Shown here: positions 1 to 64,000 of the stretch, one piece after another | Layout: every line of letters begins with the position of its first letter | Position numbering within the stretch: position 1 is the first letter of the stretch | Virus record (IMG/VR): IMGVR_UViG_3300048904_000123 | Span: 960 to 64,959 of that record | Origin: a virus | Direction: 5' to 3' (one strand) | Length of the DNA: 64,000 bases | Notes under the pieces: generated by a model | What the model saw: the letters and a program-made list of their open reading frames with translations, nothing else | Databases searched by the model: none | Told to the model about the DNA's origin: nothing | Position numbers and translations under genes: made by a program

Positions 1-63
1 ATTGGGGTCAACGCGACAGGCTTCCATGCGAGGGAAGGCGTCACCCCCCGATAAAAAACGTGG

Positions 64-100
64 CACAGATGAATGGTTGTATTCACCTGTGTGGTATGAT
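64..100 (+). promoter_or_regulatory. Putative early promoter (extended -10 TG-G-TATGAT) overlapped by an 11-6-11 inverted repeat
   Basis: TATGAT at 95-100 with TG at 92-93; CACAGATGAAT (64-74) and ATTCACCTGTG (81-91) are reverse complements with 1 mismatch. Confidence 0.5.
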
Positions 101-319
101 TAGATAACGCAGTCAATGACTGGCATGTGCATTGGCTGCATCGAGTACCAAGCTGGACGTGCAGGGCCGCATTAGCCCACCGTCCCAGGGTGTGGCCTGG
201 CTTTCCCAGTAGGCTACTCGGTGCAGTCAATGGACAGTCCAGCCTGACTGTCCAGCCCGGCATGTACCTGATATGATAGGTGTAGGCCGGGCTGGTCTCT
301 TCGTAGGGACGGTTCAAAG

Positions 320-436
320 ATGGGCAACAACTGGGACGACGGCGAGAAGCCGACGCCACCCTGGGTTGTCTTGGTTGTGGCACTCGTCATCGTGGCGGCA
401 CTGTTCGTCACGTGGTGGATGGGCGGCCATGGCTGA
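320..436 (+). CDS. 38-aa single-pass membrane micropeptide
   Basis: Hand-translated MGNNWDDGEKPTPPWVVLVVALVIVAALFVTWWMGGHG; SD-like TAGGGA upstream; overlaps the next start. Confidence 0.7.
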   Translation: MGNNWDDGEKPTPPWVVLVVALVIVAALFVTWWMGGHG

Positions 437-584
437 GCAGCACGGGAAGGGCGGCACCAACCTGATCTGGTGGGGAGTGATCCTACTTCTCATCGTGTTC
501 TGGGGCGGCGTCTGCCTGGGTCCACCATTCATGCGGCACGCAGTGTTCGCAATCGGTGAGTACCTGCTCAGTCTCGTTAAATAG
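429..584 (+). CDS. 51-aa membrane protein
   Basis: MAEQHGKGGTNLIWWGVILLLIVFWGGVCLG..., the hydrophobic 3' part of ORF 273..584. Confidence 0.7.
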   Translation: MAEQHGKGGTNLIWWGVILLLIVFWGGVCLGPPFMRHAVFAIGEYLLSLVK

Positions 585-621
585 CGGGACAGTACTGGCG
601 GGTACATGAGTAGGAAGGTAG

Positions 622-723
622 ATGGTGGGCAGACACAACCAGAGCAACGGCAGCGGTAAGATGCTGTTGCTCGCAGCAGTCATCGTCGTTGTCGCGATCA
701 TCGTGATCACGGCAGTCTTCTGA
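622..723 (+). CDS. 33-aa single-pass membrane micropeptide
   Basis: MVGRHNQSNGSGKMLLLAAVIVVVAIIVITAVF; SD AGGAAGG; TGATG coupling to next gene. Confidence 0.75.
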   Translation: MVGRHNQSNGSGKMLLLAAVIVVVAIIVITAVF

Positions 724-836
724 TGGCTAGCAAGTACGGTGGCGACCCGGACAAAGAACTGCTGGGCGGCTGCCTCATGACAGTGTGTGCGTTGCTGATC
801 TTCGCGATCATCCTGATCAGCTACGTACTTCATTAG
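723..836 (+). CDS. 37-aa single-pass membrane micropeptide
   Basis: MASKYGGDPDKELLGGCLMTVCALLIFAIILISYVLH; start overlaps previous stop. Confidence 0.75.
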   Translation: MASKYGGDPDKELLGGCLMTVCALLIFAIILISYVLH

Positions 837-854
837 GGATCAGAAGGGAGTTAA

Positions 855-1121
855 GTGCTGAACTATCTCGCAACCCTGCACTACCGTGCGGGGTTGCCCG
901 AGATCCCCAAGCCCACCCCGCCCGACTCGAAGACCATCGTCCACAAGGGCAACGACCTGGGTGACTGGATCGCCCATCGGAGCAACTCCTTCTGGACGAT
1001 CGTGGTCATCATCGTGGCTGCGCTGGTCGTCACGGCCGCACTCAAGAGGCCGTTCGTCAAGGGCATCGCGATCGGGGCAATCATCCTGGCCATCATGCTG
1101 GCCGTGGTGATGAACAAGTAA
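855..1121 (+). CDS. 88-aa two-TM membrane protein
   Basis: SD AAGGGAG before GTG; two hydrophobic runs (FWTIVVIIVAALVV; IAIGAIILAIMLAVV). Confidence 0.75.
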   Translation: MLNYLATLHYRAGLPEIPKPTPPDSKTIVHKGNDLGDWIAHRSNSFWTIVVIIVAALVVTAALKRPFVKGIAIGAIILAIMLAVVMNK

Positions 1122-1173
1122 GGCACGTTCCATGTAACACCTCGGATCCAAGGATGGACGGAGAGGAGGTAAC

Positions 1174-1260
1174 ATGAAGAACGCAAGCGCCGCCGTGATC
1201 GGCATCGTGATCGCTCTGGTCTTGGTGCTCGGCATCAAGTACGGATTCAACCTGAGCTAG
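1174..1260 (+). CDS. 28-aa membrane micropeptide
   Basis: MKNASAAVIGIVIALVLVLGIKYGFNLS; strong SD AGGAGG. Confidence 0.75.
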   Translation: MKNASAAVIGIVIALVLVLGIKYGFNLS

Positions 1261-1272
1261 GAGATCTGCCGC

Positions 1273-1398
1273 ATGGGCGTGCACAATCGACGCAAGACCG
1301 GACGAGGTATGTGGTCCGGCGGGGGCTTCTGGTTCCTGCTGATCGCGTTCATCGTGTTCGGGTACATCGCACTTCGCATCGTGCTGGCGATGCACTGA
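1273..1398 (+). CDS. 41-aa membrane micropeptide
   Basis: MGVHNRRKTGRGMWSGGGFWFLLIAFIVFGYIALRIVLAMH; TGATG coupling. Confidence 0.7.
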   Translation: MGVHNRRKTGRGMWSGGGFWFLLIAFIVFGYIALRIVLAMH

Positions 1399-1562
1399 TG
1401 ACGTTCTCGGTATACACCGCAGGACTCGTCATGCTCGTGGTCGGCGTGTTCGGAGCTTGGTACAACAAGGTGAAGAACAGGCCGGGCAACACTGCAGTAT
1501 TCGTGGTGATGATTCTCCTCGGCATCATCATGCTCACGCTCAGTTCACTGGCGCTGATGTGA
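1398..1562 (+). CDS. 54-aa two-TM membrane protein
   Basis: MTFSVYTAGLVMLVVGVFGAW...FVVMILLGIIMLTLSSLALM; coupled start. Confidence 0.75.
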   Translation: MTFSVYTAGLVMLVVGVFGAWYNKVKNRPGNTAVFVVMILLGIIMLTLSSLALM

Positions 1563-1744
1563 GGCACAACTACAACCTCGCCCTAGTGGCGGGCATCCTG
1601 TGTGCGCTGTTCGGCGTACGCATCATCTGGTCGCAGGTCAAGGCGGCAAATCGTGGTCAGTATCTAGGTCTGCCTATTCTTCTGATGGGCTGGATGCTGA
1701 TCACGATCGGCGCAGTAACTGCAATCTGGGCTGTCTATCCCTAA
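1559..1744 (+). CDS. 61-aa two-TM membrane protein
   Basis: GTG overlapping previous TGA; ...LALVAGILCALFGVRII...LPILLMGWMLITIGAVTAIWAVYP. Confidence 0.7.
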   Translation: MRHNYNLALVAGILCALFGVRIIWSQVKAANRGQYLGLPILLMGWMLITIGAVTAIWAVYP

Positions 1745-1839
1745 CTAGACTGGTCCGGCGATGCGCTCACAGATCGGTCGCCGGATACGCAACACTGTTG
1801 TTGTGGTTATCCCAGCTCATGGAGGATATGGGGTAGGGC

Positions 1840-2151
1840 ATGGCAGAGCAGAAGATGCTGAAGCCCGCTGTCACGGTGACGGCAGGCGACAAGGTGATCG
1901 GCATGGCTGTCAAGATGGAGGCCAAGCCGGGCACGAAGACTCCCAACGCAGGTGGTTGGAATCCAACGATCATGCTGTGTGGTGATGCGCCGAACGACAC
2001 GCTCACCCTCGACCTGACACTACAGGCGACAGCACTGGCGGTCCAGGCGGGATGGGTGCTCGGCACCTACCTCGGCCGAGAGAACATGGCGGGCCGACCC
2101 GGCCTGACGTGCACCTACTACCACGTGTGGATGGCAGTCATCTCCCTGTAA
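1840..2151 (+). CDS. Hypothetical protein
   Basis: ORF with good codon bias and SD-like GGGGTAGGG. Confidence 0.65.
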   Translation: MAEQKMLKPAVTVTAGDKVIGMAVKMEAKPGTKTPNAGGWNPTIMLCGDAPNDTLTLDLTLQATALAVQAGWVLGTYLGRENMAGRPGLTCTYYHVWMAVISL

Positions 2152-2228
2152 CGGGAGGGCCCACCAGGTCTAGCTCGGTGTAGCGCTGGTGGGTACGCAA
2201 GTAATACTGGGACATGCAAGGGGAACAC

Positions 2229-2615
2229 ATGAAGACATGGAAGGCGGCCACGCTGATAGCCGGTATGGTTAGCGCAGCTGGGCTCGGCATCATTGCCGTC
2301 GGCCAGCTCACCAAGTACGACGGCTATCAGAGCGCCATCGATACCTGCAAGGTTGGGTCGGGAGCGGAAGTCGGAGACGACGGGCAGACGCTGACCCTCA
2401 ACAAGATCAGTCTGTCCGGGCCGGGCTCGATGTCAGCTTCCGACGCGGCCTGCGTCCTCAAGGAGTTGCACATCTCCAGTGCGGCACTGAATCGCATGGG
2501 ACAGACGAACGCGCTGGCCGGTGTACAGTCGGCCGACTGGGACGGCAACCATGCGACTTGGACGTACAGTCCCGACGACGGACTCAACCTGGTTATATCG
2601 AGGACGCACGGATGA
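2229..2615 (+). CDS. Membrane-anchored or exported protein
   Basis: N-terminal basic then hydrophobic segment; C-terminal ...ATWTYSPDDGLNL resembles a common actinobacterial exported protein family (from memory). Confidence 0.65.
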   Translation: MKTWKAATLIAGMVSAAGLGIIAVGQLTKYDGYQSAIDTCKVGSGAEVGDDGQTLTLNKISLSGPGSMSASDAACVLKELHISSAALNRMGQTNALAGVQSADWDGNHATWTYSPDDGLNLVISRTHG

Positions 2616-3151
2616 CGCCCGTCCGGAAGTACCTGTCCCGCGTGGATGAGGCCGGACGGCTGGTGATCTTCAGGTCCGATGGCCAGCCCATCACCATGCA
2701 CGAAAGGGAATGGTTCGCTGATCTCGTGACGCGTCAGTTGCGCACGGATGCGATGATGACTCGCAAGGGTTACCTTCCCCTCGGCGATGTGATGGAGGAG
2801 AACGGGATCACCGCCGTCAAACACAGGCGGTCGGGTGAGCGCGTTCCTGTCCATCCCCTCATCCACGAGTTGAAGCGTATGCTCGGCGTGCGCAAGTGGA
2901 ACCTTGCCACCACGAGCGAGGCGATCGGCCTGCGCAAAACGGCGTTGTCCGAGTGGATGCGAGGCATGATGGACCCGACCATGCGCAACGTAGCCGGGGC
3001 CTTCGGTGCGATGGGTTACAGGTTGGTGCCGGTGCCCATCACCGACGAGCACGAGATCCGACAGGTGATCGACGCCGCCTCAGCCAAGATGCTGCAAGAG
3101 ATCCACGGCATCGGCATGGAGGACTACACCCTGACGGGCGACGATCACTGA
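2612..3151 (+). CDS. XRE/Cro-C1-type HTH DNA-binding protein
   Basis: LKRMLGVRKWNLATTSEAIGLRKTALSEWMRGMMDPTMRNVAGAFGAMG fits the XRE HTH pattern; ATGA overlap. Confidence 0.65.
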   Translation: MTPVRKYLSRVDEAGRLVIFRSDGQPITMHEREWFADLVTRQLRTDAMMTRKGYLPLGDVMEENGITAVKHRRSGERVPVHPLIHELKRMLGVRKWNLATTSEAIGLRKTALSEWMRGMMDPTMRNVAGAFGAMGYRLVPVPITDEHEIRQVIDAASAKMLQEIHGIGMEDYTLTGDDH

Positions 3152-3268
3152 TCGGCCAAGAGAACAAGGGCCGAACATCCTCCTCCCCGGAGAAGATGTT
3201 CGGCCCTCGGTCTTGCCGACGTGCGCAGGAGTTACGGGGTGCTGAATCCCGTACGCCCATGGTAACGG

Positions 3269-3985
3269 GTGAACCGGCCAGGCGCAAATTACATCTGCTA
3301 TCGGAGGGACGAGGTGGACAGACGTTACACGGACGCCGATGTGCGCGGCGATGACAGGCTGAGACCGATGGCGGAGGAGTATCTCAACTACTACGTTGGG
3401 GACTTTCCGTATCTAGTCTCGGCGCGTAACGCCATGGCCGAGGGATTGGAGATTCCGGTACAGGTCGTGCGTGGCGTTCTCAACTGCATGTTGGGTGACA
3501 TGCACTGGTCGGCCAGACTGCCGACGCCCAAGCCGATGATGCCGCCGGACTTCAGTAAGCCGTTCGATCCTCCCTGGCCAGGACCAACCAGACCAACCAT
3601 CGGACGGATTCCACTGAAGGTTAAGTGGCGCCTGCCGTACGGTGTGGTCAACGCAAAGGCCGCCAAGGCGGTGCATCTGCTGGATCAGAACAGAAGCCAG
3701 CTCACCTACAAGACGACCGTCCACATGGACGAGACCGAGTCGAGTGAGTACGAATGGCAGATCTATTGGGTCTGTCGATCTCGATCGGTCAACCTGTTCG
3801 AGTCGCCCGCCGGTAAGCTGGTTCTGCTAAGCGTCGGGCAGGCAGCATCTACCGTACATCAAGGCGTGCTGGCTATGGGGAGATCTGCTCGACGGGCTGC
3901 CCCGTTCAATGGCACGCTCTTTCGGGACTGGCGATACTGCAGGCAGTGCCAGCTTCACAACCGCAACGGCACGGCAGGCGGATAG
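3269..3985 (+). CDS. Hypothetical protein
   Basis: 238-aa ORF in operon context. Confidence 0.6.
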   Translation: MNRPGANYICYRRDEVDRRYTDADVRGDDRLRPMAEEYLNYYVGDFPYLVSARNAMAEGLEIPVQVVRGVLNCMLGDMHWSARLPTPKPMMPPDFSKPFDPPWPGPTRPTIGRIPLKVKWRLPYGVVNAKAAKAVHLLDQNRSQLTYKTTVHMDETESSEYEWQIYWVCRSRSVNLFESPAGKLVLLSVGQAASTVHQGVLAMGRSARRAAPFNGTLFRDWRYCRQCQLHNRNGTAGG

Positions 3986-4006
3986 CAAGGAAAGGACGAA
4001 CGCTCT

Positions 4007-4498
4007 ATGACTACCCCTAGTCCGGACACGGACACGCAACAGAAACAGGGGCTTGCGCACGGGCCGGGTGGCGTGGTAATATTGCTATGCGCCGCCGCCC
4101 TAGTGGTTATCGGGTGGGCGACCGCAGCAGTTCAGTACTCACTATCCGATCCGTCGCACGACAAGGGACTAAGTACGTCCGCCCCGGCGACGCCCAAACC
4201 AGCAGTGACCGTGACCAAGACGGTACCCACGCTCCCCGCCTCATGCAAGCAGGCCCTGCATGACTTCAGTCTGTACCTCGATTCGGCGTACACAATCAGC
4301 GGTGCCAACAACCGCCAGCTGGATCTGATGGACGAAGCCAATCAGGCTATGCTTCTTCGGGACTGGAAAGCGTTGCAGAAGGTAGTCATCAAGCAACGTG
4401 CCCTCGCCAAAGAACTTGGACCGGCAGATGCTACCGTGCTGCCGTCCTTGATCGAGGTCCAGGAGGGTATGAAACAGTGCCTATCGGACGTAAACTAG
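4007..4498 (+). CDS. Membrane-anchored helical protein
   Basis: N-terminal TM (VVILLCAAALVVIGWATAAV), P/T linker, helical domain. Confidence 0.7.
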   Translation: MTTPSPDTDTQQKQGLAHGPGGVVILLCAAALVVIGWATAAVQYSLSDPSHDKGLSTSAPATPKPAVTVTKTVPTLPASCKQALHDFSLYLDSAYTISGANNRQLDLMDEANQAMLLRDWKALQKVVIKQRALAKELGPADATVLPSLIEVQEGMKQCLSDVN

Positions 4499-5076
4499 AT
4501 ATCCAGTATCCCGTTGAGCTGGATCTAGAACAAATGCAGCGGTGGTTCCGCGAGAACGATAGCCGCTGTGAATGGCCAGCCTGCAAGGACGATCCCCAGC
4601 CGGCTGAATACTGGTACCAAACGATGTGGTCTTTCGTGTGGCTGTGCGGCGAACACTTCGAGTTTACCGAGACGCTGCACGACGGGCCGCCCAACGTCAA
4701 GCTCATGTGGGACAAGAAGCTTGCCGAGTTCATGTACAGTAAGTTGTTGGTGTTCTCATACGTACACACCAACGCGCAGTCGGGCGGCGCACTTGAAGCC
4801 GCCATCGATGCACGCAATGAGGCAGCCATCAAGCTAGGCAAAGCTGAGCAGCGCGCACCGGCACAGGCCCGACGTGAGACACGGGCCGCCATCAAGGCAT
4901 CGGACATCAAGATCGGTTCACCCGACGATGATCTGGTAACCTCGAGGGGCAGGCAGATACAGCGCAAGCGATCGGGCGCTAAGCAACTGGGACCTAGCTC
5001 GAGCGCAGGACTAACTGTACTGCGTGCCAAACTGACTGTGCCGACGGCACATATCATTCCCGAGGAGAACGAATGA
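4477..5076 (+). CDS. Hypothetical protein (start uncertain)
   Basis: Long ORF containing a CxxxxC...LCGEH motif. Confidence 0.6.
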   Translation: MPIGRKLDIQYPVELDLEQMQRWFRENDSRCEWPACKDDPQPAEYWYQTMWSFVWLCGEHFEFTETLHDGPPNVKLMWDKKLAEFMYSKLLVFSYVHTNAQSGGALEAAIDARNEAAIKLGKAEQRAPAQARRETRAAIKASDIKIGSPDDDLVTSRGRQIQRKRSGAKQLGPSSSAGLTVLRAKLTVPTAHIIPEENE

Positions 5077-5306
5077 CCACCGACCAGCAGGTGGTTACCC
5101 CCGCCGCACCGTCGCAGTTTGGCGAGTGCCTCTTGGTAATCGACGAGAAGAAAGAAATCGTTTGCGGCCTCCCGGCCGTAGGCGAGAAGCTCGTAAAGAA
5201 CGACTTCGGTCTGTTCAGCATCGGCCTGTGCGCCGGACACACACGAGAGCACCGCGAGTTCTACGAGCGGTTGCGCAGAAGCAGCAACCGCCCCCGCCGC
5301 CGCTAA
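5073..5306 (+). CDS. Small Cys/His protein
   Basis: SD AGGAG, ATGA overlap; C..C..CAGH motif. Confidence 0.65.
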   Translation: MTTDQQVVTPAAPSQFGECLLVIDEKKEIVCGLPAVGEKLVKNDFGLFSIGLCAGHTREHREFYERLRRSSNRPRRR

Positions 5307-5323
5307 GATTCAGGAGACCCCCA

Positions 5324-6934
5324 GTGGCAAGCCGACTCCCCGTCTTCAACAACAGCACCAACACCAAGAGCTGCGCGAGCTGCCCGAGCATGATGAGCAA
5401 CGGCAAGCAGGCGAACACGATCGGTCGATCCATCGGCGGTCCCGTGTGTGGCCTGAAGCTGATCCCGTTGTCTCGGCCGGGCGGCCCCGAGGAGAAGACG
5501 CTCCAGCACTTCGCTTCCAAGTGCGACTCGTTCGGCAAGGAGGTGACGTTCAACGAAGAGGCGAAGACTGCAAAGATCGCTTACGACGTTGCGTTGCCTG
5601 ACCCGGCAGCAGAGAAGCCTGAGGACTGGCGGGCCGAGGCGGCGACGAGCTGCGCCAGCTGCGCCAACTACGTACCGCCCATGGCCACGCGCAAGCTGAC
5701 CGGGTGGTCGGGTGGATACTGCCGGGCTAAGGGGCAGATCCTTCTGGACGACCGACTGCACTTGTACGCCCAGTCGTGCGAGGATCGGAAGTTCCAGCCG
5801 CGCACCAAGCGGGTGTCAGACACTGACCCGCGCACCTCACAGGGCATCACCATCCTGATGTTCCCGGAGTACGATCCGAACTTCGGTAAGCCGAAGCCGG
5901 TGGACATCAACGAGATCCACCGCAACAACATCGCCACCGCTCCGAACATGTACCCGACCGACGCAGCCATCAACGAGAAGCACGTCAAGATGGGCATCCG
6001 TGCGTTCCGTCGGGTACGCGATCCCAAGGGGTACGGCCCCTCGATCATGATCCCCATCATGGATGAGTCGTACTTCTCGAAGGAGGATGCGGAGCGCATC
6101 CCGCACTCGGGCGACCCCGAGAAGCCGGAGAAGTACTTCGACCACAACGGCGCGGTCTACAAGGTTGCAGTCATGTGGACCAAGCTCAACCAGACGCCTG
6201 CACTGTGGGGCGAGCCGGGCGTCGGCAAGACGGAGCTGTTCCGTCACATCGCCTGGATGATGGGGATGCCGTTCCAGCGCATCTCGATCACCGAGTCGAG
6301 TGAAGTCGATGACATGATTGGCAAGATGATGTTCACCCCCGACAAGGGTACGTTCTTCCAGTACGGACGTATCCCGCGAGGCTGGACTCGTCCGAACATC
6401 CTGTGCCTCGACGAGCCGAACACGGGGCAGCCTGCGTTGTGGCAGCAGATCCGTCCGTTGACCGACGACAGCAAGCAGATGGTCATCGACCAGAACAACT
6501 CGGAGGCCCTGCTCAAGCACCGGCTGTGCTATCTGGGCATGGCAATGAACCCTGCCTGGGACCCACGCAACACAGGTGTCGCACCGCTGGCCGACGCAGA
6601 CGGTTCACGTCTGATGCACATCAACATGACGCTGCCTCCCGAGCACATCGAGAAGCAGATCCTCGTCGAGGTTCTCGAGGAGGATCGCTGGGCCACCGCG
6701 GAGGCTGTGCCGCTGGTGGACACGATCATGCGAATCGCCAAGGAGATTCGCATGATCGGCAAGGAAGGCGGACACCTCCCGTCGTGGGGTATCCGCAACC
6801 AGAAGAAGGTTGTCCGTCTCAAGCGGTACATGAGCTGGCCGGACGCATTCCGCATGGGCGTGACTGATTCCCTCGAGCCCGAGGTTGCCGACGCCATCTT
6901 GGCTGTCGTCAATAGTCACGCTGGCGACGAGTAG
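5324..6934 (+). CDS. MoxR/CbbQ/NirQ-type AAA+ ATPase with duplicated N-terminal Cys4 domains
   Basis: Walker A GEPGVGKT, Walker B LCLDE, AMNP sensor; GTG at 5324 after AGGAG. Confidence 0.85.
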   Translation: MASRLPVFNNSTNTKSCASCPSMMSNGKQANTIGRSIGGPVCGLKLIPLSRPGGPEEKTLQHFASKCDSFGKEVTFNEEAKTAKIAYDVALPDPAAEKPEDWRAEAATSCASCANYVPPMATRKLTGWSGGYCRAKGQILLDDRLHLYAQSCEDRKFQPRTKRVSDTDPRTSQGITILMFPEYDPNFGKPKPVDINEIHRNNIATAPNMYPTDAAINEKHVKMGIRAFRRVRDPKGYGPSIMIPIMDESYFSKEDAERIPHSGDPEKPEKYFDHNGAVYKVAVMWTKLNQTPALWGEPGVGKTELFRHIAWMMGMPFQRISITESSEVDDMIGKMMFTPDKGTFFQYGRIPRGWTRPNILCLDEPNTGQPALWQQIRPLTDDSKQMVIDQNNSEALLKHRLCYLGMAMNPAWDPRNTGVAPLADADGSRLMHINMTLPPEHIEKQILVEVLEEDRWATAEAVPLVDTIMRIAKEIRMIGKEGGHLPSWGIRNQKKVVRLKRYMSWPDAFRMGVTDSLEPEVADAILAVVNSHAGDE

Positions 6935-6968
6935 TTCTAGTAGTTACCGACAAGCAGTAGGAGAGAAC

Positions 6969-7187
6969 ATGATCGACCAGGTTGAACTGATCGCCGACGA
7001 GACCACCGTTGACTCGGACACCGAGGCACTCTTCGGCGACCTCGAGAAGCTGGGTGACGCCGTCCTGATCATCGGGCAGCTCGACCCGACCGAGGTGGAC
7101 GGGAAGATGCTGCCTCGCTGGTCCCCGGCCCAGCGCGAGCTGATCATCGCCGCCGCCGAGCTGGTCGGCAACTGGACACGCGAGTAG
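6969..7187 (+). CDS. Small acidic hypothetical protein
   Basis: SD AGGAG; MIDQVELIADETT... Confidence 0.65.
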   Translation: MIDQVELIADETTVDSDTEALFGDLEKLGDAVLIIGQLDPTEVDGKMLPRWSPAQRELIIAAAELVGNWTRE

Positions 7188-7188
7188 T

Positions 7189-7347
7189 ATGAACGCGGAC
7201 CTCGTATATGGTACGATCGTGTACCTGTTGCTGGCTATCCTGATCGCCAACGTCTGCAAGATGATGGGCGTCAAGGGTTACCTGCTCGTCGGCGTGGTCG
7301 CGGCGCTGGTTCCAGCAATGATCTGCTACACACTGATCGCCCACTAA
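7189..7347 (+). CDS. 52-aa two-TM membrane protein
   Basis: Hand-translated MNADLVYGTIVYLLLAILIANVCKMMGVKGYLLVGVVAALVPAMICYTLIAH. Confidence 0.7.
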   Translation: MNADLVYGTIVYLLLAILIANVCKMMGVKGYLLVGVVAALVPAMICYTLIAH

Positions 7348-7438
7348 CCCTGGCTCACGATGAGCCTGAGGCGCCGCATCGGTAAGTCGACTGCTCACCG
7401 GTGCGGCGACCAGACTTATTGAGATGAAAGGAAGCGAC

Positions 7439-10150
7439 ATGGGACGTGTCGTTCGCAAGCCCCGTCAGCCTCAGTCCGAGGGCCCCCAACGTGAGATCGC
7501 CTGGAAGGCGGTGCGTGAGTTTCACAAGATGCTCCCGACCCTCACGGGATTCGCCCGGTCTCTGACCGGCAACAACAAGGTTTCGGTTCGGTCTGGCCAG
7601 ACCACACAGACTGACGGCCAGGTCATCACGATCCGTCCGCCGCTGGCGCTCGGCCAGAACCTCAGCCACGAGCGCAGCATGTGTGACGAGCGTGACGAGA
7701 TGACGCTCAAGCAGTTGTGCCCGGCGTGCGCTCGCAACGAAGAGGTGTGGGTCGGACTCTACCACGAGATGTCCCACATCATGCTCGGCAGCTTCGAGAA
7801 GCCGAACGAGGAGTCGCGGCAGGCGATGCACGAGTTGATCGCCGAGTGGCATCCGAAGGATGCGTGCGATCACGCGGACAGTCTGATCCGTGCATCCGAC
7901 GGCGAGACCGGTTACCTGTCGATGTTCAACCGGTTCAGTAATTACACCTGGATTCTTCACCAGGCGCTGGACGACGCGCGCATCGACGGCAGCATGTTGC
8001 TTGCCAAGCCTGGCCTACGTGAGGCGTTCAGCGCTTCGTCGTACCAGACGTTTGCCAACGGACTCGAGAACGCCGACGGCACGCGTCAGTACTGGAGCGA
8101 CGCGCCGGTCAACACGCAGGTGTCCATCGGCATCCTGTTGATGGCGTCCGGATATAGCATCGAGGACGGGTGGTTGCGTCCGGAGGTCATCGAGGTCCTC
8201 AATGACGATGACCTGTACGAGATCATCAACAACGCGGCATCGTGGGACAGCGTTCACGAGACGGCCGATCGAGTCATCAAAGCATTCCGTCGCCTTAACG
8301 AGATGGGCGTGTGTGTTGTTGACAAGTGCGTCCCGCCGGAGCCGACGCCGCCCAGCCTGAACAACGAACACGACGAGGAGAAGTCGGATGATGCGGAACC
8401 TGACAGCGGAGACGGAGAGCCTGATGAAGACTCCGGTGACGGATCTCCCGGATCTTCTGGAGGGGATGGATCTGGCGACGATCCTGGCGAAGATGCACAG
8501 GACGAGTCGGAGTCCGGAGACGCCGGTGAAGCGGGTGGCTCTGCCGGTGGCGACGGGCAGGATTCAGAAGGTGGGTCTGCCGACGATCAGCCCGACGAAG
8601 AGTCAGTACCTGATGACGGCGGAGACGACGGTCAGGATCTTGAGTCAGGACATGGGTCGGACGAGGCGGGTGACGACCAGGACGACACTGACGGCGACGG
8701 AGGTTCGGATAAAGCTGGTATCGTCGGTCCCGCTGGGACTGAAGGTGCGGAGCAAGCTGGCGATGATGAGACTGAAGAGGGTGTACCGGGTGATGATGGG
8801 TCATCCTCTTCGGACAAGTCTGCCGGTTCACATGGCGACGATGCTACACAGGTCGGCACTGGGGACATTGCGGGAGAACCTGTTGACCAGGATGAAGACG
8901 CATCACGTGACGACCCAGGTGCTGGAAGTGAACACCCTGTCGAGGTGGGCACCGAAAGCGGCAGCGGTGACGATGACGAGGAACCCGCTGCTACCGGCGT
9001 CGAAGAGGCTTCTCCTCTAGGCGAGGAAGTCTGGGACGAGCAGTACGACGACGACGGCAACCAGCCTGTTCGATCCATCCCCGCCGAGGAGATGGGCGAC
9101 GCCGAGACTACGTTGTCCGCGTTCGAGAAGTTCAGCGGCCACGAGGAACCCCACACCGAGGGTGATATCCTGTACGGCGAGGACCCCGATGAGGTGTTCG
9201 TCGAGGACGAAGAGCTGATGGTCACGCGTGGCAAGCTTCTCAATGACGCCATCGTACAGTCGGGTTACTTCGATCGCGCATCGACGGGTGTCGGTAGCGT
9301 GGTGGAGTACGAGTTCCCGACTCGACTGTTCGGCTGGATTGATCGTAGCTGGCAGACTCGTCCGGGCGCGTTCATGCCTAGCGAGCAGATCATCGGCAAG
9401 GCCCTGATGCAGGCACGCATCGTGTTCGCCGCCAACAAGCGTTCACGCAACATCGGCGGCCTCACGTCGGGCAAGGTTAACAGTCGAGTCTTGGGGCGTC
9501 GTGCGGCGCTGGGAGATGACCGACTGTTCAAGCGCCGTGAGGTCCCGGGCAAGCGAGACTATGTCGTGGGCATCACGGTTGACGTGTCCGGTTCCATGCA
9601 ATCAGGTACCCGCATGGAGCGAGTCAAGCGTGCCGTGTTCGCCAAGGCCGAGTTGCTCAATCGACTCGGCGTCAAGTTCTACATAACCGCTCACACGGGC
9701 GGCATGGAAGGATGGTGGCGCGACGACGAAGGCTACCTCGGCTACGTGCCCGAGGATGGCGAGATGGAAAACCTCATGATCCTGTGGGTCAAGAAGGTTG
9801 ACGAGCCTTGGAACACGGAGACGCGCAAGCGGTTGGCTGCATTGCAGCCGCTGGCGAACAACTTCGACGGGCACACCCTCGAGTTCCACAGGAAGATCTT
9901 GGAGCGTCGCCCCGAGACTGACAAGATCCTCATCTACTACACGGACGGCGCAATGCCTGCCGCGAACCATGATGAGGAACTGGTCATCCTCACGGACGAG
10001 CTGGCCAAGTTCAAGAAGCTAGGCATTACCCCGCTGGCGGTCGGGATCAACACAAACAGTCCAGCGAGGTACGGTTTCCATACCGTGCGCGTCGACTCGG
10101 ACGATGACCTGATGAAGGTAGTGGAGCAGTTGAAGCACTACCTTCTCTAG
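7439..10150 (+). CDS. CobT-like VWA protein: N-terminal HExxH domain, long acidic linker, C-terminal VWA/MIDAS
   Basis: LYHEMSH and ALDDARID motifs; ~280-aa D/E/G/S-rich linker; MIDAS DVSGSM and YYTDG; SD GAAAGGAAG. Confidence 0.85.
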   Translation: MGRVVRKPRQPQSEGPQREIAWKAVREFHKMLPTLTGFARSLTGNNKVSVRSGQTTQTDGQVITIRPPLALGQNLSHERSMCDERDEMTLKQLCPACARNEEVWVGLYHEMSHIMLGSFEKPNEESRQAMHELIAEWHPKDACDHADSLIRASDGETGYLSMFNRFSNYTWILHQALDDARIDGSMLLAKPGLREAFSASSYQTFANGLENADGTRQYWSDAPVNTQVSIGILLMASGYSIEDGWLRPEVIEVLNDDDLYEIINNAASWDSVHETADRVIKAFRRLNEMGVCVVDKCVPPEPTPPSLNNEHDEEKSDDAEPDSGDGEPDEDSGDGSPGSSGGDGSGDDPGEDAQDESESGDAGEAGGSAGGDGQDSEGGSADDQPDEESVPDDGGDDGQDLESGHGSDEAGDDQDDTDGDGGSDKAGIVGPAGTEGAEQAGDDETEEGVPGDDGSSSSDKSAGSHGDDATQVGTGDIAGEPVDQDEDASRDDPGAGSEHPVEVGTESGSGDDDEEPAATGVEEASPLGEEVWDEQYDDDGNQPVRSIPAEEMGDAETTLSAFEKFSGHEEPHTEGDILYGEDPDEVFVEDEELMVTRGKLLNDAIVQSGYFDRASTGVGSVVEYEFPTRLFGWIDRSWQTRPGAFMPSEQIIGKALMQARIVFAANKRSRNIGGLTSGKVNSRVLGRRAALGDDRLFKRREVPGKRDYVVGITVDVSGSMQSGTRMERVKRAVFAKAELLNRLGVKFYITAHTGGMEGWWRDDEGYLGYVPEDGEMENLMILWVKKVDEPWNTETRKRLAALQPLANNFDGHTLEFHRKILERRPETDKILIYYTDGAMPAANHDEELVILTDELAKFKKLGITPLAVGINTNSPARYGFHTVRVDSDDDLMKVVEQLKHYLL

Positions 10151-10162
10151 CATAGGAGTCAC

Positions 10163-10549
10163 GTGGATATCAAGATGAGTGACCTGCCCAAACTGGTAGG
10201 TACACGGGTCGTGGTGGAGGTCAGTGCTGGCGGTGATAGCTGGACTCACGAAGGTGAGGTTATCGCCGCCAAGGCTACGGACCTGGCAATCAAGACCAAG
10301 ACCGACACGGTGATCATCGACATGAACTTTGTCGATGACATCAGGCCGGCTGATCCCATCGTGAAAGTAGTTCGTCGCAAGGTTCGGCCCGTCGTGCTGG
10401 CCCAGGTTAAGCAGCATCTCCTGGACCGGCACGGCTACCCGTGGGATCTAGTTCGAGCGGCAACGCCGAGCCTAGCCATGCAGATGCATGACAACATCAA
10501 CCATGACCAGCTCGGTCACCGTCATCGCGAGGACGCGAAGGAGGACTGA
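10163..10549 (+). CDS. Hypothetical protein with His-rich C-terminal motif
   Basis: SD AGGAG; KQHLLDRHG...MHDNINHDQLGHRH. Confidence 0.65.
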   Translation: MDIKMSDLPKLVGTRVVVEVSAGGDSWTHEGEVIAAKATDLAIKTKTDTVIIDMNFVDDIRPADPIVKVVRRKVRPVVLAQVKQHLLDRHGYPWDLVRAATPSLAMQMHDNINHDQLGHRHREDAKED

Positions 10550-10647
10550 TGAGTACTCACCCCTTCCTGTGGGCGGCCGGTGTACTGTTCGGCATGTTGC
10601 TGGGCCGGGCGATTCACTGGTGGTTCGACAGGAGAGAAAAAAAGTAA
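10549..10647 (+). CDS. 32-aa membrane micropeptide
   Basis: MSTHPFLWAAGVLFGMLLGRAIHWWFDRREKK; coupled at both ends (TGATG, TAATG). Confidence 0.75.
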   Translation: MSTHPFLWAAGVLFGMLLGRAIHWWFDRREKK

Positions 10648-11357
10648 TGGACACACCGGCGCGCAAATCAGATCCGCCCAACTACTACAAGATGCCGCCG
10701 GTCGGTCTTACCGAGACGCGGGCACGGATTGGACTTCGTGTGATGAGTCAGTACACCGTCCGGTGTGGCAGCATTAACTGCTGGTTCGTCGGCCATGGGG
10801 GCAACCGCGAGGATGCTTTGTTGCTGCTCGATCAGCACGCCTGCCCCACGCCGCCTGCCCGCAACGAGCTGCCAACGGGTCGGTCAACGCTCGAGAAGAT
10901 GTGGGACGAACTCGATGATGTCACAAAGATGATCATCGAGAAGGGAGACTACAACGGGATGCAGGGTGAATCCCTGAAGGGCTACGCGCTGGGCTGCGCG
11001 TTCGCCTTGTCAATGATGACGCATCCCTACTTCAAGACGATCAAAGACATCAGCAAGGAGCTGGGCGCCCGATACAAGATGGGCAAGGGACTTATGGAAT
11101 GGCGACCTACCCCCAGCTACAACTACAACCCGATGCCTGAACCGTTTACCGCCAACATTGTGAGCACAACGCCTGCCGAGAAGCGGGCACCCACGAAGAA
11201 GGCGACGGCACCCAGGAAGGCACCCGCTAAGGTGGATCTCGCACCCGAGATCGTTACCGCAATCAAGGCAGCAGGCGCGATGGGCATGTTCTCGCCGGCT
11301 GAACTTGCCAAGATGTACAATGCAACCGAAGCTCAGGTTAAAGAGATCATGGGTTGA
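10647..11357 (+). CDS. Hypothetical protein
   Basis: Start at MDTPARK; Cys/His motif, basic A/P/K linker, short helical C-terminus. Confidence 0.7.
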   Translation: MDTPARKSDPPNYYKMPPVGLTETRARIGLRVMSQYTVRCGSINCWFVGHGGNREDALLLLDQHACPTPPARNELPTGRSTLEKMWDELDDVTKMIIEKGDYNGMQGESLKGYALGCAFALSMMTHPYFKTIKDISKELGARYKMGKGLMEWRPTPSYNYNPMPEPFTANIVSTTPAEKRAPTKKATAPRKAPAKVDLAPEIVTAIKAAGAMGMFSPAELAKMYNATEAQVKEIMG

Positions 11358-11383
11358 CATAGGTTGTATAGATGTGATACTAT
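11354..11383 (+). promoter_or_regulatory. Housekeeping sigma (HrdB/sigma70-type) promoter
   Basis: TTGACA (11354-59), 18-nt spacer, TACTAT (11378-83) with extended -10 TG. Confidence 0.75.
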
Positions 11384-11407
11384 AGGTTGAGCCTGGGAGG
11401 TAGGGGA

Positions 11408-11833
11408 ATGGCGCGCAACACTGCCGACGATTGTATGTTCTGTGGTCTCAACCACGCGGGCAACTGTGGAGGCAAGAAGCCGAAACCTACCGCCCAGGCT
11501 CGACCTAAGCTATCACCTCAGACCAAACCCCCGGTAGCGCCAGCCCCCCAGGTTACGGGCGCTACCCCAGCTAGCAAGGTTGGGCCAAGCGTTGAGCAAA
11601 CTCGCGTGCCCGCTCCGCCGCCTGCTGCAACAGGCAGGCCCAACCTTGCTAGTGTGGCACGGGTAAAGGACGCCGACGAAGAGGCGCTTGCATATGCAGT
11701 CACGTGCTTCGCCGAGCAAGACATGCTACATCGGGACACGCTAGAAGAACTGCGACACCTCGTCCGGCTTCCGGACTGGAAGATTAGAGCAATGATCTGG
11801 AGGCAGGACAATGCAGCAGTACAACTGGAATGA
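11408..11833 (+). CDS. Hypothetical protein with N-terminal CxxC/H/C motif and Pro-rich linker
   Basis: MARNTADDCMFCGLNHAGNC; SD GGAGG/AGGGG. Confidence 0.65.
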   Translation: MARNTADDCMFCGLNHAGNCGGKKPKPTAQARPKLSPQTKPPVAPAPQVTGATPASKVGPSVEQTRVPAPPPAATGRPNLASVARVKDADEEALAYAVTCFAEQDMLHRDTLEELRHLVRLPDWKIRAMIWRQDNAAVQLE

Positions 11834-12563
11834 CAGCTCCATGGATGCACAAGAGACTACCGTGTTCGGATCCAACCAGTACACGCGGACGCAGAACGGG
11901 CAGATCCTCATCAACAAGCACATGTCATCTGTTAAAGAGATGATTGACGTAGTCAACTCGCATACGGTGCGGTTCGATCCGACTACTCACTCATTTAAAT
12001 GTACCTGCCTTGCCAAGGACTGGTGCATTCACCGGGAGAGTTACTTCAGGGCGGGCCACGATCGAGACTACCTGATGTCGGTAGCCTCGGTTAAGCGAGT
12101 CTCGATAATCCCCGTGAAGTACACCATCATGCATGGCTACGTTACGGTGCCGATCGAGGTCGAGGTCTTCAGCGAGAAGGAGATTCTCGACAACGGCAAC
12201 GGTGACAGTAAGATGCACAGGCTGTCTTTTCAGGATCATTACCTCTGGATGGATGAACTGACATCCGGGTGGGACCTGATCAAGATGGTGCTTGCCGAGG
12301 TTCGGTTGACATCCACGTTCAAGAAGTGGACCAGCTGGGGATTGATGGGCATGATCCCCAAGGGACAGAAGTGCAAGAACAGGCATCACGATAACGGTGA
12401 TAACCAAGTCTTCAATTCGATGTGTAAAGACTTGGCGCAAGAGCCTCTCGTTTTCACCGACTACATCTTGGCTAACGCCTTCTACGACGAGTACTATGGC
12501 AGATGCCTGTCATGCTTCGAGGTGCTAAACAAGTTGAACGACGACATCCCGAGTATGCCCTGA
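11811..12563 (+). CDS. SWIM-type zinc-finger protein (putative)
   Basis: FKCTCLAKDWCIH matches CxC-xn-CxH. Confidence 0.55.
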   Translation: MQQYNWNDSSMDAQETTVFGSNQYTRTQNGQILINKHMSSVKEMIDVVNSHTVRFDPTTHSFKCTCLAKDWCIHRESYFRAGHDRDYLMSVASVKRVSIIPVKYTIMHGYVTVPIEVEVFSEKEILDNGNGDSKMHRLSFQDHYLWMDELTSGWDLIKMVLAEVRLTSTFKKWTSWGLMGMIPKGQKCKNRHHDNGDNQVFNSMCKDLAQEPLVFTDYILANAFYDEYYGRCLSCFEVLNKLNDDIPSMP

Positions 12564-12808
12564 TGCCACACTACTCATCAGACAGGTGTAGCGGGTGCGG
12601 CAACATCACCAGCCCCGAGCTACTCACCATCAAGCGTGCAACGTTCTCCCCACGGTTGAAGTCAACTAAGACTGTGCGGTCCCGCGTGGTTGCGTGGCTG
12701 TGCGAAGGCTGCCTCGACAAGGACGAGGACTACAACCGGGAAGCGTACAGCAGCACCGGCATGAAGAGTGAACCACTGGAACGTGCAAGGAAAGGCGAGG
12801 TAACCTAA
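12563..12808 (+). CDS. Zinc-ribbon protein
   Basis: CSGCG...WLCEGC; TGATG coupling. Confidence 0.7.
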   Translation: MPHYSSDRCSGCGNITSPELLTIKRATFSPRLKSTKTVRSRVVAWLCEGCLDKDEDYNREAYSSTGMKSEPLERARKGEVT

Positions 12809-13428
12809 TGCCAAGGTCTGCTGCATGGTCGCCGGGATTCAGGCGTCAACCGCCCGGCGTCAAGAAGATCGGTAGCCACATGGTTGCCCTGCTGGACGCC
12901 AACCGAGCGACGGTGCGAATCGTCAGTAATCCGTCGGGCGAAGTACAGAAGGACATCGAGGATGATACACCGCCCGAGCCGGGCGACGAGGTCGTGCTGT
13001 CCTTCGAGAACCGATACAAGAAGTACGGCATCAACCTGAGCGCATACACTGAAGAGGAGTTGGATCTCCTCGAGCAGATCATCAAGGAAGCGTTCGACCA
13101 CGCAAGGCCCATCGTCCAAGCGAGAGACCGAGTAGCTGAGGAGGCTGCAAACCATGGGCTCGATATCTTTTACCGACGCCACCGAGGTGCTCCGAAGCTT
13201 TCTATTTTCAAAAGGGCGAGCGGATCACACGGTCAAGGCGTACCTGACGGATCTGAAAATGTTCTGGCAGGAGATGGATCTGGAGACCATCGACCTGCCG
13301 GAGCTGGAGATCCTGGGGGCGACGTGGCTGAACACGCGGCGCAGGGTGATGTCCCCCAAGACAACGGGGCGACGGCTCACCACCATCAAGAACCTCGGGC
13401 TCGCATACAAGGTCGCGATCCTCACTGA
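12808..13428 (+). CDS. Hypothetical protein whose 3' 275 nt overlap the recombinase gene
   Basis: TAATG coupling; protein-like N-terminal ~115 aa. Confidence 0.6.
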   Translation: MPRSAAWSPGFRRQPPGVKKIGSHMVALLDANRATVRIVSNPSGEVQKDIEDDTPPEPGDEVVLSFENRYKKYGINLSAYTEEELDLLEQIIKEAFDHARPIVQARDRVAEEAANHGLDIFYRRHRGAPKLSIFKRASGSHGQGVPDGSENVLAGDGSGDHRPAGAGDPGGDVAEHAAQGDVPQDNGATAHHHQEPRARIQGRDPH

Positions 13429-13984
13429 GTATACGCCGCCGACACCAGCTACCCCCAAGCCGCACCCCCTCCCCGGTGGTACGGCTGACCTGAAGTCGTT
13501 GATCGATGGGTGCTATCTCGACGAGCACAAGGCGCTGGTCACATTGACCGGGCTGTGCGGCGCTCGTGTGTCGGAGGCTCGCGACGTGACGCCGGACGAC
13601 TTCAACCTCGAGAAGCGAACCGTCGAGATCTGGGGCAAGGGCGACAAGGTCCGCATCATCCCACTCAGTGACATGGCCTGGGAAATTCTTCTTCCGATCA
13701 TCGTCGATCGTATGACGACTGATCGCTGTACGCAGCCGCTCATCAGCATGGGCGATCGCACCGCTCGCGAACTCATCACGACACTGGGACGTCGTGCTGG
13801 AATCTCGCGCCCCATCAGCTCGCACGACCTGCGAGCTACCTTTGCTACGGCGGCGTACAACGTAAGTAAAGACATCCGTGCCGTGCAACTCCTGCTCGGC
13901 CACGCAAGCAGCAAGCAGACCGAACTGTACATCGGTGTCGCCGACGACCAGATGCGCACGGCTGCTAACTTCATGGGAGTTTAA
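13154..13984 (+). CDS. XerC/D-like tyrosine recombinase
   Basis: GARVSE (R), WGKGDK (K), SHDLRATF (HxxR), LLGHAS...TELY (H, Y); SD GAGGAGG; no arm-binding domain. Confidence 0.9.
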   Translation: MGSISFTDATEVLRSFLFSKGRADHTVKAYLTDLKMFWQEMDLETIDLPELEILGATWLNTRRRVMSPKTTGRRLTTIKNLGLAYKVAILTEYTPPTPATPKPHPLPGGTADLKSLIDGCYLDEHKALVTLTGLCGARVSEARDVTPDDFNLEKRTVEIWGKGDKVRIIPLSDMAWEILLPIIVDRMTTDRCTQPLISMGDRTARELITTLGRRAGISRPISSHDLRATFATAAYNVSKDIRAVQLLLGHASSKQTELYIGVADDQMRTAANFMGV

Positions 13985-13986
13985 AA

Positions 13987-14166
13987 ATGGCAGGCATTCG
14001 CTGGCGGCTTCTGGCCAACGTCTTGTTGTTCATCGGGGTGCTGATGATCTTCATCATCGCGGAGACTGGCGTCACCAAGACGGCGCTTGTTATCTGCGCC
14101 GGGTCCTGGGCCGTCGGCCTGCTCATGCATCTGATTGGGCCGGGCAAGGAGGACAAGGGGCGATGA
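13987..14166 (+). CDS. 59-aa two-TM membrane protein
   Basis: Hand-translated MAGIRWRLLANVLLFIGVLMIFIIA...VICAGSWAVGLLMHLIG. Confidence 0.7.
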   Translation: MAGIRWRLLANVLLFIGVLMIFIIAETGVTKTALVICAGSWAVGLLMHLIGPGKEDKGR

Positions 14167-14249
14167 GGAACGGCTACACTTTCGCATGGTCCCTGTTCGG
14201 GGTGTTCGTTCTGCTGAACATCATCATCATCGCTTTGGCGGTGCGATGA
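14163..14249 (+). CDS. 28-aa membrane micropeptide
   Basis: MRNGYTFAWSLFGVFVLLNIIIIALAVR; ATGA overlaps at both ends. Confidence 0.7.
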   Translation: MRNGYTFAWSLFGVFVLLNIIIIALAVR

Positions 14250-14329
14250 GACTCCGACACGTTCTACTTCTGCTGTTCGGCGTGCTGTGTATCATCGACG
14301 GCCTGCTGTGCATCTACTGGTACGGGTGA
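14246..14329 (+). CDS. 27-aa membrane micropeptide
   Basis: MRLRHVLLLLFGVLCIIDGLLCIYWYG; ATGA overlap. Confidence 0.7.
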   Translation: MRLRHVLLLLFGVLCIIDGLLCIYWYG

Positions 14330-14335
14330 GGTGAG

Positions 14336-14428
14336 ATGAAGAATCAGACAGTCTGGATCGGTCTTGCCGTGATACTCGCAGTGCAGATTCTTGCTGACAC
14401 CATCGTGATCTGGCTGGGCTGGCGATGA
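14336..14428 (+). CDS. 30-aa membrane micropeptide
   Basis: MKNQTVWIGLAVILAVQILADTIVIWLGWR; SD GAGGTG; ATGA overlap with next gene. Confidence 0.7.
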   Translation: MKNQTVWIGLAVILAVQILADTIVIWLGWR

Positions 14429-14661
14429 TCCACGACGACACTTGTCCGCGTCCATTCAAGAAAGACTGCCTACAGTTCAGTACTGACGGAACACGCATGG
14501 GTGCAGAGATAGCGCACACCATGGGCACGACGGACGAGGAGAAGATCAAGAGAAATTCGACTGACAGCCTCGTATCTTTCGAGGATGCCAAGGATCTTAT
14601 GACCGGCATGGATGCCGAACAGGCTGAATGGGATTCGGAGGACGCGTCAGCATGGCAGTAA
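14425..14661 (+). CDS. Small hypothetical protein
   Basis: Coupled ORF with acidic C-terminus. Confidence 0.6.
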   Translation: MIHDDTCPRPFKKDCLQFSTDGTRMGAEIAHTMGTTDEEKIKRNSTDSLVSFEDAKDLMTGMDAEQAEWDSEDASAWQ

Positions 14662-15311
14662 CTGCTCCTGTTAACAACATATACGTAACTGGCTTCTGCG
14701 GGATCGGCAGCCACGAGGGGCTGAAGATCAAGTCGCCCTCCGGTGCGCTGCTCAAGACGTGCCCGGTCGGTGGCCGCGTCGAGATGTACGGATACAACGA
14801 CAGGCACATCGGCACGGCGGAATGCACGTGCGAGTGCCACGACATGAGCCGCCAGATGGAGGACATGTCTGGCATCAAGTTCCCGTCGCGCGATTCGGTG
14901 AAGGAATCTTCTCCGTTGTCCGGGCTGGGTTACCTTCGAGCCGCGGGCGACGGGACCAACCCGGACGGTTCGGGCCGGAGCGTCGATCCTGATGCCCCTA
15001 GCGTGGTCGTTGCGTCGGGTGCCCGGTTCGCCGTCACACCGACAGGCCGGTCGGCGCGGGGCCAACTGGAGGAGCAGGTTCGGCACGTTGTATCCGTGCA
15101 GGTCAAGGCGGCCGGCGAGGAGATGATCGCCATGCTGGGGCTGACGCCGACGATGATCGGCCTGGCCATCGACAAGGAGAACCCCCCAAGCTCGGGCGCA
15201 ATCTACGCCGTCCTGAAGCGCTGGGAAGGGTCGGCAATGGTGGACCTCGGCGAGAAGCCTTTCCGATTCCTGCGGTTCACGGATCGCGGCAAGCGGGATC
15301 TGCTCAAGTGA
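14652..15311 (+). CDS. Hypothetical protein: N-terminal Cys/His cluster and possible C-terminal winged HTH
   Basis: FCGIGSH...TC...CTCECH; LTPTMIGLAI...PSSGAIYAVLKRW. Confidence 0.6.
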   Translation: MAVTAPVNNIYVTGFCGIGSHEGLKIKSPSGALLKTCPVGGRVEMYGYNDRHIGTAECTCECHDMSRQMEDMSGIKFPSRDSVKESSPLSGLGYLRAAGDGTNPDGSGRSVDPDAPSVVVASGARFAVTPTGRSARGQLEEQVRHVVSVQVKAAGEEMIAMLGLTPTMIGLAIDKENPPSSGAIYAVLKRWEGSAMVDLGEKPFRFLRFTDRGKRDLLK

Positions 15312-15556
15312 AGACAATCATTTGCCAGATCAGCGGCTCGCTACCGATGCAGTCATGTGGCAAACGTGCGGACCAGATCTACAAGTGCGAAGAGATTGGT
15401 CCGCACGAAAACCACAAGGTCGGGGATCACACGATCGTGCACGAGAGGTATGGCAACGGATACTCTTGCGCACGAATCGAAGAGGCAATCCAGAAGCTCG
15501 GGCGCGGAGAAGCACTTGTGTCTGCGCCAATCAAGTACACGGTCATTGGGCGATGA
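15308..15556 (+). CDS. Small Cys-rich protein
   Basis: GTGA overlap; several C/H residues. Confidence 0.6.
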   Translation: MKTIICQISGSLPMQSCGKRADQIYKCEEIGPHENHKVGDHTIVHERYGNGYSCARIEEAIQKLGRGEALVSAPIKYTVIGR

Positions 15557-15858
15557 CCGCAGCGGGCAAGGACGAGCCGGTGCCCGATCCCGAGAAGGTT
15601 GGGCTACCTGCAACACCATTCTTCTATATGCTGGATCAGGTAGCTACAATGCTGGGCCAGACCGTAGAAGACATGATGCACACCCGCCTGTTCTACGCAG
15701 GCCGGTCACGGGGTAGGCAATTCCCTAGGCAGCTACGCGCTGTCAACATCGCACCCAACGATGACGATAAGCCGGACTGGAGGATCAGCGAGGGCGAACT
15801 CATTCGCTGGTGCAAGGCGTGCGGCTTCCGAGTGTATTCCCGTGGCCGAGTGGTGTAA
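15553..15858 (+). CDS. MerR/excisionase-like HTH protein (putative)
   Basis: FYMLDQVATML...LRAVNI...WRISEGELIRW pattern. Confidence 0.5.
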   Translation: MTAAGKDEPVPDPEKVGLPATPFFYMLDQVATMLGQTVEDMMHTRLFYAGRSRGRQFPRQLRAVNIAPNDDDKPDWRISEGELIRWCKACGFRVYSRGRVV

Positions 15859-15885
15859 GTAATACCTCCGATAGAAACTTCCCCC

Positions 15886-15915
15886 TAGACAAATCGGTCA
15901 TAGGCGGGGTAGGGT
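15886..15915 (+). promoter_or_regulatory. Housekeeping sigma promoter
   Basis: TAGACA, 18-nt spacer, TAGGGT, upstream of SD GAAAGGG and ATG 15938. Confidence 0.6.
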
Positions 15916-15937
15916 TACAGGACGAAAGGGACGCAAC

Positions 15938-16408
15938 ATGAACATGAAGTCAACGGCAGCAACTCGGGTCGTCACCGAGGACTTCGAGGTTCCGGCACTG
16001 ATCGATCACATCGACGCGGCGCAGGAAGTCTTCGAGGCGGCGGCAACGGCGAAGCTGCTCTGCCAGAGCGAGTACGACGACGCCAAGCGGCTGCTCGAGC
16101 AGCGCACCGCGGAGATCACCGCTACCGTCATCGAGGCCGAATACAGCAACAACTCGAAGGTCACGCAGGCCGCCGTCGATCGAGCCGTCAAGCTGTCAAT
16201 CGCGGCCGACAAGCGTTGGATCGAGATCGAGAACAACCTCTCCGACGCCAAGGCGGAGCTGGACAACGCCAACACCAACTACGAGGTCGCGCGCCTCGAC
16301 CACCGAACGTCGGTCGCCAAGGCCAACCTGGCGGCGGCGAGCCTGACGTTCATGGGCCAGAGCAAGGCAGCACGGTCGGCGGCGCTGGGCATCCTCGGCG
16401 AGCTGTAG
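15938..16408 (+). CDS. Coiled-coil protein, possibly a UvsY-like recombination mediator
   Basis: All-helical with KVTQAAVDRAV motif; lies directly upstream of the SSB-like gene; family call is an inference. Confidence 0.45.
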   Translation: MNMKSTAATRVVTEDFEVPALIDHIDAAQEVFEAAATAKLLCQSEYDDAKRLLEQRTAEITATVIEAEYSNNSKVTQAAVDRAVKLSIAADKRWIEIENNLSDAKAELDNANTNYEVARLDHRTSVAKANLAAASLTFMGQSKAARSAALGILGEL

Positions 16409-16565
16409 CAACAAGGAGTCTGGCGGGTCAGCATCAAAGCAGCGCCGCCAGACACGCATCCCCAAGGGGCTCTGCTCATACAGGCCACGGGCCAAAATTA
16501 TGGCAGTACTGAAACACAGCACCAAGGCGTCCATGAGAGTCCAAGCGAAGCGAAAAGAGTAGGGC

Positions 16566-17546
16566 ATGACATCACCGAACCTCCCGGCGAATGTCGTCGA
16601 CGAGTACGGTAGTGGTCTCGAGGACATCGAGAACGAGGTCGGCGCGGTCCCTCGCATCGGCATCAACCACAGCGGGGGCACCTTCAAGGACAGCCTGTCC
16701 GGCGAGGAGTTCCCCGAGATCTGGGGCGTCGCCCTGGGAATGGTCAAGCAGCGCGTCTTCTGGCCCGCCGTGGTCGAGGACGGGGCGAAGCCCATGTGCA
16801 AGTCCCAGGACGCAACGACCGGCTATCCGAACCCCGCACCCGAGAAGGACGGCGGGTTCCCGTGGTCAGACGCGGCGGGTCTCGACCCGAATACCGCGCC
16901 GCTCGACGAGCACGGACGGAAGCTGATCCAGTGCGAGACGTGCCCGTTTGCCCAGTGGGGCAAGGACACGAAGACCGGGAAGAACACGCCGCCCCTGTGC
17001 AAGGAGCGGCACACCTACCCGATCATCTTCAACCGCGAGGGCATGGCGGGGATGTACAACCCGCCGTACATGGAGTCGGGCATCGTCTCGTTCCAGGGCT
17101 CCGGCATCTCGCCCTCGAAGAAGTACCTCGCCGCGTTCGTGCGCAACAAGCGCCCGCTGTACTCGGCTGTCGTGCGCATCAAGCTGAACACGGCGAAGCG
17201 TGGCAACGTCATCTACTCGGTCCCCGAGTTTGCCAAGGTGGCAGATGTTCCTCAGGACGACTGGGAGCTGTACGGTCGGGAGCTTCAGCCGCTGCGTGAC
17301 TACCTGCGCGCAGCGCCTCGGGCGAACGACGACGGGTCCGACCCGGTCAAGGCCGGACAGGGCCACAGTGCAGCACAGGCCGCGGCCAACGTCGGGGTCT
17401 CGAACGTGTCCACCGAGGAGTCGCCGGTGACGGAGGCTGTTCGACCGACGACGGCACCTGCCGCATCGGGTCCGATGACGCAGCCGGTCCAGGCTTACGA
17501 GCCTCCGGCCGCGCCCGCCGAGGACGACGACGACCTGCCGTTCTGA
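16566..17546 (+). CDS. ssDNA-binding protein-like
   Basis: Acidic/aromatic C-terminal tail EDDDDLPF, low-complexity linker, strong codon bias. Confidence 0.65.
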   Translation: MTSPNLPANVVDEYGSGLEDIENEVGAVPRIGINHSGGTFKDSLSGEEFPEIWGVALGMVKQRVFWPAVVEDGAKPMCKSQDATTGYPNPAPEKDGGFPWSDAAGLDPNTAPLDEHGRKLIQCETCPFAQWGKDTKTGKNTPPLCKERHTYPIIFNREGMAGMYNPPYMESGIVSFQGSGISPSKKYLAAFVRNKRPLYSAVVRIKLNTAKRGNVIYSVPEFAKVADVPQDDWELYGRELQPLRDYLRAAPRANDDGSDPVKAGQGHSAAQAAANVGVSNVSTEESPVTEAVRPTTAPAASGPMTQPVQAYEPPAAPAEDDDDLPF

Positions 17547-17551
17547 TTTAC

Positions 17552-17581
17552 GGTGCGCCCCTGGGTAACTGGGGGCGCACC
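17552..17581 (+). terminator. Stem-loop after the SSB-like gene
   Basis: GGTGCGCCCC ... GGGGCGCACC perfect 10-bp stem. Confidence 0.65.
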
Positions 17582-17598
17582 ACTCTTCGAGGAGTGAG

Positions 17599-18093
17599 AT
17601 GGAAATCTTTGGCTTTGATCCTGCCCAGATGCAGCACCAGCAGGATCTTCATCACATGAACATGGAGTCGAACCGACACGAGGTTCTCAGCTTCATCGAG
17701 AACCTGACCAAGGAGCAGCTCGACACCCTCGGCATGTTGCTTGTCAGCATTGCTGGCGACGAGGGTCAACTGATCGCGGCCCACTACCACGGCATCCTGA
17801 AGCAGGTACTGCACTTCAAGCACGGTCGCTGCATGTGCGGCCTCGACCACGGCGAGCCGGAGGGCGTGACGCTGGGCGAAACGGTCGAGCCCGAAGAGCC
17901 TGTGTTCGACGCGGCCGCAAAAGTCAAGGCCGACATCGACGCGTTCGAGTTGTACCGCGTTCGTGGCGTGTTCGACAACTTCCCGCAGGTCGTGTGCGTA
18001 GACTGCGGTACGACCTACATCAACCTGCGCGACCGGATGCTCCGCGAGCCGGACGACTGCTACGGCTGCAACCTCAAAGCAAAGAACGGATGA
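17599..18093 (+). CDS. Zn-binding hypothetical protein
   Basis: SD GAGGAG; CMCGLDH, CVDCG and CYGC motifs. Confidence 0.7.
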   Translation: MEIFGFDPAQMQHQQDLHHMNMESNRHEVLSFIENLTKEQLDTLGMLLVSIAGDEGQLIAAHYHGILKQVLHFKHGRCMCGLDHGEPEGVTLGETVEPEEPVFDAAAKVKADIDAFELYRVRGVFDNFPQVVCVDCGTTYINLRDRMLREPDDCYGCNLKAKNG

Positions 18094-18320
18094 CCATGCC
18101 GAACAAAGTGAACTTCGTCAACCTGGGCGAGACGCCGTACGAGGACTGGCCGAACCTGCTGACACCCGGCGAGGTGGCCGCCCTGTTCCGGGTCGATCCC
18201 AAGACCGTGACGCGCTGGGCGGCGGCCGGCAAGATCAGCAGCATCCGCACGCTGGGTGAGCACCGTCGGTTCAGCAAGGAGTCCGTCCGCGAAGCTTGGC
18301 TCGGGGACACGAACCAGTGA
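18090..18320 (+). CDS. bldC: BldC-family (MerR-like) developmental regulator homolog
   Basis: LLTPGEVAALFRVDPKTVTRWAAAGKISSIRTLGEHRRF closely matches actinomycete BldC as recalled (LLTPAEVATMFRVDPKTVTRWAKAGKLTSIRTLGGHRRY). Confidence 0.85.
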   Translation: MTMPNKVNFVNLGETPYEDWPNLLTPGEVAALFRVDPKTVTRWAAAGKISSIRTLGEHRRFSKESVREAWLGDTNQ

Positions 18321-18628
18321 GCGCGGACGAGGACGAGATCTTCTATGGCGGCGGGACGGCCGCACCAATCATCGGCCAGGATGGCGTGTCTAAGCAGTAC
18401 GTAGCTAAGAACATCATCCTCTCCGACGAGTTCGAGTTGGCCGTTGCCAAGCCGGGCGAGCTGGACGAGAACCAGGATCGACCTGCGTTTATCCTGACAG
18501 TCAAGGGCGTGGACAACACTACCCGTGCGATGGCTGCGGTCACGCTGGTCTTCGATCCCCGCATGGCCGAGGCGATCATCAAGCTGACCCGACAGAAGTA
18601 CACTGAGATCCCCATCGAACACCGATAG
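18317..18628 (+). CDS. Hypothetical protein
   Basis: GTGA overlap, good codon bias. Confidence 0.65.
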   Translation: MSADEDEIFYGGGTAAPIIGQDGVSKQYVAKNIILSDEFELAVAKPGELDENQDRPAFILTVKGVDNTTRAMAAVTLVFDPRMAEAIIKLTRQKYTEIPIEHR

Positions 18629-18640
18629 AAGGAGGCAGGC

Positions 18641-20125
18641 GTGACGGCGACAACCGAGCGCAAGTCGCTCGAACCCTTCCTCAAGGATGACGTACAGTAC
18701 TACCCGCACCAGGTGCCTGCGATCCGAGACATGGCCCGCATGAACTCGTTCTTGCTGGCGGACGACATGGGTCTCGGCAAGTCACTGCAAGCTCTGACGG
18801 TGTTCTGTATCGACGTGAAGCGCGGGATCGCCGAGACGATGCTGGTGGTTTGCCCAGTAACGCTGCGCGAGAACTGGGTCGATGAGATCGAAAAGTTCAC
18901 TCGCATTCCCTACACGCTTCTTGGCGAGGTCGCCAACCCGAACAAGCGTGGCGAGATGAAGAAGTTGACACCCGCTAAGCGCCAGGCTCAGCTGGTAGAG
19001 TTTACCCAGCAAACTGGACCCCGCATTCTGATCTGCAACTACGAGCAGCTGGTCAACCCTGTCCACTCGGCCACGCTACGGAAGTTCCAGTTCAGCGCCG
19101 CGCTGTACGACGAGGCCCACTACATCAAGAACCACAAGGCCAAGCGTACCGATGCGGCGCTGGCGATTCGGTCGAAGCGCAGCTTCATGCTGACGGGTAC
19201 GCCAATGCTCAACCAGGTCAATGAGTTGTGGACACTACTGCATCGCATTGACCCGCGCGCGTTCCCTAAGTACTGGACGTTCGTCAACCGGTACTGTGTG
19301 TTCGGTGGATTCGAGAATCGTCAAATCATCGGCGTCAAGAACGAGGCCGAACTGAAAAAGATCCTCGGCAAGATCATGATCCGCCGAATGAAGAACGATG
19401 TGCTGGCTCGGGACAAGCCTACGTACATCCAGCACAAGGTCGGCCTGTCCGATACGCAGCGCAAGCTGTATGACCAAATCGAGAACGAACTCTACTTGAC
19501 AGACGGCAACGGAGTAGAGTACGATGTCGAGAATGACCTGACCAAGTTCCTCAGGTTGAAGCAGGTGTGCAACACGCCGTACTCGATCGACCCGTCCCTG
19601 CCGGACGACAGTCTGAAGTTGGACCGGGTCATCGAGGTGTGCGAGGAGATCGCGTCAGCTAACGACAAGTTCGTTTTGTTTACTCAGTTCCGCGGCACCA
19701 TGGCTGCGACGGCTAACCGAATCTATAAGGCCAAGCTCGGACCGCTGCATTTGCTGAATGGTGACGTGCCTACGGGTGAACGTGTCCCAATCGTAAAGCA
19801 GTGGGGCAGCGAACGCGGTGCGTCGATCCTGCTATGCATGACGCAGGTTGCCGGGGTCGGGCTCAACATGGTGAAGGCCAACCAGGGTGGCTTCATCGAT
19901 AAGCTGTTTGTGCCCGGCCTAAACAAGCAGGCAGTGGACCGGATGGATCGCATCGGCCAGGACAAGCCCGTGCTCATCCACGAGTTCATCACCAAGGGTA
20001 CGGTCGAGTCCCGCATCGAGGCGATCCTCAGAAGCAAGGAAATGCTCAACGCAGATATCGTCGAGGGCAGCGTCGGTATGCGCAAGCTTATCGAACTCCT
20101 CAAACAGAACATGCAGGAGGACTGA
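18641..20125 (+). CDS. SNF2-family helicase
   Basis: ADDMGLGKS, LYDEAH, LTGTPM.N, QAVDRMDRIGQ. Confidence 0.9.
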   Translation: MTATTERKSLEPFLKDDVQYYPHQVPAIRDMARMNSFLLADDMGLGKSLQALTVFCIDVKRGIAETMLVVCPVTLRENWVDEIEKFTRIPYTLLGEVANPNKRGEMKKLTPAKRQAQLVEFTQQTGPRILICNYEQLVNPVHSATLRKFQFSAALYDEAHYIKNHKAKRTDAALAIRSKRSFMLTGTPMLNQVNELWTLLHRIDPRAFPKYWTFVNRYCVFGGFENRQIIGVKNEAELKKILGKIMIRRMKNDVLARDKPTYIQHKVGLSDTQRKLYDQIENELYLTDGNGVEYDVENDLTKFLRLKQVCNTPYSIDPSLPDDSLKLDRVIEVCEEIASANDKFVLFTQFRGTMAATANRIYKAKLGPLHLLNGDVPTGERVPIVKQWGSERGASILLCMTQVAGVGLNMVKANQGGFIDKLFVPGLNKQAVDRMDRIGQDKPVLIHEFITKGTVESRIEAILRSKEMLNADIVEGSVGMRKLIELLKQNMQED

Positions 20126-20262
20126 TGATCTGCAAGAAGTGTGGCGAGGGAAAGCACGGGCCGTGCAAGAAGCGGAACGCCAACAAGCAGGGAGCCGACT
20201 GTGATTGCCAGCATCGGGTCCGCAAGATTGTCAGGAAGGAGAAGGTGGGTTATGCTGAATGA
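20125..20262 (+). CDS. 45-aa Cys/His zinc-binding micro-protein
   Basis: MICKKCGEGKHGPC...CDCQH; TGATG coupling. Confidence 0.65.
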   Translation: MICKKCGEGKHGPCKKRNANKQGADCDCQHRVRKIVRKEKVGYAE

Positions 20263-20512
20263 GGCGGGAGTCGCGGCCATACCGGTCGTGACTTCCGGTA
20301 CGCCACCTCCACCGCCCAGCCCTACCAGTGAGCTTACGGTAGAGCAACAGTACCGACCCGTCGAGGTTGCGTCCCTGATGAAGCGCGACGTCAAGACCAT
20401 TCGCATGTGGCTGAGAGATCCGAAGCACCCACTGACTGGCACGCAAGTCGGGGGCCAGTGGTACATCTCGAAGTCGCATCTCGCTAAGTTTCTGAACGGA
20501 GAGTTTGGATGA
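20252..20512 (+). CDS. HTH_17/excisionase-like DNA-binding protein
   Basis: YRPVEVASLMKRDVKTIRMWLR...GGQWYISKSHL. Confidence 0.75.
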   Translation: MLNEAGVAAIPVVTSGTPPPPPSPTSELTVEQQYRPVEVASLMKRDVKTIRMWLRDPKHPLTGTQVGGQWYISKSHLAKFLNGEFG

Positions 20513-21156
20513 GCAGGATCGACAAGTACACGAGCGTGACCATGCACGACAAGGAGCCTTACCTCAGCATTCGATCCGAGATGGCCTGGATCGACATGGA
20601 GACCACGGGCCTGCTCGACAAGGGCGAGGATCAGGTTCCGCTCGAGATCGGCGCGGTCATCACCGACAAGGACGGCTATAAGGTAGCTTCATTCGTTTCG
20701 CTGATCCTGCCATCCAACTGGACCTACTTCATGCAGAAGGCTGACCGTTACGTGCAGAACATGCATGCCAAGAACGGTCTGGCCAGCGACCTGGTTGAGG
20801 CCGATCAGGAAGACTACGATGTTCGAGGCGAGTTGTCATTCAACTCGGTGGACAACAGGCTGCGGGCATTCCTCGAAACGTATGGCGGTGATCCCAAGCA
20901 GTTCCCTATGGCGGGATCGACGATCAACTTCGATCGCGAGTTCATGCGGTTCCTGCCACGCAGTCTCGACTGGTTCCACTACCGTAACCAGGATGTTACG
21001 AGCCTGCGCAACTTCTGCAAGCCGCTGAACCCGGCCGTCTACTCGCGCATTCCGGAGATTCCCGAGGACCGCAAGCAGCACCGACCGCTGGCGGACATCG
21101 ACGACAGCATCGGCCTCTACCAGTTCTTCAAGGACAACTTCCTGTTCACGGCATGA
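20509..21156 (+). CDS. orn: Oligoribonuclease (DEDDh)
   Basis: WIDMETTGL, LEIGAVITD, MHAKNGL, AGSTINFDREF, FHYRNQDVTS, HRPLADI: all Orn motifs present. Confidence 0.85.
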   Translation: MSRIDKYTSVTMHDKEPYLSIRSEMAWIDMETTGLLDKGEDQVPLEIGAVITDKDGYKVASFVSLILPSNWTYFMQKADRYVQNMHAKNGLASDLVEADQEDYDVRGELSFNSVDNRLRAFLETYGGDPKQFPMAGSTINFDREFMRFLPRSLDWFHYRNQDVTSLRNFCKPLNPAVYSRIPEIPEDRKQHRPLADIDDSIGLYQFFKDNFLFTA

Positions 21157-21299
21157 GCCGCGCCTGTCCTGTCGCTGTCCGAATCGTGCGCCGCTCTAAC
21201 AAGTACTACGTCATCGGGCGGCGCACACAGGTTATCTGCGATTCATTCGAAGAAGCCTGGAAAGAATCCATCCCGTACTTCGCTGGGAGAAAGTGGTAG
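21153..21299 (+). CDS. 48-aa hypothetical protein
   Basis: ATGA overlap; fills the gap between orn and the clamp gene. Confidence 0.5.
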   Translation: MSRACPVAVRIVRRSNKYYVIGRRTQVICDSFEEAWKESIPYFAGRKW

Positions 21300-22420
21300 C
21301 AGTGACAACGGTAACCTTCGAGACGGCGACGATCGCTGACGCGGTGCGCAGAGCTGTTCGCATCGCACCCGGCAAGGCCGGGCACGCCTTCGACAAGGCT
21401 GCCGGCCTGATCTTCGAGATCAACCCGGGCGGCCAGGCTGTTTGCATTATCCGTGCAACTAACCTCGACGCATTCCACACCGAGATCATTGCAACTGTGG
21501 ATGCAGACGGCGACGCCCAAACCTGGCGTCTACCCAGTGCACTGTTGGGCAACGTGGTCGGGACGCTGCCTGCCAAGTCCGGGACGCATGTGAAGTTCAC
21601 GCAAGAGGGCAGGAAGATCACGATCCAGCAGGGACGAATGAAGTCGTCGATGCAGCTCATCGACAGCGACGACTACCCGAACTGGGACATGTTCGACGGA
21701 TCTGTTCTGACAATGGTGCAGGGCCTGGGACAGCGGGTCGCCATGGTCGAGTGGGCGGCTGGTAACGGCGAGCCTCCGCTGGCTGGCGTTCATCTCGATG
21801 GCGAGTACGCCTACGCTACGGATCGGTACAGGCTGGCGCGCATTCCCTGCAAGCTGGGCATCGCCCGGCCGATCACGATTCCAGCGGGCATCCTCGGTCA
21901 GTGCCTGAAGACTATGGGCGACACCGGGGTCGGCGTAACTGGAACCCAGCTTCTCCTTGCGCCGGACGACTACACCCAGCTGGCCACAGTGATCTATGCT
22001 GTGGACTACCCGCCGATCGACAAGCTGTTCGATACTAAGTACGAGACGTTCGTCGAGATCAACAAGGCGGACATGCTCGAGAAGCTCAACCGGGCTGGAT
22101 CGTACGCAGGTGCTGAGCGTGATCCGCTGATCCGTACCATCTGGGGCAAGGGCGAGCTTGCCGTGATGATGGAGAATCCGGAGATCGGCCTGTTCGGCGA
22201 CGTGGTCGAGTGTCCGGGCCAGCTCGACCACAAGCGCATCACCCTGAACTTCACCCCGAAGAACCTGATCGACGCGCTCAACAACGCACCTGAGACTCGC
22301 ACGAAGATCTACTATGACTTCACGGAGACTGATCCGAAGATCTCGCGCACGGTCAAGGTAGTCAGCGGCCAGTACGAGTGCATTGTCATGAAGCGTCAGG
22401 AAACAAAGCCTTCCGTTTAA
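21293..22420 (+). CDS. dnaN: DNA polymerase III beta sliding clamp (start may be 21302)
   Basis: ~375 aa, three-domain size; DDYPNW, ATDRYRLA, DYPPIDKLF, LNFTPKNLIDAL. Confidence 0.85.
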   Translation: MVAVTTVTFETATIADAVRRAVRIAPGKAGHAFDKAAGLIFEINPGGQAVCIIRATNLDAFHTEIIATVDADGDAQTWRLPSALLGNVVGTLPAKSGTHVKFTQEGRKITIQQGRMKSSMQLIDSDDYPNWDMFDGSVLTMVQGLGQRVAMVEWAAGNGEPPLAGVHLDGEYAYATDRYRLARIPCKLGIARPITIPAGILGQCLKTMGDTGVGVTGTQLLLAPDDYTQLATVIYAVDYPPIDKLFDTKYETFVEINKADMLEKLNRAGSYAGAERDPLIRTIWGKGELAVMMENPEIGLFGDVVECPGQLDHKRITLNFTPKNLIDALNNAPETRTKIYYDFTETDPKISRTVKVVSGQYECIVMKRQETKPSV

Positions 22421-22428
22421 GGAGAACC

Positions 22429-22794
22429 ATGCGGATCTATCTCGCTGGTCCGATGACCGGCTACGAAGAGTATAACTACCCGCTGTTCAAGAAGGCAACG
22501 GCGCAGCTTCGGGCGGTTGGCATGAACGTTGCTGACCCGACCGAGATCGACTACGGTGAGACCGAAGAGACTCGAGGCGGGAAGCCGTATGCCACCTACA
22601 TGCGAGCCGGGCTGAAGCTTCTCCTCGAGTGCGACGCGATAGCAATGCTGCCGGGCTGGGAGTTGAGTAAGGGTTGCCGTCACGAGTTCTACGTGGCGAC
22701 TGCGCTGGATCACATGATCTTCTTCTACGACCCGAGCACGCAGACCCTGACAACATCCAGCATCCCCCAGGAGTACACAGATGCAGTCGGCTAA
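22429..22794 (+). CDS. DUF4406 / nucleoside 2-deoxyribosyltransferase-like protein
   Basis: MRIYLAGPMTG...LLECDAIAMLPGWELSKGCRHE. Confidence 0.8.
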   Translation: MRIYLAGPMTGYEEYNYPLFKKATAQLRAVGMNVADPTEIDYGETEETRGGKPYATYMRAGLKLLLECDAIAMLPGWELSKGCRHEFYVATALDHMIFFYDPSTQTLTTSSIPQEYTDAVG

Positions 22795-23329
22795 GTTCTT
22801 CGTCGTCGGCCTGAACCCCGAGCCATGGGCGGTCGGCCCGCTCGGCGTCGGCCGCAAGGGCAAGATCTCGTACCCGTACATCGGGCCCAACCAGAAGCTT
22901 CAAGCCTACCAGGAGGCACTGCGCGAGCAGCTGGAAGGCTCGGACCTCCTCGAGGGCGAGGTCGAAATCACGCTGTACATCTGGCGCAAGATCGAGACCA
23001 TGAAGGTGTACGGCGGACGAGACCGTAAGGCCAAGACCTCCGACGCAACCAACATCCAGAAGGCAACCGAGGACGCCATCCAGGGCGTGCTCATCGAGAA
23101 CGACCGTAACGTCCGGCGCATCACAACCGAGATCGTACAGCAGGACGAGAACGCTGAACCCTGCATCGTGATCTCGGTCGCCCCGTACCAGGGCAGCAAC
23201 CCCGGATTCCCCGACGAGGTCTGGCACCAGGTGGATGTGGCTACCAAGCGTGTCGCACCGGCTCCGCTGTTCGTCCTGGAGCCCGACGACTACAAGCAGT
23301 ATCTGCCCAAAGAGGAAGACATCTTCTAA
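22781..23329 (+). CDS. rusA: RusA-like Holliday junction resolvase
   Basis: SDATNIQKATEDAIQG...NDRNV catalytic pattern. Confidence 0.8.
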   Translation: MQSAKFFVVGLNPEPWAVGPLGVGRKGKISYPYIGPNQKLQAYQEALREQLEGSDLLEGEVEITLYIWRKIETMKVYGGRDRKAKTSDATNIQKATEDAIQGVLIENDRNVRRITTEIVQQDENAEPCIVISVAPYQGSNPGFPDEVWHQVDVATKRVAPAPLFVLEPDDYKQYLPKEEDIF

Positions 23330-24036
23330 TGGTTATCAAGCAGGACATCTGGCACGGCGACAGTCGTGAGCTGTGCCAGAAGCTCAAGCCGAACAGCGTG
23401 GCTTGCGTGATCACCGACCCGCCGTTCGGCGTGAACAACCAGTCCAACTCTTCTGTTACCGCCGAGGGTAAACTCAACGCTCGCAAGATCGCGAACGACG
23501 AGACTCCCGATCAGGCCATCGGCGTGTTCAACGAGGTGATGGATGTCCTGCTTCCTAAGACAAAAGAGCAAGCGGACCTGTACATCTTCACCGCGCACCA
23601 GGTACTCAAGGAGTGGCTGAGCGTCGCCGATAGTTTGACTAGACACGGCTACGTCCGATCGGGTATCCTCATCTGGGAGAAGGACGGCCCTGGCATGGGG
23701 AACCTGGACGCATGGGGAATGTCGCACGAGTTCTGCATCTTCCTCAAGAAGGGCGGACGCAAGCGGACCGACGGTCGCCGATCCGGCGTGATCCACGTTC
23801 CGCAAGTGCGACCGGATAAGCTCATCCACCCGCACGAGAAGCCACTCGCTCTGATCGAGATGCTGCTCAAGCACAGTACCAACAAGGGTGACCTCGCGGT
23901 TGACCCGTTCGGCGGCAGTGGGACGCTGGCCCGAGCGTGCAAGAACCTAGATAGGTCAGGCCTGTCCATCGAGTACGACGAGCTGAACTACAAGCGCGCG
24001 TACGAAGCGTTGCACAGCAGTGCATCGCTTTTCTGA
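23329..24036 (+). CDS. N4/N6 DNA methyltransferase (beta class)
   Basis: ITDPPF, HPHEKP, DPFGGSGT in beta order. Confidence 0.9.
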   Translation: MVIKQDIWHGDSRELCQKLKPNSVACVITDPPFGVNNQSNSSVTAEGKLNARKIANDETPDQAIGVFNEVMDVLLPKTKEQADLYIFTAHQVLKEWLSVADSLTRHGYVRSGILIWEKDGPGMGNLDAWGMSHEFCIFLKKGGRKRTDGRRSGVIHVPQVRPDKLIHPHEKPLALIEMLLKHSTNKGDLAVDPFGGSGTLARACKNLDRSGLSIEYDELNYKRAYEALHSSASLF

Positions 24037-24054
24037 ATCACGTTAGGACAAGCC

Positions 24055-24387
24055 ATGCGAATCATGAAGCCGGTCATCTGGCTCCCGCGTGTTGCGGGAA
24101 ACAACTCCGACGAGGGAGTGCGGGACTTTCGTCCGGCCAATAACCTCGACGAGGCGACCATCGTTCCTGCTCCGGTGGAGCCGGTGGTCCTGTCGCAGGA
24201 TGCGGTGGTGGAGGAGGGGGACCCAAAAGCCTCATCTGCTCCGGAATCTGTCGTCAACTCGCAGCCCGTAGTGGTGACGCCGACTTCCCCGTCGGTCGTC
24301 CCGGAGGTGCCTGCAACTGTGGCGAAGGTCAAACTGACCCATCCTTCTACGAACCCTGGGAGCGAGACGCTGCCTGTAGTGGAGTAG
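24055..24387 (+). CDS. Hypothetical P/V/S-rich protein; candidate frameshift partner of WhiB
   Basis: SD AGGA; contains an in-frame C-CCA-AAA at 24222-24228. Confidence 0.55.
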   Translation: MRIMKPVIWLPRVAGNNSDEGVRDFRPANNLDEATIVPAPVEPVVLSQDAVVEEGDPKASSAPESVVNSQPVVVTPTSPSVVPEVPATVAKVKLTHPSTNPGSETLPVVE

Positions 24388-24566
24388 CCCTCATCCAGAC
24401 GCGCGGCGGCAAGAACGATATGTTCTTTCCGCCGCCCGGAAAAGAGGATGAGGCTATCGCAAATTACTGCTTCAACTGCACCGTGCGTGCGCAGTGCAAA
24501 GATAAAGCTGATCGCCTCGGTATCGACATCGGTGTGTGGGGCGGCGAGAGGAGGAAGCCAGACTAA
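24222..24566 (+). CDS. whiB: WhiB-family Fe-S regulator in the -1 frame of ORF 24055, with no start codon before Cys1
   Basis: Hand-translated WERDAACSG...DMFFP...CFNCTVRAQC...GVWGG (core 24357-24566); frame open from TAA 24141 with no ATG/GTG/TTG until 24420. Confidence 0.8.
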   Translation, partial: PKSLICSGICRQLAARSGDADFPVGRPGGACNCGEGQTDPSFYEPWERDAACSGVALIQTRGGKNDMFFPPPGKEDEAIANYCFNCTVRAQCKDKADRLGIDIGVWGGERRKPD

Positions 24567-25723
24567 TGGACCCATACTCATTCAGCGCTACGTCGCTGCA
24601 GGTTCACGAGAAGTGTCCGGCCCGATACAAGGCTGAGTACATCGATCGGGGCGCAAACTTCCAGGGCACTGCGGCGAACGTCGGCATCGTGTGTCACGGA
24701 ACTCTCGAGGACTTCCTGCGTGCGGTGTTCATCCGCAAGGATAAGCCATGGGACGAGACGGTCTTCTGGGAATACTTTCACCAGCACTCGGACGCTGTGC
24801 TGGGGCCGGACCGGACGACCGAGCTGTACAAGGACGCACGCGACCTGTGCTTCAAGTGGTACCACACCAAGGGCCGCTACGAAGACCTGTCGAAGGTGAA
24901 GATCCTGTCCCTCGAATCCAAGAGCAAGTTCGAGATCAAGACGAGCCTGGGCATCAAGCCTGTCAACTACATCATGGACAGGCTGGATCAGATCGGCCCG
25001 GAAGAGTACCGCATCGTGGACTACAAGTCCAACCGGGTCGCGCTCAACGAGCGACAGCTTCGCAAGAAGCTTCAGGCCAGACTGTACTCGCTTATGGTGC
25101 AGATCAAGTACCCGAAGGCCGAGCGCATCTGGGTGCAGTTCGAGTTCCTCCGCCACGGGCAGGTCGAGGTGCTGTTCACGCGACAGGACAACATCGACAC
25201 CTATCGCGAGTTGCAGCGGCGAACCGAGGAGATCATCAACACCCCAGACAACCGGGTGCCCGAGGTGCTGAACGACGAGTGCGGATACTGTGTCCGCAAG
25301 GCTAGCTGCAAGAAGCTGCAGTCCAACATCGCGGTCGGCGGCGTATTCAGCAAGACGCCGGAGGAACTGGCGAAACTGCACTACACCCTGACGAGCCAGA
25401 GGAAGGCGCAGGAGATTGCGCTCAACGAGATCGAGGACCAGCTTCTTCAGTACGCACTCAAGGAGGAGCTGACCGAGTTCGACCTCGGCGAGACGCACGT
25501 AGACATCAAGCTGCCCGTGCGTCGCAGAGTCGATACCGACATGGCCGCGATCATTCTCGAGAACAACGGACTCATCAGCGAGTTCCGTCGGTTCTCGGTG
25601 ACTGATCTGGATCGGATCATCAAGCAGAAACTGATGCCGGAAGATCAGATCACGCTGCTCAAGCTGTGCCTCATCAAGGAGCACGGCGACCCGACAGTGA
25701 AGGTGGATCACAGTGGAAAGTGA
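24566..25723 (+). CDS. Cas4/RecB-like PD-(D/E)XK exonuclease
   Basis: SATSL...CP, G..CH..LE, MDRLD, IVDYKS, CGYC-x5-C; TAATG coupling. Confidence 0.85.
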   Translation: MDPYSFSATSLQVHEKCPARYKAEYIDRGANFQGTAANVGIVCHGTLEDFLRAVFIRKDKPWDETVFWEYFHQHSDAVLGPDRTTELYKDARDLCFKWYHTKGRYEDLSKVKILSLESKSKFEIKTSLGIKPVNYIMDRLDQIGPEEYRIVDYKSNRVALNERQLRKKLQARLYSLMVQIKYPKAERIWVQFEFLRHGQVEVLFTRQDNIDTYRELQRRTEEIINTPDNRVPEVLNDECGYCVRKASCKKLQSNIAVGGVFSKTPEELAKLHYTLTSQRKAQEIALNEIEDQLLQYALKEELTEFDLGETHVDIKLPVRRRVDTDMAAIILENNGLISEFRRFSVTDLDRIIKQKLMPEDQITLLKLCLIKEHGDPTVKVDHSGK

Positions 25724-25889
25724 AAACGCTCCGACGCCGGAACCCGCGGCGGATGACGACACCCAACGCCTACAGCAGCCTGTCAACGATCACGGTAGGC
25801 CGGTAGACGACGGCCCCGCACGGACGACGTACAACGCGGACCCCTCGACCACCGCGGTGGGACGAGCCAAGGTAACACACAGTTTCTAG
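25713..25889 (+). CDS. Possible 58-aa acidic protein
   Basis: GTG with GAAGGTGG SD; ends just before the terminator. Confidence 0.35.
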   Translation: MESENAPTPEPAADDDTQRLQQPVNDHGRPVDDGPARTTYNADPSTTAVGRAKVTHSF

Positions 25890-25897
25890 AAAGAGTT

Positions 25898-25930
25898 CGG
25901 CCCCGGCTCCTGAACCAGGAACCGGGGCCG
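25898..25930. terminator. Terminator between the convergent arms, probably bidirectional
   Basis: CGGCCCCGG...CCGGGGCCG stem with pyrimidine runs downstream on both strands. Confidence 0.75.
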
Positions 25931-25938
25931 TTCTCTCT

Positions 25939-26292
25939 TTACCCCTGCACGTCTACCTTGTCGCCAGCCTTCAGCATCTTGCGGCGCAAGAGCTGGACAC
26001 GAATCAGGATGAGGACCCGCCACGTAAGGACGATAGCGAGCAAGGGAAAGCCTATACCTCGAACCCATTCTCGCCCGGGGTACTGACCGAAGATCAGGGT
26101 AGCCGACCCGTGGTCGAGCAGCAACGCCACCACGACCATGAACGAGAAGATGTGCCAACCTGCTTCGGAGCGGTAGAACGGTGCGAGCAAGGGGTACAGC
26201 ACGATGAAGACTGTGGCTACAATGGCAGCGATGAAGAAGCTAGCCGAACCTATAGCGCCCAGAACTCCCGTGCCAAAAACACTCGCACCCAT
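25939..26292 (-). CDS. Lysis-cassette membrane protein (3 TM)
   Basis: Three hydrophobic helices, basic C-terminus, last gene of the late operon. Confidence 0.7.
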   Translation of the reverse strand: MGASVFGTGVLGAIGSASFFIAAIVATVFIVLYPLLAPFYRSEAGWHIFSFMVVVALLLDHGSATLIFGQYPGREWVRGIGFPLLAIVLTWRVLILIRVQLLRRKMLKAGDKVDVQG

Positions 26293-26519
26293 TACCCACC
26301 TTCCATTCCATCGTTCCAGATCTCCTGGAAGTGGTTCTCTTGTCGGATCTGCTTCAGCGTGTTAGCTATCAGAGATCCATGCTGCTTCTGCACTCGTACG
26401 TGGCCTAGTGCATTCTTAGCTTCAGCCAGTGCTTCGGCAGCCTCGTCTATTTTCTGTGACTCTACTATCGGGTCAGACGAGGTTGCTGTCGAATCGCGCC
26501 TTAAGAAAAAGCGCATCAT
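26292..26519 (-). CDS. Small lysis-cassette helical protein
   Basis: Coupled at both ends. Confidence 0.65.
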   Translation of the reverse strand: MMRFFLRRDSTATSSDPIVESQKIDEAAEALAEAKNALGHVRVQKQHGSLIANTLKQIRQENHFQEIWNDGMEGG

Positions 26520-26839
26520 GAACCACCTCGCCGCGATTGCCCCCGCGGAACAGAGGAGAGCAGCTTGATTAGGGTTCTACCCTGTTCCAACTGCTCCTCC
26601 CGATTCTCTACCGCTTCTTGTGCCGTGAGCTGCCATGTCTGCGAAGCCGTCTGCCAAGTGTCGGCACGTTTCTCCGCTTTGTCAATCTGATCCGTGAGGA
26701 TCTTTATCTCGCGCTCATGACTCTTCCTCGGCACCAATCTGCCAGACACGAGCGCGAGATAAACAATCGCTACCACGAGGATGAGCAGGCCCCACGGTCC
26801 AAGGTCGGTCAAATCCTTTGGAGATAGACCGTCGAGCAC
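26516..26839 (-). CDS. Holin-like single-TM plus coiled-coil protein
   Basis: GPWGLLILVVAIVYLALVSGRLVP followed by a coiled coil; directly after the endolysin. Confidence 0.6.
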   Translation of the reverse strand: MLDGLSPKDLTDLGPWGLLILVVAIVYLALVSGRLVPRKSHEREIKILTDQIDKAEKRADTWQTASQTWQLTAQEAVENREEQLEQGRTLIKLLSSVPRGQSRRGGS

Positions 26840-26862
26840 TGCTCCCCCTGGTTGTCGAACAG

Positions 26863-27975
26863 CTATGCGGTCGGCGCAGCCGGAGTCTGCGTGCGATCGA
26901 GGCGACCCCCGAGGGCGTCAACAACACCCTCGGCCAGGTCGGCCGGGATGGCGCTGGCGATTGCCGCCGGAGTCAGTCCCGCCGCGACGATTGCCTGCCC
27001 GAGAACGTCCGTGGTGAGGCCGGCGAGAATCCCGTCGACGATCTCCTTCGGGTCCACGTCGCCCTTGCTGGCGAGGGCCGCGATGGTCTTGCTCTGGGCC
27101 GCGACCGCCGACTGAAGTGCTGTCAGCGAGTTGTTCATGTTCTTGATGAACGTCTTCGGCGCGAGGTAGGCGTTCGGAGAACCGTCCGCGTTCTTGGAGC
27201 CGGCCGGGGCCTCGATAATGCCGTCGGTGTTCCAGTTCGCCTTGGCGATGTCTCGCAGGTTTGCGGCTGTCAGATCCATATCTTCCTCCGTGTCGGGTGC
27301 AGCGGAGCTGCTCCACCCAGGCGCAACGAGCGCCGTCAGCTGCGCGAGCGTACCCTTGAAGGCGTTCGCGTCGCTGGTCGTCTGACCAGCGATCTTGGAT
27401 GAACTGGTGAACTGCAGGATGGCGGGCGTCTGTCCGCTGTATGCGTCCCACTTGGACGACGAGTCGCCCGGGTACAGCTTAGATGCTGCGCCATCGCCGG
27501 ACACGTACGCGCTCGCCCACAGCGGGTATCCCAGACCAGACAGGCTGTTCTGGTAAACCCAGCGGGGCGCGTACACGATCGGCCGAAGTTTGGGTGCACG
27601 CTTGCGAAGCTGATCGCAGAAGGCTTTGATGTCAGCCTTGCCGGGTACCGTGGCCGAGTTGTTGTTCCACTTTTCGCAGTCGACCTGCAGGATGAACGGC
27701 GTGTCGCCCCACCCCTTGCAGATGGCGTCGAGCCGATCACAGAACGCGTTGGCTCGAGCGACCGGGTTGCCCGGGTACAGGACCCAGTATGCGCCCAGCA
27801 GGAGCTTGTCGCGGTGGCCCTTGAACTCGTTCCACCACGCGTCGAGTTCTGCGTCGTTGCCGTCGCCGCCCGCCTTGTGCGTCACGAAGGAAAAGCCCTC
27901 CGCGATCACCTTCTCGGCGGTGTCCGACTTGACATCGTCGTAGTGAGACATGTCCCAGCCGTAGATGGTGGTCAC
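26863..27975 (-). CDS. Endolysin, GH25-type muramidase
   Basis: GWDMSHY, LLGAYW, LQVDCE, PIVY, YPLWASAY, ILQFT, DANAF. Confidence 0.85.
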   Translation of the reverse strand: MTTIYGWDMSHYDDVKSDTAEKVIAEGFSFVTHKAGGDGNDAELDAWWNEFKGHRDKLLLGAYWVLYPGNPVARANAFCDRLDAICKGWGDTPFILQVDCEKWNNNSATVPGKADIKAFCDQLRKRAPKLRPIVYAPRWVYQNSLSGLGYPLWASAYVSGDGAASKLYPGDSSSKWDAYSGQTPAILQFTSSSKIAGQTTSDANAFKGTLAQLTALVAPGWSSSAAPDTEEDMDLTAANLRDIAKANWNTDGIIEAPAGSKNADGSPNAYLAPKTFIKNMNNSLTALQSAVAAQSKTIAALASKGDVDPKEIVDGILAGLTTDVLGQAIVAAGLTPAAIASAIPADLAEGVVDALGGRLDRTQTPAAPTA

Positions 27976-28307
27976 GCCGGGCCACCCTTGGCTGCGTCTT
28001 CGATGGTGGCAGCAGGAGTCGAATCGAGGACGACGGCGTCGCCGGACTTGACAGTGCCGGGGTCGTTGATCGGGTCGGGAACGACAACCGCGACCTTGGC
28101 GTTGGCCGTGACGCTACCGCGAGTCCAGAGGGCCTGGATGACGGGGAGGATCACGACGAGTACTGCGATGATGCTGTCGGGGATGTTCGGTGCAATCTTG
28201 ATTCCGATCGCTGCAAGCAGAGTCACCACTGCAAGCAGGATGCCCCGCAACGTTGCGGGCTCAAGGTTCACCAACTTCCACCAGACGTTGTCCCTCGGAT
28301 CTTTCAT
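27972..28307 (-). CDS. Holin
   Basis: Two TM helices (LRGILLAVVTLLAAIGI; IIAVLVVILPVIQALW); coupled to the endolysin; SD fits ATG 28307. Confidence 0.7.
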   Translation of the reverse strand: MKDPRDNVWWKLVNLEPATLRGILLAVVTLLAAIGIKIAPNIPDSIIAVLVVILPVIQALWTRGSVTANAKVAVVVPDPINDPGTVKSGDAVVLDSTPAATIEDAAKGGPA

Positions 28308-28399
28308 GGGTTTCATCTCCCTTGTTGGAGGTTGCCCTACTTCGACACAATAGCGCATAGCTATCGGATCGTCAAACCAACACTGCTTGCGAAACGCGA

Positions 28400-30370
28400 C
28401 TACGTGATCAAGGGCCACTGGTATGCGTACTTGGAAGACGGTCCGACCTCAGTGATCGTCATGGTCGTTGCATCGTTTCCTGTACCAGCGTACCTATTCC
28501 AGGTGGTAGTGTTTGCGCCAGTAGCAAGACCGCAGAGGACGGAAGTCGTCACAATGTCAGCAGTCGTATCATTAACGATGTAGGTATAGAAGTTAAGCAA
28601 GTTTACTGACGCTCCTCCAATGATTGGAGTACGCTGCGCCGTGAAAATAAGCGCACCAGCAGCCGTTGTTCCCTTTCTAAGACGCCACAGTACGGCCTGT
28701 GTAGTTGAGCTTGAGATCCCCCCCTTGATCTCAAACCTGTAAGCCGTCTTTTTCTTAAAGCGGAACGAGTCGAAATACATTGTTTCCGTCTCGTCACCAC
28801 CGACAAGACCGTTATGCGGAGAAGTATAAGCTACTGCAGTGTATGTCGTCTTGTCATCCAGCCAGCGGGCAGCCTCAGGGCTGCAGATAAAGATGTCCGA
28901 CCGCTCACCCTGTGCCGTGAAAGTCCTGGCAGCAATCGGCACTGCCCACTCGGGCAGACCAAAGGCGTGCGTCGATGCCGGATATGTCTTGCTGTCCACG
29001 ATAAAGAACTGGGTGTTGGCGCTCATCCACGTGGTTGCGCCGCCCGTCCCGATGCCAGGCACGAGTCCGTAGTACAACGTCTCGCCCGGCTTGAGCGGAA
29101 TGCCTCCACTCGTGCCGCGAATCTGCGTCGAGAAGTCTGCAGTGTTTGCCGGGAAGACAGCAACGTTGCTCGGCATAGGCACGTTCAGCGTACCTGCAGG
29201 CAAAGCGTTGTAGTGCGCGCCAATGCCAGTAAAGACTAGGTTGCCTTCCCAGCTAAAGTTGGTTCCATCCCAGGCAAGCTGACCACTCGTTCGCCATGTC
29301 CACGAGATGTCGTTTGCCGCTCGCAGTGGGCTACTCCGCCACGAGCCCGACGACCATTCACCGTTCTGGTAGTACGTTCCCCAAGGGAATGCTGAGTACT
29401 CGTCTCGCTCCGTCCAGCCGAGTCCAGCGTTGTTGAACCCCACCCAACCTTGCATGGGCTCGATGGTATCCTGCTTGATAGCGACCATGCGACCAGTCGA
29501 CGGGTCACCGACGTTGAAGGCAGAGCCGTACGTCGTGACCGACATCAGGTACGTTGTGCTAGCTGCCGTCGACTGAATGGGTACGATGCGGAACCAGAAC
29601 TCGATTGGCGCACGGATGCCAGTCTTGACCAGTGCCACATCGATAGCCAGCTCGGCGTCCGGGTTACGGGACAGATTCGTCTGCGGAAGCAACCGCATCC
29701 AGAATGCCTTGTTCCCCTCGTCGCCCTCGAGGTCAACAACCATGGCGTCCGAGATACTGAAACTGTACTTGCGACAGTTCTTGTTCCACGTCACCACGAG
29801 GTCGATGATGCCGTCGATCTGCGAACCGCCGCTTGCTCCTGCCCACGGACCAACCAGCATACCGGAGCCGACGGGCAAGCTGGGTGCCGCAAGCTTGACG
29901 TTGATGCGTCGCTCGTAGATGTCACTGACGGGCGGACCAGTCTGCGGACCCTCGGCTGTGGCATTGAACGCCAGGTTACTCAGACCAGCGACCTGCTGGT
30001 TGAGCGTGTACTCGCCACCGCTCAGGATGCGAGTGATGTACGGCTGGCCGCGGAAGTTCTCCACGTATACGAGACCACCAGGTCCAATAGTGCTGGTCTC
30101 GACCAGCGTAACTGTGCGATAGTCGCCCAAGTCCTTCGGGATCGAGCCAGGAAAGATGCCCACCTCGATCGGACCGTCATCGCCGGTGAACCATACGCTC
30201 GCACGAAGGCGAGCGATGTCCACGTTCATGACTCGTCCGACGTTAGGGTTCGTGCCCTTCGCGTCTACTGTGTTGGATGCGACCTGTCGGAACACATCCC
30301 TCACACGCATGGCAACACGGGGGTCTGCGAAGTCCAGACCCGCCGTGCTGCTGCTGTCAACATCTGCCAT
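28400..30370 (-). CDS. Minor tail / receptor-binding protein
   Basis: Last tail gene; beta-rich, W/G/T-rich C-terminal half. Confidence 0.7.
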   Translation of the reverse strand: MADVDSSSTAGLDFADPRVAMRVRDVFRQVASNTVDAKGTNPNVGRVMNVDIARLRASVWFTGDDGPIEVGIFPGSIPKDLGDYRTVTLVETSTIGPGGLVYVENFRGQPYITRILSGGEYTLNQQVAGLSNLAFNATAEGPQTGPPVSDIYERRINVKLAAPSLPVGSGMLVGPWAGASGGSQIDGIIDLVVTWNKNCRKYSFSISDAMVVDLEGDEGNKAFWMRLLPQTNLSRNPDAELAIDVALVKTGIRAPIEFWFRIVPIQSTAASTTYLMSVTTYGSAFNVGDPSTGRMVAIKQDTIEPMQGWVGFNNAGLGWTERDEYSAFPWGTYYQNGEWSSGSWRSSPLRAANDISWTWRTSGQLAWDGTNFSWEGNLVFTGIGAHYNALPAGTLNVPMPSNVAVFPANTADFSTQIRGTSGGIPLKPGETLYYGLVPGIGTGGATTWMSANTQFFIVDSKTYPASTHAFGLPEWAVPIAARTFTAQGERSDIFICSPEAARWLDDKTTYTAVAYTSPHNGLVGGDETETMYFDSFRFKKKTAYRFEIKGGISSSTTQAVLWRLRKGTTAAGALIFTAQRTPIIGGASVNLLNFYTYIVNDTTADIVTTSVLCGLATGANTTTWNRYAGTGNDATTMTITEVGPSSKYAYQWPLIT

Positions 30371-33300
30371 TACGAGAACTCCGTTGCACTCTTTGTGCCC
30401 ACCACTGTGACGCGGCGAGCTGTCCCAGACATTGGCCCAAGGTCCATCGGGATCGTGAAGCTACTGAGCAGGAACCGGTTCGGTGTATACAGGTCGTCGG
30501 TCGGCTGCCTGATCTCCACGATCTGACTTGCATCCAGGAAGGGTAGAACCAGCGATTCGAAGTTAACCGAATACTCTTCGAGTGAACTGATACGTAGCTG
30601 CGTGTCCGCGTAGTCCTGCGCCTGATCTACGGTGGTAAACAGGTCAGACTCGTACGTCTGGACGCGGTCACCCATTCGACTGATCCGCGTGGGCGAGCCT
30701 TCCAGGGTGTTCAACGCTTCGGCGAATACAATCTGACTTACCGAGTTGCCAGTCACGGCACCACCCAGTTCGTCAGGTTCTCCACCAATCGTTGAACCAG
30801 TTACAATGATGTGGTTGAAGATAAGCGAGTCATTGCTCGACTTGCTGTAGCTAACCAGCGAGCCGCCGCCATCCGTGCTGAACGACCACGCGAGCGGATC
30901 GGTAGAAGGGTCAGGGTAGGGCTGCATTGTGAGGCGTCCGTCTCCCCGGAAGAACACTTCGTATCCGATCGAGTCAGCGATCTGCTGCATCACTTCCCAT
31001 CGCTCGGTACCACGGGTGAAGACCAGATCCTTTGTGTACGCTTGTCCCGTTGCTGGCATAGCGAACTTGGTCACACCTGCGTTAGCCGCCAGTGCGATAA
31101 TGATGTCTTCAACCTTGGTGCCGATCGGGAAGCTCAGCGTGTTCGACAGTTTTGAGACGATGCACTTCTTTGCATAGTCTCGACCGGTAACCTTGACCTC
31201 GTTCGGGAAGCGATCCGAGTCGATGCGGTCGATCATGAACTCGCCGAGCTGAGTCTCCCAGCGCTTCCACATGCCTGCCGTCTCGTCATAGTACCTGATA
31301 CCCCACATGCACTTCAGTATCTTGTCGAACCAGAAGCCATCGTTAGGCTCATCGTTCAGGCGTCGGTCCGTGTTGTCGAGCGTGAACTCGCAGATCCGCT
31401 TCTCGTCACGCTCTCGGTCGACAGTCACCGAGCCGGTGATCAGTCTGGCGTCCCAGTTGGGAATGTCAAACTTTGTCAAGCCGTCCGCTTCGTAGATCTC
31501 CACTCGCCGGTAGATACGAACCAGACCGCCTGTCAATTCCTTTACGACGCGGTCGATCGGATAGCCGAGCGATGGGAGCACGGGCTCGAGCTGGTCAACC
31601 CTTGGCGGTATATTGAACGCGGCGATGGCTAGGCTGTCGGCTGGCGCCTCCGAGCTAAGCACTGCCCACTGGAAGGTGGATGTCTTTGTCGTAGTAGAGA
31701 ACGACTGCCAGCGAATGTCTGATGTAACCTGGACCTGGCCAGTCACAGACCAGCGTAGATCCGAGTTGATCGAGACACTACTGTTCACACCCCAGCGGAG
31801 ATCAGAGTTCACGGACACGGAGCCCGCACTCGTCCACCGCAGATCACTGTTAACCGTCACCTGGTTGTAGCTCAACCAGCGCAGATCAGAGTTAACGGTT
31901 ACAGTAGATTGCACTGCCCAGCGTAGATCGCTGTTCTTTGAAACTGCACTTGCTACCGTCCAGCGAAGATCACTGTTGACGGATACCGATCCAGCGCTCG
32001 TCCACCGAAGATCGCTGTTGACAGCAACCTGCGAGTAACTTATCCATCGAAGATCGCTGTTGACAGCAACCTGCTGCGACACCGACCAGCGTAGATCTGA
32101 ACTCTTCGAGACCGCGTTGTATGACAACCAACGTAGATCAGAGTTAACAGATATCGTGCTGGCTACAGTCCACCTGAGATCCGAGCTGACCGACACCGAA
32201 CCTGCACTGCTCCACCGCAGGTCAGAGTTAACTGATACCTGCTGCGATACAGACCAGCGTAGATCGCACGACTTAGATACGGAACTGTACACCGCCCAGC
32301 GAAGATCGCTGTTCGCGCTAACCTGCTGCGACACCGACCAGCGCAGGTCGCTGCTAACAGGAACCTGCTGCAACACAGCCCAGCGAAGATCACTGCTAGT
32401 GGAGACTGTACTGTTGACACCCCACCGCAGGTCACTGCTCTTTGCGACAGTAGTTACCGCAGTGTTGTAGTTGTCAACAGCCGAGATGTTGTTCGTACCA
32501 GCGTCGCGGTGCGTCTCAAAGTTCGTGACGATGTTCGGGCTGGAGTTCAGCCACGTGGGTTTCGCCAGCGTACGCTGAGTCGTCCAGGTCGCACCGTCCG
32601 GGCTGCTCTGAAACAGAACGTTGGTTCCACTGATAATAATCTGGAACCATGCGTGCGTTACAGAGTTATACGTGATCGACGTGGCCGATGCGTCGAAGTA
32701 CGCAGTCTGGTTTGAACAGTAAAACACACCGTTCAAGATATCGATATAGATTCCGAGCTGCGTACCAGCCGGCTTCGACTGGTCGTACACCATCATTTGC
32801 AGGTAGCACTCGGTGCTGGCTCCGTTAGATGCGCCCGGGATCAGGCGAGCGTACACGCTGTCGAACTTCGTGTACGTCTTGCTTGTCAGGCCGGTGTACG
32901 TGGTGCTGGTGGTGAACTGCATCTGCTGCGAAGCCTCAGACGCAAGACCATAGCTTGACCACTTGGTCGTGTCGAGACTGTTGTCATTGAAGTCATCCGA
33001 CACGGAGCTGGACAGCTTGGTTGCAACTTCGCGCAGCACGGTGGCGGACATGACGCCAGAGCTGCTACCGGTACAGGTGAAACCAACTGTTAGTGCGTTG
33101 GTAGTAGCACCAGCACTTACGACAGCACCAAAGGTGTACGTCGTCGTCTGGTTGCCCGAGCTGTTACCGAGGCGGCTCCATGCAGTGACCGTGCCGAACG
33201 TCTCACTCGTGGCCGAGAGAGTCGGCGAAGTAATCGCCGTAGTGAAGTCTGTGTTCAGTGCAATGCCGACGTGCATCATGTCGCCGACAGCAAGTGCCTG

Positions 33301-33735
33301 CGTCCAGGTACCAGTCACGGCAGTGTAGTTCGTGCCGTTTGTGGTATCTGAAGCACTAGCGCTGAACGGAAGAGCCCAGCTGCCCACGGTGCCAGAGAAC
33401 ACGTCCATGACGCCGCTCAGTGCAGCGCCGGTGCCACCGGTACTTGTGATGGTTACTGAACCGGTCTCGGTCCCATCGAGGATTCGATAGAACTTGGCAA
33501 CTGCAGTTGGTCCAGTATCCGCTGCATTCGTTCCGGTACCACCGTTTGCTGCTGAACCAGATACGGCCGCCCACCCAGCAGGTGCAGTGAATGTGGCAGT
33601 ACTTGGCTTAGCGCTTACTGTGATGATAGCGAGACGACCAGCTACGACGCCCACGTAAGGGACGTTGTAGCTGGTCGTACCACCTGCCACAGTCGCAGTC
33701 GTGACACCGGTCGATGCGGCAAGTGTAATAGTCAC
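30370..33735 (-). CDS. Minor tail protein: beta-rich N-terminal domains, 14-aa repeat stalk, C-terminal hub-like domain
   Basis: Position in tail module; SDLRW repeats; C-terminal Tal/hub-like features (RWEVMQQIADSIG, F.GDG). Confidence 0.75.
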   Translation of the reverse strand: MTITLAASTGVTTATVAGGTTSYNVPYVGVVAGRLAIITVSAKPSTATFTAPAGWAAVSGSAANGGTGTNAADTGPTAVAKFYRILDGTETGSVTITSTGGTGAALSGVMDVFSGTVGSWALPFSASASDTTNGTNYTAVTGTWTQALAVGDMMHVGIALNTDFTTAITSPTLSATSETFGTVTAWSRLGNSSGNQTTTYTFGAVVSAGATTNALTVGFTCTGSSSGVMSATVLREVATKLSSSVSDDFNDNSLDTTKWSSYGLASEASQQMQFTTSTTYTGLTSKTYTKFDSVYARLIPGASNGASTECYLQMMVYDQSKPAGTQLGIYIDILNGVFYCSNQTAYFDASATSITYNSVTHAWFQIIISGTNVLFQSSPDGATWTTQRTLAKPTWLNSSPNIVTNFETHRDAGTNNISAVDNYNTAVTTVAKSSDLRWGVNSTVSTSSDLRWAVLQQVPVSSDLRWSVSQQVSANSDLRWAVYSSVSKSCDLRWSVSQQVSVNSDLRWSSAGSVSVSSDLRWTVASTISVNSDLRWLSYNAVSKSSDLRWSVSQQVAVNSDLRWISYSQVAVNSDLRWTSAGSVSVNSDLRWTVASAVSKNSDLRWAVQSTVTVNSDLRWLSYNQVTVNSDLRWTSAGSVSVNSDLRWGVNSSVSINSDLRWSVTGQVQVTSDIRWQSFSTTTKTSTFQWAVLSSEAPADSLAIAAFNIPPRVDQLEPVLPSLGYPIDRVVKELTGGLVRIYRRVEIYEADGLTKFDIPNWDARLITGSVTVDRERDEKRICEFTLDNTDRRLNDEPNDGFWFDKILKCMWGIRYYDETAGMWKRWETQLGEFMIDRIDSDRFPNEVKVTGRDYAKKCIVSKLSNTLSFPIGTKVEDIIIALAANAGVTKFAMPATGQAYTKDLVFTRGTERWEVMQQIADSIGYEVFFRGDGRLTMQPYPDPSTDPLAWSFSTDGGGSLVSYSKSSNDSLIFNHIIVTGSTIGGEPDELGGAVTGNSVSQIVFAEALNTLEGSPTRISRMGDRVQTYESDLFTTVDQAQDYADTQLRISSLEEYSVNFESLVLPFLDASQIVEIRQPTDDLYTPNRFLLSSFTIPMDLGPMSGTARRVTVVGTKSATEFS
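31665..32451 (-). repeat. Coding tandem repeat with 42-nt / 14-aa period
   Basis: 17 DLRW copies, one DIRW and one degenerate TFQW, counted from the translation. Confidence 0.95.
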
Positions 33736-33758
33736 GCCGACCGCCTATCTGGTAATGA

Positions 33759-34289
33759 CTACGGGAGGGTGTCGCCGGTGTAGGTGAGAACCACGCCGTC
33801 CGGGTTGAGTGCGGTTGCGCCTGCGGTCACGACTCGCTTGAGCCAGATCGCCTGCACCGTACCAGGTGCCATATTACCGATCGTCAGAGGACCGTTGCCG
33901 AAGGTGCCGACACCAGTCGGTGCCGTGGTCTCCGAGGCGATGGTCGCCGACTGTGCGGATGCACTCGCCAGCGCCGTGACACCAAGGTTGTCCAGTGCGA
34001 TGGTGATCGTGCCGCCACCTGCGGTCTGGCTTGCAATGGTGACCTGCACGTTCGACCAGGTCAACGAGGCGTGGTTGTTGTGGACAAAGTAGCAGCGGTA
34101 GTCGGTCATGCCCGCCGCTGCTTCGGAACCACTCACCGGGTCGAACAGGTTGCTGAGCGTGGCGTCAGTGACCGCCGTGGTGGAGACGTACTTGCCGAGG
34201 CTCGTCGCCGGGGTGCCCGCGGTGCTGTTACCCGCCGAGCCGGACGGCGTGCTGAGCTTCAGCAGGATGTCAGATGCTGCGATTGCCAT
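33759..34289 (-). CDS. Virion structural / minor tail protein
   Basis: NLFDPVSGSE...G..DYRCYFV.N motif; tail-module position. Confidence 0.65.
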   Translation of the reverse strand: MAIAASDILLKLSTPSGSAGNSTAGTPATSLGKYVSTTAVTDATLSNLFDPVSGSEAAAGMTDYRCYFVHNNHASLTWSNVQVTIASQTAGGGTITIALDNLGVTALASASAQSATIASETTAPTGVGTFGNGPLTIGNMAPGTVQAIWLKRVVTAGATALNPDGVVLTYTGDTLP

Positions 34290-34297
34290 GGGACTCC

Positions 34298-37200
34298 CTA
34301 CGTCGTTGCGACTCGAGCGGTCAGCTCTTCGTCGATGATCTGAATGTACGGGATGGAAAGATCGGCAAAGTCTGTAGGACCACCGTACCCAGCCACCCGC
34401 GTCGAGTCGATATTTCCAAGTGATACCAGCACTACGTCACCGAATGGAGACTTGATGTAGATGCTGTTGTACTGCGACGAGACAAGTTCAAAGAACTCCC
34501 GGTCACGTCGCGCCGTCGCTGGGTTGCGCAGATGAATCGCCAGCGTACCCGAGTAGCCCAGGTCGTCACCGATCTGAACCTGCCGTCCGCGACCGACGAC
34601 GTGGATCGTCTCTTGCTCAACCTCTCGCGAGAAGTTATCTCCCGTGACGTTGGATGCTTCAAAGCTTGCGATGCCACCCAGGAGAACCTGGGGGACAAAG
34701 TAATAACGCTGCGACGTTAGTGTCACCGTCTGGAAGCTAGCGACATCCGACTCGATGAGTGATCCGAATCGGTCAGCCACCTGCACAACGACGTAGTCTG
34801 CAGCGATGTTCACTGGTGCGAGGTAGTCGTCGTACGAGTAGCTCGTCGCGTCATCCGAGGTCTCGAACAGCAGGTACCAGGTGTGCGCACTGTCGTAGAT
34901 ATCCAGGGCCGAGATTGAAGTCTTCATATACCGCCGGTATACCCGGTACGCAACGAAGTCTGAATCCTGACCCGTGCTCGTCCACGACACGTTCACCTTG
35001 AAGTCACTAGGTACTGTGACACTCAAGCCAGACGCAGGTGCGGGCGGCGTCCAGGTTGTCGAGAAGTACTGCGTCGCCTCATCGATCAGGCCCGCCGTAT
35101 CCTGTACCTGGACTGTCACGCCGTACTGGTGACCATTGACAAGAACCTGCGTCGTCGGCGTGTAGGCGATACTATCACCCGCAAGCCAATAGCTGTCAAG
35201 CAACATGTTGGATGCTGCTGCCGACGGAAGGTGCAGTGACAACTGATCGATGTAGGCAGTATCGCCGACGCCAGGTGTCGAGACAACTCCCGCGAAGATC
35301 GAGGCGAACGCAGCGCCAACCGGTGCCGTGAACGTGCCCGACAGGTACTGCCAGGTGTTCGCCAACGGTGTAGCCGTGGTCGAGCTACTGGAGATGAACG
35401 TCATGCTCGAGTCGTACCAGCCGACGCCGAGGATGATAGGCTTGTTGACTGTCGTTGGGTTAATCCACCCCTCAACAGCGTACGCCTGGCCTGGCGTAGT
35501 CGCTGGTCGCTGAGCCGAGGACAGCTCAACCTGCGATGCAGCCGAGGTTCCATCGGGAGTCACCACACACGAGAACGATCCGCTCTTCGCCTTGACGCTC
35601 GACTGTGCAATCGTTCCACCTGCGCTGACGTTCCACCCTGTCGTGCCGGTCTCGAACGAGTAGTTGGTCAGCAGGTTGGGCGTCGTGTTGTCGAAGACAG
35701 TTACACGATACGCCTTCTGTGCGCGACCACCGTTGCCCGAGAACGTCCAGGTAAAAGTCGGCAGCGCCGAGTTGACCGGGGTGATCCCGTCAGGGTAAAC
35801 GATCTGCACGTCAGGGATCTGACCGATAGCAAACTCGATCGCAGTGCTCGCCGGACCCGTGACAGCGTCGGCATCCTTCAACTGTACCGACCAGTCGAGC
35901 GGAGCATCCATCAAACCCAGCGACACCGGGTCGATCGAGACTGTCACCGAAGTTGCACTCGATGCCACGAAGCCAGTGTCAACGATGCTGGCAAACGTAT
36001 CACGGCGACGCACGATCAGGCGATACGCTGTCTGCGTATCTGTCGGCTCAGTGTCGCTCCGTGTCCACGAGAACGAGTAGTTGTTACTCGAGGAGTATGG
36101 AACGATGCTGGATGCCGTCGGAAAGATCGGTGTCGCAGATGGTGGGTGGCTGACGGAGAACACCGTTGTGCTCGACCACGCACCCGGGGTGTCCTTGTCC
36201 GACACCACTCGGGCTCGCCAGTACCACGCACCCTGCGTCAGTGCAGCCGCCGCGTTCGGGGTCGCAACTGACACCTGCTTGCCCCCACCGGACAGACCGT
36301 CGGTGCTGCCGAAGTACTGCAGCGCACTGTCAGGCTGAATGATGTCCTTCAGCGAGGCGGTGAACGTGCTGTTCGTAGCGACGTTGATCTCAATCTTGCC
36401 GTACAGGTTCGGCTGCAGGTTGGCGTTGTCAACTCGCACACGGTACGTCGGACGGCTCGTCGGCTCGACAGCGTACGGTGACAGGGGCACCGGTGCGTCG
36501 AACGTATCCTCCGAGACGAACCGAAGAACACGCGGCACTGATGTCGAGACCGTGTTGCCTGCCGGTCCATAGATGGCCAACCAGTCGTAGTATTTCAGGC
36601 CCGCACCGACGCGCCTGTTGTCCCCACCGTAGATTGCTATCGGACCACCGTTGCCGTAAAAGGCGCTGTCGGATGGCCGGGGAACGGCGTCAACGACCGC
36701 CGTCGCATACGACGATGACGGGGAGGGGAACGTCATGGAGACTTCCCGAACGATCCTTGGCGACGACCCGGTACCGATACCTGCGAACCCAAAGAGCAGC
36801 CGGTTGTCCTTGTACGTCGCGGACCAGTAGGTGCGTCCGTTGTACGACGGATCAATCTTGAAGTAGTTGGACAGTGAGATGGTACTCACGTATCCAGCCT
36901 TCGTAATGATGCTCGGTGTTGACTGGTTGCCGGACGTGAGCTTGATCGCGAAAAAGTTGGGGATGCCTGCGCCGACGACTCCAGCAATCAGGTACCGCGT
37001 CGCATCGATGGTGAACAGCATAGCTCGGCGTGTGCCAGCCGCTTGGTTCTTGTTGAGCGACGTGTACCAACTGCCCAGCAGCGTAGCCGAGTTGAGCGTA
37101 CCCGTCGAGACGTTATAACTGTACTCTTCGAGTTGATCGCCCGAGTCCGTGGTGTTCAAGGTCTTGGTTCCGTAGATCAAGAACTTGATTACGTTCGAGA

Positions 37201-37834
37201 CGACACCGCCGCCCTGGATGGCGACACTTACATCCTCGCTACCGGCACGCACGAACAGTCCAGAGCCCACGAGGTTGCGGGTCATCGACCTCACCCACGT
37301 GCCCGAGTTGTTACGCACGTAGACCTTGAGGTCTGCGCCAGCTCCGGTGGATGCCTGCATGTCGTAGACTGCAACAGCCGCCGTAGCGGTTCCGGTCAGA
37401 TCAATATCGATCGACCGGAACCGCTGGCTGATGGACCCCGACGCCTGCACTACCTCGTTCGCGACGAACGTCAAGGCGCCGGCCGAGTAAGACCAGCGGG
37501 TGACGTTGAGGCTCCAGTCCACACCCTGCCATGCGACCCAGACGGAGTTGTCCGAGGCGACCGACATGCTGGCGATCGCGTTGACCGTGGCCGAGGCCGG
37601 CGCAACAGTCGGCGCGTACGAGGCCGCCAGCGTGAAGGTCGTTCTGCTTGCGTCGTTGGAAACGTACAGGTGAATCTTTGCGACGCCAGTGACGTCCGTG
37701 CCGCTGGACGCAGCCAGGTTGGTGTCGATGACCATCGAGACAGTCCGACCGTCTGACAGCGTTGCAATGGCACGCTTGATGACGGGCGCGAACTGCGCCG
37801 TCGTCCCCACCTGCCTTAGCTGCGTACCCGCCAT
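34298..37834 (-). CDS. Large minor tail (distal tail/baseplate) protein with FN3-like and carbohydrate-binding-like domains
   Basis: Follows the tape measure; FSWTRSD..DTQTAY FN3-like; NLLTNYSFETGTTGW CBM4_9-like. Confidence 0.75.
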   Translation of the reverse strand: MAGTQLRQVGTTAQFAPVIKRAIATLSDGRTVSMVIDTNLAASSGTDVTGVAKIHLYVSNDASRTTFTLAASYAPTVAPASATVNAIASMSVASDNSVWVAWQGVDWSLNVTRWSYSAGALTFVANEVVQASGSISQRFRSIDIDLTGTATAAVAVYDMQASTGAGADLKVYVRNNSGTWVRSMTRNLVGSGLFVRAGSEDVSVAIQGGGVVSNVIKFLIYGTKTLNTTDSGDQLEEYSYNVSTGTLNSATLLGSWYTSLNKNQAAGTRRAMLFTIDATRYLIAGVVGAGIPNFFAIKLTSGNQSTPSIITKAGYVSTISLSNYFKIDPSYNGRTYWSATYKDNRLLFGFAGIGTGSSPRIVREVSMTFPSPSSSYATAVVDAVPRPSDSAFYGNGGPIAIYGGDNRRVGAGLKYYDWLAIYGPAGNTVSTSVPRVLRFVSEDTFDAPVPLSPYAVEPTSRPTYRVRVDNANLQPNLYGKIEINVATNSTFTASLKDIIQPDSALQYFGSTDGLSGGGKQVSVATPNAAAALTQGAWYWRARVVSDKDTPGAWSSTTVFSVSHPPSATPIFPTASSIVPYSSSNNYSFSWTRSDTEPTDTQTAYRLIVRRRDTFASIVDTGFVASSATSVTVSIDPVSLGLMDAPLDWSVQLKDADAVTGPASTAIEFAIGQIPDVQIVYPDGITPVNSALPTFTWTFSGNGGRAQKAYRVTVFDNTTPNLLTNYSFETGTTGWNVSAGGTIAQSSVKAKSGSFSCVVTPDGTSAASQVELSSAQRPATTPGQAYAVEGWINPTTVNKPIILGVGWYDSSMTFISSSSTTATPLANTWQYLSGTFTAPVGAAFASIFAGVVSTPGVGDTAYIDQLSLHLPSAAASNMLLDSYWLAGDSIAYTPTTQVLVNGHQYGVTVQVQDTAGLIDEATQYFSTTWTPPAPASGLSVTVPSDFKVNVSWTSTGQDSDFVAYRVYRRYMKTSISALDIYDSAHTWYLLFETSDDATSYSYDDYLAPVNIAADYVVVQVADRFGSLIESDVASFQTVTLTSQRYYFVPQVLLGGIASFEASNVTGDNFSREVEQETIHVVGRGRQVQIGDDLGYSGTLAIHLRNPATARRDREFFELVSSQYNSIYIKSPFGDVVLVSLGNIDSTRVAGYGGPTDFADLSIPYIQIIDEELTARVATT

Positions 37835-37837
37835 TGT

Positions 37838-40800
37838 TTATCCCTTGACTAGTGCTTCGAGGTTGAGCAGGAACTCTTCTGCATCCGTGCCGTTCTGGAT
37901 GTTCGGGAACGACAAGTCGCCGGTGAACGTGTAGCTGTTTCCTCCACCAGCCTGGCCGTTGTTGTTGTAGGCAGTCTGGCGGTTCTGTCCGGCGATCGTT
38001 GCCTGGGTAGTGTATTGCTTGTTCAGTGCATTGTCAAGCTGGTTGCTGGCAGCCAATGTGTTAGCGATCTGTGTAGCGACGCCGGACAGCCAACCCTCAA
38101 CTCCACCCCAGTTCTTCTGCAACCCAGTACCGAGGCCGTCCATGATGGCTCCGCCTTCAGGAACCAGGAGCACCCGGTCCTTTTCGATCGGGCCCTTCAG
38201 GTCTTTGATCTTCTGGCCTACACCACCGAGCCAGCTGGCCACGTCGTTCCAGGCATCCTTCAAGCCGTTCAACAGGGACGACATGATCGACCGGCCGATG
38301 TTCGTCAAGAGGTTGGTCAGGCTCCCGACCTTGCCCTTGATGCGATCACCCATACCGGCCAGCCAGTCGCCCACGCTGTTCCAGCCATTGACGAAGCTGT
38401 TCTTGAATCCCGACATAGCTTCCGATGCGCGCGATCCAAGCTTGCCCGCCATGCCGGACACCTTGTTGTATGCAGACTGGGCAAGGCCACCGAGCCAGTC
38501 TCCGATGATTCCCCATCCAGCCTTGGAGTTGGAAAGGAAGTTCGTGAATGCTTCGGTTGCTCGGCTAGCCGTCTTAGTTACGAACGACGACAGCTTGTTC
38601 CACATATCCTGAGCCAGTGTGCTGACCCAAGACACGAACGTCGCCCAGCCTTTCTTGCCTGCATCCAAGGCGCCGGTGAATGCCGTGACGATTCGGTCGA
38701 TGATCTTCGCGCCAAGACTTACCAGAGCATCCCAAGCCTTCTGGGGTAGCGTGGCAATCCACACGATGATCTCAGTCACCATGTCCGGCACGATGCTGTG
38801 CCCAACCAACTCGTCATACAGCTGCGTGAAGAATCCGATGAACCCGGAGATGAATCCTCCGATGATTCCGAGAACCGCCTTCACGGCGTTGCTCAGGATT
38901 CCCGAGATAGCTGTCCAGATTCCACCGAAGATATCAACGATACCCTGCCACGCCAGCTTCCAGTTACCTGTGAAGATGCCCGTGATGAACTCGATGATGC
39001 CTCGGATAACCTTGATGATGCCTTCGATCAGGGACGTGATGATCCCAATGATCGGACCGATGCCGTTAGCGATGGCTCGGATCAGACCCTTCAAGACTGC
39101 AAGGATCAGGGCTAGCACAACGGTAAGGATCGGCTTCAAGAAGTCGAACAGGTTCTTCAGCATCTGACCAACGGGTCCGACCAAATCCCTGAACTTTGCA
39201 AGCTCGGGCTGGATCTGCTGGAACCCCTTGACGAACGCATCCCTGATGGACTTGATGAGGCTCATCACCTCGGGACCGAGGTACTTCCAAATCATCTTGC
39301 CAGTGCTCTCGATCCATCCGCCGATATCCTTCAGCGTAGAGATCCAGGTCCCGGCACCCTTGAACAGGTCAAGTGTGCCGAACGCTCCACTGACAGACGA
39401 TCCGAATGCACTGAATGCAGGACCGATGTTCGACTTCACCCAGCCCCAGGCGGTGTTCCAACCCTTCTTGATCGGGTCGAGGAAGTTGAAGATGCCGAAC
39501 ATCTTCGCTGTCTTCGCCGCCATCTCCTTGGTGAAGTCATCGATCATCTTCGACTGATCTTCAAGTCCTCCTTCCCGACCAATCTGTGCGAACCCGCCTG
39601 GGTCAGGGAAGTTGCCACCAGCCGCAGCCTTGAAGTTCTCTGCACCTGGCGTTAGCGATCCACCCGCCCCGCCGTTCTTTGCTTTGTTGATTGTATCTGC
39701 CGCCGACCCCATGTCCTTCAGGGCCTGCTCAATGTCACTGATCTGTTGCGAGTATGCATCGTACTGCTTCTGAAGCTTGTCGAGGCCCTTCGACTGCACG
39801 TCGTACAGCGATTGTACCGCATCACGCTGCGCAGTGTACTGATCGACTACCTTCTGCTGCTTGTCGACTGCTGCCTGCGCATCGTTGTACGACTTAGTAA
39901 GGTCGTCAACCTTCGCCTTATTCTCGGTGATACCCTTCATGATTTCGTCGAAGGGCAACTCCTGCATTGCCTGTGTTGCGTCCTGGATCTGCTTGGTCAA
40001 CGGATCAAACGCGAGCGACTGCTCCAGATCAAGCTCATCGGCCTGGTGGCCGAGGTCGGCGATCTGATCACTGAGATCCTGGATCGGAGCGATCTGTGCG
40101 TTGATCGCATCCTGCTGATCCTCGAGTGCCTTGATCTGATCGTCATACTGCCCGAGGATTTCGCTGCCTGCACCTGCGTTACGCAGGTCAGTCTGCGTTC
40201 CCTTAAGCAGTTCGATCTGACCGTTGATCGCTTCGATGCGCGACTGGAGTTTATCCAGCGGACCGACTGCATCTTCCATCTTCATCATCTGCAGCTGCAA
40301 TGCTTTCTGCTGCATCTGGTTGTCGAAGATGGCGTCGGACATCGCCTTCATTCCCTTGATGGGAGCGTTGGTGAATCCGTCGAGTGCAGTCTGCGCTGCC
40401 TCCATCTGATCCTTGTATCCGTCGGCAACCTTGCTCAGGCTGTCCAGGATCTTCTGCTGCGCATCCAGTGCATCATTGGCCGCGTCGAGCTTGTCCTTCA
40501 ATGCTGCAACCGCTGCCGCCTGCGCATCGAGCGCAGGCTTGATGCTTGCAAGATCAGCCTTCAGCGTAGGCAGGATCTTGATGAGCCTGTCGTAGCTAGC
40601 CAGTGCGCCCGGGTCTACAGCCTTGATGTTCTTGCGCATGTCAGCGTAATCGGACATGTCGGCCTGCTGCTGCAAGAGCGCAAGTGCCTTACCGAAACGC
40701 TGCATGTCATTGTATGCAGACTTGAACACCGCACCGAACCCGGCAGCGCGCTTGAACTGACGCTCCACCTCATCCATGCCGGTGGTCACATTTTCCACCA

Positions 40801-42904
40801 GCGAAGGCGAGTGGTGCGCCCACGGGTTCAGGTAGCTGAACAGCTTATAAACAGCCATCACCGCAGACTTCACGATGTTGACAACTGCCATCATCGCACC
40901 CTGGATACCCTGAGGAAGAGCGTTGAAGGCGTTGATCGTACCGCGAACTACGGCGGACCAGATCTTCTTCAGGTCACCCCAGAACGCTACCACGAGGACA
41001 ATGACTGCCGTGATAGCAATACCCCACGGACCAGTCAGTGCATCCAGTGTAGCCAGGCTCGCAGCCCGCATCACTGGAATGAACCTCATAAACAGCGCAC
41101 CGATGCCGGACAGTCCAACCGTGACGATCTTGCCAATGCTGGAGAAAGCACCCGACCACGAGATCGACATGAGTGCAGACCATGCGCCCTGCAGTGCGGC
41201 AATGGCCGCGAGTCCTGCACGCCACGCGATGCCAATGCCTCGCACCCCGATCAGTACAGCAGCCTGGATTCCCTTGAGTCCACTCGTGAAGATGAACTCA
41301 AGTCCGTACCAGATGCCGACGGCAACACTCTGCAGCATACCAAGGCCACTGTAGAATGCAAGGCCGGCGTACTTGGCGCCTACCAGCATTACAGTCTGAA
41401 GTCCGGACATGGCAGCCTTAGCTCCCGTGACGAGCCATCCCAGAGACAGGATTACTCCACGGACCATGTTGCCAATGCTCGTCAGCAGCCACGTGACCGG
41501 CGTCTTGAGTAGGAAGCTCAGCGCGGTTCCGGCAAGCTTGATGGGCGCGGCGAGCAGCATGAACAGCTTCCCGAGTTGGGAAACCATAACAATGCTTGCA
41601 CCAAAGATCCGAACAATCGGACCGATGACTGCCAGGAAGGTCAGCAGACCAAGCGTTGCGACCTGGACCGGCTGCGGCAAGCCAGTGAACGCGGTCACCA
41701 TCTTCTGAATACCCTGAGCCAACCAAAGCACCAGGGGAATCATAGGAGTGATTACGTCGGCAGCAGCGTTCTGCAGCATCGTCCAAATGATCTGAAGTCG
41801 TCGCGGGTTCGACTGAAGAACCGCGGTCAACTCCTTGTTCATCTGGTTGAATACGTCAGTGTCGTGCGCCGTGGCCTGCAGTGACTTCTGGTAATACCCG
41901 TTCGTGTTGATCAGGTCCCGCATTAGGACTTCGAACTTGTTGACCTGCCACCGGCTAGCAGCGACAGAGCTGACGACACCCTTCTGGGAATCGGACAGGC
42001 CCTGGAACTTCTTTGCCATAACGATCAGGCGGTCGGTCATCGTCGCGGACTTCCACGACGTATCCGAAATCTTGATGCCCATCAGGCCGAGGACCTGAGT
42101 AGTTTCCTTGGTGGGCGAGATCAATCGCGAGAAGATAGTCTTCAGTGCATTACCGGCTGCGGCTGCAGATCCCGTGGCGGGCGTCAACGCCGCCAGCATT
42201 GCTGCTAGGTGGCGGACATCCACGCCGGTAGATCGAGCGACACCAGCTGACTTCTCGAAACCTTGGACCAAGCCCTCGAGGGAGATGCCGGTCTGGTTCT
42301 CCACCATGTTGAGGACGGCGATGGTCTTGGTAAGATCAGCGACACCGAAGCCGTACTGAGCCTGGATCGAGATGAGCGCCTTGGTGGCGTCACTCGCACT
42401 CATCTCGCCAAGGATCATGGTCTGCATGGTGAGGTCAACCGACTTGGCAAGTGCGATACCGGATGCACCTGCCGCCGCCCAGTCGGCTGCTACGTTGAGT
42501 GTCTCAGCCTGGTTGACGCCGTAGGTGTTCGACAGCTGCTCGAAGGTACCCTGAAGGGCACTAATCTCCTTCGAGTAGAACTGCGCGCCGTGGGTCGCGT
42601 CACCGTACACCTTGGTGATGCGGGTGAAGGCTGCCTCGTTATCGAGAGCCATCTTCCCTGCCGCTGTCCCCGCGGCTACCAAGGGTAGTGTGAAGTTATA
42701 CTCTAGTTGTCGGCCAGCCCACTGCACCTTGCTGCCGAAGGCGTCGAGTCCCATGCCGCCCATGATCTTACTGAACGACGAACCCGAGGAGCCAGCCTTG
42801 CCGAACGATCCAGACAGAGCGTTCAACTTAGCCTGCATGGCTTGCAGTTGAGCTTGCGCCTGCGCAGCCATGATCTTGACTTGGATGTTGACAAAACTGT
42901 TCAC
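37838..42904 (-). CDS. Tape measure protein (TP901-like core)
   Basis: 1688 aa, A/G-rich helical, TM and coiled-coil segments; follows the tail chaperones. Confidence 0.92.
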   Translation of the reverse strand: MNSFVNIQVKIMAAQAQAQLQAMQAKLNALSGSFGKAGSSGSSFSKIMGGMGLDAFGSKVQWAGRQLEYNFTLPLVAAGTAAGKMALDNEAAFTRITKVYGDATHGAQFYSKEISALQGTFEQLSNTYGVNQAETLNVAADWAAAGASGIALAKSVDLTMQTMILGEMSASDATKALISIQAQYGFGVADLTKTIAVLNMVENQTGISLEGLVQGFEKSAGVARSTGVDVRHLAAMLAALTPATGSAAAAGNALKTIFSRLISPTKETTQVLGLMGIKISDTSWKSATMTDRLIVMAKKFQGLSDSQKGVVSSVAASRWQVNKFEVLMRDLINTNGYYQKSLQATAHDTDVFNQMNKELTAVLQSNPRRLQIIWTMLQNAAADVITPMIPLVLWLAQGIQKMVTAFTGLPQPVQVATLGLLTFLAVIGPIVRIFGASIVMVSQLGKLFMLLAAPIKLAGTALSFLLKTPVTWLLTSIGNMVRGVILSLGWLVTGAKAAMSGLQTVMLVGAKYAGLAFYSGLGMLQSVAVGIWYGLEFIFTSGLKGIQAAVLIGVRGIGIAWRAGLAAIAALQGAWSALMSISWSGAFSSIGKIVTVGLSGIGALFMRFIPVMRAASLATLDALTGPWGIAITAVIVLVVAFWGDLKKIWSAVVRGTINAFNALPQGIQGAMMAVVNIVKSAVMAVYKLFSYLNPWAHHSPSLVENVTTGMDEVERQFKRAAGFGAVFKSAYNDMQRFGKALALLQQQADMSDYADMRKNIKAVDPGALASYDRLIKILPTLKADLASIKPALDAQAAAVAALKDKLDAANDALDAQQKILDSLSKVADGYKDQMEAAQTALDGFTNAPIKGMKAMSDAIFDNQMQQKALQLQMMKMEDAVGPLDKLQSRIEAINGQIELLKGTQTDLRNAGAGSEILGQYDDQIKALEDQQDAINAQIAPIQDLSDQIADLGHQADELDLEQSLAFDPLTKQIQDATQAMQELPFDEIMKGITENKAKVDDLTKSYNDAQAAVDKQQKVVDQYTAQRDAVQSLYDVQSKGLDKLQKQYDAYSQQISDIEQALKDMGSAADTINKAKNGGAGGSLTPGAENFKAAAGGNFPDPGGFAQIGREGGLEDQSKMIDDFTKEMAAKTAKMFGIFNFLDPIKKGWNTAWGWVKSNIGPAFSAFGSSVSGAFGTLDLFKGAGTWISTLKDIGGWIESTGKMIWKYLGPEVMSLIKSIRDAFVKGFQQIQPELAKFRDLVGPVGQMLKNLFDFLKPILTVVLALILAVLKGLIRAIANGIGPIIGIITSLIEGIIKVIRGIIEFITGIFTGNWKLAWQGIVDIFGGIWTAISGILSNAVKAVLGIIGGFISGFIGFFTQLYDELVGHSIVPDMVTEIIVWIATLPQKAWDALVSLGAKIIDRIVTAFTGALDAGKKGWATFVSWVSTLAQDMWNKLSSFVTKTASRATEAFTNFLSNSKAGWGIIGDWLGGLAQSAYNKVSGMAGKLGSRASEAMSGFKNSFVNGWNSVGDWLAGMGDRIKGKVGSLTNLLTNIGRSIMSSLLNGLKDAWNDVASWLGGVGQKIKDLKGPIEKDRVLLVPEGGAIMDGLGTGLQKNWGGVEGWLSGVATQIANTLAASNQLDNALNKQYTTQATIAGQNRQTAYNNNGQAGGGNSYTFTGDLSFPNIQNGTDAEEFLLNLEALVKG

Positions 42905-42976
42905 GAGTCGGGGGCTTCCTGTGAGTCCCAGTATTACCTAATGGGCCTCAAGTGCCCGACACATACACCATACAGC

Positions 42977-43008
42977 GATGGCCCCGGAGCGTCAACTCCA
43001 GGGCCATC
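42977..43008 (-). terminator. Stem-loop between chaperone and tape measure genes
   Basis: GATGGCCC/GGGCCATC plus GGAG/CTCC. Confidence 0.45.
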
Positions 43009-43011
43009 CCA

Positions 43012-43293
43012 CTAATGCCGTCGTCCTCGCCGAGAACCTTCGCGCTTGCGTTTAGCTTCTTCTTGCCTACGCTTCGATTCTTCGGCTTCCTGTTTCCGAG
43101 CTTCTTCTTCGTCCATCTTCCTGAAGATGAACTCGAACTTGTCCAGTAGATCGGGGTCTTGGTCGTACAGGCCCCCGGCCACGGGGAGGTGATTCCACTT
43201 CATATTGCGACAGAGTGAAAACAATCTGATCGCATTATGCGGGCCGGTGACTGCTTCTCCCTTGACCCATGCTTCTACTTGGAGCTGAAATTT
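43012..43293 (-). CDS. Tail assembly chaperone frameshift extension (gpT-like)
   Basis: -1 frame KFQLQVEAW...LYDQDP entered at slippery A-AAT-TTC (plus strand 43287-43293). Confidence 0.8.
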   Translation of the reverse strand, partial: KFQLQVEAWVKGEAVTGPHNAIRLFSLCRNMKWNHLPVAGGLYDQDPDLLDKFEFIFRKMDEEEARKQEAEESKRRQEEAKRKREGSRRGRRH

Positions 43294-43847
43294 GCCTCTT
43301 CCGCCTCGCGCTTCTCGGCGGCGACGCGCAGCTCCTGAAGGTCCGCGATCTCCTTGTCGATCTGCTCGACCGTCATCTCGTTGAGCAGCCAGGGGTTGTA
43401 CTTGCGGATCGCCTTCTCGAGCGAACCCAGAAGCTCCGGGTTGGCCTTGTTGATCCACTGCCCGACCACACCGCCCTTGCCGCTGTTCGGGTTGAACGGA
43501 ACGAACTGGGGAGTGCCGGTCACGAAGCTCACGATCAGCCAGTCGGTGATCGACGCGAGCAGAAGCTCCATGCGGTCGCCACCCTGGTCGAACGGGATGC
43601 GCGCCTCGCCGGACTTCTGGTTGAGGTGCACGTCGGAACGCGTGGCCTTCAGGTACTTGGCCCGGTCGCCCTCGGTGAGCTTCTTGAACTCGATCCACTG
43701 CTTGCCGTCCGGGAAGTACCACTTCTCCTTCTCGTCGAAGGCGAAGTAGTTCTCGAACCCGTTGAACGGGTCGGCCGACTGGGCACCGGTGTTGATCTGG
43801 TCGGGTGCGACGTAGGAGTCGCCGCCGCCTGCGGAGATGGGCTGCAT
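43275..43847 (-). CDS. Tail assembly chaperone (gpG-like)
   Basis: Between tail tube and tape measure; X-XXY-YYZ heptamer near the 3' end. Confidence 0.85.
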   Translation of the reverse strand: MQPISAGGGDSYVAPDQINTGAQSADPFNGFENYFAFDEKEKWYFPDGKQWIEFKKLTEGDRAKYLKATRSDVHLNQKSGEARIPFDQGGDRMELLLASITDWLIVSFVTGTPQFVPFNPNSGKGGVVGQWINKANPELLGSLEKAIRKYNPWLLNEMTVEQIDKEIADLQELRVAAEKREAEEANFSSK

Positions 43848-43892
43848 GTCAGTAGGGCCTCTCGTGTCCTATGCGACTTTAACTTACAGGGT

Positions 43893-43929
43893 GCGGGGCC
43901 TGGCTCCGGACGCTAGAGCCAGGCCCCGC
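43893..43929 (-). terminator. Stem-loop after the major tail gene
   Basis: GCGGGGCCTGGCTC / GAGCCAGGCCCCGC perfect 14-bp stem. Confidence 0.75.
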
Positions 43930-43945
43930 CGTACTGTGGAAAGAA

Positions 43946-45286
43946 CTACGCGACGGTCGCGGCGTCCGTTGCGACCTCGACGTACATGATCTTCCGCGCG
44001 GCGTTCGGCCGGAGTGCCTGGAACTCCAGGTCCGACTCGATGATGTCGTCGCCCGACGCCTCGAGGGTGTAGGGCTTCAGTGCCACCTGCGGGAAGGTCA
44101 GCTCCATGGTGTACTTCAGGGTGCCGCCCGCGCCCGGGATGGGCTCGTAGGTAGACATCGTGATCACCAGGGGCTGCTTGGCGGACAGGCCGCCCGGCGT
44201 GACTGCGGCCGAGCTGCCGTACGCCGCCTGCCGCCACATGCTGCTGTCCTGCTCCCGGATCGTCGCACCGATCGTGATCTCGCGACGCTTCGGGGTCAGG
44301 TCTCCGATGAAGAAGCTTCCGAGCCGGAAGTCGTCGTCCTCGAAGTTGTTGTTGATGTCCACGCTGAACGACTTCGCCGGGAGGCTCACGCCGTTGTAGG
44401 TCAGGAAGATGTTCGTCCCGACCACCATGGGCAGGTTGTCGAAGGCCGAGGCGATGCCCGGCATCCCCGTGATTCCCGCCTGCTGCTGGCGTGCGATGAC
44501 ACCGGCCGTACCCATCAGGTACCCGTCGGCATCCGCCTCGAGGTGGAAGGTGTTGATGACCGCGTCGGTGTAGTTGAACGTCTCGAGCGACGCACCGATG
44601 CGCTCCTGGATCGCGAGGAACGGAAGCTGCGCCGCGTCACTCGGGATAAAGGTGTGCGTGTTCGCGCCGGTGTAGACGGTGCCCGTGGTGCTGATCGTCG
44701 GCGTCAGGGTCGGCGAGGTGCCACCCGTGAACGACGGAGTAACGGTGAACAGCGTGGTAGTGCCGACGAGCTTGCCGAAGAACTGGACCAGAATCGGAGC
44801 CGAGTTCAGCGGGCCGCCAGTGACATCCACCTCACCCTCGTCGATGTTCGACAGGGCCTCGAGGGCCGCTTCGACCTGGGCGGCCGTGGCGTTGTAGGGC
44901 AGCGCCGCGGTTGTCTGTGCCGCGTAGGTGATGGTGAACGTGCCACCCGTCGGCGCGCCGGTCAGCGTCAGCGTCTGAACGGAGTTCGTACCACCGGGAG
45001 TCTTGATGTACTTGATACCCAGCGCACCGTACAGGAGCGTGAGCATCGCGTTGAACCGACCGTAGAACTCCAGGTCGCCCGACCACGAGACCGCGCCGAG
45101 GTACGCGTCGTTGACGTCTCGACCGCCGCCGATCTCCGGGTCCGGGATCATCAGGTCACGGTTCGTGCCGATGCCGCCGGTCCGCAGCTTCATGCCGATG
45201 GCCGAGTTGTTGAAGCCTGCAGGGAAGGTTCCCGGCGTGGCCTGGGTCATGAATGCGACATAACCCGCTTGGGAACTCTGACCCAT
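43946..45286 (-). CDS. Major tail (tube) protein with an inserted ~100-aa module
   Basis: Position, strong codon bias, tube-like N- and C-terminal halves. Confidence 0.85.
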   Translation of the reverse strand: MGQSSQAGYVAFMTQATPGTFPAGFNNSAIGMKLRTGGIGTNRDLMIPDPEIGGGRDVNDAYLGAVSWSGDLEFYGRFNAMLTLLYGALGIKYIKTPGGTNSVQTLTLTGAPTGGTFTITYAAQTTAALPYNATAAQVEAALEALSNIDEGEVDVTGGPLNSAPILVQFFGKLVGTTTLFTVTPSFTGGTSPTLTPTISTTGTVYTGANTHTFIPSDAAQLPFLAIQERIGASLETFNYTDAVINTFHLEADADGYLMGTAGVIARQQQAGITGMPGIASAFDNLPMVVGTNIFLTYNGVSLPAKSFSVDINNNFEDDDFRLGSFFIGDLTPKRREITIGATIREQDSSMWRQAAYGSSAAVTPGGLSAKQPLVITMSTYEPIPGAGGTLKYTMELTFPQVALKPYTLEASGDDIIESDLEFQALRPNAARKIMYVEVATDAATVA

Positions 45287-45669
45287 TACAGGTTACCCCC
45301 GTTCTTGCTCTTGTCGGCCGTCTCGACGGGCGCGACCTCGGTGGATGCGGGCTCCACGTCGGCGGCCGTCTCGATCGGAAGGTCGGGCGCTGCGACCGGA
45401 ACCTCCGGAAGCGGGGCCTGCGCTTCGACCGCAGCCATCATGATGGCCAGTGCATCGTCAGTGCTGTTGACGGCTTGGTCACGCTGCGCCTGCGCCGACG
45501 CACGCTCGCTCTGAAGTCGAGCAACCTCAGCAAGAAGCTTCGAGTCCTCGACGGTCTGCGACTGGTCGTTGTACGCCTGATCGCGTTCGGCAGTGAGAGA
45601 CGACACCTCGGCGCGCAACTCAACTGCATGTGCGAGCAGCTGATTCCGCTGCTCTTGACTCAATGTCAT
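45286..45669 (-). CDS. Coiled-coil protein with acidic tail
   Basis: Coupled at both ends; start MTLSQEQ. Confidence 0.65.
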   Translation of the reverse strand: MTLSQEQRNQLLAHAVELRAEVSSLTAERDQAYNDQSQTVEDSKLLAEVARLQSERASAQAQRDQAVNSTDDALAIMMAAVEAQAPLPEVPVAAPDLPIETAADVEPASTEVAPVETADKSKNGGNL

Positions 45670-46178
45670 GGTGTCTCCACTGTCTCCGTCTCGAACCAGC
45701 ATTCGATCCAGGATGTCTGAACGTATGATCCCTGGATTTCATTACTTAGGTACCGCTGAAGTTCGATCCCACGCCTTTGCAGACGCTCGCGACTATTATT
45801 CGCGTCCACGGCTAGCGCTGTCAACCCTATGTTCAGTGGCGAATCGCGGTAGAACATCCGCCACAGTCTGTTGCTAAGGATTGAGTGAACCGAGATACAT
45901 GCAGACTCGTCGGTGTCCTGGACGACGGTCTGCAGGATCACGCTGTACGTCTTTACTGTCGGCTCCGGCGTGCGTCCGATCTCAAACGAATCAGTGTTCG
46001 GACGCTTCATTGCCGGGAAAACTCCGACCGACTGTGTTGGGTCGGACGTACGAAGCGGACGACTGAAAACCTTCAAGGCGTTGTCGCCTGAACCTGTCGG
46101 GTCACAGAATGTCGGGATGCGCGCAACCAGAAGCGCGATGATGTTGTTCGGGAACTCTGTATCTGCGGCGGTGATCAC
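45666..46178 (-). CDS. Tail terminator (putative)
   Basis: Size and position upstream of the tail tube. Confidence 0.55.
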   Translation of the reverse strand: MITAADTEFPNNIIALLVARIPTFCDPTGSGDNALKVFSRPLRTSDPTQSVGVFPAMKRPNTDSFEIGRTPEPTVKTYSVILQTVVQDTDESACISVHSILSNRLWRMFYRDSPLNIGLTALAVDANNSRERLQRRGIELQRYLSNEIQGSYVQTSWIECWFETETVETP

Positions 46179-46684
46179 TAGATCATTCCTTCCATGAGGT
46201 ATGCAACCAACTCGGAAGTCACGAACAGTAGATCGTTCTGGTTGACGCCGATGACAGGTCGTGCTGGCGTTGATGGGTAGCTAGATCCCGACTGGGCTGT
46301 CGCAATCTTCTTGTTCATTGCAGCGTCGCCCGTGACAGGAGGATGTTGCAGTGTCGCTCCAGTAGCGTCCGTCTTAATATCCGAATGCGAGTTCACAAGA
46401 AAAGCTTTAAGCTGACCTGTACGAACGTTGATCGGATGATCTGCCGGATAGCCGTACGATGCACGGATCTGCTGGGTTGCCTGCTCTAGTGGATGCCAGG
46501 CTCCCGAGACATCGTCACCTTCTTTAGTGAACCTGTCCGAGATCCTGTTGCGGATGAAGTCATCGACCTTGTCGTCGAGGAAGTCCTGGAGTCCTTGCGG
46601 ACTCGTTCGATCCTCAAGTTGCTTCAGTACTTTATCGACGGTCGAATGATCCGCAGTTACCTGTACGTAGAAGCCCTGCGTCAT
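46178..46684 (-). CDS. Neck / tail-completion protein (virion morphogenesis family)
   Basis: RFTKEG...W.PL...T...R...HPIN.RTG.L...PARP.IG pattern. Confidence 0.65.
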   Translation of the reverse strand: MTQGFYVQVTADHSTVDKVLKQLEDRTSPQGLQDFLDDKVDDFIRNRISDRFTKEGDDVSGAWHPLEQATQQIRASYGYPADHPINVRTGQLKAFLVNSHSDIKTDATGATLQHPPVTGDAAMNKKIATAQSGSSYPSTPARPVIGVNQNDLLFVTSELVAYLMEGMI

Positions 46685-46692
46685 GACGGCTC

Positions 46693-47202
46693 CTAGTAAG
46701 TGTAAGGGCTGCGACCGCCGTAGTAGATGGGCGCTCGCGGTGCCAGCAACGACGTTTGCGCCGGGTTGCCGAACACGTCACCGAATGCCTCTACCACGGA
46801 CGCATCATCCTGGAAGCTAGCTACAGGTCCGGTGTAACGCTGACCTTCGCCAGGGTTAACGGGATCTCCACCAGGCAGAATGATCGTTCCATCCTGTATC
46901 TGAGTGAGAGCCATCATTGCCTGTGCTATCAGGTACTCAGCGTACTGATGAACCTGGTCGTCCTCGCCGGCCGCGTCGAGAGCCATGAGCAGCCGACCAC
47001 TTGCGAGGAAAGCATTGATCCGCTTCAACAGCAGGAACCCTGCACGCTGTGACTGAATGTTTTGGTCGAGGACAACGGGGGTGACGTACTGCAAGCCAAT
47101 GATCGAATCCATCTCGTCGGCCGCAGAGTTCACGTACGTGGTCGCCGAGGCTGGCGTTGGAACGTTGCCCAGCAGTAGATCACCAACACTGCAGTACGCC
47201 AT
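46693..47202 (-). CDS. Head-to-tail adaptor
   Basis: MAYCSVGDL...AADEMDSII N-terminus; position. Confidence 0.7.
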   Translation of the reverse strand: MAYCSVGDLLLGNVPTPASATTYVNSAADEMDSIIGLQYVTPVVLDQNIQSQRAGFLLLKRINAFLASGRLLMALDAAGEDDQVHQYAEYLIAQAMMALTQIQDGTIILPGGDPVNPGEGQRYTGPVASFQDDASVVEAFGDVFGNPAQTSLLAPRAPIYYGGRSPYTY

Positions 47203-47208
47203 CTCCGA

Positions 47209-47655
47209 TTACTCCTTGTCGGACTTCTTGTCGGCGTCGTCCGACTCGTCCTCGTCGTCCTTGATCGGCTGGCCCTGCGCGTTGGCCAGCGTCATCGCCT
47301 CGACGTCGGTCGGCAGGCCGGAGCGTACGAGCAGGTCCACGTCCCCCTGCGTCAGGTACGGCTTGTCGGTCGGGTTGGCGTAGGTGCGGTACTCCGGCGA
47401 GACGCCGATGTAACCGTCTACGTCGTTGCCCTCGACGCGGAAGTCCCGGCCGACGGTGCGGACCACGGTCAGGCCGTTCGGGGTCTCCCGCGCCTGGCCG
47501 TCACCCTTGTCCTCGGTGACCTGCGGGTCGGTGTCGCCCGGGGAGACCGTGTTGTCCTGCTTGATGCTCGGCGTCTTGACCGCGAGGCCCGACGGCGAGG
47601 TGTCCGCGCTCGTGCCCTTGACGGCCGAGTCCTTGTCCGCTGCGTTCTCCGCCAC
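47209..47655 (-). CDS. Acidic hypothetical virion-associated protein
   Basis: GTG after SD GAAGGG; strong codon bias. Confidence 0.65.
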   Translation of the reverse strand: MAENAADKDSAVKGTSADTSPSGLAVKTPSIKQDNTVSPGDTDPQVTEDKGDGQARETPNGLTVVRTVGRDFRVEGNDVDGYIGVSPEYRTYANPTDKPYLTQGDVDLLVRSGLPTDVEAMTLANAQGQPIKDDEDESDDADKKSDKE

Positions 47656-47675
47656 GGTGAATCCCTTCTGATGCG

Positions 47676-47714
47676 AAAAGGGGAGGTCGGGAGTCAATGT
47701 CTCCCGACCTCCCC
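47676..47714 (-). terminator. Rho-independent terminator after the capsid genes
   Basis: 14-bp perfect stem followed by TTTT on the minus strand. Confidence 0.8.
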
Positions 47715-47733
47715 CTGTCTGGCCGTTGGTCGA

Positions 47734-47931
47734 TCAGCGCTCGGTGACGGACACGATCCGCCAGTTGGTTCCCTTGCGCCCGGTGCCGGTGAACACGAGT
47801 CCACCGCCGCCGCCGTTGTCGCCGTGGTACGCAGTCGTCATGAACTTGCCCGTGCCGGTACCGCGAGGAATCTGCGCGATCTGGCCCGGGGTCTTCAGGG
47901 TGACCGTACCGTCTGCGTTCTTCTGTGCCAT
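47734..47931 (-). CDS. Small Gly-rich protein downstream of the major capsid gene
   Basis: SD GGAGG; strong codon bias. Confidence 0.65.
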   Translation of the reverse strand: MAQKNADGTVTLKTPGQIAQIPRGTGTGKFMTTAYHGDNGGGGGLVFTGTGRKGTNWRIVSVTER

Positions 47932-47943
47932 GTTGCGTACCTC

Positions 47944-49185
47944 CTAGTACACGTCGTACGTGAAGGTGTACTCCATGTGGGGGAAGATCGGGAAGGTCTT
48001 GATCCCGGTGCCCGCGTCGAGACCCCAGGGGTCCACGCCGAAGTCCTTCTCCCACTCGTAGAAGCCGGGCGTCCAGTTGCCCGCCGGGTGCGGCGAGGTC
48101 AGGAATCGGCCGAGACCGAGGCCCGTCTCGTCGAACTCGTTGATGTCCGACTCGTCCGGCAGGAACAGGACCCGGTTCTCCGGCATGTACCGATTCAGGG
48201 TGAAGCTCGTGCTGCCGACCGCGCGGGTGCGGTAGACGCTGTCGTACTCCATGAACGTCAGGCCGGTCTGCTGCTCGACGATCGCCTGAGCCGCGTTCGG
48301 GCCCCAGCCGTCGATCAGGTACCGCGGGTCACCCATGGTCGGGGTGGCGCCGGGGTTCAGGACCAGGCCGGTCCGCTGCGCGAAGAACGCGCTGTTCAGG
48401 ATGTTGTTCAGCGCCTGCCGCGAGATGAGCGCCCGGGTGATCCGGATGCCGTAGTTGTTCCAGGCGTAGTTCTGGATCTTGGTGATGTCGCCGATCGGGT
48501 CCGAGGTGTTGTTCGGCGTACTGTTCCAGGCCGAACCGAAGGTCCCCGTACCGAGCGCGTTGGTGCCGGGCGCGATGGCCTGCTGGTTGGCGGGCCGACC
48601 CCAGTCCACGCTGAACTTGATCTTGCCGTCGTTGTAGGCCAGGATGCCCGTGGACATCGAGGTCATGCCGAGCTGCTCGATCCGGTTGTCCAGCTTGCGC
48701 CGACGCCGCAGCGTGTCCCGCGCCATCTTGGCGTTGAACTCGCTCACCATGGAGCCGACAGTCAGAGCCAGCTCGTTGGTGTCCCGCATGGTCTCCTGGA
48801 TCGACAGCCAGTCGCGGTAGCGGCTGACGTCGGAGGCGACGTAGTGGTCCTTTACGGCCCAGTCGATGACCGACGCCCGCGCCTCGCCACCGAAGATGTC
48901 GTCCTTCTGGGCCAGCTCCGACTCCGCGTCCTCGGCCCGTGCCGGGGCCAGGCCGTCGGTGATCCCCCGTGCGTACTGGAAGATCACGTCGTCGGTCGGG
49001 ACCTCCATGAAGGGGAACAGCTGGAGGGCGATGTGGTTGTCCGGGGGAACGATCTCCCGCACGACACCGAGCGCCGTCTCCTGCCGCACCAGGCGGTCGC
49101 GCCCGATCGGGGATGCGAACTGCGAGCCGGAAGGCCCACCCGCGAGCCCGGCCGCAGCCGAACCAGCCAGTCCGTTGATGTTCAT
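47944..49185 (-). CDS. Major capsid protein (lambda gpE-like)
   Basis: Follows protease and decoration genes; very strong codon bias; start MNINGL after GGAAGG. Confidence 0.85.
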   Translation of the reverse strand: MNINGLAGSAAAGLAGGPSGSQFASPIGRDRLVRQETALGVVREIVPPDNHIALQLFPFMEVPTDDVIFQYARGITDGLAPARAEDAESELAQKDDIFGGEARASVIDWAVKDHYVASDVSRYRDWLSIQETMRDTNELALTVGSMVSEFNAKMARDTLRRRRKLDNRIEQLGMTSMSTGILAYNDGKIKFSVDWGRPANQQAIAPGTNALGTGTFGSAWNSTPNNTSDPIGDITKIQNYAWNNYGIRITRALISRQALNNILNSAFFAQRTGLVLNPGATPTMGDPRYLIDGWGPNAAQAIVEQQTGLTFMEYDSVYRTRAVGSTSFTLNRYMPENRVLFLPDESDINEFDETGLGLGRFLTSPHPAGNWTPGFYEWEKDFGVDPWGLDAGTGIKTFPIFPHMEYTFTYDVY

Positions 49186-49228
49186 GCTTGCCTTCCTGCC
49201 TGCTTGAAGAAGTAACCCGGACGCACGA

Positions 49229-50020
49229 TCAGGCCCAGCCGATCCCGAGCTTGCTCGGGTTGGACGCGTCTGCACCCGGCCGCATGGCCAGTGCCGTGGT
49301 GTTGGTGACCGCGATGAACACGCCTGCAGCGGTCATCTCGAAGCACCAGCCCTGCACTGCGGTGGCGTGGTAGCAGACGGCGACCTCGCGGTCGGACTCC
49401 ATCAGCTGCCACGGGAGGAACGTGTCGTTCAGGCCGACGATGTTCGTCAGGGTCTGACGACCGTCCGCCGCACCCGCGACACCGGCGGTCGAGGTTGCGA
49501 AGGCCGCGCCCGGCGTGCTGCCGGTCAGGCCCGTGGTGGTGATGGTCAGGGTCGGGGCGTCGCCGCTGTAGTTGCCGTAGAAGGTGAACGTCAGCGGGGT
49601 GGCCGGGAAAGGGCCACCGCCGACGAGAACGTCACCGGGAACGACGGCCGCGAGAGCCTCGAGCGCTGCCTGCACCGTTGCCGCCGAGGCGTTGTACGCG
49701 ATCGGCGAGGTGGTCTGGCCCGCGAAGGTCAGCGTGTAGGTACCGCCGGAGACCGTGCCGGACGCGGTCAGCGTCTGGACCTCGGCCGTGCCGGAACCCT
49801 GGAACGGACCAATCTTGCCGGCGTCCGGACCCGAGGTGATCTTCGCCATGACGACACCGCGCTGCAGGCTCTTCTGCCCGCCGACTCCGTCGATGACGGT
49901 TGCCGGGACAGTGGCTGCCGCCACCGTGTAGGACTCGAACTTGCAGCCGACGGTGGAACGCAGGTACTCGTTCCGGCCGAACGGCGTGTTGATGTTGTTG
50001 TTCTTGGTGAACGATGCCAT
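49229..50020 (-). CDS. Head decoration protein (gpD-like) with an inserted ~100-aa module
   Basis: LQRGVVMAKITSG...GKIGPF gpD-like; directly upstream of the capsid gene. Confidence 0.7.
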   Translation of the reverse strand: MASFTKNNNINTPFGRNEYLRSTVGCKFESYTVAAATVPATVIDGVGGQKSLQRGVVMAKITSGPDAGKIGPFQGSGTAEVQTLTASGTVSGGTYTLTFAGQTTSPIAYNASAATVQAALEALAAVVPGDVLVGGGPFPATPLTFTFYGNYSGDAPTLTITTTGLTGSTPGAAFATSTAGVAGAADGRQTLTNIVGLNDTFLPWQLMESDREVAVCYHATAVQGWCFEMTAAGVFIAVTNTTALAMRPGADASNPSKLGIGWA

Positions 50021-50058
50021 TACTTTGTCCTTTCCCTGGCTCTACTTGTCGAGCCTGG

Positions 50059-51264
50059 TCAGAGCCGGAAGGACGGGTCGAGTGCGACCAGGCGCGTGTA
50101 GGAGTCCATCTGCTCGATGGTCTTCTTGGGCGTGCCCGCCGCCTTGTGCATCCCGACCTGCTCGCGCAGCTGCGCGATCTCCTGGGCGGAACCGTTGGCC
50201 GCGTGCTGGGCCGCCGGTGCCACGCCGCCGTTGGCGACACCGCCACCGTGCTGGCCGAGGAGGGCCGGAACCTCCATGTCGTCGAAGGTCTCGGTCCAAG
50301 CCGTGTACTGATCCGGGGACAGGCCGAGCGCGAACTTCTCGTAGGACTCCTGCTTGGGCGCGGGCAGCTTGTTGCTGGCCACGAGCGCCTTGACGAAGTT
50401 CTTGCGGTTCGACTCCTGCGTGTCCGAGCGGAACGCTTCCAGCTGGGTGATGTGCGCCTGCACCGCGGCGAAGTCCGAGGTGTTCGCGCCGTTCACCGAG
50501 AACACGAAGGGCTGCGCGGGAGCCGCCGGAGCCCCGTGCTGGGTGCTTGCCGCCGGTGCGGTTGCTGCGGGCTGCGTGCCCTGCTCCGGAGCGGCCGGGG
50601 AGTTGTCTCCCACGTTCTTCTCCTTGCTGTCGAACATGACGTAGACCCTGGGGGCCGCGCCCCCTGCCTTTGATGCGCTGAAGTTTAGACCCTCCACTGC
50701 CGGGATGTCAACATAGGCAACACCCATGTAAACCGGCCAATGTTCGGCTTCAGCATTCGTGGTGTACCCGCCGATCTCCGAGGACCGGTTCAGCCACAAG
50801 CCCGAGTCGATATCGCGCTGCGCATCCGGGTCGAGAATCTCGTAGTCGGCCATGAGGTAATCATACGTCTGGCCGTCGTGAGGCGCGACCAGCGACTCCA
50901 CTCGAAGATCAGTGTGCCACCCGACGACCTTGCCGGTACCGGGAGTTCCGTTGACCAGCCAGCCGGGGTGGCCGTCGCGAACCGGAACGTTGGCGAACGT
51001 TCCGTTGTTGCGAAGGTATTCCCAGTTGGTGACCATCTGGTTCAGGTGCAACTGCTCCCAGGTGTTCTGGTAGCCCATGCTGTCACGGAAGGTACCCGAG
51101 CGAAATACTGCGACCCCCTCCATGCGCAGTACCGTGCCCTTGTCCGTCTGCTTCTTGTACTGCTTCGGCTTGATACCGAAGCCGTTGTTCACAGAGAACG
51201 TGCTCCGCTGATGCAGGCTAACCAGTGCCTCTTCGCCTAGATCAGCCAGCGTTGGCGCTGTCAT
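50059..51264 (-). CDS. Capsid maturation protease / scaffold fusion
   Basis: RDGH...VGW...RSSEI...GVAYVDIPAVEGL (Mu gpI-like), helical C-terminal half. Confidence 0.8.
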   Translation of the reverse strand: MTAPTLADLGEEALVSLHQRSTFSVNNGFGIKPKQYKKQTDKGTVLRMEGVAVFRSGTFRDSMGYQNTWEQLHLNQMVTNWEYLRNNGTFANVPVRDGHPGWLVNGTPGTGKVVGWHTDLRVESLVAPHDGQTYDYLMADYEILDPDAQRDIDSGLWLNRSSEIGGYTTNAEAEHWPVYMGVAYVDIPAVEGLNFSASKAGGAAPRVYVMFDSKEKNVGDNSPAAPEQGTQPAATAPAASTQHGAPAAPAQPFVFSVNGANTSDFAAVQAHITQLEAFRSDTQESNRKNFVKALVASNKLPAPKQESYEKFALGLSPDQYTAWTETFDDMEVPALLGQHGGGVANGGVAPAAQHAANGSAQEIAQLREQVGMHKAAGTPKKTIEQMDSYTRLVALDPSFRL

Positions 51265-51442
51265 CGACTACCTCCTCGACATCGTCGTCCGGGTCGTACT
51301 GCTTGTTAGTGCGCACGTTCTCATCGTCATAGTAGTAAGCCATGACTCGAGCCGGTCGCGCACTCTCGAACACGTTCACGATCTCACGAGGCTTATCGTC
51401 GATGAGGATCTTCATTCCACGCTCAATCTCAGACGCCTTCAT
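51242..51442 (-). CDS. Small SH3/KOW-like protein
   Basis: MKASEIERGMKILIDDKPREIV. Confidence 0.55.
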   Translation of the reverse strand: MKASEIERGMKILIDDKPREIVNVFESARPARVMAYYYDDENVRTNKQYDPDDDVEEVVDDSANAG

Positions 51443-51711
51443 GCGTTCACCTCCTGCACTTCTTTTGGTTCGGTTGTCTCTTGCAACTCAGCTTCCGCAG
51501 ATCCCTTTCGGAATACTACGGTGTGCCAACGAAAGCATTCTCTGCAGCAGATAGTGACTTCGCCCCCGAAGGCAATGAACTCTGCAAAGACCCTTCGTTG
51601 CTTAAAGACCTTGACGTGGATGTACACGCGCCCCCGCGAGTCCAGTCCATAGATCGCCAGTAACGGTCTGCGTAGACAGAAACAATTCAGTCTGTGTTTC
51701 GTTCCCTCCAC
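51439..51711 (-). CDS. Zinc-ribbon protein
   Basis: LNCFC ... ICCREC. Confidence 0.6.
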   Translation of the reverse strand: MEGTKHRLNCFCLRRPLLAIYGLDSRGRVYIHVKVFKQRRVFAEFIAFGGEVTICCRECFRWHTVVFRKGSAEAELQETTEPKEVQEVNA

Positions 51712-51712
51712 A

Positions 51713-53425
51713 TCACACCCGCTCGATTGCAAGTTCAAGGCCACGCTTCACGACGTGGGCCATGGCCGCGACCGAACCAAAGGCGCTGGCACCCGCCCCG
51801 ATAACGTCCCCTACGTACCCGGCCGCACGATCGTACGCGGCTTCGGCTCGGACGCGACCGGCACCCTCATCCACGAGGGCGGACACGAACTGCTTCCGGT
51901 ACCCCAGATCAGGCGCAAAGCCTGAACCAAGAGTTCCGTCCCGCTCTGCTCGGGTAATCTGAGCGACGAGACGTTCGTGCATCGCCTCAGCGATTCGCCG
52001 AGAACTCTGGCTCGCGCTGCCCGATCCGCCTTCGGAAGAAGGATCTCCGCTCGACGGATCCTCTGTGCTGGGGTCAGTTGCTGGTGGGGCATCAGGCGCT
52101 GTCACCTCCTGGACCTCTTCGAAGGTCATGCCAGCGATGTCGCCCAGTTCCGTCAGATCAGGCTTGACAGTGTTGTTCGACAGCATCTGCTGAAGCATGA
52201 CCTTAACGAGGTCCATCTTGTCGTCGCCGAGTTTGCGGAACTTGATCTTTGCGCGCGGGCTGGTCGGGCTAAAGTTCACATCGACCATGCGCGACAGGAT
52301 GTACTCGTTGATGTAATGCGCCCAGTCACCTGCGATTGCATTGAGCATCTGCAGGTAAACCTGTGCGTGCGTCGTGCCGAGGTTGTAGCTGCCGACATCC
52401 GCAGTACGCAGCATGAGCAGTGGAGTGAACAGCGACAGACTGATCTCTTCGTCCAGCCGCATCAGGTACCGCTCGAAGTCGGCACCTCGCATCTGCGACT
52501 CGAGGTACTCAATGTCGTAGTCGTATGCCGTCTCGGTCCCCTGTGTGCTACGCTCGTTCGGAAGAACGACAGCGCCACGGTTGCGAAGCTGCTGGAGGAT
52601 TCCCAGCATCACTGACGTGCCGGACTTCTGTTCTCCATTGACGCCGATCGTATCGTCGTACGGGGCACGTGCAACAGGAAGAGGCTCCCCGAACCGCTCG
52701 AAGTACCTGTTGCTGAACAGGTGCATGATGATGCTGAAGAACCAACTCGTGAACGCGGGACGAAGAAGCTTCTTCCCGTACCAGTCGCCGTTCTCCATCA
52801 GTAGCGGATACCACAACGAGTTCTCGCTCGGCACCGGCCAGCCAGCACCGTAGATCTTGATGCCGTCGTACACCTTGATCTTGGGAGGAATGCGACCAGG
52901 CGGAGCCCAGCCTTCCACGTCCTTCCAGTTGACCTCACAGTCTTCCGGAGGGAGGTCCTTGATCTTAGTTAGCTGAACGGTCTTCCCAGCGAGATCGTTT
53001 TCCCACTGAAGAATAGAAGGCGAGAACCCCGCCCAGAACGCCTGACTGAGAGAACGAACAAGTTGTGTCCACATGGTCTCCAGGTTGGCCTGGCAGTGGT
53101 CACGAATCTTGGCGTTGTCACACTCGATCCTCCAGTCGAGCTGGTGCATCATGAAGCTGAGGACCGACAGGCTTGCGTTGATCTGGTAGTGATCCCGCAT
53201 CATCCGGAAGTCGGAGAGTGTCAAACGGCTCAGATCGAACTGAATAATCCCGCCACCCGGCAAGGAGTAATAGCTCCGATCGACCCCCTGCCACGATGGC
53301 CCGAATGCTTCACCCAGCTTGGGCGGATCGGCCTTCTTGTGATTGGATGTCTTCGGAGCCTCACTCGCCGGTGGCAAGATCTTTGCGCGCAGCTTAGCGC
53401 CGCCGCTGGACGTCGAGTCCGTCAT
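51713..53425 (-). CDS. Portal protein (DUF935 / Mu gp29-like)
   Basis: YFERFGEP and GSYNLGTTH motifs; follows TerL. Confidence 0.85.
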   Translation of the reverse strand: MTDSTSSGGAKLRAKILPPASEAPKTSNHKKADPPKLGEAFGPSWQGVDRSYYSLPGGGIIQFDLSRLTLSDFRMMRDHYQINASLSVLSFMMHQLDWRIECDNAKIRDHCQANLETMWTQLVRSLSQAFWAGFSPSILQWENDLAGKTVQLTKIKDLPPEDCEVNWKDVEGWAPPGRIPPKIKVYDGIKIYGAGWPVPSENSLWYPLLMENGDWYGKKLLRPAFTSWFFSIIMHLFSNRYFERFGEPLPVARAPYDDTIGVNGEQKSGTSVMLGILQQLRNRGAVVLPNERSTQGTETAYDYDIEYLESQMRGADFERYLMRLDEEISLSLFTPLLMLRTADVGSYNLGTTHAQVYLQMLNAIAGDWAHYINEYILSRMVDVNFSPTSPRAKIKFRKLGDDKMDLVKVMLQQMLSNNTVKPDLTELGDIAGMTFEEVQEVTAPDAPPATDPSTEDPSSGDPSSEGGSGSASQSSRRIAEAMHERLVAQITRAERDGTLGSGFAPDLGYRKQFVSALVDEGAGRVRAEAAYDRAAGYVGDVIGAGASAFGSVAAMAHVVKRGLELAIERV

Positions 53426-55286
53426 AAATTCCCCCACCTGGTTGCAGACCAGATTGGCCCGACAGTGACACAGGCGCAAGGGAAGGGATCTGCGGAGAAG
53501 TCGGAGAACCGTTCCGTTGTTTCTGCTGTACCGTAGGATCGTACTCGTCTGTCCGGTTAGTCAAATCGCCTCTCGGCGTAGGAGCTGAGTTTCGCACACC
53601 CCGGCGGTATTGTCTATCCCCGGCCAGCAACGAACATACGCCAGCCATGGCATCGGCCACGTCCTTACTACCACCTACCGGGTGATCGATCTTCTTTCCG
53701 GTGTCTACGAGTTGCGTCAGTTCTTGGTACGCGATCTCTACCTGCTTAGAATCGCCATGCTTCAGGAGTGTCATGTACTTGGGAAACTCGATCCGCTCTT
53801 CGTAGATCGCATCCCGCAAGTCCTGATAAGGTAGCATGGAACGGTCAACAGATAGATAGTCTGCGTCCAGCCTGCGCTTGTTGAGTTGCTGGATCGTGTC
53901 TGTACTCTGGAATCCGTCCAGCGTTACCTTGCGAATATTGAATCCCAGTTCATCTCTGAGTTGATAAACCGTCTGCCGCACGTCGCCAAGGATGATCTCC
54001 CGTCCAGGCAACGGCTTAATACGCGCGATGAAATCGAAGACGATGACCGGACGTTCCTCTTCATCGACCTCCTTTAGTTCGCGAACGTGCCCCATCGCCA
54101 TACCTAGAGCGTCACCCTCTGCACTGTATGCAATGTCGATGTGCATGACCCGACGCAGTCTGTCGTTAGCCCTGAACCATGGGGCAAACTCCACTCGCTC
54201 CAGGATCGGCATGACTGGCGATGCTTCGATACCAAACCTCGAGTGCCAGCGCTCCGTGGCCGAGTCCACCTTGAATGTCATCCCGATGAAAGGGTTGCCG
54301 ACTAGCGGCGGAATCCCTGCCAAGTCCTTCAGCGCCTTGTCGGGATCGTTCATGAACTGCTTCTTGTAGAGGTTGGGAATCTCCATAAAGTCAGAGTTCA
54401 CGACCACAGAAGCTATGAGGCTAGAGACTTCCATCTTGCGACGAACATCGAACCAGAAGCTGTCGCGAGTTCCATCAGGCTTAAGGTACTTGTCCCAACC
54501 AAAGGATTCCCAGATCGTCATGCGACTGGTGTATGCATCCTCGTCCTGCTGAAAGTCTGCATACTTCTGCGACGCGAACCCGGTAGACTTCTTCATCTGT
54601 CCAATCAAGATAAGCAGACCACGATCTCCGAAACGCGACGTGATGCGGTTCGAGATCGTGTTATAGCCGTTAAGAGCATAGTCCGCTTTGGGGGTAACGC
54701 GATGCGAGTCCATCTCATCGAGAACGCCGCCGAGGATGTTGTATCCTTCGAAGGTTGTCTCCGAAGAGTCGCCAGGTACAATCCAGATATCCTTCGCGGG
54801 CCAACGCATCTGATTCTTAAAGGACGGATCTTGCGGCCACTTCTTGAACCAAGGAGAGTGCTTGATTCGAGCCACAACATCGGCGAAGATGACTTCACGA
54901 GCTTGATCCTCTGAGGTAGACATCATCATGAAGGCGATGCGAGAACCCGGCATCAGGTTAAAAAACTTCTGCGGGTCCTTCAAGCACAGCACCCAATGAA
55001 CCATGTACGGAAGAACGATGCTTGCAAACGTCGTCTTACCGATACCGATCGCGCCAGTCATCATGGCCTCTTTGAACTTGGCCAGGCTGTACGGCTGAGA
55101 CTCCTCGCCGAAGATATCAACCAGAACTGTACGCAGGCCGGGCCGGACATTAGCCTCGATGTTAAGGTAGCTATCACTCAAGAACTCGACAATGCTGGCC
55201 GGCCGCTCTTCGAAATCAGGGTTGTTCTTAAGCCAATCCAGTTCTCGTAGACTAGCTTTGAATTGCTCGTCGGTCAGGTTGCTCAT
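53394..55286 (-). CDS. terL: Terminase large subunit
   Basis: GAIGIGKT, LDEMD, HIDIA...DALG, KDVADA. Confidence 0.9.
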   Translation of the reverse strand: MSNLTDEQFKASLRELDWLKNNPDFEERPASIVEFLSDSYLNIEANVRPGLRTVLVDIFGEESQPYSLAKFKEAMMTGAIGIGKTTFASIVLPYMVHWVLCLKDPQKFFNLMPGSRIAFMMMSTSEDQAREVIFADVVARIKHSPWFKKWPQDPSFKNQMRWPAKDIWIVPGDSSETTFEGYNILGGVLDEMDSHRVTPKADYALNGYNTISNRITSRFGDRGLLILIGQMKKSTGFASQKYADFQQDEDAYTSRMTIWESFGWDKYLKPDGTRDSFWFDVRRKMEVSSLIASVVVNSDFMEIPNLYKKQFMNDPDKALKDLAGIPPLVGNPFIGMTFKVDSATERWHSRFGIEASPVMPILERVEFAPWFRANDRLRRVMHIDIAYSAEGDALGMAMGHVRELKEVDEEERPVIVFDFIARIKPLPGREIILGDVRQTVYQLRDELGFNIRKVTLDGFQSTDTIQQLNKRRLDADYLSVDRSMLPYQDLRDAIYEERIEFPKYMTLLKHGDSKQVEIAYQELTQLVDTGKKIDHPVGGSKDVADAMAGVCSLLAGDRQYRRGVRNSAPTPRGDLTNRTDEYDPTVQQKQRNGSPTSPQIPSLAPVSLSGQSGLQPGGGIYDGLDVQRRR

Positions 55287-56773
55287 GAAGCAGATCCCTC
55301 GATCGTCTTCGCAGAGCTGATCTCGTGGTTTACCTTTGCGGTGCTGATTGCCTGAGCCATAGGCACGTTGGCCATGTTCCGAAGAACACCCTTGACCATG
55401 GAGCTATCAATGTCCTCACGCTTCACGCCTGCGGCTTCCAGCTCAGCCACGACCGTAGCCATTAGCTGCTTCGGGTCAGACCCAGAGATGCCTACGTTCG
55501 CAGATCCGCCAGCTCCGACGCCGACATTCACCTGCACCTTTGGGCCACCAGCCTTGCTCGGATCGATCAGCTTGACCAGCTTGGTCCCCTGGTCGAACAC
55601 GACCTTACTGAGCTTGGTAACCTCAGGGTCCAGCTCGCCGGATGCATCCTCGGCCGCGATGGCGTCCTCGAGTCGCTCGGCGTTCCGCTGAAGTAGTTTA
55701 CTCAGCCCACCCATGATCACGTCGGCGTTACGAGAGCCGAACGCATCCGCTAGTGCCACGGCGTCAGATCCCTTCACTGTGCAAACGCTACCCTCTCGGT
55801 AGAGTGTGCAGGCGTTTTGAAGAATGCAAGTGTCGCAGGTGAATCGATCGTACTCATCTGCTTTCATTCCGATGTTGCGCATTACTCTGCGACGTGCGGC
55901 CGGAAGAACAAAATCCCTGTCGCTAACTTCCGTGAACACGTCCGGCATAAAGACTGTATTGGGTCCGCCACGTCCCGACGGACTTCTTGTTATGAACGGT
56001 GTTACAGACTGAAAGTTCTTTCGAGCCCAGTCAGCGGAGCGAAGACACATCCTGATCCTGTCTTCGAAGTCCTGGATCTCCCACTGGGCCATACCCACCA
56101 GCTCGAACCAGTCCTCATAACGCGGATCGTGGATGTACTCGGCGCGCAATTGCTTTCCGGAAGGAAGTGCAACTCTATTTGCTGAAGCTCCAGTGCCGGT
56201 TAGTTCATGCGGGCGGTAGTCCACTCCCCAGAATCCAAAGCCAAAGATATCACTGAAGCTATCGCCGCCGGAGACAAACAGCTGAACTTCAGGATACTTA
56301 AGCTGTACCTCACGCAACTGGAGATAAAACTCTTTGCGCTCCCATCCACCGGGAGGAAGTCTGTGAATCACCACTCGGTGCGCTTGTCCATACACAGGAC
56401 GCATCTGCACGTTTACGGACTGATCGGTGCAAATCATGAGATCGGAGCCGACGCAGTTCTGCATCAACCACTCGAGCGAGTCCCATCCCTCGTCGGGCGC
56501 CCAGGTGGGATAAACCGCTTCCGGCTTCTCGTATCCCTTGAATGTGTTGTACTCCGCCGCCCCAGCGTGATCGATCATCATTACCCTGACGGGCCCGTAT
56601 CCAGCAGTATGCGTACGCACCCAGCTGAACATCTCCCTTGCCGTTGACAGTAGATCTGCCACACTCCAGGTGAATTTCCTGAAGCCTTCGTCAAGCGCGA
56701 CATCGATGTATTTCTGAGACTGCATAAGCCATAGGTCAACCATAGCAACGACCCTTATCTGGTTATGTGTCAA
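55283..56773 (-). CDS. Multi-domain protein in the small-terminase position (alpha/beta N-domain, Cys4 cluster, helical C-terminus)
   Basis: ATGA-coupled to terL; CDTC-x4-C-x7-C; function uncertain. Confidence 0.6.
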   Translation of the reverse strand: MTHNQIRVVAMVDLWLMQSQKYIDVALDEGFRKFTWSVADLLSTAREMFSWVRTHTAGYGPVRVMMIDHAGAAEYNTFKGYEKPEAVYPTWAPDEGWDSLEWLMQNCVGSDLMICTDQSVNVQMRPVYGQAHRVVIHRLPPGGWERKEFYLQLREVQLKYPEVQLFVSGGDSFSDIFGFGFWGVDYRPHELTGTGASANRVALPSGKQLRAEYIHDPRYEDWFELVGMAQWEIQDFEDRIRMCLRSADWARKNFQSVTPFITRSPSGRGGPNTVFMPDVFTEVSDRDFVLPAARRRVMRNIGMKADEYDRFTCDTCILQNACTLYREGSVCTVKGSDAVALADAFGSRNADVIMGGLSKLLQRNAERLEDAIAAEDASGELDPEVTKLSKVVFDQGTKLVKLIDPSKAGGPKVQVNVGVGAGGSANVGISGSDPKQLMATVVAELEAAGVKREDIDSSMVKGVLRNMANVPMAQAISTAKVNHEISSAKTIEGSAS

Positions 56774-56831
56774 TGGGTACTGAGTTAATCACGTAAACGC
56801 GCCATAGTCAACCGGCAGCCCTGAAACTAAA

Positions 56832-56880
56832 CAGGGCCAGTGCTAAGCGTCATCTTGCGAGGATGACAGCACTGGCCCTG
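56832..56880 (-). terminator. Large stem-loop in the divergent intergenic region
   Basis: CAGGGCCAGTGCT/AGCACTGGCCCTG plus GTCATC/GATGAC; T-rich run follows on the minus strand. Confidence 0.55.
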
Positions 56881-57054
56881 CCGGAAGGGTGAGACATGAT
56901 CACGGGGGAGGATCGAGTCCCGCGCTCATACTACACGATCATTCGCACATTCGCAACCAGGTCGGGGTTGCAATCCATATCATTTTCCGTTAGGATCATG
57001 GGGCGACCGGCGCTCCGGAGATATCGGAGATGCCTTGTAATGGAAGGGTGTAGC

Positions 57055-57879
57055 GTGGCTGTGGAAAACGAGGTTCAGATCGCAAAGCTTTTCGCAAAGC
57101 TGATGATCGCTCGACCTGATGTTCGTGCGATCCAGAAGAGCGATGGCGAGTACCGCCCGCAGTACAACGAGAAATTTGCCATGCCTGACCTGCTCGACCA
57201 CATCAACGGGCGCAAGACGTACGGGCACTATCTGGTAAGCCCGGACGACAAGGTCAAGCTGTTCTGCTTCGACATCGACCTCAAGAAGATTGGCAAGCTT
57301 CCGATCACCAAGAACGGCATTGGCATGTTCCTGGGATTCCAGGACGCCAACCCTCGCGAGGTGTGGGGATCGCGCAGGCCTGGGGCGGCCCGTGATTTCA
57401 TGAAGCTCAAGATGAAGATCATGGCTAATCAGCTCATGAGTAAGATCTCCAAGGAACTCGAGATCCCCACGGCTGCCGCATACTCGGGCAGCAAGGGCGT
57501 TCACGTCTACGGCTTCACTGGGAAGACGACGGCGACGCTGGCTCGACAGGCTGCAAGCATTGTGCTTGACGCCTGCCGTGAAGACAACATGGGATACTGG
57601 GACTTGATCCGCGGCAACAACTTCTACGGGTACAAGACAGATCACATGGACGACCCGACCGACAACAACAGTCAGTTTGAATTGGAGGTGTATCCAAAAC
57701 AAGAGACTGTCGAAGGGCGCGAAAAGGGTTTGGGCAATCTGCTCCGACTTCCGTTGGGAGTTAACCTGCACTCCCCCCGACGCGATAAGGGGTTCTTCAT
57801 TGACATGCGTACTGCGCTCACTGATTTCGTTCCGCGCGATCCAGTTGAGGCGCTGACTATTTCAAACCCGTGGCAGTAA
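57055..57879 (+). CDS. Archaeo-eukaryotic primase (AEP) family catalytic subunit
   Basis: FCFDID (motif I), SGSKGVHVY (motif II), EVYPKQ, GNLLRLPLG; start inferred from SD GGAAGGG. Confidence 0.85.
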   Translation: MAVENEVQIAKLFAKLMIARPDVRAIQKSDGEYRPQYNEKFAMPDLLDHINGRKTYGHYLVSPDDKVKLFCFDIDLKKIGKLPITKNGIGMFLGFQDANPREVWGSRRPGAARDFMKLKMKIMANQLMSKISKELEIPTAAAYSGSKGVHVYGFTGKTTATLARQAASIVLDACREDNMGYWDLIRGNNFYGYKTDHMDDPTDNNSQFELEVYPKQETVEGREKGLGNLLRLPLGVNLHSPRRDKGFFIDMRTALTDFVPRDPVEALTISNPWQ

Positions 57880-57889
57880 GGCGGACTAG

Positions 57890-59779
57890 GTGACTACGGA
57901 AGAATCTCCGTTTGAGCGGAAGATGCGACTCAAGCTCGCAGCTGCCGCCCAGACATCACCGCAGCCAGTGGCTGCATCAAGCACAGCAACGCCTGCCGCG
58001 TACGAGGCCGATGCTCCTACGGCCGACGAGGTTGGACTTGGCCAGCTGAGTCCAGAGCAAGAAGCACTTGACAAGGCTATCGAAGATCTGTCGATCGTCG
58101 ATGCCTACAACAAGTGGTGCAAGAAGATGGTACCGAAGGTGTTCAAGGGTCAGCGCGAGAGCATCAAATGCTCTTGTCCCAACCCGCAGCACCCGGACAA
58201 GAATCCATCTGCGTGGATGAACATCGACAAAAATACCTACTTCTGTAGTGGGTGTTCGCAGGGTGGCGATCAGTGGGACATCGCTGCGTACCACTTTGGG
58301 TTTCCTGTCCCCGGCTACAAACAGGATAAGGAAGCGTTCCGCCAGCTTCGCGAGAAGATGGCTGTCGATCTGGGTTTCGCCACAACGGTAAACGCCTTCG
58401 GCAAGACGGTAACCGTTCCCCCTCCCACCAAAGAAGAGGAGGAGGAGGCGGCCAAGCCTGTAGCAATCTTGCCGGCCGCTGCTGCCGAAGAATCCCAGAA
58501 GGAAGAGGAAGAGGAAGAACTCGCGAACATCGCCACGATTGACTGGCGTTCGATCGTGAAGCCTGAAACATTCCTCAACGAGTATATGAGCATCACGACT
58601 CAGGACACCTGCCCGGAAGAGTATCACTTCTGGAATGGACTGATAGCACTCGGTGTAGCAGCCGGACGCGACGTGATGCTGGACGATCACGAGCCTGTTG
58701 CTCCTAACTTGTTCGTGTGCCTCACAGGTCCTTCCGGTGCTGGCAAGTCTCGCGCGACCAAGCACCTGGAGCGTATTATTCGTCAGGCAATTCCGTACAA
58801 TGCCGCTCCATCGCGCGGCGTACGGCATATCAAGTCTCCAGGTTCAGCGGAATATCTTGTTGCCCAACTTCAGGGTATGCACGACAATCCGATGAATCCC
58901 AAAGTGCAACTCGGCTCGCCGGTTCGTGCAGTCGTAGAGTTCGGTGAACTCGCCGGCCTCATGAATACAGCCAATCGAACTGGCAACAACATGAAGCCGC
59001 AGCTCATGGAGATCTACGACGCCAATGAAGTGATCGAGTCTGGTTCACTCGGCGGCGGTCTTCGTCGAGCAGAGAACGCATTCGGTTCTGTAATCTCGAC
59101 CACGCAGAACCGATCCCTGCGCAAGCTACTGGACTCGGGCGACGATGGCTCAGGCTTCATCAACCGCTGGATCTTTGCAACCGGCCAGACCAAACCGCAG
59201 TTGTCCTTCGGTGGAGCGCACATCGACCTAGGCGGTCCGGGCGATAAGCTGAAACAGATTCATCAGTGGTGCTTTACGTCCAAGAAGATCGGCCTGTCGG
59301 CAGACGCATTCGCCAAGTGGGATGCGTTCTTCCACTCTACGGTTCATCCTGTGCAGACGCAGGCGAATCGACAGGGCACAGCGGTGCTGGGCCGCATCGA
59401 TCTTCTCATGAAGAAGCTCATGCTGCTGTTCGCCATCAACCGCATGGAGTCAGTTGTTAGCGAGCTGTCGGTAGACGAGGCAATCAGTCTGTGGCCGTAC
59501 ATTCTCAAGACGTATGGCCAGGTCGGTAAAGAAATCAAGAAGACCGACGACACTGATCTTCGTGACGAGATCCTGTCTCAGATCATGCGCATGACAAAGA
59601 AGAACGGCAAGCCGCCATCGCAGCGCGAGCTGTTGGACGCGACCAAGCGAAAGATCAAGTCCGACAAGCAGATGGCTGACCTCATCAAGGTCATGATCCT
59701 GAACGGCTACATCCACGAAGAGAAGTCTCAAGCTGGAACACGAGGACGCCCGACGACGAGGTATGCAATCAATGAGTGA
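57890..59779 (+). CDS. Zn-finger plus DUF3987-like P-loop helicase plus C-terminal wHTH
   Basis: CSCPNPQHPDKNPS...FCSGC; LTGPSGAGKS; VEFGE; RGRPTTRY. Confidence 0.75.
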   Translation: MTTEESPFERKMRLKLAAAAQTSPQPVAASSTATPAAYEADAPTADEVGLGQLSPEQEALDKAIEDLSIVDAYNKWCKKMVPKVFKGQRESIKCSCPNPQHPDKNPSAWMNIDKNTYFCSGCSQGGDQWDIAAYHFGFPVPGYKQDKEAFRQLREKMAVDLGFATTVNAFGKTVTVPPPTKEEEEEAAKPVAILPAAAAEESQKEEEEEELANIATIDWRSIVKPETFLNEYMSITTQDTCPEEYHFWNGLIALGVAAGRDVMLDDHEPVAPNLFVCLTGPSGAGKSRATKHLERIIRQAIPYNAAPSRGVRHIKSPGSAEYLVAQLQGMHDNPMNPKVQLGSPVRAVVEFGELAGLMNTANRTGNNMKPQLMEIYDANEVIESGSLGGGLRRAENAFGSVISTTQNRSLRKLLDSGDDGSGFINRWIFATGQTKPQLSFGGAHIDLGGPGDKLKQIHQWCFTSKKIGLSADAFAKWDAFFHSTVHPVQTQANRQGTAVLGRIDLLMKKLMLLFAINRMESVVSELSVDEAISLWPYILKTYGQVGKEIKKTDDTDLRDEILSQIMRMTKKNGKPPSQRELLDATKRKIKSDKQMADLIKVMILNGYIHEEKSQAGTRGRPTTRYAINE

Positions 59780-60230
59780 TAAGTTGAAGTTTCTTCCGGA
59801 AGCTTTCACCTCGACGCCGATCGAGATGCGTGAAGTCGCTATCGCTGTCGCCGAGGAAATCGTGGAGCCCGGCTTTGACGGGATGCTCCATGGCCGCAGG
59901 AACACCCGCAATCGTGGCTGCAAGGGTCCGCTTTGCCAGAAGGCCCTACGGGATTGGCAACGCAACCGGACGGTAGAGCGAAACGCCCAAAGGGGAAAAG
60001 AGACTCGCACCTATTCGCGGGACTTCCAGTACGTCGCTGTCGATGAGATCCTTGGCGTGTTCCAGAAATCTTACGAGGTAACTCGTCAATCCTGGATCGG
60101 CGACATGGCGATCGAGATCAAGACGCTTCTCGAACTTAACGACATCATGAAGTCATGGGGCGACGTAGAGCCATACCGGCACCCGACAGTTCGCGTTGCA
60201 CGCCTGTACAAAAAGAAGCAGGCTGCATGA
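59772..60230 (+). CDS. Hypothetical protein with HG...GC...C motif
   Basis: HGRRNTRNRGCKGPLC. Confidence 0.6.
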   Translation: MSDKLKFLPEAFTSTPIEMREVAIAVAEEIVEPGFDGMLHGRRNTRNRGCKGPLCQKALRDWQRNRTVERNAQRGKETRTYSRDFQYVAVDEILGVFQKSYEVTRQSWIGDMAIEIKTLLELNDIMKSWGDVEPYRHPTVRVARLYKKKQAA

Positions 60231-60454
60231 GTTGGGTCGATCCGTTAGATAAGATGCCGGATTCGGTTCGCACCATACTAGATGAGATGTTCATGCGAGG
60301 CGAACCGGTAATCGAACGCGGCGGACGAGAGTATCAATTCACCTTCGAGTCCGATCTAGACTGGACACAGCGTACTAACAGCTGGGTTACGCTGTGGGCC
60401 TGCGAGATAGACGGAGTCGAATATAGATTCTCAGGTCGTGCCGAGAACCAATAG
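60227..60454 (+). CDS. Small hypothetical protein
   Basis: ATGA overlap. Confidence 0.6.
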   Translation: MSWVDPLDKMPDSVRTILDEMFMRGEPVIERGGREYQFTFESDLDWTQRTNSWVTLWACEIDGVEYRFSGRAENQ

Positions 60455-60458
60455 ACAA

Positions 60459-60504
60459 AGAGAAACGCCCCGCCATCCAGCCAGGATGTGCGGGGCGTTT
60501 CTCT
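60459..60504. terminator. Bidirectional terminator
   Basis: AGAAACGCCCCGC / GCGGGGCGTTTCT stem between convergent genes. Confidence 0.8.
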
Positions 60505-60509
60505 ATCTA

Positions 60510-60902
60510 CTACTTGGGGAGATCGTAGTCCGGACGCTCGTAGTCGCCGTCCGGGTGCTCCGGCGCGAGGTCCGGCACGTCCAGCAAAACTGGCGATTCC
60601 GGCTCCTCGTCGATAGCCTTCTCGACCTCGTGAACGAACTCGTCCTCGCTGGCGTCTTCGGGCCGACGATTCGGCTCGGGCCCGATGAGCGGAGCCGACT
60701 CGGTCACGACCATGCGCTTCGGTGTCGATTGCTCGATCAACCGGAGGCTGGTTGCGTGTGCCCGCGCCAGCGACCACCCGACCCACTGGGCCTGATCGGT
60801 GCTGGGGCACGTCGCCTGCAGTTCCTTGTTGCCCGCCCAGTCCTCAGTGAACACGGAGAACTGGTCCACGACGATGACGCTGATCGGTGTTTGCGCTGTC
60901 AT
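60510..60902 (-). CDS. Hypothetical protein with acidic tail
   Basis: TAATG coupling. Confidence 0.65.
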   Translation of the reverse strand: MTAQTPISVIVVDQFSVFTEDWAGNKELQATCPSTDQAQWVGWSLARAHATSLRLIEQSTPKRMVVTESAPLIGPEPNRRPEDASEDEFVHEVEKAIDEEPESPVLLDVPDLAPEHPDGDYERPDYDLPK

Positions 60903-61090
60903 TAGTTGCCCTCCAGCAAGTAAGGAGCACGCCAGTTGGGCGCGGGGATCGTGGTCGGAGTTGTGATCTGTCCAGACTGGCCAACACTCTGGTGGTTGAT
61001 CTTGCTGTACGCGTGGTGACCGAGGAGGATCACCAGCGCCAGAAGAACCATGGCTGCCGCCAGGCCGAACACTCTATCGATTGCTTTCAC
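60902..61090 (-). CDS. 62-aa single-pass membrane protein
   Basis: GTG start; VFGLAAAMVLLALVILLG. Confidence 0.6.
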   Translation of the reverse strand: MKAIDRVFGLAAAMVLLALVILLGHHAYSKINHQSVGQSGQITTPTTIPAPNWRAPYLLEGN

Positions 61091-61679
61091 GGTACTGCTC
61101 TCTGATCTCAGGGGGATGGCGTTCGATCTTGCACGCCGGACAGATAGGGCTGTTCGGCTCTTGTAGCAAAGTGAAGCTCTCGGATCTTCCGCCACAGTAC
61201 CAGCGAGCCTGCGACTCCAGTAGCTTCCCTTTCTTCCAAACAAGCAGGATGCCGCGGACCAGGTGGCTCAGATAGCCCGACCTGTGGGTGCTTCTGCCGT
61301 ATGGGAGATCTGTCTCGGCCACGCCAACGTAGTAGCCGAAGCTGTATCCAGGTGCAACCAGGTTACGCGCCGACCGTCCCGTTCGGTGCTGGTTGGGCAG
61401 GGAGAATCTGTTTAGCGCCCGTCTCGCTTCGATGTCGCGCATCTTCACGTGCCTGCCAGCTATTGCGCGCAGCATATCGACTTGATCTTGCGGCATCGTA
61501 AGCGGCCTTCCGGGGTGGGCTAGCCAGGTGTTTTCTGGCTTGGTGTGAGTGTAGCGCAGGTTCCAGCACGCTTCGCCTTTACCTGCGCTACACTTATGAC
61601 AGTCGTCATAGGCCGACCAGTCACTCCCCGGCACCCAGTGCTCGCCGTAATCCGAGGGCATCTGGCCGGATCGACTCAT
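61074..61679 (-). CDS. Zn-finger hypothetical protein
   Basis: CHKC.A.KG..C...HPGR; CGG...CPAC. Confidence 0.65.
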   Translation of the reverse strand: MSRSGQMPSDYGEHWVPGSDWSAYDDCHKCSAGKGEACWNLRYTHTKPENTWLAHPGRPLTMPQDQVDMLRAIAGRHVKMRDIEARRALNRFSLPNQHRTGRSARNLVAPGYSFGYYVGVAETDLPYGRSTHRSGYLSHLVRGILLVWKKGKLLESQARWYCGGRSESFTLLQEPNSPICPACKIERHPPEIREQYRESNR

Positions 61680-61680
61680 G

Positions 61681-61965
61681 CTACAGACTGCCCGAGAACA
61701 GCTCGGCCGGCCCCTGGTCCTGGGTGATCTCGTAGGTCCAGTCCTTGGTTCCGTTCGTGTTCCAGGTCGGGTTCTTGGAACGGAACCAGTCCAGGATCAG
61801 CTCTGAGAACTCTTTCGGGTTCTGGGCGATAGCGTCCTCGAACGAAACGCCCGGCCCTGCACCCTCCCAGCTAGCGTTGCCCTGGACATCGATGTTGCCG
61901 AAGATGGCTCCGGCCGGACCGTACGGGTCACCCTCGGATGCGAAGGTGATGTGGATGCTCGGCAT
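61681..61965 (-). CDS. Hypothetical protein
   Basis: TAATG coupling, strong codon bias. Confidence 0.7.
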   Translation of the reverse strand: MPSIHITFASEGDPYGPAGAIFGNIDVQGNASWEGAGPGVSFEDAIAQNPKEFSELILDWFRSKNPTWNTNGTKDWTYEITQDQGPAELFSGSL

Positions 61966-62390
61966 TACATAACTCCAATCGCTTCAGCGAACTTCACGTA
62001 CACAGTGAACATCAGACTCGACAGGATCAGGACTGCGCCGATCACCACCACCATCGCCAGCTTGACCTGGGTATCGGTGAAGGTGTGCGTCTTCCCGTAG
62101 TAGTTGTGAGCCTTCTTGTACCGCTTCCGCTCGGCCTTGATTACCTTCGCAGGCCGAGTGTCTTCCTGCTTGTAGGCGGGAATCACCTGAGTCTCACGTT
62201 CACTGGGTTCACCGGAGTACGGAGATGCGAACAGCGGAACCCCGTTGAGGATCTGAAGGGTGTCTGCGCTGGACGCAAACCACCGCCCCGGTCCACAATC
62301 CTGGGTATCCAAGACGTAGGCATCTCGCAGCGAGGGCGAATCCCAGGCGTGGACCTGGGTTGGTGCCTCAACTCCGGGCTTGCTTGTCAT
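61965..62390 (-). CDS. Protein with C-terminal TM anchor
   Basis: SD GGAGG; LAMVVVIGAVLILSSLMFTV. Confidence 0.7.
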   Translation of the reverse strand: MTSKPGVEAPTQVHAWDSPSLRDAYVLDTQDCGPGRWFASSADTLQILNGVPLFASPYSGEPSERETQVIPAYKQEDTRPAKVIKAERKRYKKAHNYYGKTHTFTDTQVKLAMVVVIGAVLILSSLMFTVYVKFAEAIGVM

Positions 62391-62412
62391 GGCTACTTAG
62401 CCACCTCCGTGG

Positions 62413-62515
62413 TTCTTTGTTTGTAATAGATATACTTATTGTTTTATTATTAAGTTATTATTCTTTTATTATTTAATTGTATTTAGTTATTATTCTTTTA
62501 TTATCTTCTTCTAGT
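62413..62515. repeat. Extremely AT-rich element with three phased direct repeats
   Basis: TTATT(C/G)TTTTATTAT at 62436, 62458 and 62490; two copies extend to an identical 20-mer AGTTATTATTCTTTTATTAT. Confidence 0.9.
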
Positions 62516-62586
62516 CATTCCGATAAGCGCAATTCCTAGGACTATCAGTCCTATCGTCACACCCATGGAAGACTCGAGTAATGTTC

Positions 62587-62739
62587 TCACCAGAAGAACA
62601 TCACGTAGATCAGCGCCGCGATCGCACCCAGGCCGATGCCGATCAGGAAGCCGATCTTCAGATCAGATCCATCCTGCTTGACCACACGGTTCCGGCGTCT
62701 CAGCTTCTTGCCGCCCGGTCCGTATACTGCGCCCGGCAT
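62587..62739 (-). CDS. 50-aa membrane micropeptide
   Basis: MPGAVYGPGGKKLRRRNRVVKQDGSDLKIGFLIGIGLGAIAALIYVMFFW; SD GGGGAG. Confidence 0.7.
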   Translation of the reverse strand: MPGAVYGPGGKKLRRRNRVVKQDGSDLKIGFLIGIGLGAIAALIYVMFFW

Positions 62740-62741
62740 GC

Positions 62742-63041
62742 CTACTCCCCCTTGTCGATGAGCTGACTGATGTCGTTGGGAACGCTCGCCTCCCGGTGGA
62801 TAACCTCATCCACGAGCACGGGCGTGAGCATGTACAGGTTCCGCAGAATCCTGTACAGCCCCTGATCGCTCAGCCCAGCAAGGTAGTCCTTCACCACGCC
62901 AAGCTGGTCTTCCTCGATGTAGTCCAGCGCCGTCTCGAGCAGGGTGCTGTCCAGCTCCCCCAGCTGGCCGGCCGCTGCCATCTTCGCCATCATACCCTTA
63001 GCTTCCTCGAAGGGCACGCCGCTTACGATCTGCATTGCCAT
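62742..63041 (-). CDS. Helical hypothetical protein
   Basis: Start MAMQIV after SD AAGGGGGTG. Confidence 0.7.
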   Translation of the reverse strand: MAMQIVSGVPFEEAKGMMAKMAAAGQLGELDSTLLETALDYIEEDQLGVVKDYLAGLSDQGLYRILRNLYMLTPVLVDEVIHREASVPNDISQLIDKGE

Positions 63042-63043
63042 CT

Positions 63044-63136
63044 TTATTTCACCCCCTTGTAAATGCTCACCATGCAGGCGATGAACACTGCCAGTCCGAA
63101 GACCATCAGGAATGCGTACGGGAAGAAGTCCCACAT
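63044..63136 (-). CDS. 30-aa membrane micropeptide
   Basis: MWDFFPYAFLMVFGLAVFIACMVSIYKGVK. Confidence 0.65.
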   Translation of the reverse strand: MWDFFPYAFLMVFGLAVFIACMVSIYKGVK

Positions 63137-63182
63137 CGCTTTCCAGTTGATCCTACTCCTACCCTTAGGCTTCACCTGTGGC

Positions 63183-63290
63183 TCACGAACAGCTACCCTG
63201 GACGCCGCCGGTGACGAACGTCCAGTAGAAAAAGCCCAGGATGAACAGGACGAAGATCAGTAGCGCCAGAAAACCCAGCGTGTTTTTCAT
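63183..63290 (-). CDS. 35-aa membrane micropeptide
   Basis: MKNTLGFLALLIFVLFILGFFYWTFVTGGVQGSCS. Confidence 0.7.
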   Translation of the reverse strand: MKNTLGFLALLIFVLFILGFFYWTFVTGGVQGSCS

Positions 63291-63304
63291 GCCAGTCTAC
63301 CCTG

Positions 63305-63388
63305 TCAGCTCAGCCACACGCACATGGCCACGACAGCGCAGACCAGCAACGCCGTCAGAAACACCGGCGGGTCCACCCACTTGAACAT
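63305..63388 (-). CDS. 27-aa membrane micropeptide
   Basis: MFKWVDPPVFLTALLVCAVVAMCVWLS; SD GAGGGG. Confidence 0.7.
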   Translation of the reverse strand: MFKWVDPPVFLTALLVCAVVAMCVWLS

Positions 63389-63398
63389 CTCTATCCCC

Positions 63399-63542
63399 TC
63401 ACATGAAATAGAAGTAGGCCCCGACGCCCAGCACAAGCAGCAAGATCAGGAACAAGAACGGCCCGCAGCCGAGCCCACCCGACCCACGGCCAACGTCTCC
63501 GTTGTACCAGTTGCCCTCGTGCCACCCAAAGAAGTCACCCAT
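63399..63542 (-). CDS. 47-aa membrane micropeptide
   Basis: MGDFFGWHEG...PFLFLILLLVLGVGAYFYFM; TGATG coupling. Confidence 0.7.
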   Translation of the reverse strand: MGDFFGWHEGNWYNGDVGRGSGGLGCGPFLFLILLLVLGVGAYFYFM

Positions 63543-63946
63543 CAGAACACGTCCCCCGCCCCGATATTGTCAGCGTTCCGGCCAGACTTGCTCGGCCCGC
63601 CGTACGGACTCACCTGGTTTTCGTCAGTGCCTTCGATCGAGTAGTGCCGCCAGACTACCCACAGCGACACCTCGCGTTCCAGCAAGTACGGAGGCGCTGG
63701 CATACCATCGACCTCCATGTCCGACGCGGTGGCGTTGTCGAGCGGGAAGTCGCTGGTCAGATAATCCGGCACTGTGCCGGATTGGATTACCCTCCGGCCC
63801 TCTCGGAATATTCTCAGCACAGCCGAGCTACTCATCCGACCGCGGTGCATCTCACTCAGCCACGCCGAGGCGACCGCAACATCCCGGCGAACCCGACCCT
63901 TCAGTATCACCCTGACGCCGCAGGTGTTGCACACCCAGTCTTCCAT
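63542..63946 (-). CDS. Hypothetical protein with N-terminal CxxC (start uncertain)
   Basis: MEDWVCNTCGV. Confidence 0.55.
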   Translation of the reverse strand: MEDWVCNTCGVRVILKGRVRRDVAVASAWLSEMHRGRMSSSAVLRIFREGRRVIQSGTVPDYLTSDFPLDNATASDMEVDGMPAPPYLLEREVSLWVVWRHYSIEGTDENQVSPYGGPSKSGRNADNIGAGDVF

Positions 63947-64000
63947 GTAGCGCCGAGTGAACAGAGTAACGCGGGCCGACACGAACTGGAGCTGGTGAGG

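Follow-up and report, generated by a model that had tools for sequence, protein, structure and literature searches.

A Conserved Cassette of Nine Small Genes for Predicted Membrane Proteins, Framed by RNA Structures, in a Putative Actinobacteriophage Lineage

Known small membrane proteins and the setting of the locus

T4 Imm (83 aa) and HK97 gp15 are small phage inner-membrane proteins that act in superinfection exclusion. Imm has a mass of 9.3 kDa, is located in the membrane, and binds the tape-measure protein of a second phage, whose genome is thereby kept from being translocated (bioRxiv 10.64898/2026.03.06.709160). PfsE of the Pseudomonas Pf phages is a small protein that inhibits type IV pili (PilC), preventing superinfection, and it has also been reported to inhibit PQS signalling (PMC8764522, PMC10473763). 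Mycobacteriophage Amelie encodes in its early region a 58-aa protein with a single transmembrane (TM) helix that is highly toxic to the host (PMC11797047). The AcrZ, MgrB, MgtS, KdpF, and CydX class comprises proteins of ≤50 aa with a single TM helix and hardly any soluble part, which annotation often misses (PMC12648545).

We analyzed a window of 64,000 nucleotides (nts) from the IMG/VR virus record IMGVR_UViG_3300048904_000123, an uncultivated phage of soil or roots; unless a genome handle is given, coordinates are those of the window. Nine consecutive short open reading frames (ORFs) for membrane peptides had been noted there in a preliminary description and were recovered here on the + strand (o1 to o9; Table 1). 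The products o5, o8, and o9 have the format of Imm and gp15 (54 to 88 aa, two predicted helices, and a position outside the late genes), and o5, with an N-terminal helix plus its TM helices, is close to Imm in size. Imm and gp15, however, are encoded by single genes in phages of Gram-negative hosts, whereas the genes here form a nine-gene cassette. No homology to Imm or gp15 was found: there was no significant match to Pfam or PHROGs for any of the nine ORFs, and the AlphaFold model of o5 had no match in BFVD (Foldseek) at an E value of ≤0.001. The products of o1, o3, o4, o6, and o7 fit the AcrZ/MgrB format (28 to 41 aa, one peak of 2.5 to 3.4) by hydropathy only; members of that class are chromosomal, scattered, and individually regulated, in contrast to nine phage genes in one framed polycistron. 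By analogy, the mode of action of PfsE is the one that we would propose for the single-pass members of the array, but PfsE is the product of a single gene of a filamentous phage and has no homology to them.

The nearest cultured relatives are the Gordonia Montyvirus RoyalG and the Tsukamurella Tinduovirus TIN2. Both have a homologous MoxR/CobT pair (∼34 to 36% identity), which lies in a long operon whose small genes have replication functions, but they lack an array upstream of that pair; there was no strong TM micro-ORF in the 8 to 15 kb upstream of their ATPase. These hosts, and the root metagenome from which the record comes, give no basis for the hyphal membranes that the preliminary description had invoked. 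Among sequencing runs, the only one containing the full stretch was a DNA run of a root metagenome, which may be its source; no RNA run was listed.

The same description had taken the nine ORFs for the first early genes. The record measures 73,216 bp, its ends are a 127-nt assembly overlap, and the window opens at its base 960; on the + strand, genes begin ∼6.6 kb before the array. Since the assembly is circularly permuted, the array is not the first set of genes, and immediate-early timing had been deduced from position only. The array sits in a replication-type operon.

Layout and coding evidence

TABLE 1 Features of the array, its flanking elements, and the lysis region (window coordinates). 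SD, Shine-Dalgarno motif.
Feature	Position	Strand	Size	Description
Promoter-like stretch	77-105	+		TTGTAT (77-82), 17 nt, TTAGAT (100-105); read from sequence
Leader RNA element	109-251	+	143 nt	Long imperfect hairpin; conserved
Terminator-like hairpin	253-304	+		GC-rich hairpin plus GUCUCUU; directly 5' of o1 ribosome-binding site
o1	320-436	+	38 aa	Acidic N-tail, one TM helix; best codon frame
o2	429-584	+	51 aa	One TM helix, C-terminal GPPFMR tail
o3	622-723	+	33 aa	Basic N-tail, C-terminal TM helix; SD AGGAAGG upstream
o4	723-836	+	37 aa	One TM helix; best codon frame
o5	855-1121	+	88 aa	GTG start
o6	1174-1260	+	28 aa	One TM helix; SD GAGAGGAGG upstream
o7	1273-1398	+	41 aa	Basic N-tail (+4), one TM helix; SD AGGAG; best own codon frame
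o8	1398-1562	+	54 aa	TM hairpin with basic loop
o9	1559-1744	+	61 aa	GTG start; TM hairpin; best codon frame
3' stem-loop	1753-1786	+		10-bp GC-rich stem; loop carries CUCACAGA
Lysis region	25939-28307	-		Endolysin and its own TM neighbours
Endolysin	26863-27975	-		phrog_3084, E 3e-30

The nine ORFs are real genes. In a codon model trained on the long ORFs of the phage, the own frame was the best of six for all nine, and in seven of the nine, read in frame, GC3 (0.74 to 0.90) was much higher than GC2 (0.31 to 0.44). There were eight stop-to-stop frames with a strong hydrophobic helix on the + strand versus none on the − strand, and 1,000 dinucleotide-preserving shuffles gave a mean of 0.006 such frames with a maximum of 1. 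Lastly, the public gene calls include o5, o7 (P0027), and o9 (P0026). The TM calls for all nine products are by hydropathy only; the 19-residue maximum ranged from 2.45 to 3.36, with two helices in o5, o8, and o9 and one in each of the other six.

The genes tile the locus almost without gaps, as had been described: 91.6% of the stretch from 320 to 1744 is coding, and the intergenic gaps from o1 to o9 are −8, 37, −1, 18, 52, 12, −1, and −4 nt. Two starts needed correction, that of o2 to the ATG at 429 (not 430) and that of o9 to 1559. The reported mixture of SD and coupled starts was also borne out. SD motifs precede o3, o5, o6, and o7 and, in weaker form, o1, and the starts of the remaining four overlap the preceding ORF, o2 by 8 nt, o4 and o8 by one base shared with the stop, and o9 by 4 nt.

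When all nine ORFs were compared with each other, there was no convincing paralogy, in agreement with the earlier impression that they are not repeats. A candidate o1-o3 duplication (z 3.8) was rejected because it rests on the similarity of helices rich in V, L, A, and I. A crude gene call gave ∼21 small TM ORFs in the whole window, close to the ∼20 of the preliminary description and at the places that it had listed.

Conservation, selection, and the nature of the set

Collinear arrays of 8 to 12 small TM ORFs are present in the metagenomic phages L003/L004/L008, L005, and L010/L011, with o5 homologues 41 to 69% identical to o5 here. In these relatives the array site lies after tRNA-Ala and upstream of a helix-turn-helix (HTH) gene and the MoxR/CobT pair. 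In a Logan contig, this site is occupied by small genes whose sizes match, a likeness by gene size only. Other collections gave no relatives: the cultured-phage collection had no nucleotide match to positions 1 to 2400 (near search) or 300 to 1760 (distant search); IMG/VR scans with a 103-aa neighbour, o5, and the 496-aa ORF at 55283-56773, which we take to be the terminase, found none; and the o5 alignment, scanned against GTDB genomes, turned up no related prophages.

Seven of the nine ORFs have sequence homologues at syntenic positions. Those of o1 (L005:5011-5133 and ORFs in L003 and L008) have in common the pattern W-D/K...P-x-W...W-x-x-G, and the SD and start context of o1 are conserved. 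Over 32 aa, o2 is 53% identical to L005:5395-5562 (dN/dS 0.31), and its GPP(P)F(M)RE motif is also present in L010:3702-3800; no o2 homologue was found in L003. The homologues of o3 are in L005 (50%), L003, and L008, with a similar N-terminus in L010:4472-4588, and o4 has weak syntenic homologues at L005:5687-5812 and L003:5739-5870. The N-terminus of o6, MKN...A-A-x-I-G-I, is common to L005:6290-6370 (59% over 17 aa) and L010:4365-4472. Full-length homologues of o8 in L005, L003, and L004 are 37 to 41% identical (dN/dS 0.38 to 0.48); against the Pfam two-TM repeat DUF308 (PF03729), o8 scored 16.3 bits, below the cut-off of 25. For o7 there was a weak match to an uncalled ORF, L005:6386-6532 (pairwise E 0.005), beyond which the homologue search returned only the window's own proteins. 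The search with o9 likewise returned only those and gave no sequence homologue; two-helix ORFs do occupy its position in L005, L003, and L010, in L005 also with a 4-nt overlap.

Two other starts were considered and rejected. A GTG at 1311 would extend o8 so that it engulfed o7, but the alignment with the o8 homologues sets in at the Met at 1398. A GTG at 1586 would shorten o9, but the two-helix form and 4-nt overlap of the longer form are mirrored in L005.

The o5 product, which would be the conserved core member of the set, consists of a proline-rich N-tail, a conserved helix (KGNDLxDW...HR), and a TM hairpin with a K-R-P-F-V-K-G loop. Its homologues P0002 to P0004 are 62 to 69% identical, and its dN/dS values of 0.23 to 0.32, similar to those of the adjoining HTH gene (0.21 to 0.35), indicate that o5 is under purifying selection. 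A profile search against 1.84 billion representatives found a family of 21 clusters at E values of ≤1e-3 (14 at ≤1e-10), which is defined here and has no existing name. Its signature, which o5 carries, is a P-x-P...P-D/N...K-G-x-D...W-L/I-A-x-R helix followed by TM1, a loop, and TM2 within 75 to 100 aa. The loop reads K-R/N-P-F/V-V/I-K/R-G, and in the family alignment its Gly is invariant and the prolines are near-invariant. The AlphaFold model of o5 (pLDDT 77.5) has helices at residues 25-40, 44-62, and 66-87; in the ESM Atlas the best score was 0.77, below the usable range.

As judged from the alignments, several array genes are under purifying selection. The dN/dS values of o1, o3, o4, and o6 were 0.45 to 0.87 on short, saturated alignments, so that for these genes selection is indicated mainly by the retained frames and hydrophobic character. 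Between L003 and L008, which are 97% identical, changes in the homologues of o1, the soluble gene, and o5 are nearly all at third codon positions; those in the o3 homologue are mostly nonsynonymous, and selection on the o3 family may be diversifying. This o3 pattern and the high apparent dN/dS values of the four ORFs, together with the lack of family matches, the orphan status of o7 and o9, and a fast turnover of membership, would suit a gene nursery between RNA elements; the majority of the micro-ORFs would then be young, under weak selection, or nonfunctional, with function confined to o5 and perhaps o8. We consider this highly improbable, given that all nine ORFs have the phage codon bias in their own frame only, that ribosome-binding sites or coupled starts are present, and that frames and hydrophobic character are kept in place where synonymous sites are saturated. 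The preliminary description had named a lack of frame conservation in relatives as one outcome that would refute its view, and the frames proved to be conserved.

Across the lineages compared, membership of the array is modular and varies. Extra members of 29 to 31 aa occur in L005 and in L003/L008, and the order in L010 differs from that in the other lineages. Two members of the related arrays are absent from the public gene calls.

Conserved order and translational coupling would also fit a multisubunit assembly, in which all nine products would build a single hetero-oligomeric membrane complex, in ratios fixed by the coupling; candidates are a pore, a channel, or a platform anchoring the phage replication or MoxR/VWA machinery to the membrane. 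Start-stop overlaps join o1/o2, o3/o4, o7/o8, and o8/o9; the 4-nt overlaps recur in L005, and overlaps are also found in L003 and L010; gene order is kept across lineages; and the array is 3 to 4 kb upstream of the MoxR/CobT pair in five lineages. The prediction of an o8+o9 complex (score 0.01) speaks neither for nor against binding. We regard one assembly as unlikely, however: membership varies between relatives, RoyalG and TIN2 have the MoxR/CobT pair with no array upstream, and in L012, an unrelated phage type, an o5 homologue occurs without the other members, with only two TM micro-ORFs alongside and no MoxR nearby. The turnover of gene content between relatives fits separate accessory proteins better than one dedicated machine, and the whole set would then be a swappable pool and not one obligate machine.

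The array is not the lysis cassette. In actinophage lysis cassettes, one to four small genes encode holin-like TM proteins with one or two helices (PMC11797047), but those genes adjoin the endolysin gene, whereas the array is ∼25 kb from the endolysin and on the opposite strand. Its products might still time lysis from outside that cassette, as holin, antiholin, or lysis regulators, since the two-helix hairpins of o8 and o9 resemble class II holins and a 2026 preprint on D29 reports TM-domain lysis regulators encoded in distant parts of the genome (bioRxiv 10.64898/2026.08.27.747656). Among holin families, the best match was that of o9 to phrog_2359, which is below threshold (E 0.092); there was none for the other members and none in Pfam. 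With no significant family match, a location in the replication-type operon, and three TM proteins already in the lysis cassette, a role in lysis timing seems slightly less probable even than a single assembly.

RNA structures framing the cassette and its proposed role

What is new here is that, on the comparison with related phages, the cassette is framed on both sides by conserved RNA structures. Within the promoter-like stretch there is an extended −10-like TGgTATGAT at 92-100, and at the aligned position L003, L005, and L008 have TTGACA, 17 nt, and TTGAAT or TTAGAT. A consensus promoter scan made no call at 77-105, and the stretch is a candidate promoter.

The leader hairpin folds with a minimum free energy (MFE) of −80.5 kcal/mol (z −5.0) on the + strand versus −71.6 (z −2.8) on the − strand. 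Three lineages with saturated coding dS share it at ∼85 to 90% identity, and L003 and L008 differ at 1 position in 156 nt versus 3.9% in the noncoding stretch upstream. RNAalifold gave 53 pairs, of which 8 have compensatory changes, with several G-U pairs conserved. A covariance model (R1) found the hairpin in L010 and L011 (51.8 bits), and the + strand always scored far above the − strand; with a covariance model, there was no match in the RoyalG stretch searched, the one cultured relative covered. The hairpin is unique in the genome and had no match in Rfam (L001:600-1400, E≤1), where the only hits were tRNA-Ala and an overlapping subthreshold tRNA-like match. Four exact IMG/VR matches of an 18-mer from the hairpin were dismissed as chance; they are in unrelated low-GC contigs with no flanking similarity.

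The terminator-like hairpin lies in a 73-nt stretch (250-322) that folds at −34.5 kcal/mol (z −4.5), and the terminator scan missed it because its loop is long. L005, L003, and L010 have an equivalent strong hairpin and UCUCU-rich tract directly before the first array ORF. The array could thus be poorly transcribed unless something overrides this hairpin. At the other end, the 3' stem-loop starts 9 nt past the o9 stop, and L003, L005, and L010 also have a strong hairpin behind their final array ORF. The stems differ in sequence, whereas every loop has the octamer CUCAC(A/G)GA, which in the 73-kb genome occurs in a comparably long (10-bp) stem only at 1753-1786. RNAalifold found no structure common to the four 3' stem-loops, each of which folds well singly, because the stems differ in register. 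With its order kept in relatives and conserved RNA structures on either side, the cassette is, on this comparative evidence, a discrete conserved unit.

The position of the leader hairpin is comparable to those of the put RNAs of HK022, which make RNA polymerase read through terminators with no protein factor, and of the RNase III sites in T7 early mRNA. One reading, which concerns only the flanking RNA, is that the leader serves as an antiterminator in cis or as a processing and stabilizing element of the RNase III type. Polymerase or the message could then get past the terminator-like hairpins, and the cassette would be a switch-controlled delayed-early module. The structure is strand specific and strongly conserved with covariation; the promoter-like site is just upstream of it, and the two terminator-like hairpins follow downstream. 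The likeness to put extends to position, with a promoter and terminators that are only consensus-like here; the leader is one long hairpin, unlike the two stem-loops of put, and in L010 a 185-aa gene parts it from the array. We consider the reading possible but somewhat doubtful.

The explanation that we favor, with about as much confidence as doubt, is that the locus is a conserved cassette, expressed as set out below, whose products are mostly separate accessory inner-membrane proteins in an uncultivated actinobacteriophage lineage. Of the earlier interpretation, selected small membrane-protein genes in a discrete conserved unit stand; their place as the first genes and the hyphal setting do not. 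Transcription would start at a sigma-70-like promoter ∼215 nt upstream and run through the 143-nt leader and the terminator-like hairpin before o1 to the stem-loop after o9, with expression governed by how stable the RNA is, by its processing, or by read-through of the hairpin structures. Timing would be early or middle, with the replication-type operon downstream. The predicted translation is that of a tightly packed, partly coupled polycistron yielding six single-pass peptides of 28 to 51 aa and three helical hairpins of 54 to 88 aa. For the most part, these products may work singly, as accessory factors in the cytoplasmic membrane of the host, where each would bind a larger membrane protein or the DNA-delivery apparatus of an incoming phage. 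The likeliest activities would be to exclude superinfecting phages and to modulate envelope or transport proteins of the host.

A bolder version, which we think as unlikely as the single assembly, is an RNA-switched "membrane battery." The leader would license passage of two terminator-like hairpins and so release 8 to 12 microproteins, each directed against its own target, be it a membrane machine of the host or the channel for DNA entry of an incoming phage, and disabling it, with members swapped as hosts and competitors change. If true, the locus would be a diversifying countermeasure locus, analogous to antidefence islands, with the membrane as its target.

No part of phage genomes is less well understood than the small membrane proteins, which gene finders often pass over. 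The cassette offers a testable unit: nine genes with ∼1.4 kb of coding sequence, boundaries marked by RNA, and natural variants of differing membership. To our knowledge, the gating of early gene expression in this actinophage lineage is poorly known, and the leader and bracketing hairpins may reveal it. Should members of the set turn out to exclude other phages or to inhibit membrane proteins of the host, they would form a new class of genes for phage-phage competition and would provide new tools for actinobacterial envelope biology.

Nine small membrane genes and their place in the genome

The preliminary description of nine consecutive plus-strand ORFs at 320 to 1744 (here o1 to o9) was confirmed by checks of the ORFs, hydropathy, codon frame, shuffled sequences, paralogy, and the rest of the genome; two starts were corrected, that of o2 to 429 and that of o9 to a GTG at 1559. 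The ORFs tile the interval almost without gaps (coding density, 91.6%), and, as described, their starts are coupled or carry Shine-Dalgarno motifs: four junctions overlap (by 8, 1, 1, and 4 nt), and the remaining members have the motif. Every ORF has a hydropathy peak over 19 residues of 2.45 to 3.36, and o5, o8, and o9 have two helices; these transmembrane (TM) assignments are from hydropathy alone. Strong hydrophobic helices occurred in 8 stop-to-stop frames on the plus strand versus 0 on the minus strand, and dinucleotide-preserving shuffles (n = 1,000) gave a mean of 0.006 such frames. GC3 was 0.74 to 0.90 versus a GC2 of 0.31 to 0.44 in the seven ORFs read in frame, and a codon model trained on the long ORFs of the same phage scored the annotated frame highest of six for all nine. 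A segment-shuffle test found no paralogy among the members, in line with their description as not obvious repeats of one another.

The estimate of about 20 such peptides genome-wide also held, since a crude gene call placed ~21 small TM ORFs across the window, at the proposed sites. Small TM ORFs make up about one-fifth of this phage's genes; for comparison, TM domains are reported for only a handful of the 77 genes of mycobacteriophage Amelie (PMC11797047). Upstream of the window, before the tRNA-Ala gene, lies another 41-aa single-helix ORF (L001:290-405, a stretch of the source record; genome 290-405, plus strand), with a small Cys-rich ORF after it.

Coordinates of features in the window, in the source record (L001), and in related contigs (L003 to L010)
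Feature	Location	Strand	Remarks
Leader hairpin	109-251; L003:5031-5185; L005:4778-4944; L008:555-709; L010:2788-2990	+ (window)	
Terminator-like hairpin	253-304	+	73-nt stretch 250-322 folds at -34.5 kcal/mol, z -4.5
3' stem-loop	1753-1786	+	
Small TM ORF	7189-7347	+	Crude gene call
Small TM ORF, weak	10549		Crude gene call
Four coupled small TM ORFs	13987-14428	+	After a 276-aa gene
Endolysin	26863-27975	-	phrog_3084 (E 3e-30); three flanking TM proteins
Small TM ORF	60902-61072	-	
Second cluster, five TM micro-ORFs	62587-63542	-	27-50 aa; near start of divergent unit
tRNA-Ala(UGC)	L001:794-867; L003:4391-4463; L005:4343-4415; L010:2460-2533		
Soluble gene, 87-92 aa	L005:5135-5398; L003:5383-5661		Cys pairs (C-T-x-C-Y ... 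W-H)

The window, positions 960 to 64959 of a 73,216-bp IMG/VR virus record, has a GC content of 55 to 67%, with replication-type genes in a plus-strand block (320 to ~25,900) and lysis, tail, and head genes in a minus-strand block. The array had been called the first early genes, but the plus-strand unit already starts at ~67.9 kb (genome position), ~6.6 kb upstream of the array, so its first place is an artefact of where the window begins. The "terminal repeat" of the source record is a 127-nt overlap of both ends, and the linear start of the record is therefore arbitrary. Between the divergent minus- and plus-strand units is a 2.5-kb gap without called genes (L009:2324-4876, also from the source record; genome 65,324-67,876), a candidate location for the physical ends of the genome, an origin, or RNA genes. 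The endolysin gene, at 26863-27975 on the minus strand, has three TM neighbors of its own; the array is not the lysis cassette. Actinophages are known to carry runs of holin-like TM genes next to lysins (PMC11797047); that the array encodes remote lysis regulators seems improbable.

Conservation of the array in related phages

Among cultured phages, the closest are Tsukamurella TIN2-4 and Gordonia Montyvirus, with just 30 to 36% identity across the CobT-like protein. DNA-level searches of the phage collection with 1-2400 and 300-1760 gave no match, and the sole full match among sequencing runs was a root metagenome. The syntenic arrays suggested for relatives were found: tblastn and codon alignments identified collinear homologues of o1, o2, o3, o4, o5, o6, and o8 in related metagenomic contigs, at a depth of four to five lineages. 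Contigs with o5 homologues of 62 to 69% identity share the window's layout of tRNA-Ala(UGC), a noncoding stretch, 8 to 12 small hydrophobic ORFs, an HTH gene (homologous to that at 2612-3151), a MoxR ATPase gene, and a CobT-like gene. This layout is present in L003, L004, L005, and L008 and, more distantly, in L010/L011 (o5, ~41%); a Logan contig, known from gene sizes alone, matches in gene sizes and order. In each lineage, the tRNA gene lies upstream of both the hairpin and the array (~190 nt from the hairpin in the source record); L010 additionally has a tRNA-Cys gene.

Membership varies between lineages, and the order is changed in L010, which further matches the o2 motif, the o6 N terminus, and an o3-type N terminus. 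The only match to o7 was weak, to an L005 ORF absent from the public gene set; o9 has only two-helix analogues by position, and L003 yielded no o2 homologue. Extra members of 29 to 31 aa occur in L005 and L003/L008, and a soluble Cys-containing gene, absent from the window, follows the o1 homologue in the relatives. Public gene calls missed TM ORFs of 29 aa and 48 aa in related arrays (L003:5873-5962 and L005:6386-6532). They probably also mis-started the L003 homologue of o1, in which a TTG at 5279, served by a GGAAGGG ribosome-binding site, lines up with the ATG of o1 in the window. No strong TM micro-ORF was found within 8 to 15 kb upstream of the MoxR ATPase gene in RoyalG (Montyvirus) and TIN2. 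This uncultivated lineage is the only one to which the array belongs.

When 1.84 billion representatives were searched with an o5 profile, 21 clusters reached E ≤ 1e-3, of which 14 reached E ≤ 1e-10; those whose source was looked up all came from metagenomes or unnamed assemblies. Comparing o5 with Pfam, PHROG, Atlas, and BFVD gave no match that indicates function. The family architecture runs from a tail rich in proline through a conserved helix (K-G-x-D...W-L-A-x-R) to two TM segments; TM1 and TM2 are joined by a basic loop, K-R-P-F-V-K-G, whose Gly is invariant. An AlphaFold model of o5 agrees (pLDDT 77.5). Distant members likewise lie among TM micro-ORFs; L010 has eight such ORFs upstream of MoxR. 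In L012, a different phage type with a dUTPase, the homologue is in a coupled trio of TM micro-ORFs; a sister contig of L012 also has WhiB.

The dN/dS ratios were 0.23 to 0.32 for o5, 0.31 for o2, and 0.38 to 0.48 for o8; that of the adjacent HTH gene was 0.21 to 0.35. The remaining members with alignments gave 0.45 to 0.87, from short alignments with saturated dS. In L003 and L008 (97% identical), the homologues of o1, o5, and the soluble gene together differ by 8 changes, 7 of which fall at third codon positions. The 7 substitutions over the 108 nt of the o3 homologue (L003:5639-5746 versus L008:1163-1270) are mostly nonsynonymous, with 5 at first or second positions; on these small numbers, this gene may be under diversifying selection. 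The reading of the array as young, largely nonfunctional ORFs appears very improbable. The genes are real and conserved, and their products are small and hydrophobic.

RNA structures framing the array

Window positions 100 to 262 are 85 to 90% identical in three lineages despite saturated synonymous sites in coding sequence. The leader forms a single long hairpin (143 nt; -80.5 kcal/mol, z -5.0) that exceeds all nearby coding sequence in conservation; its reverse strand folds worse (-71.6, z -2.8). RNAalifold gave 53 pairs, 8 with compensatory changes and several with conserved G-U, a pattern that indicates an RNA of plus sense. A three-sequence covariance model detected the hairpin in L010/L011 (51.8 bits), where changes on both sides retain the outer stem and just one outer-stem pair is noncanonical; Rfam held nothing resembling it. 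Just upstream is a promoter-like site, TTGACA (TTGTAT in the window), 17 nt, and TTAGAT or TTGAAT, with TGgTATGAT also in the window; a consensus scan called no promoter there. The hairpin may act as a leader, as a processing site, or as a cis antiterminator; we give a fairly low probability to its being an antitermination or processing element.

Directly 5' of the first array ORF, a strong GC-rich hairpin and then a UCUCU-rich tract occur in four of four lineages; directly 3' of the last, all four have a GC-rich stem-loop, likewise terminator-like, whose stems differ and whose loops share CUCAC(A/G)GA. This octamer is found in a comparably long stem nowhere else in the genome. Flanked by these conserved structures, the array is a bounded, tightly packed module. 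Possible roles of the framing hairpins are termination, stabilization, processing, or antitermination.

Possible roles of the array products

Small phage membrane proteins encoded by single genes are well known. Our literature search found no description of a conserved 8- to 12-gene membrane microprotein cassette that is flanked by conserved RNA structures and lies in a replication-type operon. The products would insert into the host cytoplasmic membrane and, by the positive-inside rule, o3 and o7 would have the N terminus inside, and o5, o8, and o9 the basic loop. Translational coupling and conserved gene order favor one hetero-oligomeric complex, a reading that we consider unlikely. Because members turn over and o5 occurs in another genomic setting, we put at about an even chance that the products are separately acting accessory factors. 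There are precedents in T4 Imm, which binds the tape-measure protein (bioRxiv 10.64898/2026.03.06.709160), and in PfsE, which inhibits type IV pili (PMC8764522); the likeliest activities of the accessory factors would be keeping out other phages and modulating membrane proteins of the host.

Follow-up and report, generated by a model that had tools for sequence, protein, structure and literature searches.

BldC is a small DNA-binding protein whose best-known role is to delay the sporulation of Streptomyces, and to our knowledge hardly any work has addressed its relatives beyond Streptomyces development. It is the founding member of an unusual class of regulators that assemble as head-to-tail oligomers on direct repeats. 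Off DNA the protein is a monomer, and its subunit interface sets F21, V23 and W31 against L11, I40, T42, L43 and G44, together with an R22-E16 pair (PMC5859096). Bases are contacted by K26 and R30: on the whiI site R30 reads the G of TG and K26 the GG, while the wing reads the A/T tract (PMC5859096). The natural whiI site includes TGTCCGAATT, and the optimised site, TGTCCGAATTGTCCGAATTG, holds two such units. The wing is a sensitive element, as a G44E exchange disrupts the head-tail dimer so that DNA binding is completely lost, and H46E likewise abrogates DNA binding (PMC5859096). Classical MerR proteins, by comparison, carry a charged or polar residue where BldC has Leu43 (PMC5859096).

Among phage proteins, the closest described systems are Pukovnik Xis (PDB 4J2N) and gp36 of L5 and D29, which have the same fold as the protein described here and form cooperative filaments on direct repeats (PMC12266134). 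D29 gp36 regulates phage gene expression, and the study describing it likens the Xis-like phage protein to BldC (PMC12266134). Actinophages also carry WhiB and Lsr2 (PMC8612146), which are likewise captured host-type regulators but differ in fold and family from BldC-like proteins; MerR domains in actinophages have been surveyed alongside these two. The papers on BldC and actinophage regulators that we consulted do not describe a phage gene for a BldC-family protein. Here, we describe such a gene at a fixed site in a lineage of ~73–75-kb actinophages, which offers a way to ask whether phages aim the BldC family at themselves or at their hosts.

A phage-borne member of the BldC family

The window (the whole stretch of DNA that was analysed, 64,000 nucleotides) covers bases 960–64959 of a 73,216-bp IMG/VR virus record that is estimated to be 100% complete. 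The record has a 127-bp overlap between its termini, probably left by the assembler on a circular contig. The phage genome has a GC content of ~59% and encodes a terminase, an endolysin and a primase/helicase-type replication gene. Its plus-strand early arm carries a MoxR/CobT-like pair, a XerC-like recombinase, a SNF2 helicase, a DnaQ/Orn-like exonuclease, a beta clamp, RusA and a methylase, and the stretch from 28400 to 56773 holds large minus-strand ORFs that resemble a structural arm. No tRNA genes were found in the window. The nearest cultured phages, at ~52% TerL identity, are the Rhodococcus phages ReqiDocB7, Perlina and Trogglehumper and the Gordonia phages Jumbo and Woesvirus, followed by Streptomyces phages.

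The gene of interest (18090–18320, plus strand) is borne by the phage and encodes a 76-residue winged helix-turn-helix protein, hereafter P0001, with matches in NCBIfam, Pfam and PDB that agree with an AF2 model. By the curated threshold it is a true BldC-family member: it scores 89.9 bits (E 6.7e-26) against the NCBIfam model HTH_BldC (NF033787), for which the cut-off is 77, next to 45 bits against the Pfam family HTH_17. In a phmmer search of PDB the best matches were the BldC structures 6AMK (E 1.5e-18) and 6AMA (E 3.9e-18). The preliminary description had reported a protein about two-thirds identical to BldC with an unbroken FRVDPKTVTRWA and TLGEHRR in the wing, and this reading was borne out, with 35 of 54 residues identical to the solved protein (65%) and FRVDPKTVTRWA intact. 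The AF2 model (pLDDT 84) comprises the helix-turn-helix, a two-strand wing and a C-terminal helix. Its top PDB matches are again 6AMA and 6AMK, with TM scores of 0.86–0.93, rmsd values of 0.8–1.8 A and a Foldseek identity of 65–68% over 50–54 columns; Pukovnik Xis, SoxR and RacA rank after BldC.

Residue by residue (BldC numbering after Schumacher et al. 2018, PMC5859096), the agreement extends to nearly every position to which a function has been assigned. The helix-turn-helix and recognition helix (residues 22–46 of P0001, 18153–18227, plus strand) include FRVDPKTVTRWA and the equivalents of K26 and R30. All ten positions of the head-tail interface (L11, E16, F21, R22, V23, W31, I40, T42, L43 and G44) are identical, as are the base contacts K26 and R30 and the wing contacts H46, R47 and R48. 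Of the phosphate contacts, T27 and T29 are the same as in BldC and K33 is replaced by Ala, a residue that is common in phage copies and in one class of cellular paralogue. P0001 is predicted to bind DNA and to oligomerise. It shares its single-domain architecture, recognition helix and interface with BldC of S. coelicolor and S. venezuelae (6AMA, 6AMK; PMC5859096, PMC6428758), and unlike BldC it is phage-encoded, lies in a replication operon and carries the K33-to-Ala and Gly45-to-Glu exchanges. A further difference is an N-terminal extension of 20 residues with the motif Y-(E/D/A)-(E/D)-W-P, which occurs in the phage orthologues only and is missing from cellular BldC. A classical MerR regulator was considered and rejected, as P0001 ends ~15 residues past the wing, keeps Leu43 and consists of the MerR-like winged helix-turn-helix only, with neither coiled coil nor effector domain.

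Family distribution and gene neighbourhood

Of 301 Actinomycetes genomes sampled, 251 had a match above the HTH_BldC cut-off, some of them as small as 1.3–1.5 Mb; two genomes in the sample are unpublished, and no conclusion depends on them. The family is thus near-universal in sporulating and non-sporulating organisms alike, so membership says nothing about hyphae or sporulation. Chromosomal BldC orthologues score 104–109 bits and additional paralogues 83–91 bits, with one Nocardiopsis genome holding 17 copies above the cut-off, and virus-borne copies score 80–91 bits, a range that includes P0001. In a tree of 151 domains, which was built from 54 columns and is poorly resolved, P0001 joins two syntenic relatives (SH-aLRT 82), and this trio nests in a 12-member group made up entirely of viral-contig sequences (SH-aLRT 87), with both branches under the 95% threshold that the tool marks with a star. 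Alignment and phylogeny, which had been proposed as a check, hence uphold membership of the BldC family and not orthology with host BldC, P0001 falling into a viral group instead. Its lower score (89.9 against 104–109 bits), this viral grouping and its position in a phage replication operon led us to reject P0001 as an orthologue of the developmental gene bldC.

The closest cellular proteins come from Nocardioides, Cellulomonas, Actinoplanes and others, and the full-length matches in Cellulomonas are ordinary chromosomal copies. Among cultured phages, small winged helix-turn-helix proteins with 44–57% core identity to P0001 are encoded by Microbacterium phage PaoPu (gp24, 62 bits), Arthrobacter phage QuinnAvery (gp44, 55.8 bits) and Brevibacterium phage AGM1 (gp34, 44 bits). 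All three fall under the cut-off of 77, and no cultured-phage record is closer to P0001. Two of them sit at a Cro-like position, consistent with a role in phage gene control; such sub-threshold relatives in cultured temperate actinophages lie divergent from the repressor. The top match in the GenBank phage collection (103.8 bits) is an unverified, uncultured faecal contig that looks bacterial.

The BldC-like gene is tightly embedded in its operon. It is preceded by a translationally coupled gene for a 164-residue phrog_7649 protein (17599–18093, plus strand), the stop codon of which overlaps its ATG (ATGA), and its own stop overlaps the GTG of the next gene (GTGA), which encodes a 103-residue protein with no family match (18317–18628, plus strand). 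The gene for an SNF2-type DNA helicase of phrog_62 (18641–20125, plus strand) starts 13 bases past this 103-codon ORF and is followed by a second, generic HTH_17 protein (20141–20512, plus strand) 5' of the DnaQ/Orn-like exonuclease; judged by annotation, an HTH gene also occupies this last slot in relatives that have no BldC-like gene. Promoter- and terminator-like sites around the BldC-like gene were as frequent as in shuffled sequence, with no excess.

The same slot, defined as lying between homologues of the 164-residue and 103-residue genes and 5' of the helicase, holds a BldC-like gene in five metagenomic sister phages (L002, L005, L420, L422 and L423). The 164-residue protein flanks the gene in all of them, and the 103-residue neighbour is kept in the sister phages only. 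In six phage orthologues and two cellular proteins the segment RVDPKTVTRWA is invariant. One relative, L421, has no BldC-like gene at the slot, even though its helicase is 72% identical to that of the present phage, compared with 66–68% for L420, L422 and L423; in Woesvirus Hello the slot is filled by unrelated genes. In this lineage the BldC-like gene is therefore a conserved but dispensable accessory.

Above-cut-off members also occur in other viral contigs, in replication, recombination or packaging settings. They are found after RecE/RecT (L078), before a DNA polymerase and an SNF2 helicase of the same family as here (L069 and L073), this family thus adjoining BldC-family genes beyond this lineage, and before the large terminase (L028 and L048). 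The downstream coupled genes are unrelated between viral lineages, and a conserved protein partner was rejected on this ground.

Glutamate at the wing tip

The wing of P0001 reads TLGEHRR (T42 L43 G44 E45 H46 R47 R48) in place of TLGGHRR in BldC, so that of the Gly-Gly tip G44 is present and G45 is replaced by Glu. The residue is Glu57 of the phage protein, encoded by a GAG codon at 18258–18260 (plus strand), and the exchange amounts to one G-to-A change that is confined to this genome. A Logan assembly of a root-metagenome run, which is probably the source of the record and is the sole run containing the sequence (as contigs), yielded a contig of 67,407 bp (depth 12) that shows no difference over 17600–18700; it is not an independent sample, and the identity of this second assembly at the gene indicates that the Glu codon is the assembled consensus.

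Among 217 domain instances collected from viral, metagenomic and genomic loci, 212 have Gly at position 45, the others having Asn (three), Arg (one) and Glu (P0001 alone). In a set of 254 instances drawn from the best protein hits, 247 have Gly and the rest R, N, Q or H, with Glu once, again in P0001; the two sets overlap partly and together hold ~460 Gly in ~470 domains. The pair G44-G45 is thus near-invariant, yet it is not part of the definition of the BldC family. The exchange of Gly for Glu in the wing, to which attention had been drawn at the outset, is accordingly real and rare, lies at a sensitive site and is found in this protein alone. In the five sister-phage orthologues position 45 is G or N, and their wings read GGHRL, GGHRR with three-residue loop insertions, or GNHKR, next to GEHRR in P0001.

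A natural Glu thus stands exactly between the two sites at which an engineered Glu kills binding. Because it sits between G44 and H46 the change is non-trivial, and since G44E and H46E each abolish binding by BldC, Glu45 might cripple P0001. Its effect is probably a weakened or retuned docking in the minor groove and stacking of subunits, rather than a conserved design; the variation among orthologue wings argues against a conserved design for poisoning. Together, P0001 and Glu45 provide a cheap experimental handle on how the wing and stacking surface tune the binding mode of BldC.

Candidate targets and competing readings

The largest gene-free stretch of the phage genome, G000:C1:65325-66820 (L337:366-1861), spans 1.5 kb with 48% GC between the divergent arms and begins ~370 bases past the right end of the window. 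When k-mers were ranked without preselection against first-order Markov resamples, CGGAC was the top 5-mer of this region (24 observed, 3.5 expected, z 9.4–9.6) and TGTCCG the top 6-mer (13 observed, 0.9 expected, z ~10). Eighteen units have an A/T tetramer within 0–3 nt, and some form direct repeats with spacings of 9, 11, 12 or 13 bp; the non-coding region also contains recurring repeat families, TTTYCCCGGACG among them. By its sequence, TGTCCG with an A/T tract resembles a BldC box and is a candidate target, the most plausible one given that P0001 has kept K26 and R30 along with the rest of its recognition helix. The fit to the 9-bp BldC unit is loose in many cases, where GTCCG and the A/T tract are separated by 2–3 additional bases.

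Three gene-carrying sister phages likewise show TGTCCG enrichment in the corresponding region (z 5.3, 5.8 and 3.3). The gene-less relative L421/L424 shows the weakest excess (6 observed, 1.8 expected, z 2.7) and shares the broader ATGTC/GACATA repeats, and the association of TGTCCG with the gene, compared in five genomes only, runs in the expected direction but is no more than suggestive. In Rhodococcus phage Perlina, where no homologue of the BldC-like gene was found, there is no comparable TGTCCG cluster. Since L421/L424 retains an excess, another protein or a host factor may read the repeats; the reader could be another phage HTH protein, at least three of which are encoded nearby and count against P0001 in this role, or host BldC.

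The reading that we favour, with a probability of roughly 0.5, is that P0001 is a functional BldC-family member of the phage lineage that is made together with replication and recombination genes and regulates the DNA of its own phage through TGTCCG-repeat targets. P0001 would be co-produced with the phage replication and recombination genes, would bind direct repeats as head-to-tail oligomers and would most likely serve as a small architectural or transcriptional regulator of phage DNA, its predicted targets being the TGTCCG-plus-A/T-tract repeats of the 1.5-kb control region (G000:C1:65325-66820). The replication, recombination and terminase settings of viral family members, along with relatives at the Cro position, favour a role on phage DNA; such a regulator is more likely than a hijacker of host development. 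With an unchanged recognition helix, host BldC-type sites could be bound too.

A role as recombination directionality factor, working with the small XerC-like tyrosine recombinase at 13154–13984 (plus strand), is very unlikely. The recombinase gene and the BldC-like gene share a strand, the former being located 4.1 kb further 5', P0001 passes the excisionase model TIGR01764 (40.6 bits against a cut-off of 28.8), Pukovnik Xis is its best structural match after BldC, and proteins of the L5/D29 gp36 type are both Xis-like and regulatory (PMC12266134). However, TIGR01764 is a generic domain model that was matched by 45 of the 47 BldC-family proteins tested, identity to Pukovnik Xis is 27–28%, and the BldC-like gene stands neither adjacent to the recombinase nor beside an integrase. 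In a search of limited sensitivity a detectable tyrosine integrase lay within 1.5 kb in 1 of 94 rows, each a combination of locus and domain from viral and syntenic sets. The recombinase is, moreover, common to ReqiDocB7, Perlina and Jumbo, while no Rhodococcus-phage record in the phage collection matched P0001. Neither Perlina's annotated excisionase nor the gene just 5' of its helicase aligns with P0001; the homologue of that excisionase in the present phage is another gene (15322–15858, plus strand), which is the better candidate for a directionality factor.

The two other alternatives turn on the host and on Glu45. The preliminary description had suggested that the phage imitates BldC so that hyphae stay vegetative, or else poisons host BldC filaments with its altered wing; in more general terms, P0001 would bind host BldC operators or cap host BldC filaments and so reprogram transcription or development, its intact 'head' docking on host BldC and its Glu-bearing 'tail' stopping further stacking. 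P0001 indeed matches BldC at every interface residue and throughout the recognition helix, Glu45 adjoins G44, where an engineered Glu destroys head-tail assembly, and there is precedent for actinophages capturing host regulators, namely WhiB and Lsr2 (PMC8612146). A putative WhiB-like gene in the plus-strand early arm would point the same way; the ORF concerned (24055–24387) had no match in a Pfam scan. Canonical paired AATT sites are absent from the phage, which speaks for a host-directed role and against targets on phage DNA: no AATT pairs 8–11 bp apart occur anywhere in the genome, and AATT itself is scarce (34 observed against 130 expected from a mononucleotide shuffle; observed/expected 0.82 under a Markov model). 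Avoidance of such sites was rejected, since all A/T tetramers are equally rare, which indicates a generic coding effect. Against both host-directed suggestions, which we found unsupported, the family's presence in 251 of 301 Actinomycetes genomes means that the host need not be filamentous, P0001 scores and groups with virus-borne or paralogous copies (80–91 bits) rather than with host orthologues (104–109 bits), Glu is private to P0001 while its five orthologues have G or N, and one close relative has no gene at the slot. A host-directed role is unlikely, and a related reading, in which P0001 is a natural chain terminator whose head docks on host BldC-family protomers at TGTCCG/A-T operators and whose Glu45 blocks the next subunit, is highly improbable; if true, it would dismantle a host regulon, a developmental one in filamentous hosts, or limit filaments on the phage's own control region.

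It is also quite unlikely that P0001 is a hypomorphic or decaying allele in which Glu has disabled DNA binding and an accessory gene is drifting to loss. As a matter of general structural knowledge, Glu is disfavoured at the tip of a Gly-Gly hairpin; it is unique here among ~470 partly overlapping family domains, engineered Glu at the adjacent positions abolishes binding by BldC, and a close relative manages without the gene. The ORF is nevertheless intact and translationally coupled, its functional residues are otherwise fully conserved, and the orthologue wings also vary (N45, K47, L48 and loop insertions) with no signs of decay.

Apart from the TGTCCG repeats, an A/T-rich array with five copies of TTATTAT in 11-bp phasing lies at 62436–62504 (no strand assigned), directly 5' of a minus-strand gene. 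An IMG/VR scan for the phased array returned only A/T-rich giant-virus and unrelated contigs, and the gene beside this island had no relatives in viral contigs. The array is a weak candidate for a site bound by a wing that reads the minor groove.

A slot lacking the BldC-like gene in a close relative

A natural presence/absence pair is provided by the carriers of the BldC-like gene and a close relative, represented by a 74,337-bp contig (L421) whose helicase is 72% identical, and this pair could be used as a test of the function of the gene. In the corresponding slot of this contig (L421:2097-2501), the 191-aa and 104-aa neighbours are present with nothing BldC-like between them. A second, generic HTH_17 protein is encoded at window positions 20141-20512, just upstream of a DnaQ/Orn-like exonuclease. 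Members of the wider lineage have a gene annotated as HTH at the equivalent position (Hello gp55, Jumbo gp56), among them phages without the BldC-like gene, a likeness that is one of position and annotation.

Signature classes and multi-domain chains among cellular proteins

The cellular BldC-family genes (L090-L208; G001) fall into two signature classes, namely the canonical K33/L43/Y49 and A33/P43/F49 (BldC numbering), each scoring above 105 bits, and a single Nocardiopsis genome holds 17 family copies over the 77-bit cut-off of the NCBIfam HTH_BldC profile (NF033787). Cellular single chains with two to four BldC-type domains were also observed (P0121-P0124 and P0002; L007-L009), one example being a 279-aa protein with four such domains; the two-domain P0002 adjoins pheST. 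Such chains would be covalently linked head-to-tail arrays.

Non-coding regions, repeats and genome ends

Just past the right end of the window, a gene-free, lower-GC region of 1.5 kb lies between divergent arms (L337:366-1861, i.e., G000:C1:65325-66820 of the whole record) and is probably the site of the origin and/or an early control region. It is dense in repeats that combine a CCGGAC/TGTCCG core with an A/T tract (5-mer core, n = 24), and also contains CATGAC repeats spaced by 10 bp. A 25-nt repeat, CGTCATGTCCGTCATTTCATGACTT, is found there as well, together with a second copy, CGACATGTCCGTTATTTCATGACTT, that is 92% identical to it. Within the window, an island at 62436-62504 with up to 92% A+T lies directly upstream of a minus-strand gene starting at 62390, and carries five TTATTAT motifs with 11-bp phasing out of six in the genome.

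Two 42-bp tandem repeat arrays, of 2.3 copies (window 32001-32097) and 2.6 copies (window 32289-32398), are located within a minus-strand ORF of 1121 codons (30370-33735). The 127-bp “direct terminal repeat” at the genome ends (G000:C1:1-127 and 73090-73216) matches an assembler k-mer overlap in length. The genome probably represents a circular assembly, and the two end copies are unlikely to be true terminal repeats.

Follow-up and report, generated by a model that had tools for sequence, protein, structure and literature searches.

How is a WhiB domain translated when its reading frame offers no start codon ahead of the first cluster cysteine? The question is raised by a locus in a 73,216-bp IMG/VR phage genome, whose ends are direct terminal repeats. 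A stretch of 64 kb from this genome, here called the window, was analyzed. The preliminary description of the locus, made from the DNA letters alone, reported a WhiB core in the -1 frame of an upstream open reading frame (ORF) and proposed a programmed -1 frameshift at the heptamer C_CCA_AAA, stimulated by a Shine-Dalgarno-like element. Comparative tests on conserved frames, conserved heptamer and a switch of selection support the proposal. With a probability of roughly 0.87, the WhiB is made by programmed -1 ribosomal frameshifting at C_CCA_AAA, from one recoded gene and not from two. The slippage itself is inferred; there is no protein, ribosome-profiling or reporter evidence.

The features of the locus are collected in Table 1. 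The -1 frame is open from 24144, following a TAA at 24141-43, to the TAA at 24564-66. No ATG, GTG or TTG is present in this frame between the first of these stops and the codon of Cys1 (TGT, 24375-77). The earliest -1-frame ATG is located at 24420, 3' of Cys1. These coordinates were all correct in the preliminary description, and the phased heptamer and GGAGGAGG just upstream of it are both observed where it had placed them. An AGGA lies 6 nt 5' of the ATG of the upstream ORF. Its frame-0 segment contains a family-conserved P-V ... DFRP motif, in the form VRDFRP, and has a GC3 of 0.78 in frame 0 vs 0.39 in frame -1. A nuclease gene of the PD-(D/E)XK type (Cas4-like) follows, with its ATG at 24566 and a GGAGG 11 nt upstream. 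An analogous overlap, TAGTG, joins the WhiB-frame stop and the nuclease start in phage Damp. Judged from the sequence, the TAATG overlap looks like a translational coupling of the nuclease gene to the -1 frame, and it would fit ribosomes arriving in frame -1.

Table 1. Features of the WhiB locus, in coordinates of the 64-kb window.
Feature	Position	Strand	Details
N6/N4 DNA methylase gene	23329-24036		5' neighbor of ORF 24055-24387
ORF 24055-24387	24055-24387	+	110 aa, no Pfam domain
Frame-0 segment	24055-24228	+	ATG 24055 to the A-site codon of the heptamer, 58 codons
Shine-Dalgarno-like GGAGGAGG	24210-24217	+	ends 4 nt 5' of the heptamer; putative upstream stimulator
Slippery heptamer C_CCA_AAA	24222-24228	+	phased X_XXY_YYZ, frame-0 codons gaC CCA AAA; proposed tandem -1 slip site
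Frame -1 continuation	24228-24566	+	112 codons and TAA; predicted junction ...EEGDPK/SLICSG...
Cys motif A, C-x-G-[IVA]-C (CSGIC)	24237-24251	+	invariant in the family alignment
Cys motif B, C-x-C-G-x-G (CNCGEG)	24312-24329	+	C29, C31, G32 and G34 invariant in the family alignment
WhiB (Wbl) domain	24357-24548	+	cluster Cys 24375, 24468, 24477, 24495 and GVWGG turn; Pfam PF02467
Frame-0 tail of the non-shifted product	24229-24387	+	52 codons, Pro/Ser/Val/Thr-rich, ending with TAG 24385-87
TAATG overlap	24564-24568	+	WhiB-frame stop and nuclease ATG (24566) share one base

The WhiB core was confirmed by profile searches. The -1 frame matched Pfam Whib (PF02467) with 40.4 bits (cut-off 23.6, E 4.3e-10) and with 41.2 bits in a whole-genome scan. 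PHROG WhiB families match the -1-frame product as well. The family alignment shows no variation at C50, C81, C84, C90, G102, W104 and G106 (C...CxxCxxxxxC and G[VI]WGG). An AF2 model has a mean pLDDT of 76, with about 78-83 in the N-terminal Cys4 module. In a Foldseek search of the PDB, 15 of 15 matches were Wbl structures (WhiB, WhiB3, WhiB1, WhiB7 and WhiB6), with TM-scores by target of 0.41-0.65 and a best E of 7e-3. According to the model, the C-terminal part adopts the Wbl fold. The additional cysteines noted earlier in the shifted segment are those of motifs A and B. The resulting Cys4 module (CxGxC ... CxCGxG) is probably a metal site, which is an inference without metal-binding data; an Atlas feature search with the module gave no lead (best score 0.75). 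The statement that the usual basic C-terminal helix is missing is roughly right. Only ERRKPD follows GVWGG in the window, and the tails of the relatives comprise 1-15 residues, mostly short and basic.

Relatives of the window are too diverged for nucleotide searches, and a blastn of the locus against phage records gave no match. With the window's own protein as query, no related loci were found in IMG/VR or metagenomes, and a word-indexed protein search had no match. A tblastn search with the -1-frame protein yielded 137 phage records; in 110 of these, the match extends over at least 80% of the protein and includes motif A. The relatives with the extra cysteines are Gordonia, Tsukamurella and Rhodococcus phages. 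Matches in Mycobacterium phages comprise the WhiB core only. An HMMER search of 1.84 billion representatives retrieved mostly plain WhiB cores. All matches of a metagenome scan with a GMA7-type profile were ordinary WhiBs that lack motifs A and B; they were used as negative controls.

Twenty-nine genomes or contigs were inspected: 14 GenBank isolates, nine isolates as IMG/VR copies, four uncultivated viral genomes (UViGs), one Logan contig and the window. The GenBank isolates are Mbo2, RobinSparkles, Damp, Amore2, GMA7, TIN4, ReqiDocB7, Katyusha, Diabla, Trogglehumper, Jumbo, GMA3, Monty and Camerico. The inspected isolates represent at least eight phage genera with Gordonia, Rhodococcus and Tsukamurella as hosts. 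The same architecture is present in IMG/VR copies and further isolates, namely GTE7, TIN2, Hotorobo, Woes, Gmala1 and Orchid. The UViGs L053, L054, L055 and L059 also fit the arrangement. They were retrieved by a heptamer-containing pattern and add breadth, not independent conservation. Six C_CCA_AAA loci came from a heptamer-containing pattern and thus form a biased sample.

The WhiB is located in the -1 frame of the upstream ORF in all 29 genomes or contigs. Every inspected locus has exactly one phased X_XXY_YYZ heptamer within 60 nt 5' of the conserved Cys motif. The distance from heptamer to motif A is 15 nt for C_CCA_AAA and 9 nt for a second type, C_CCT_TTA. A third canonical heptamer, A_AAA_AAA in an A7 run, occupies the same place in the distant Logan contig, which came from the unbiased HMMER search; it is phased on a frame-0 ORF starting with M-D-G-M-S-G-D-F-R-P. 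The preliminary description had asked whether relatives keep both frames and the heptamer. They do, and none has one continuous ORF. Synteny is kept, too: a methylase or RusA resolvase gene, the short ORF, WhiB and a Cas4/RecB-like nuclease gene. One protein of 170 aa (P0011) was considered as an in-frame fusion and rejected. It is a gene-caller chimera from the Logan contig, extended up the open -1 frame; in the DNA, the real start is in frame 0 and is followed by DFRP and the phased A_AAA_AAA.

The conservation reaches the level of single bases. The residue encoded before the slippery Pro codon varies (D/A/N/R/T), and the third base of its codon is always C. The frame-0 wobble bases of both slippery codons never change within a heptamer type. 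In the alignments, the nucleotide variation in motif A falls on third positions of frame -1. The conserved blocks of the conceptually fused products are an N-terminal P-[VI] ... DF[RT]P, read in frame 0, and motif A, motif B and the WhiB signature (W..A.C, D.FF, C..C.V...C, G.W.G), read in frame -1. A canonical start 5' of motif A was found in none of the 14 GenBank loci, and eight of the 14 have no canonical start before the WhiB Cys1. RobinSparkles, Jumbo and GMA3 have a -1-frame stop 0-1 codon before the heptamer, which confines the entry into frame -1 to the heptamer itself.

The coding constraint was determined as dN/dS according to Nei-Gojobori, per frame and segment. For the Monty/Woes clade, dN/dS 5' of the heptamer is 0.11 in frame 0 vs 2.14 in frame -1. 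The ratio changes to 1.08 vs 0.44 in the overlap and to about 10 vs 0.04 beyond the frame-0 stop. For the Jumbo/GMA3/Gmala1 clade, the values are 1.27 vs 0.56 in the overlap and 1.30 vs 0.18 downstream. A cross-genus set has the same pattern. Thus, the heptamer marks the point where the observed constraint passes from frame 0 to frame -1, and the tail in frame 0 is under neutral evolution. The sequence of this tail is not conserved among relatives. GC3 agrees with the frame switch outside the overlap. Within the window's overlap, it is still frame-0-like (0.68 in frame 0 vs 0.53 in frame -1), although the substitutions show frame 0 to be unconstrained. GC3 is not decisive there.

A sequencing indel or a pseudogene had been named as an alternative cause of the split frame, and an indel may also come from the assembly. 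G5 and A4 homopolymers do flank the site, and the genome is a metagenome assembly, probably from a root sample. A second assembly of the probable source run by an independent assembler (Logan) contains an identical region in one 67-kb contig, without indel, differences or gaps, at about 12x word depth. More than 100 isolate genomes, each sequenced independently, have the same frame offset, and frame -1 has dN/dS values of 0.04-0.44. Conservation, selection and the identical re-assembly effectively refute an artifact or a relic.

The other alternative raised before is a non-canonical start. The GGAGG-like element would then be a true ribosome binding site, and initiation in frame -1 close to the heptamer would not depend on the upstream ORF. 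The enrichment of Shine-Dalgarno-like sequence just 5' of the site (see below) is compatible with such an internal initiation, and in some members an ATC (Ile) is located a few codons before motif A. A near-cognate start codon is not conserved, however. In the C_CCT_TTA group, nothing but CCC-TTT-AGR precedes the first Cys, and the spacing from the Shine-Dalgarno-like element to the ATC in the window would be at least 17 nt. Frame -1 is unconstrained upstream (dN/dS 2.1). Internal initiation also leaves unexplained the invariant phased heptamer, with its three interchangeable types, and the fixed synonymous sites of frame 0. It is a very improbable explanation of the locus.

The public annotations imply yet another reading, two separate genes. 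Gene callers and curators have annotated the loci in this way, with an upstream 'hypothetical' or 'endonuclease' ORF and a short WhiB from an internal ATG or GTG, which is 24420 in the window; the 48-aa ORF from this position is found in protein databases (P0001). The two frames are joined in none of the fetched isolates. The annotated WhiB has 33 aa in Damp, Diabla and Monty and begins after Cys1 in Mbo2, whereas Amore2, GMA7 and TIN4 have no WhiB annotated, only an unannotated gap. Short WhiBs of the window and of these first four phages comprise just 33-67 aa and lack the Fe-S Cys1. The purifying selection on frame -1 5' of their starts and the invariant motifs A and B remain unexplained by two genes. 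Moreover, no Pfam domain was found in the upstream ORFs to back the 'endonuclease' label. Two separate genes are therefore extremely improbable. Programmed frameshifting at the heptamer accommodates these observations in one recoded gene, and tandem -1 slippage at X_XXY_YYZ is supported as their simplest reading.

Chance is a poor explanation of the site. The two strands of the 64-kb window together contain a single CCCAAAA, with 3.3 occurrences expected. Phased XXXYYYZ heptamers are rare; 17 large genes with 11,063 codons contain only 13. This rarity, together with the recurrence at the homologous position in every relative inspected, indicates that the site is more than chance. A canonical -1 frameshift also occurs in the tail-chaperone genes of this phage, with A_AAT_TTC on the minus strand (43287-43293) as its site.

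Potential stimulators of the slippage were sought on both sides of the heptamer. The 18-nt window 5' of it forms a duplex with the 16S 3'-end of -12.5 kcal/mol, which is in the top 0.9% of the 18-nt windows between 20 and 30 kb. Complementarity to the anti-Shine-Dalgarno sequence is enriched upstream in 13 of 13 lineages. It exceeds 78-99.4% of same-locus windows, with a median in the top 3.4%. This statistic treats related lineages as independent, and the combined p-value is only indicative. By analogy to dnaX, it is inferred that GGAGGAGG may pair with the anti-Shine-Dalgarno of the translating ribosome and so promote slippage. On the downstream side, no conserved hairpin or pseudoknot was found. 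Single sequences had z-scores between -2.2 and +1.6. With RNAalifold, the C_CCA_AAA group yielded no base pairs and the C_CCU_UUA group a value of -4 kcal/mol. In E. coli reporter surveys, heptamers with AAA or UUA at their end are not known to rank among the most efficient. In this phage, AAA represents 42 of 530 Lys codons (8%) and TTA (UUA) none of 856 Leu codons; a search for tRNA genes in the window found none. Since AAA and UUA are rare in the phage and no tRNA is encoded in the window, a ribosome pause on a rare, 'hungry' A-site codon is a plausible promoter of slippage, though an inferred one.

The slip may also be attributed to the RNA polymerase, which would insert or skip a base within the A or T run, so that some mRNAs have a fused frame. 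The A7 run of the distant Logan contig is long enough for some polymerase realignment. Efficient transcriptional slippage requires at least about 6-9 identical bases in a row. The run is no longer than A4 in the window and T3 in the C_CCT_TTA group, and it is the phased X_XXY_YYZ pattern that is conserved, not the run length. Transcriptional slippage is highly improbable.

According to the preferred reading, ribosomal frameshifting, translation would begin at ATG 24055 and remain in frame 0 for 58 codons. Some of the ribosomes would then slip back by one base at C_CCA_AAA (24222-28), where the tRNA-Pro in the P site would exchange its pairing with CCA for one with CCC, and the tRNA-Lys in the A site would re-pair from AAA to AAA. 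Slipped ribosomes are predicted to read frame -1 to the TAA ending at 24566, and non-slipped ones to terminate at the TAG ending at 24387. The shifted product would be a fusion of about 170 aa, consisting of an N-terminal DFRP peptide, the Cys4 module and the WhiB Fe-S domain. The non-shifted product would have 110 aa with an unconstrained, low-complexity tail. The amount of WhiB fusion would be set by the frameshift efficiency, which is an inference. Equally inferred, with no result here bearing on it, is the suggestion of the preliminary description that the dosed protein may be a sigma-binding decoy.

By analogy with solved Wbl proteins, the fusion would redirect host transcription in the early or replication phase via sigma region 4. 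Docking on region 4 of the host primary sigma factor is probable, inferred from this analogy with weak support by a model. A complex model with region 4 of Mycobacterium smegmatis SigA scored 0.53, with 0.01 for the best control. The contacts of the runs agree to at least 84%, and the pLDDT of the partner is at least 72. The mark for a pass is reached by 51 of 78 solved complexes and two of 108 mismatched pairs. Passes with a score of 0.60 or under include only five of the 78 solved complexes and all four passing mismatches, and such passes are weak. The score may be a memory of solved Wbl-sigma complexes; because similar complexes are already solved, the pass indicates likeness and is no proof of binding.

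A more speculative extension regards the frameshift as a physiological sensor. The A-site codon of both common heptamers would be among the rarest of the host, either AAA or UUA, the latter a bldA-type actinomycete codon. Scarcity of the matching tRNA would increase the amount of WhiB fusion and couple the level of the sigma-binding Fe-S regulator to the growth state of the host. With the Cys4 module, the subfamily would possess a second site for metal or redox chemistry that other Wbl proteins lack, and the non-shifted DFRP product would compete with the fusion for the same partner. As a whole, this extension is unlikely, though conceivable.

If the main reading holds, the locus would be the second family-wide recoding event of actinobacteriophages, beside that of the tail chaperone, and the first for a Wbl transcription factor. 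In the literature searched on WhiB frameshifts, actinobacteriophage programmed frameshifting and Gordonia phages, only tail-chaperone frameshifts were found. The reading corrects the annotation in more than 100 deposited phage genomes. It also offers a testable system, with SEA-PHAGES isolates and Gordonia terrae 3612, for recoding that doses a host-takeover regulator and for high-GC slippage without downstream structure.

In comparison with known systems, the locus combines a canonical recoding mechanism with a new place. A new WhiB subfamily architecture, DFRP, Cys4 and WhiB, is supported, without protein-level proof. The fusion shares the four-Cys motif, FFP, G[VI]WGG and the fold with Wbl proteins such as Mycobacterium tuberculosis WhiB1, WhiB3 and WhiB7, Streptomyces venezuelae WhiB and the WhiB of mycobacteriophage TM4. 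Unlike ordinary Wbl proteins, it has no start of its own, and it possesses an N-terminal DFRP extension, the extra Cys4 module, which was not found in the ordinary WhiB controls, and a very short basic C-terminal tail.

The phage tail chaperones G/GT (lambda G_GGA_AAG and actinophage equivalents) are likewise a conserved -1 frameshift of phages, and theirs is the only recoding event routinely annotated in actinophages. They belong to another gene class, and their slip occurs near the end of the upstream ORF, whereas the WhiB slip is located in the middle of the ORF with an overlap of about 50 codons.

The OrfAB proteins of the IS3 family (IS911/IS150) resemble the locus in organization. A short upstream ORF and a -1 slip at X_XXY_YYZ lead into a startless frame, the functional domain is made only via the fusion, and some members have a Shine-Dalgarno-like stimulator upstream. 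The heptamer of IS elements is A_AAA_AAG, in most cases followed by a hairpin or pseudoknot, in contrast to C_CCA_AAA, C_CCU_UUA or A_AAA_AAA without a conserved downstream structure found at the WhiB loci. The product of the IS3 family is a transposase, that of the WhiB locus a phage transcription factor.

Escherichia coli dnaX (tau/gamma) has in common with the locus a canonical heptamer, an internal Shine-Dalgarno sequence upstream and two products with a common N-terminus. In dnaX, the Shine-Dalgarno sequence is located about 10 nt from the heptamer, compared with about 4 nt in the window, and a strong downstream hairpin helps the slip. The outcome is the opposite: the slip in dnaX truncates the protein, whereas the WhiB slip extends it into its main domain.

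P0011, a 170-aa database protein, resembles an in-frame Cys4-WhiB fusion (9-521 of L015, a distant Logan contig of SRR30464895). This fusion was rejected as a gene-caller artefact, residues 1 to ~58 being an Arg-rich read of the wrong frame. The true start of the L015 locus, MDGMSGDFRP, lies in another frame than the P0011 N-terminus, and the junction is a phased A_AAA_AAA. In related loci of the GMA7/TIN/Monty/Katyusha type, the frame-0 segment (e.g. L004 953-1213) contains an additional conserved insert of ~45 aa, located after the DFRP motif and before the heptamer and showing the pattern TAFQ.H..QTAF ... TAFELE. The window and the relatives sharing its C_CCA_AAA heptamer are devoid of this insert.

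RefSeq and PHROGs name the frame-0 ORF upstream of the heptamer an 'endonuclease' (loci L004, L005, L008 and L013; RefSeq records of GMA7, Katyusha and Monty; PHROG 6890). No Pfam domain was detected at E <= 0.1 in the frame-0 upstream ORFs of six out of six representatives, and the name looks like a propagated error.

Codon usage, counted in 17 large genes of the window (11,063 codons), is strongly skewed: TTA is absent among 856 Leu codons, and AAA accounts for 8% of Lys codons. ARAGORN detected no tRNA genes in the window. A tail assembly chaperone pair with a heptamer of its own, A_AAT_TTC, precedes the 1,688-aa tape measure gene. The first chaperone ORF terminates five codons past this A_AAT_TTC, after which the -1 frame remains open as far as 43012.

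Coordinates of features in the window
Feature	Position	Strand	Remark
A_AAT_TTC, canonical phased -1 heptamer	43287-43293	minus	in tail assembly chaperone pair
Tail assembly chaperone ORFs	43275-43868 and 43012-43848	minus	pair
TAATG overlap	24564-24568		WhiB-frame stop and PD-(D/E)XK nuclease gene start

The ORF listing offers GTG 24536 as start of the nuclease gene; ATG 24566 is the likelier one. A GGAGG is located 11 nt upstream of the TAATG overlap, the counterpart of which in the actinophage Damp is TAGTG.
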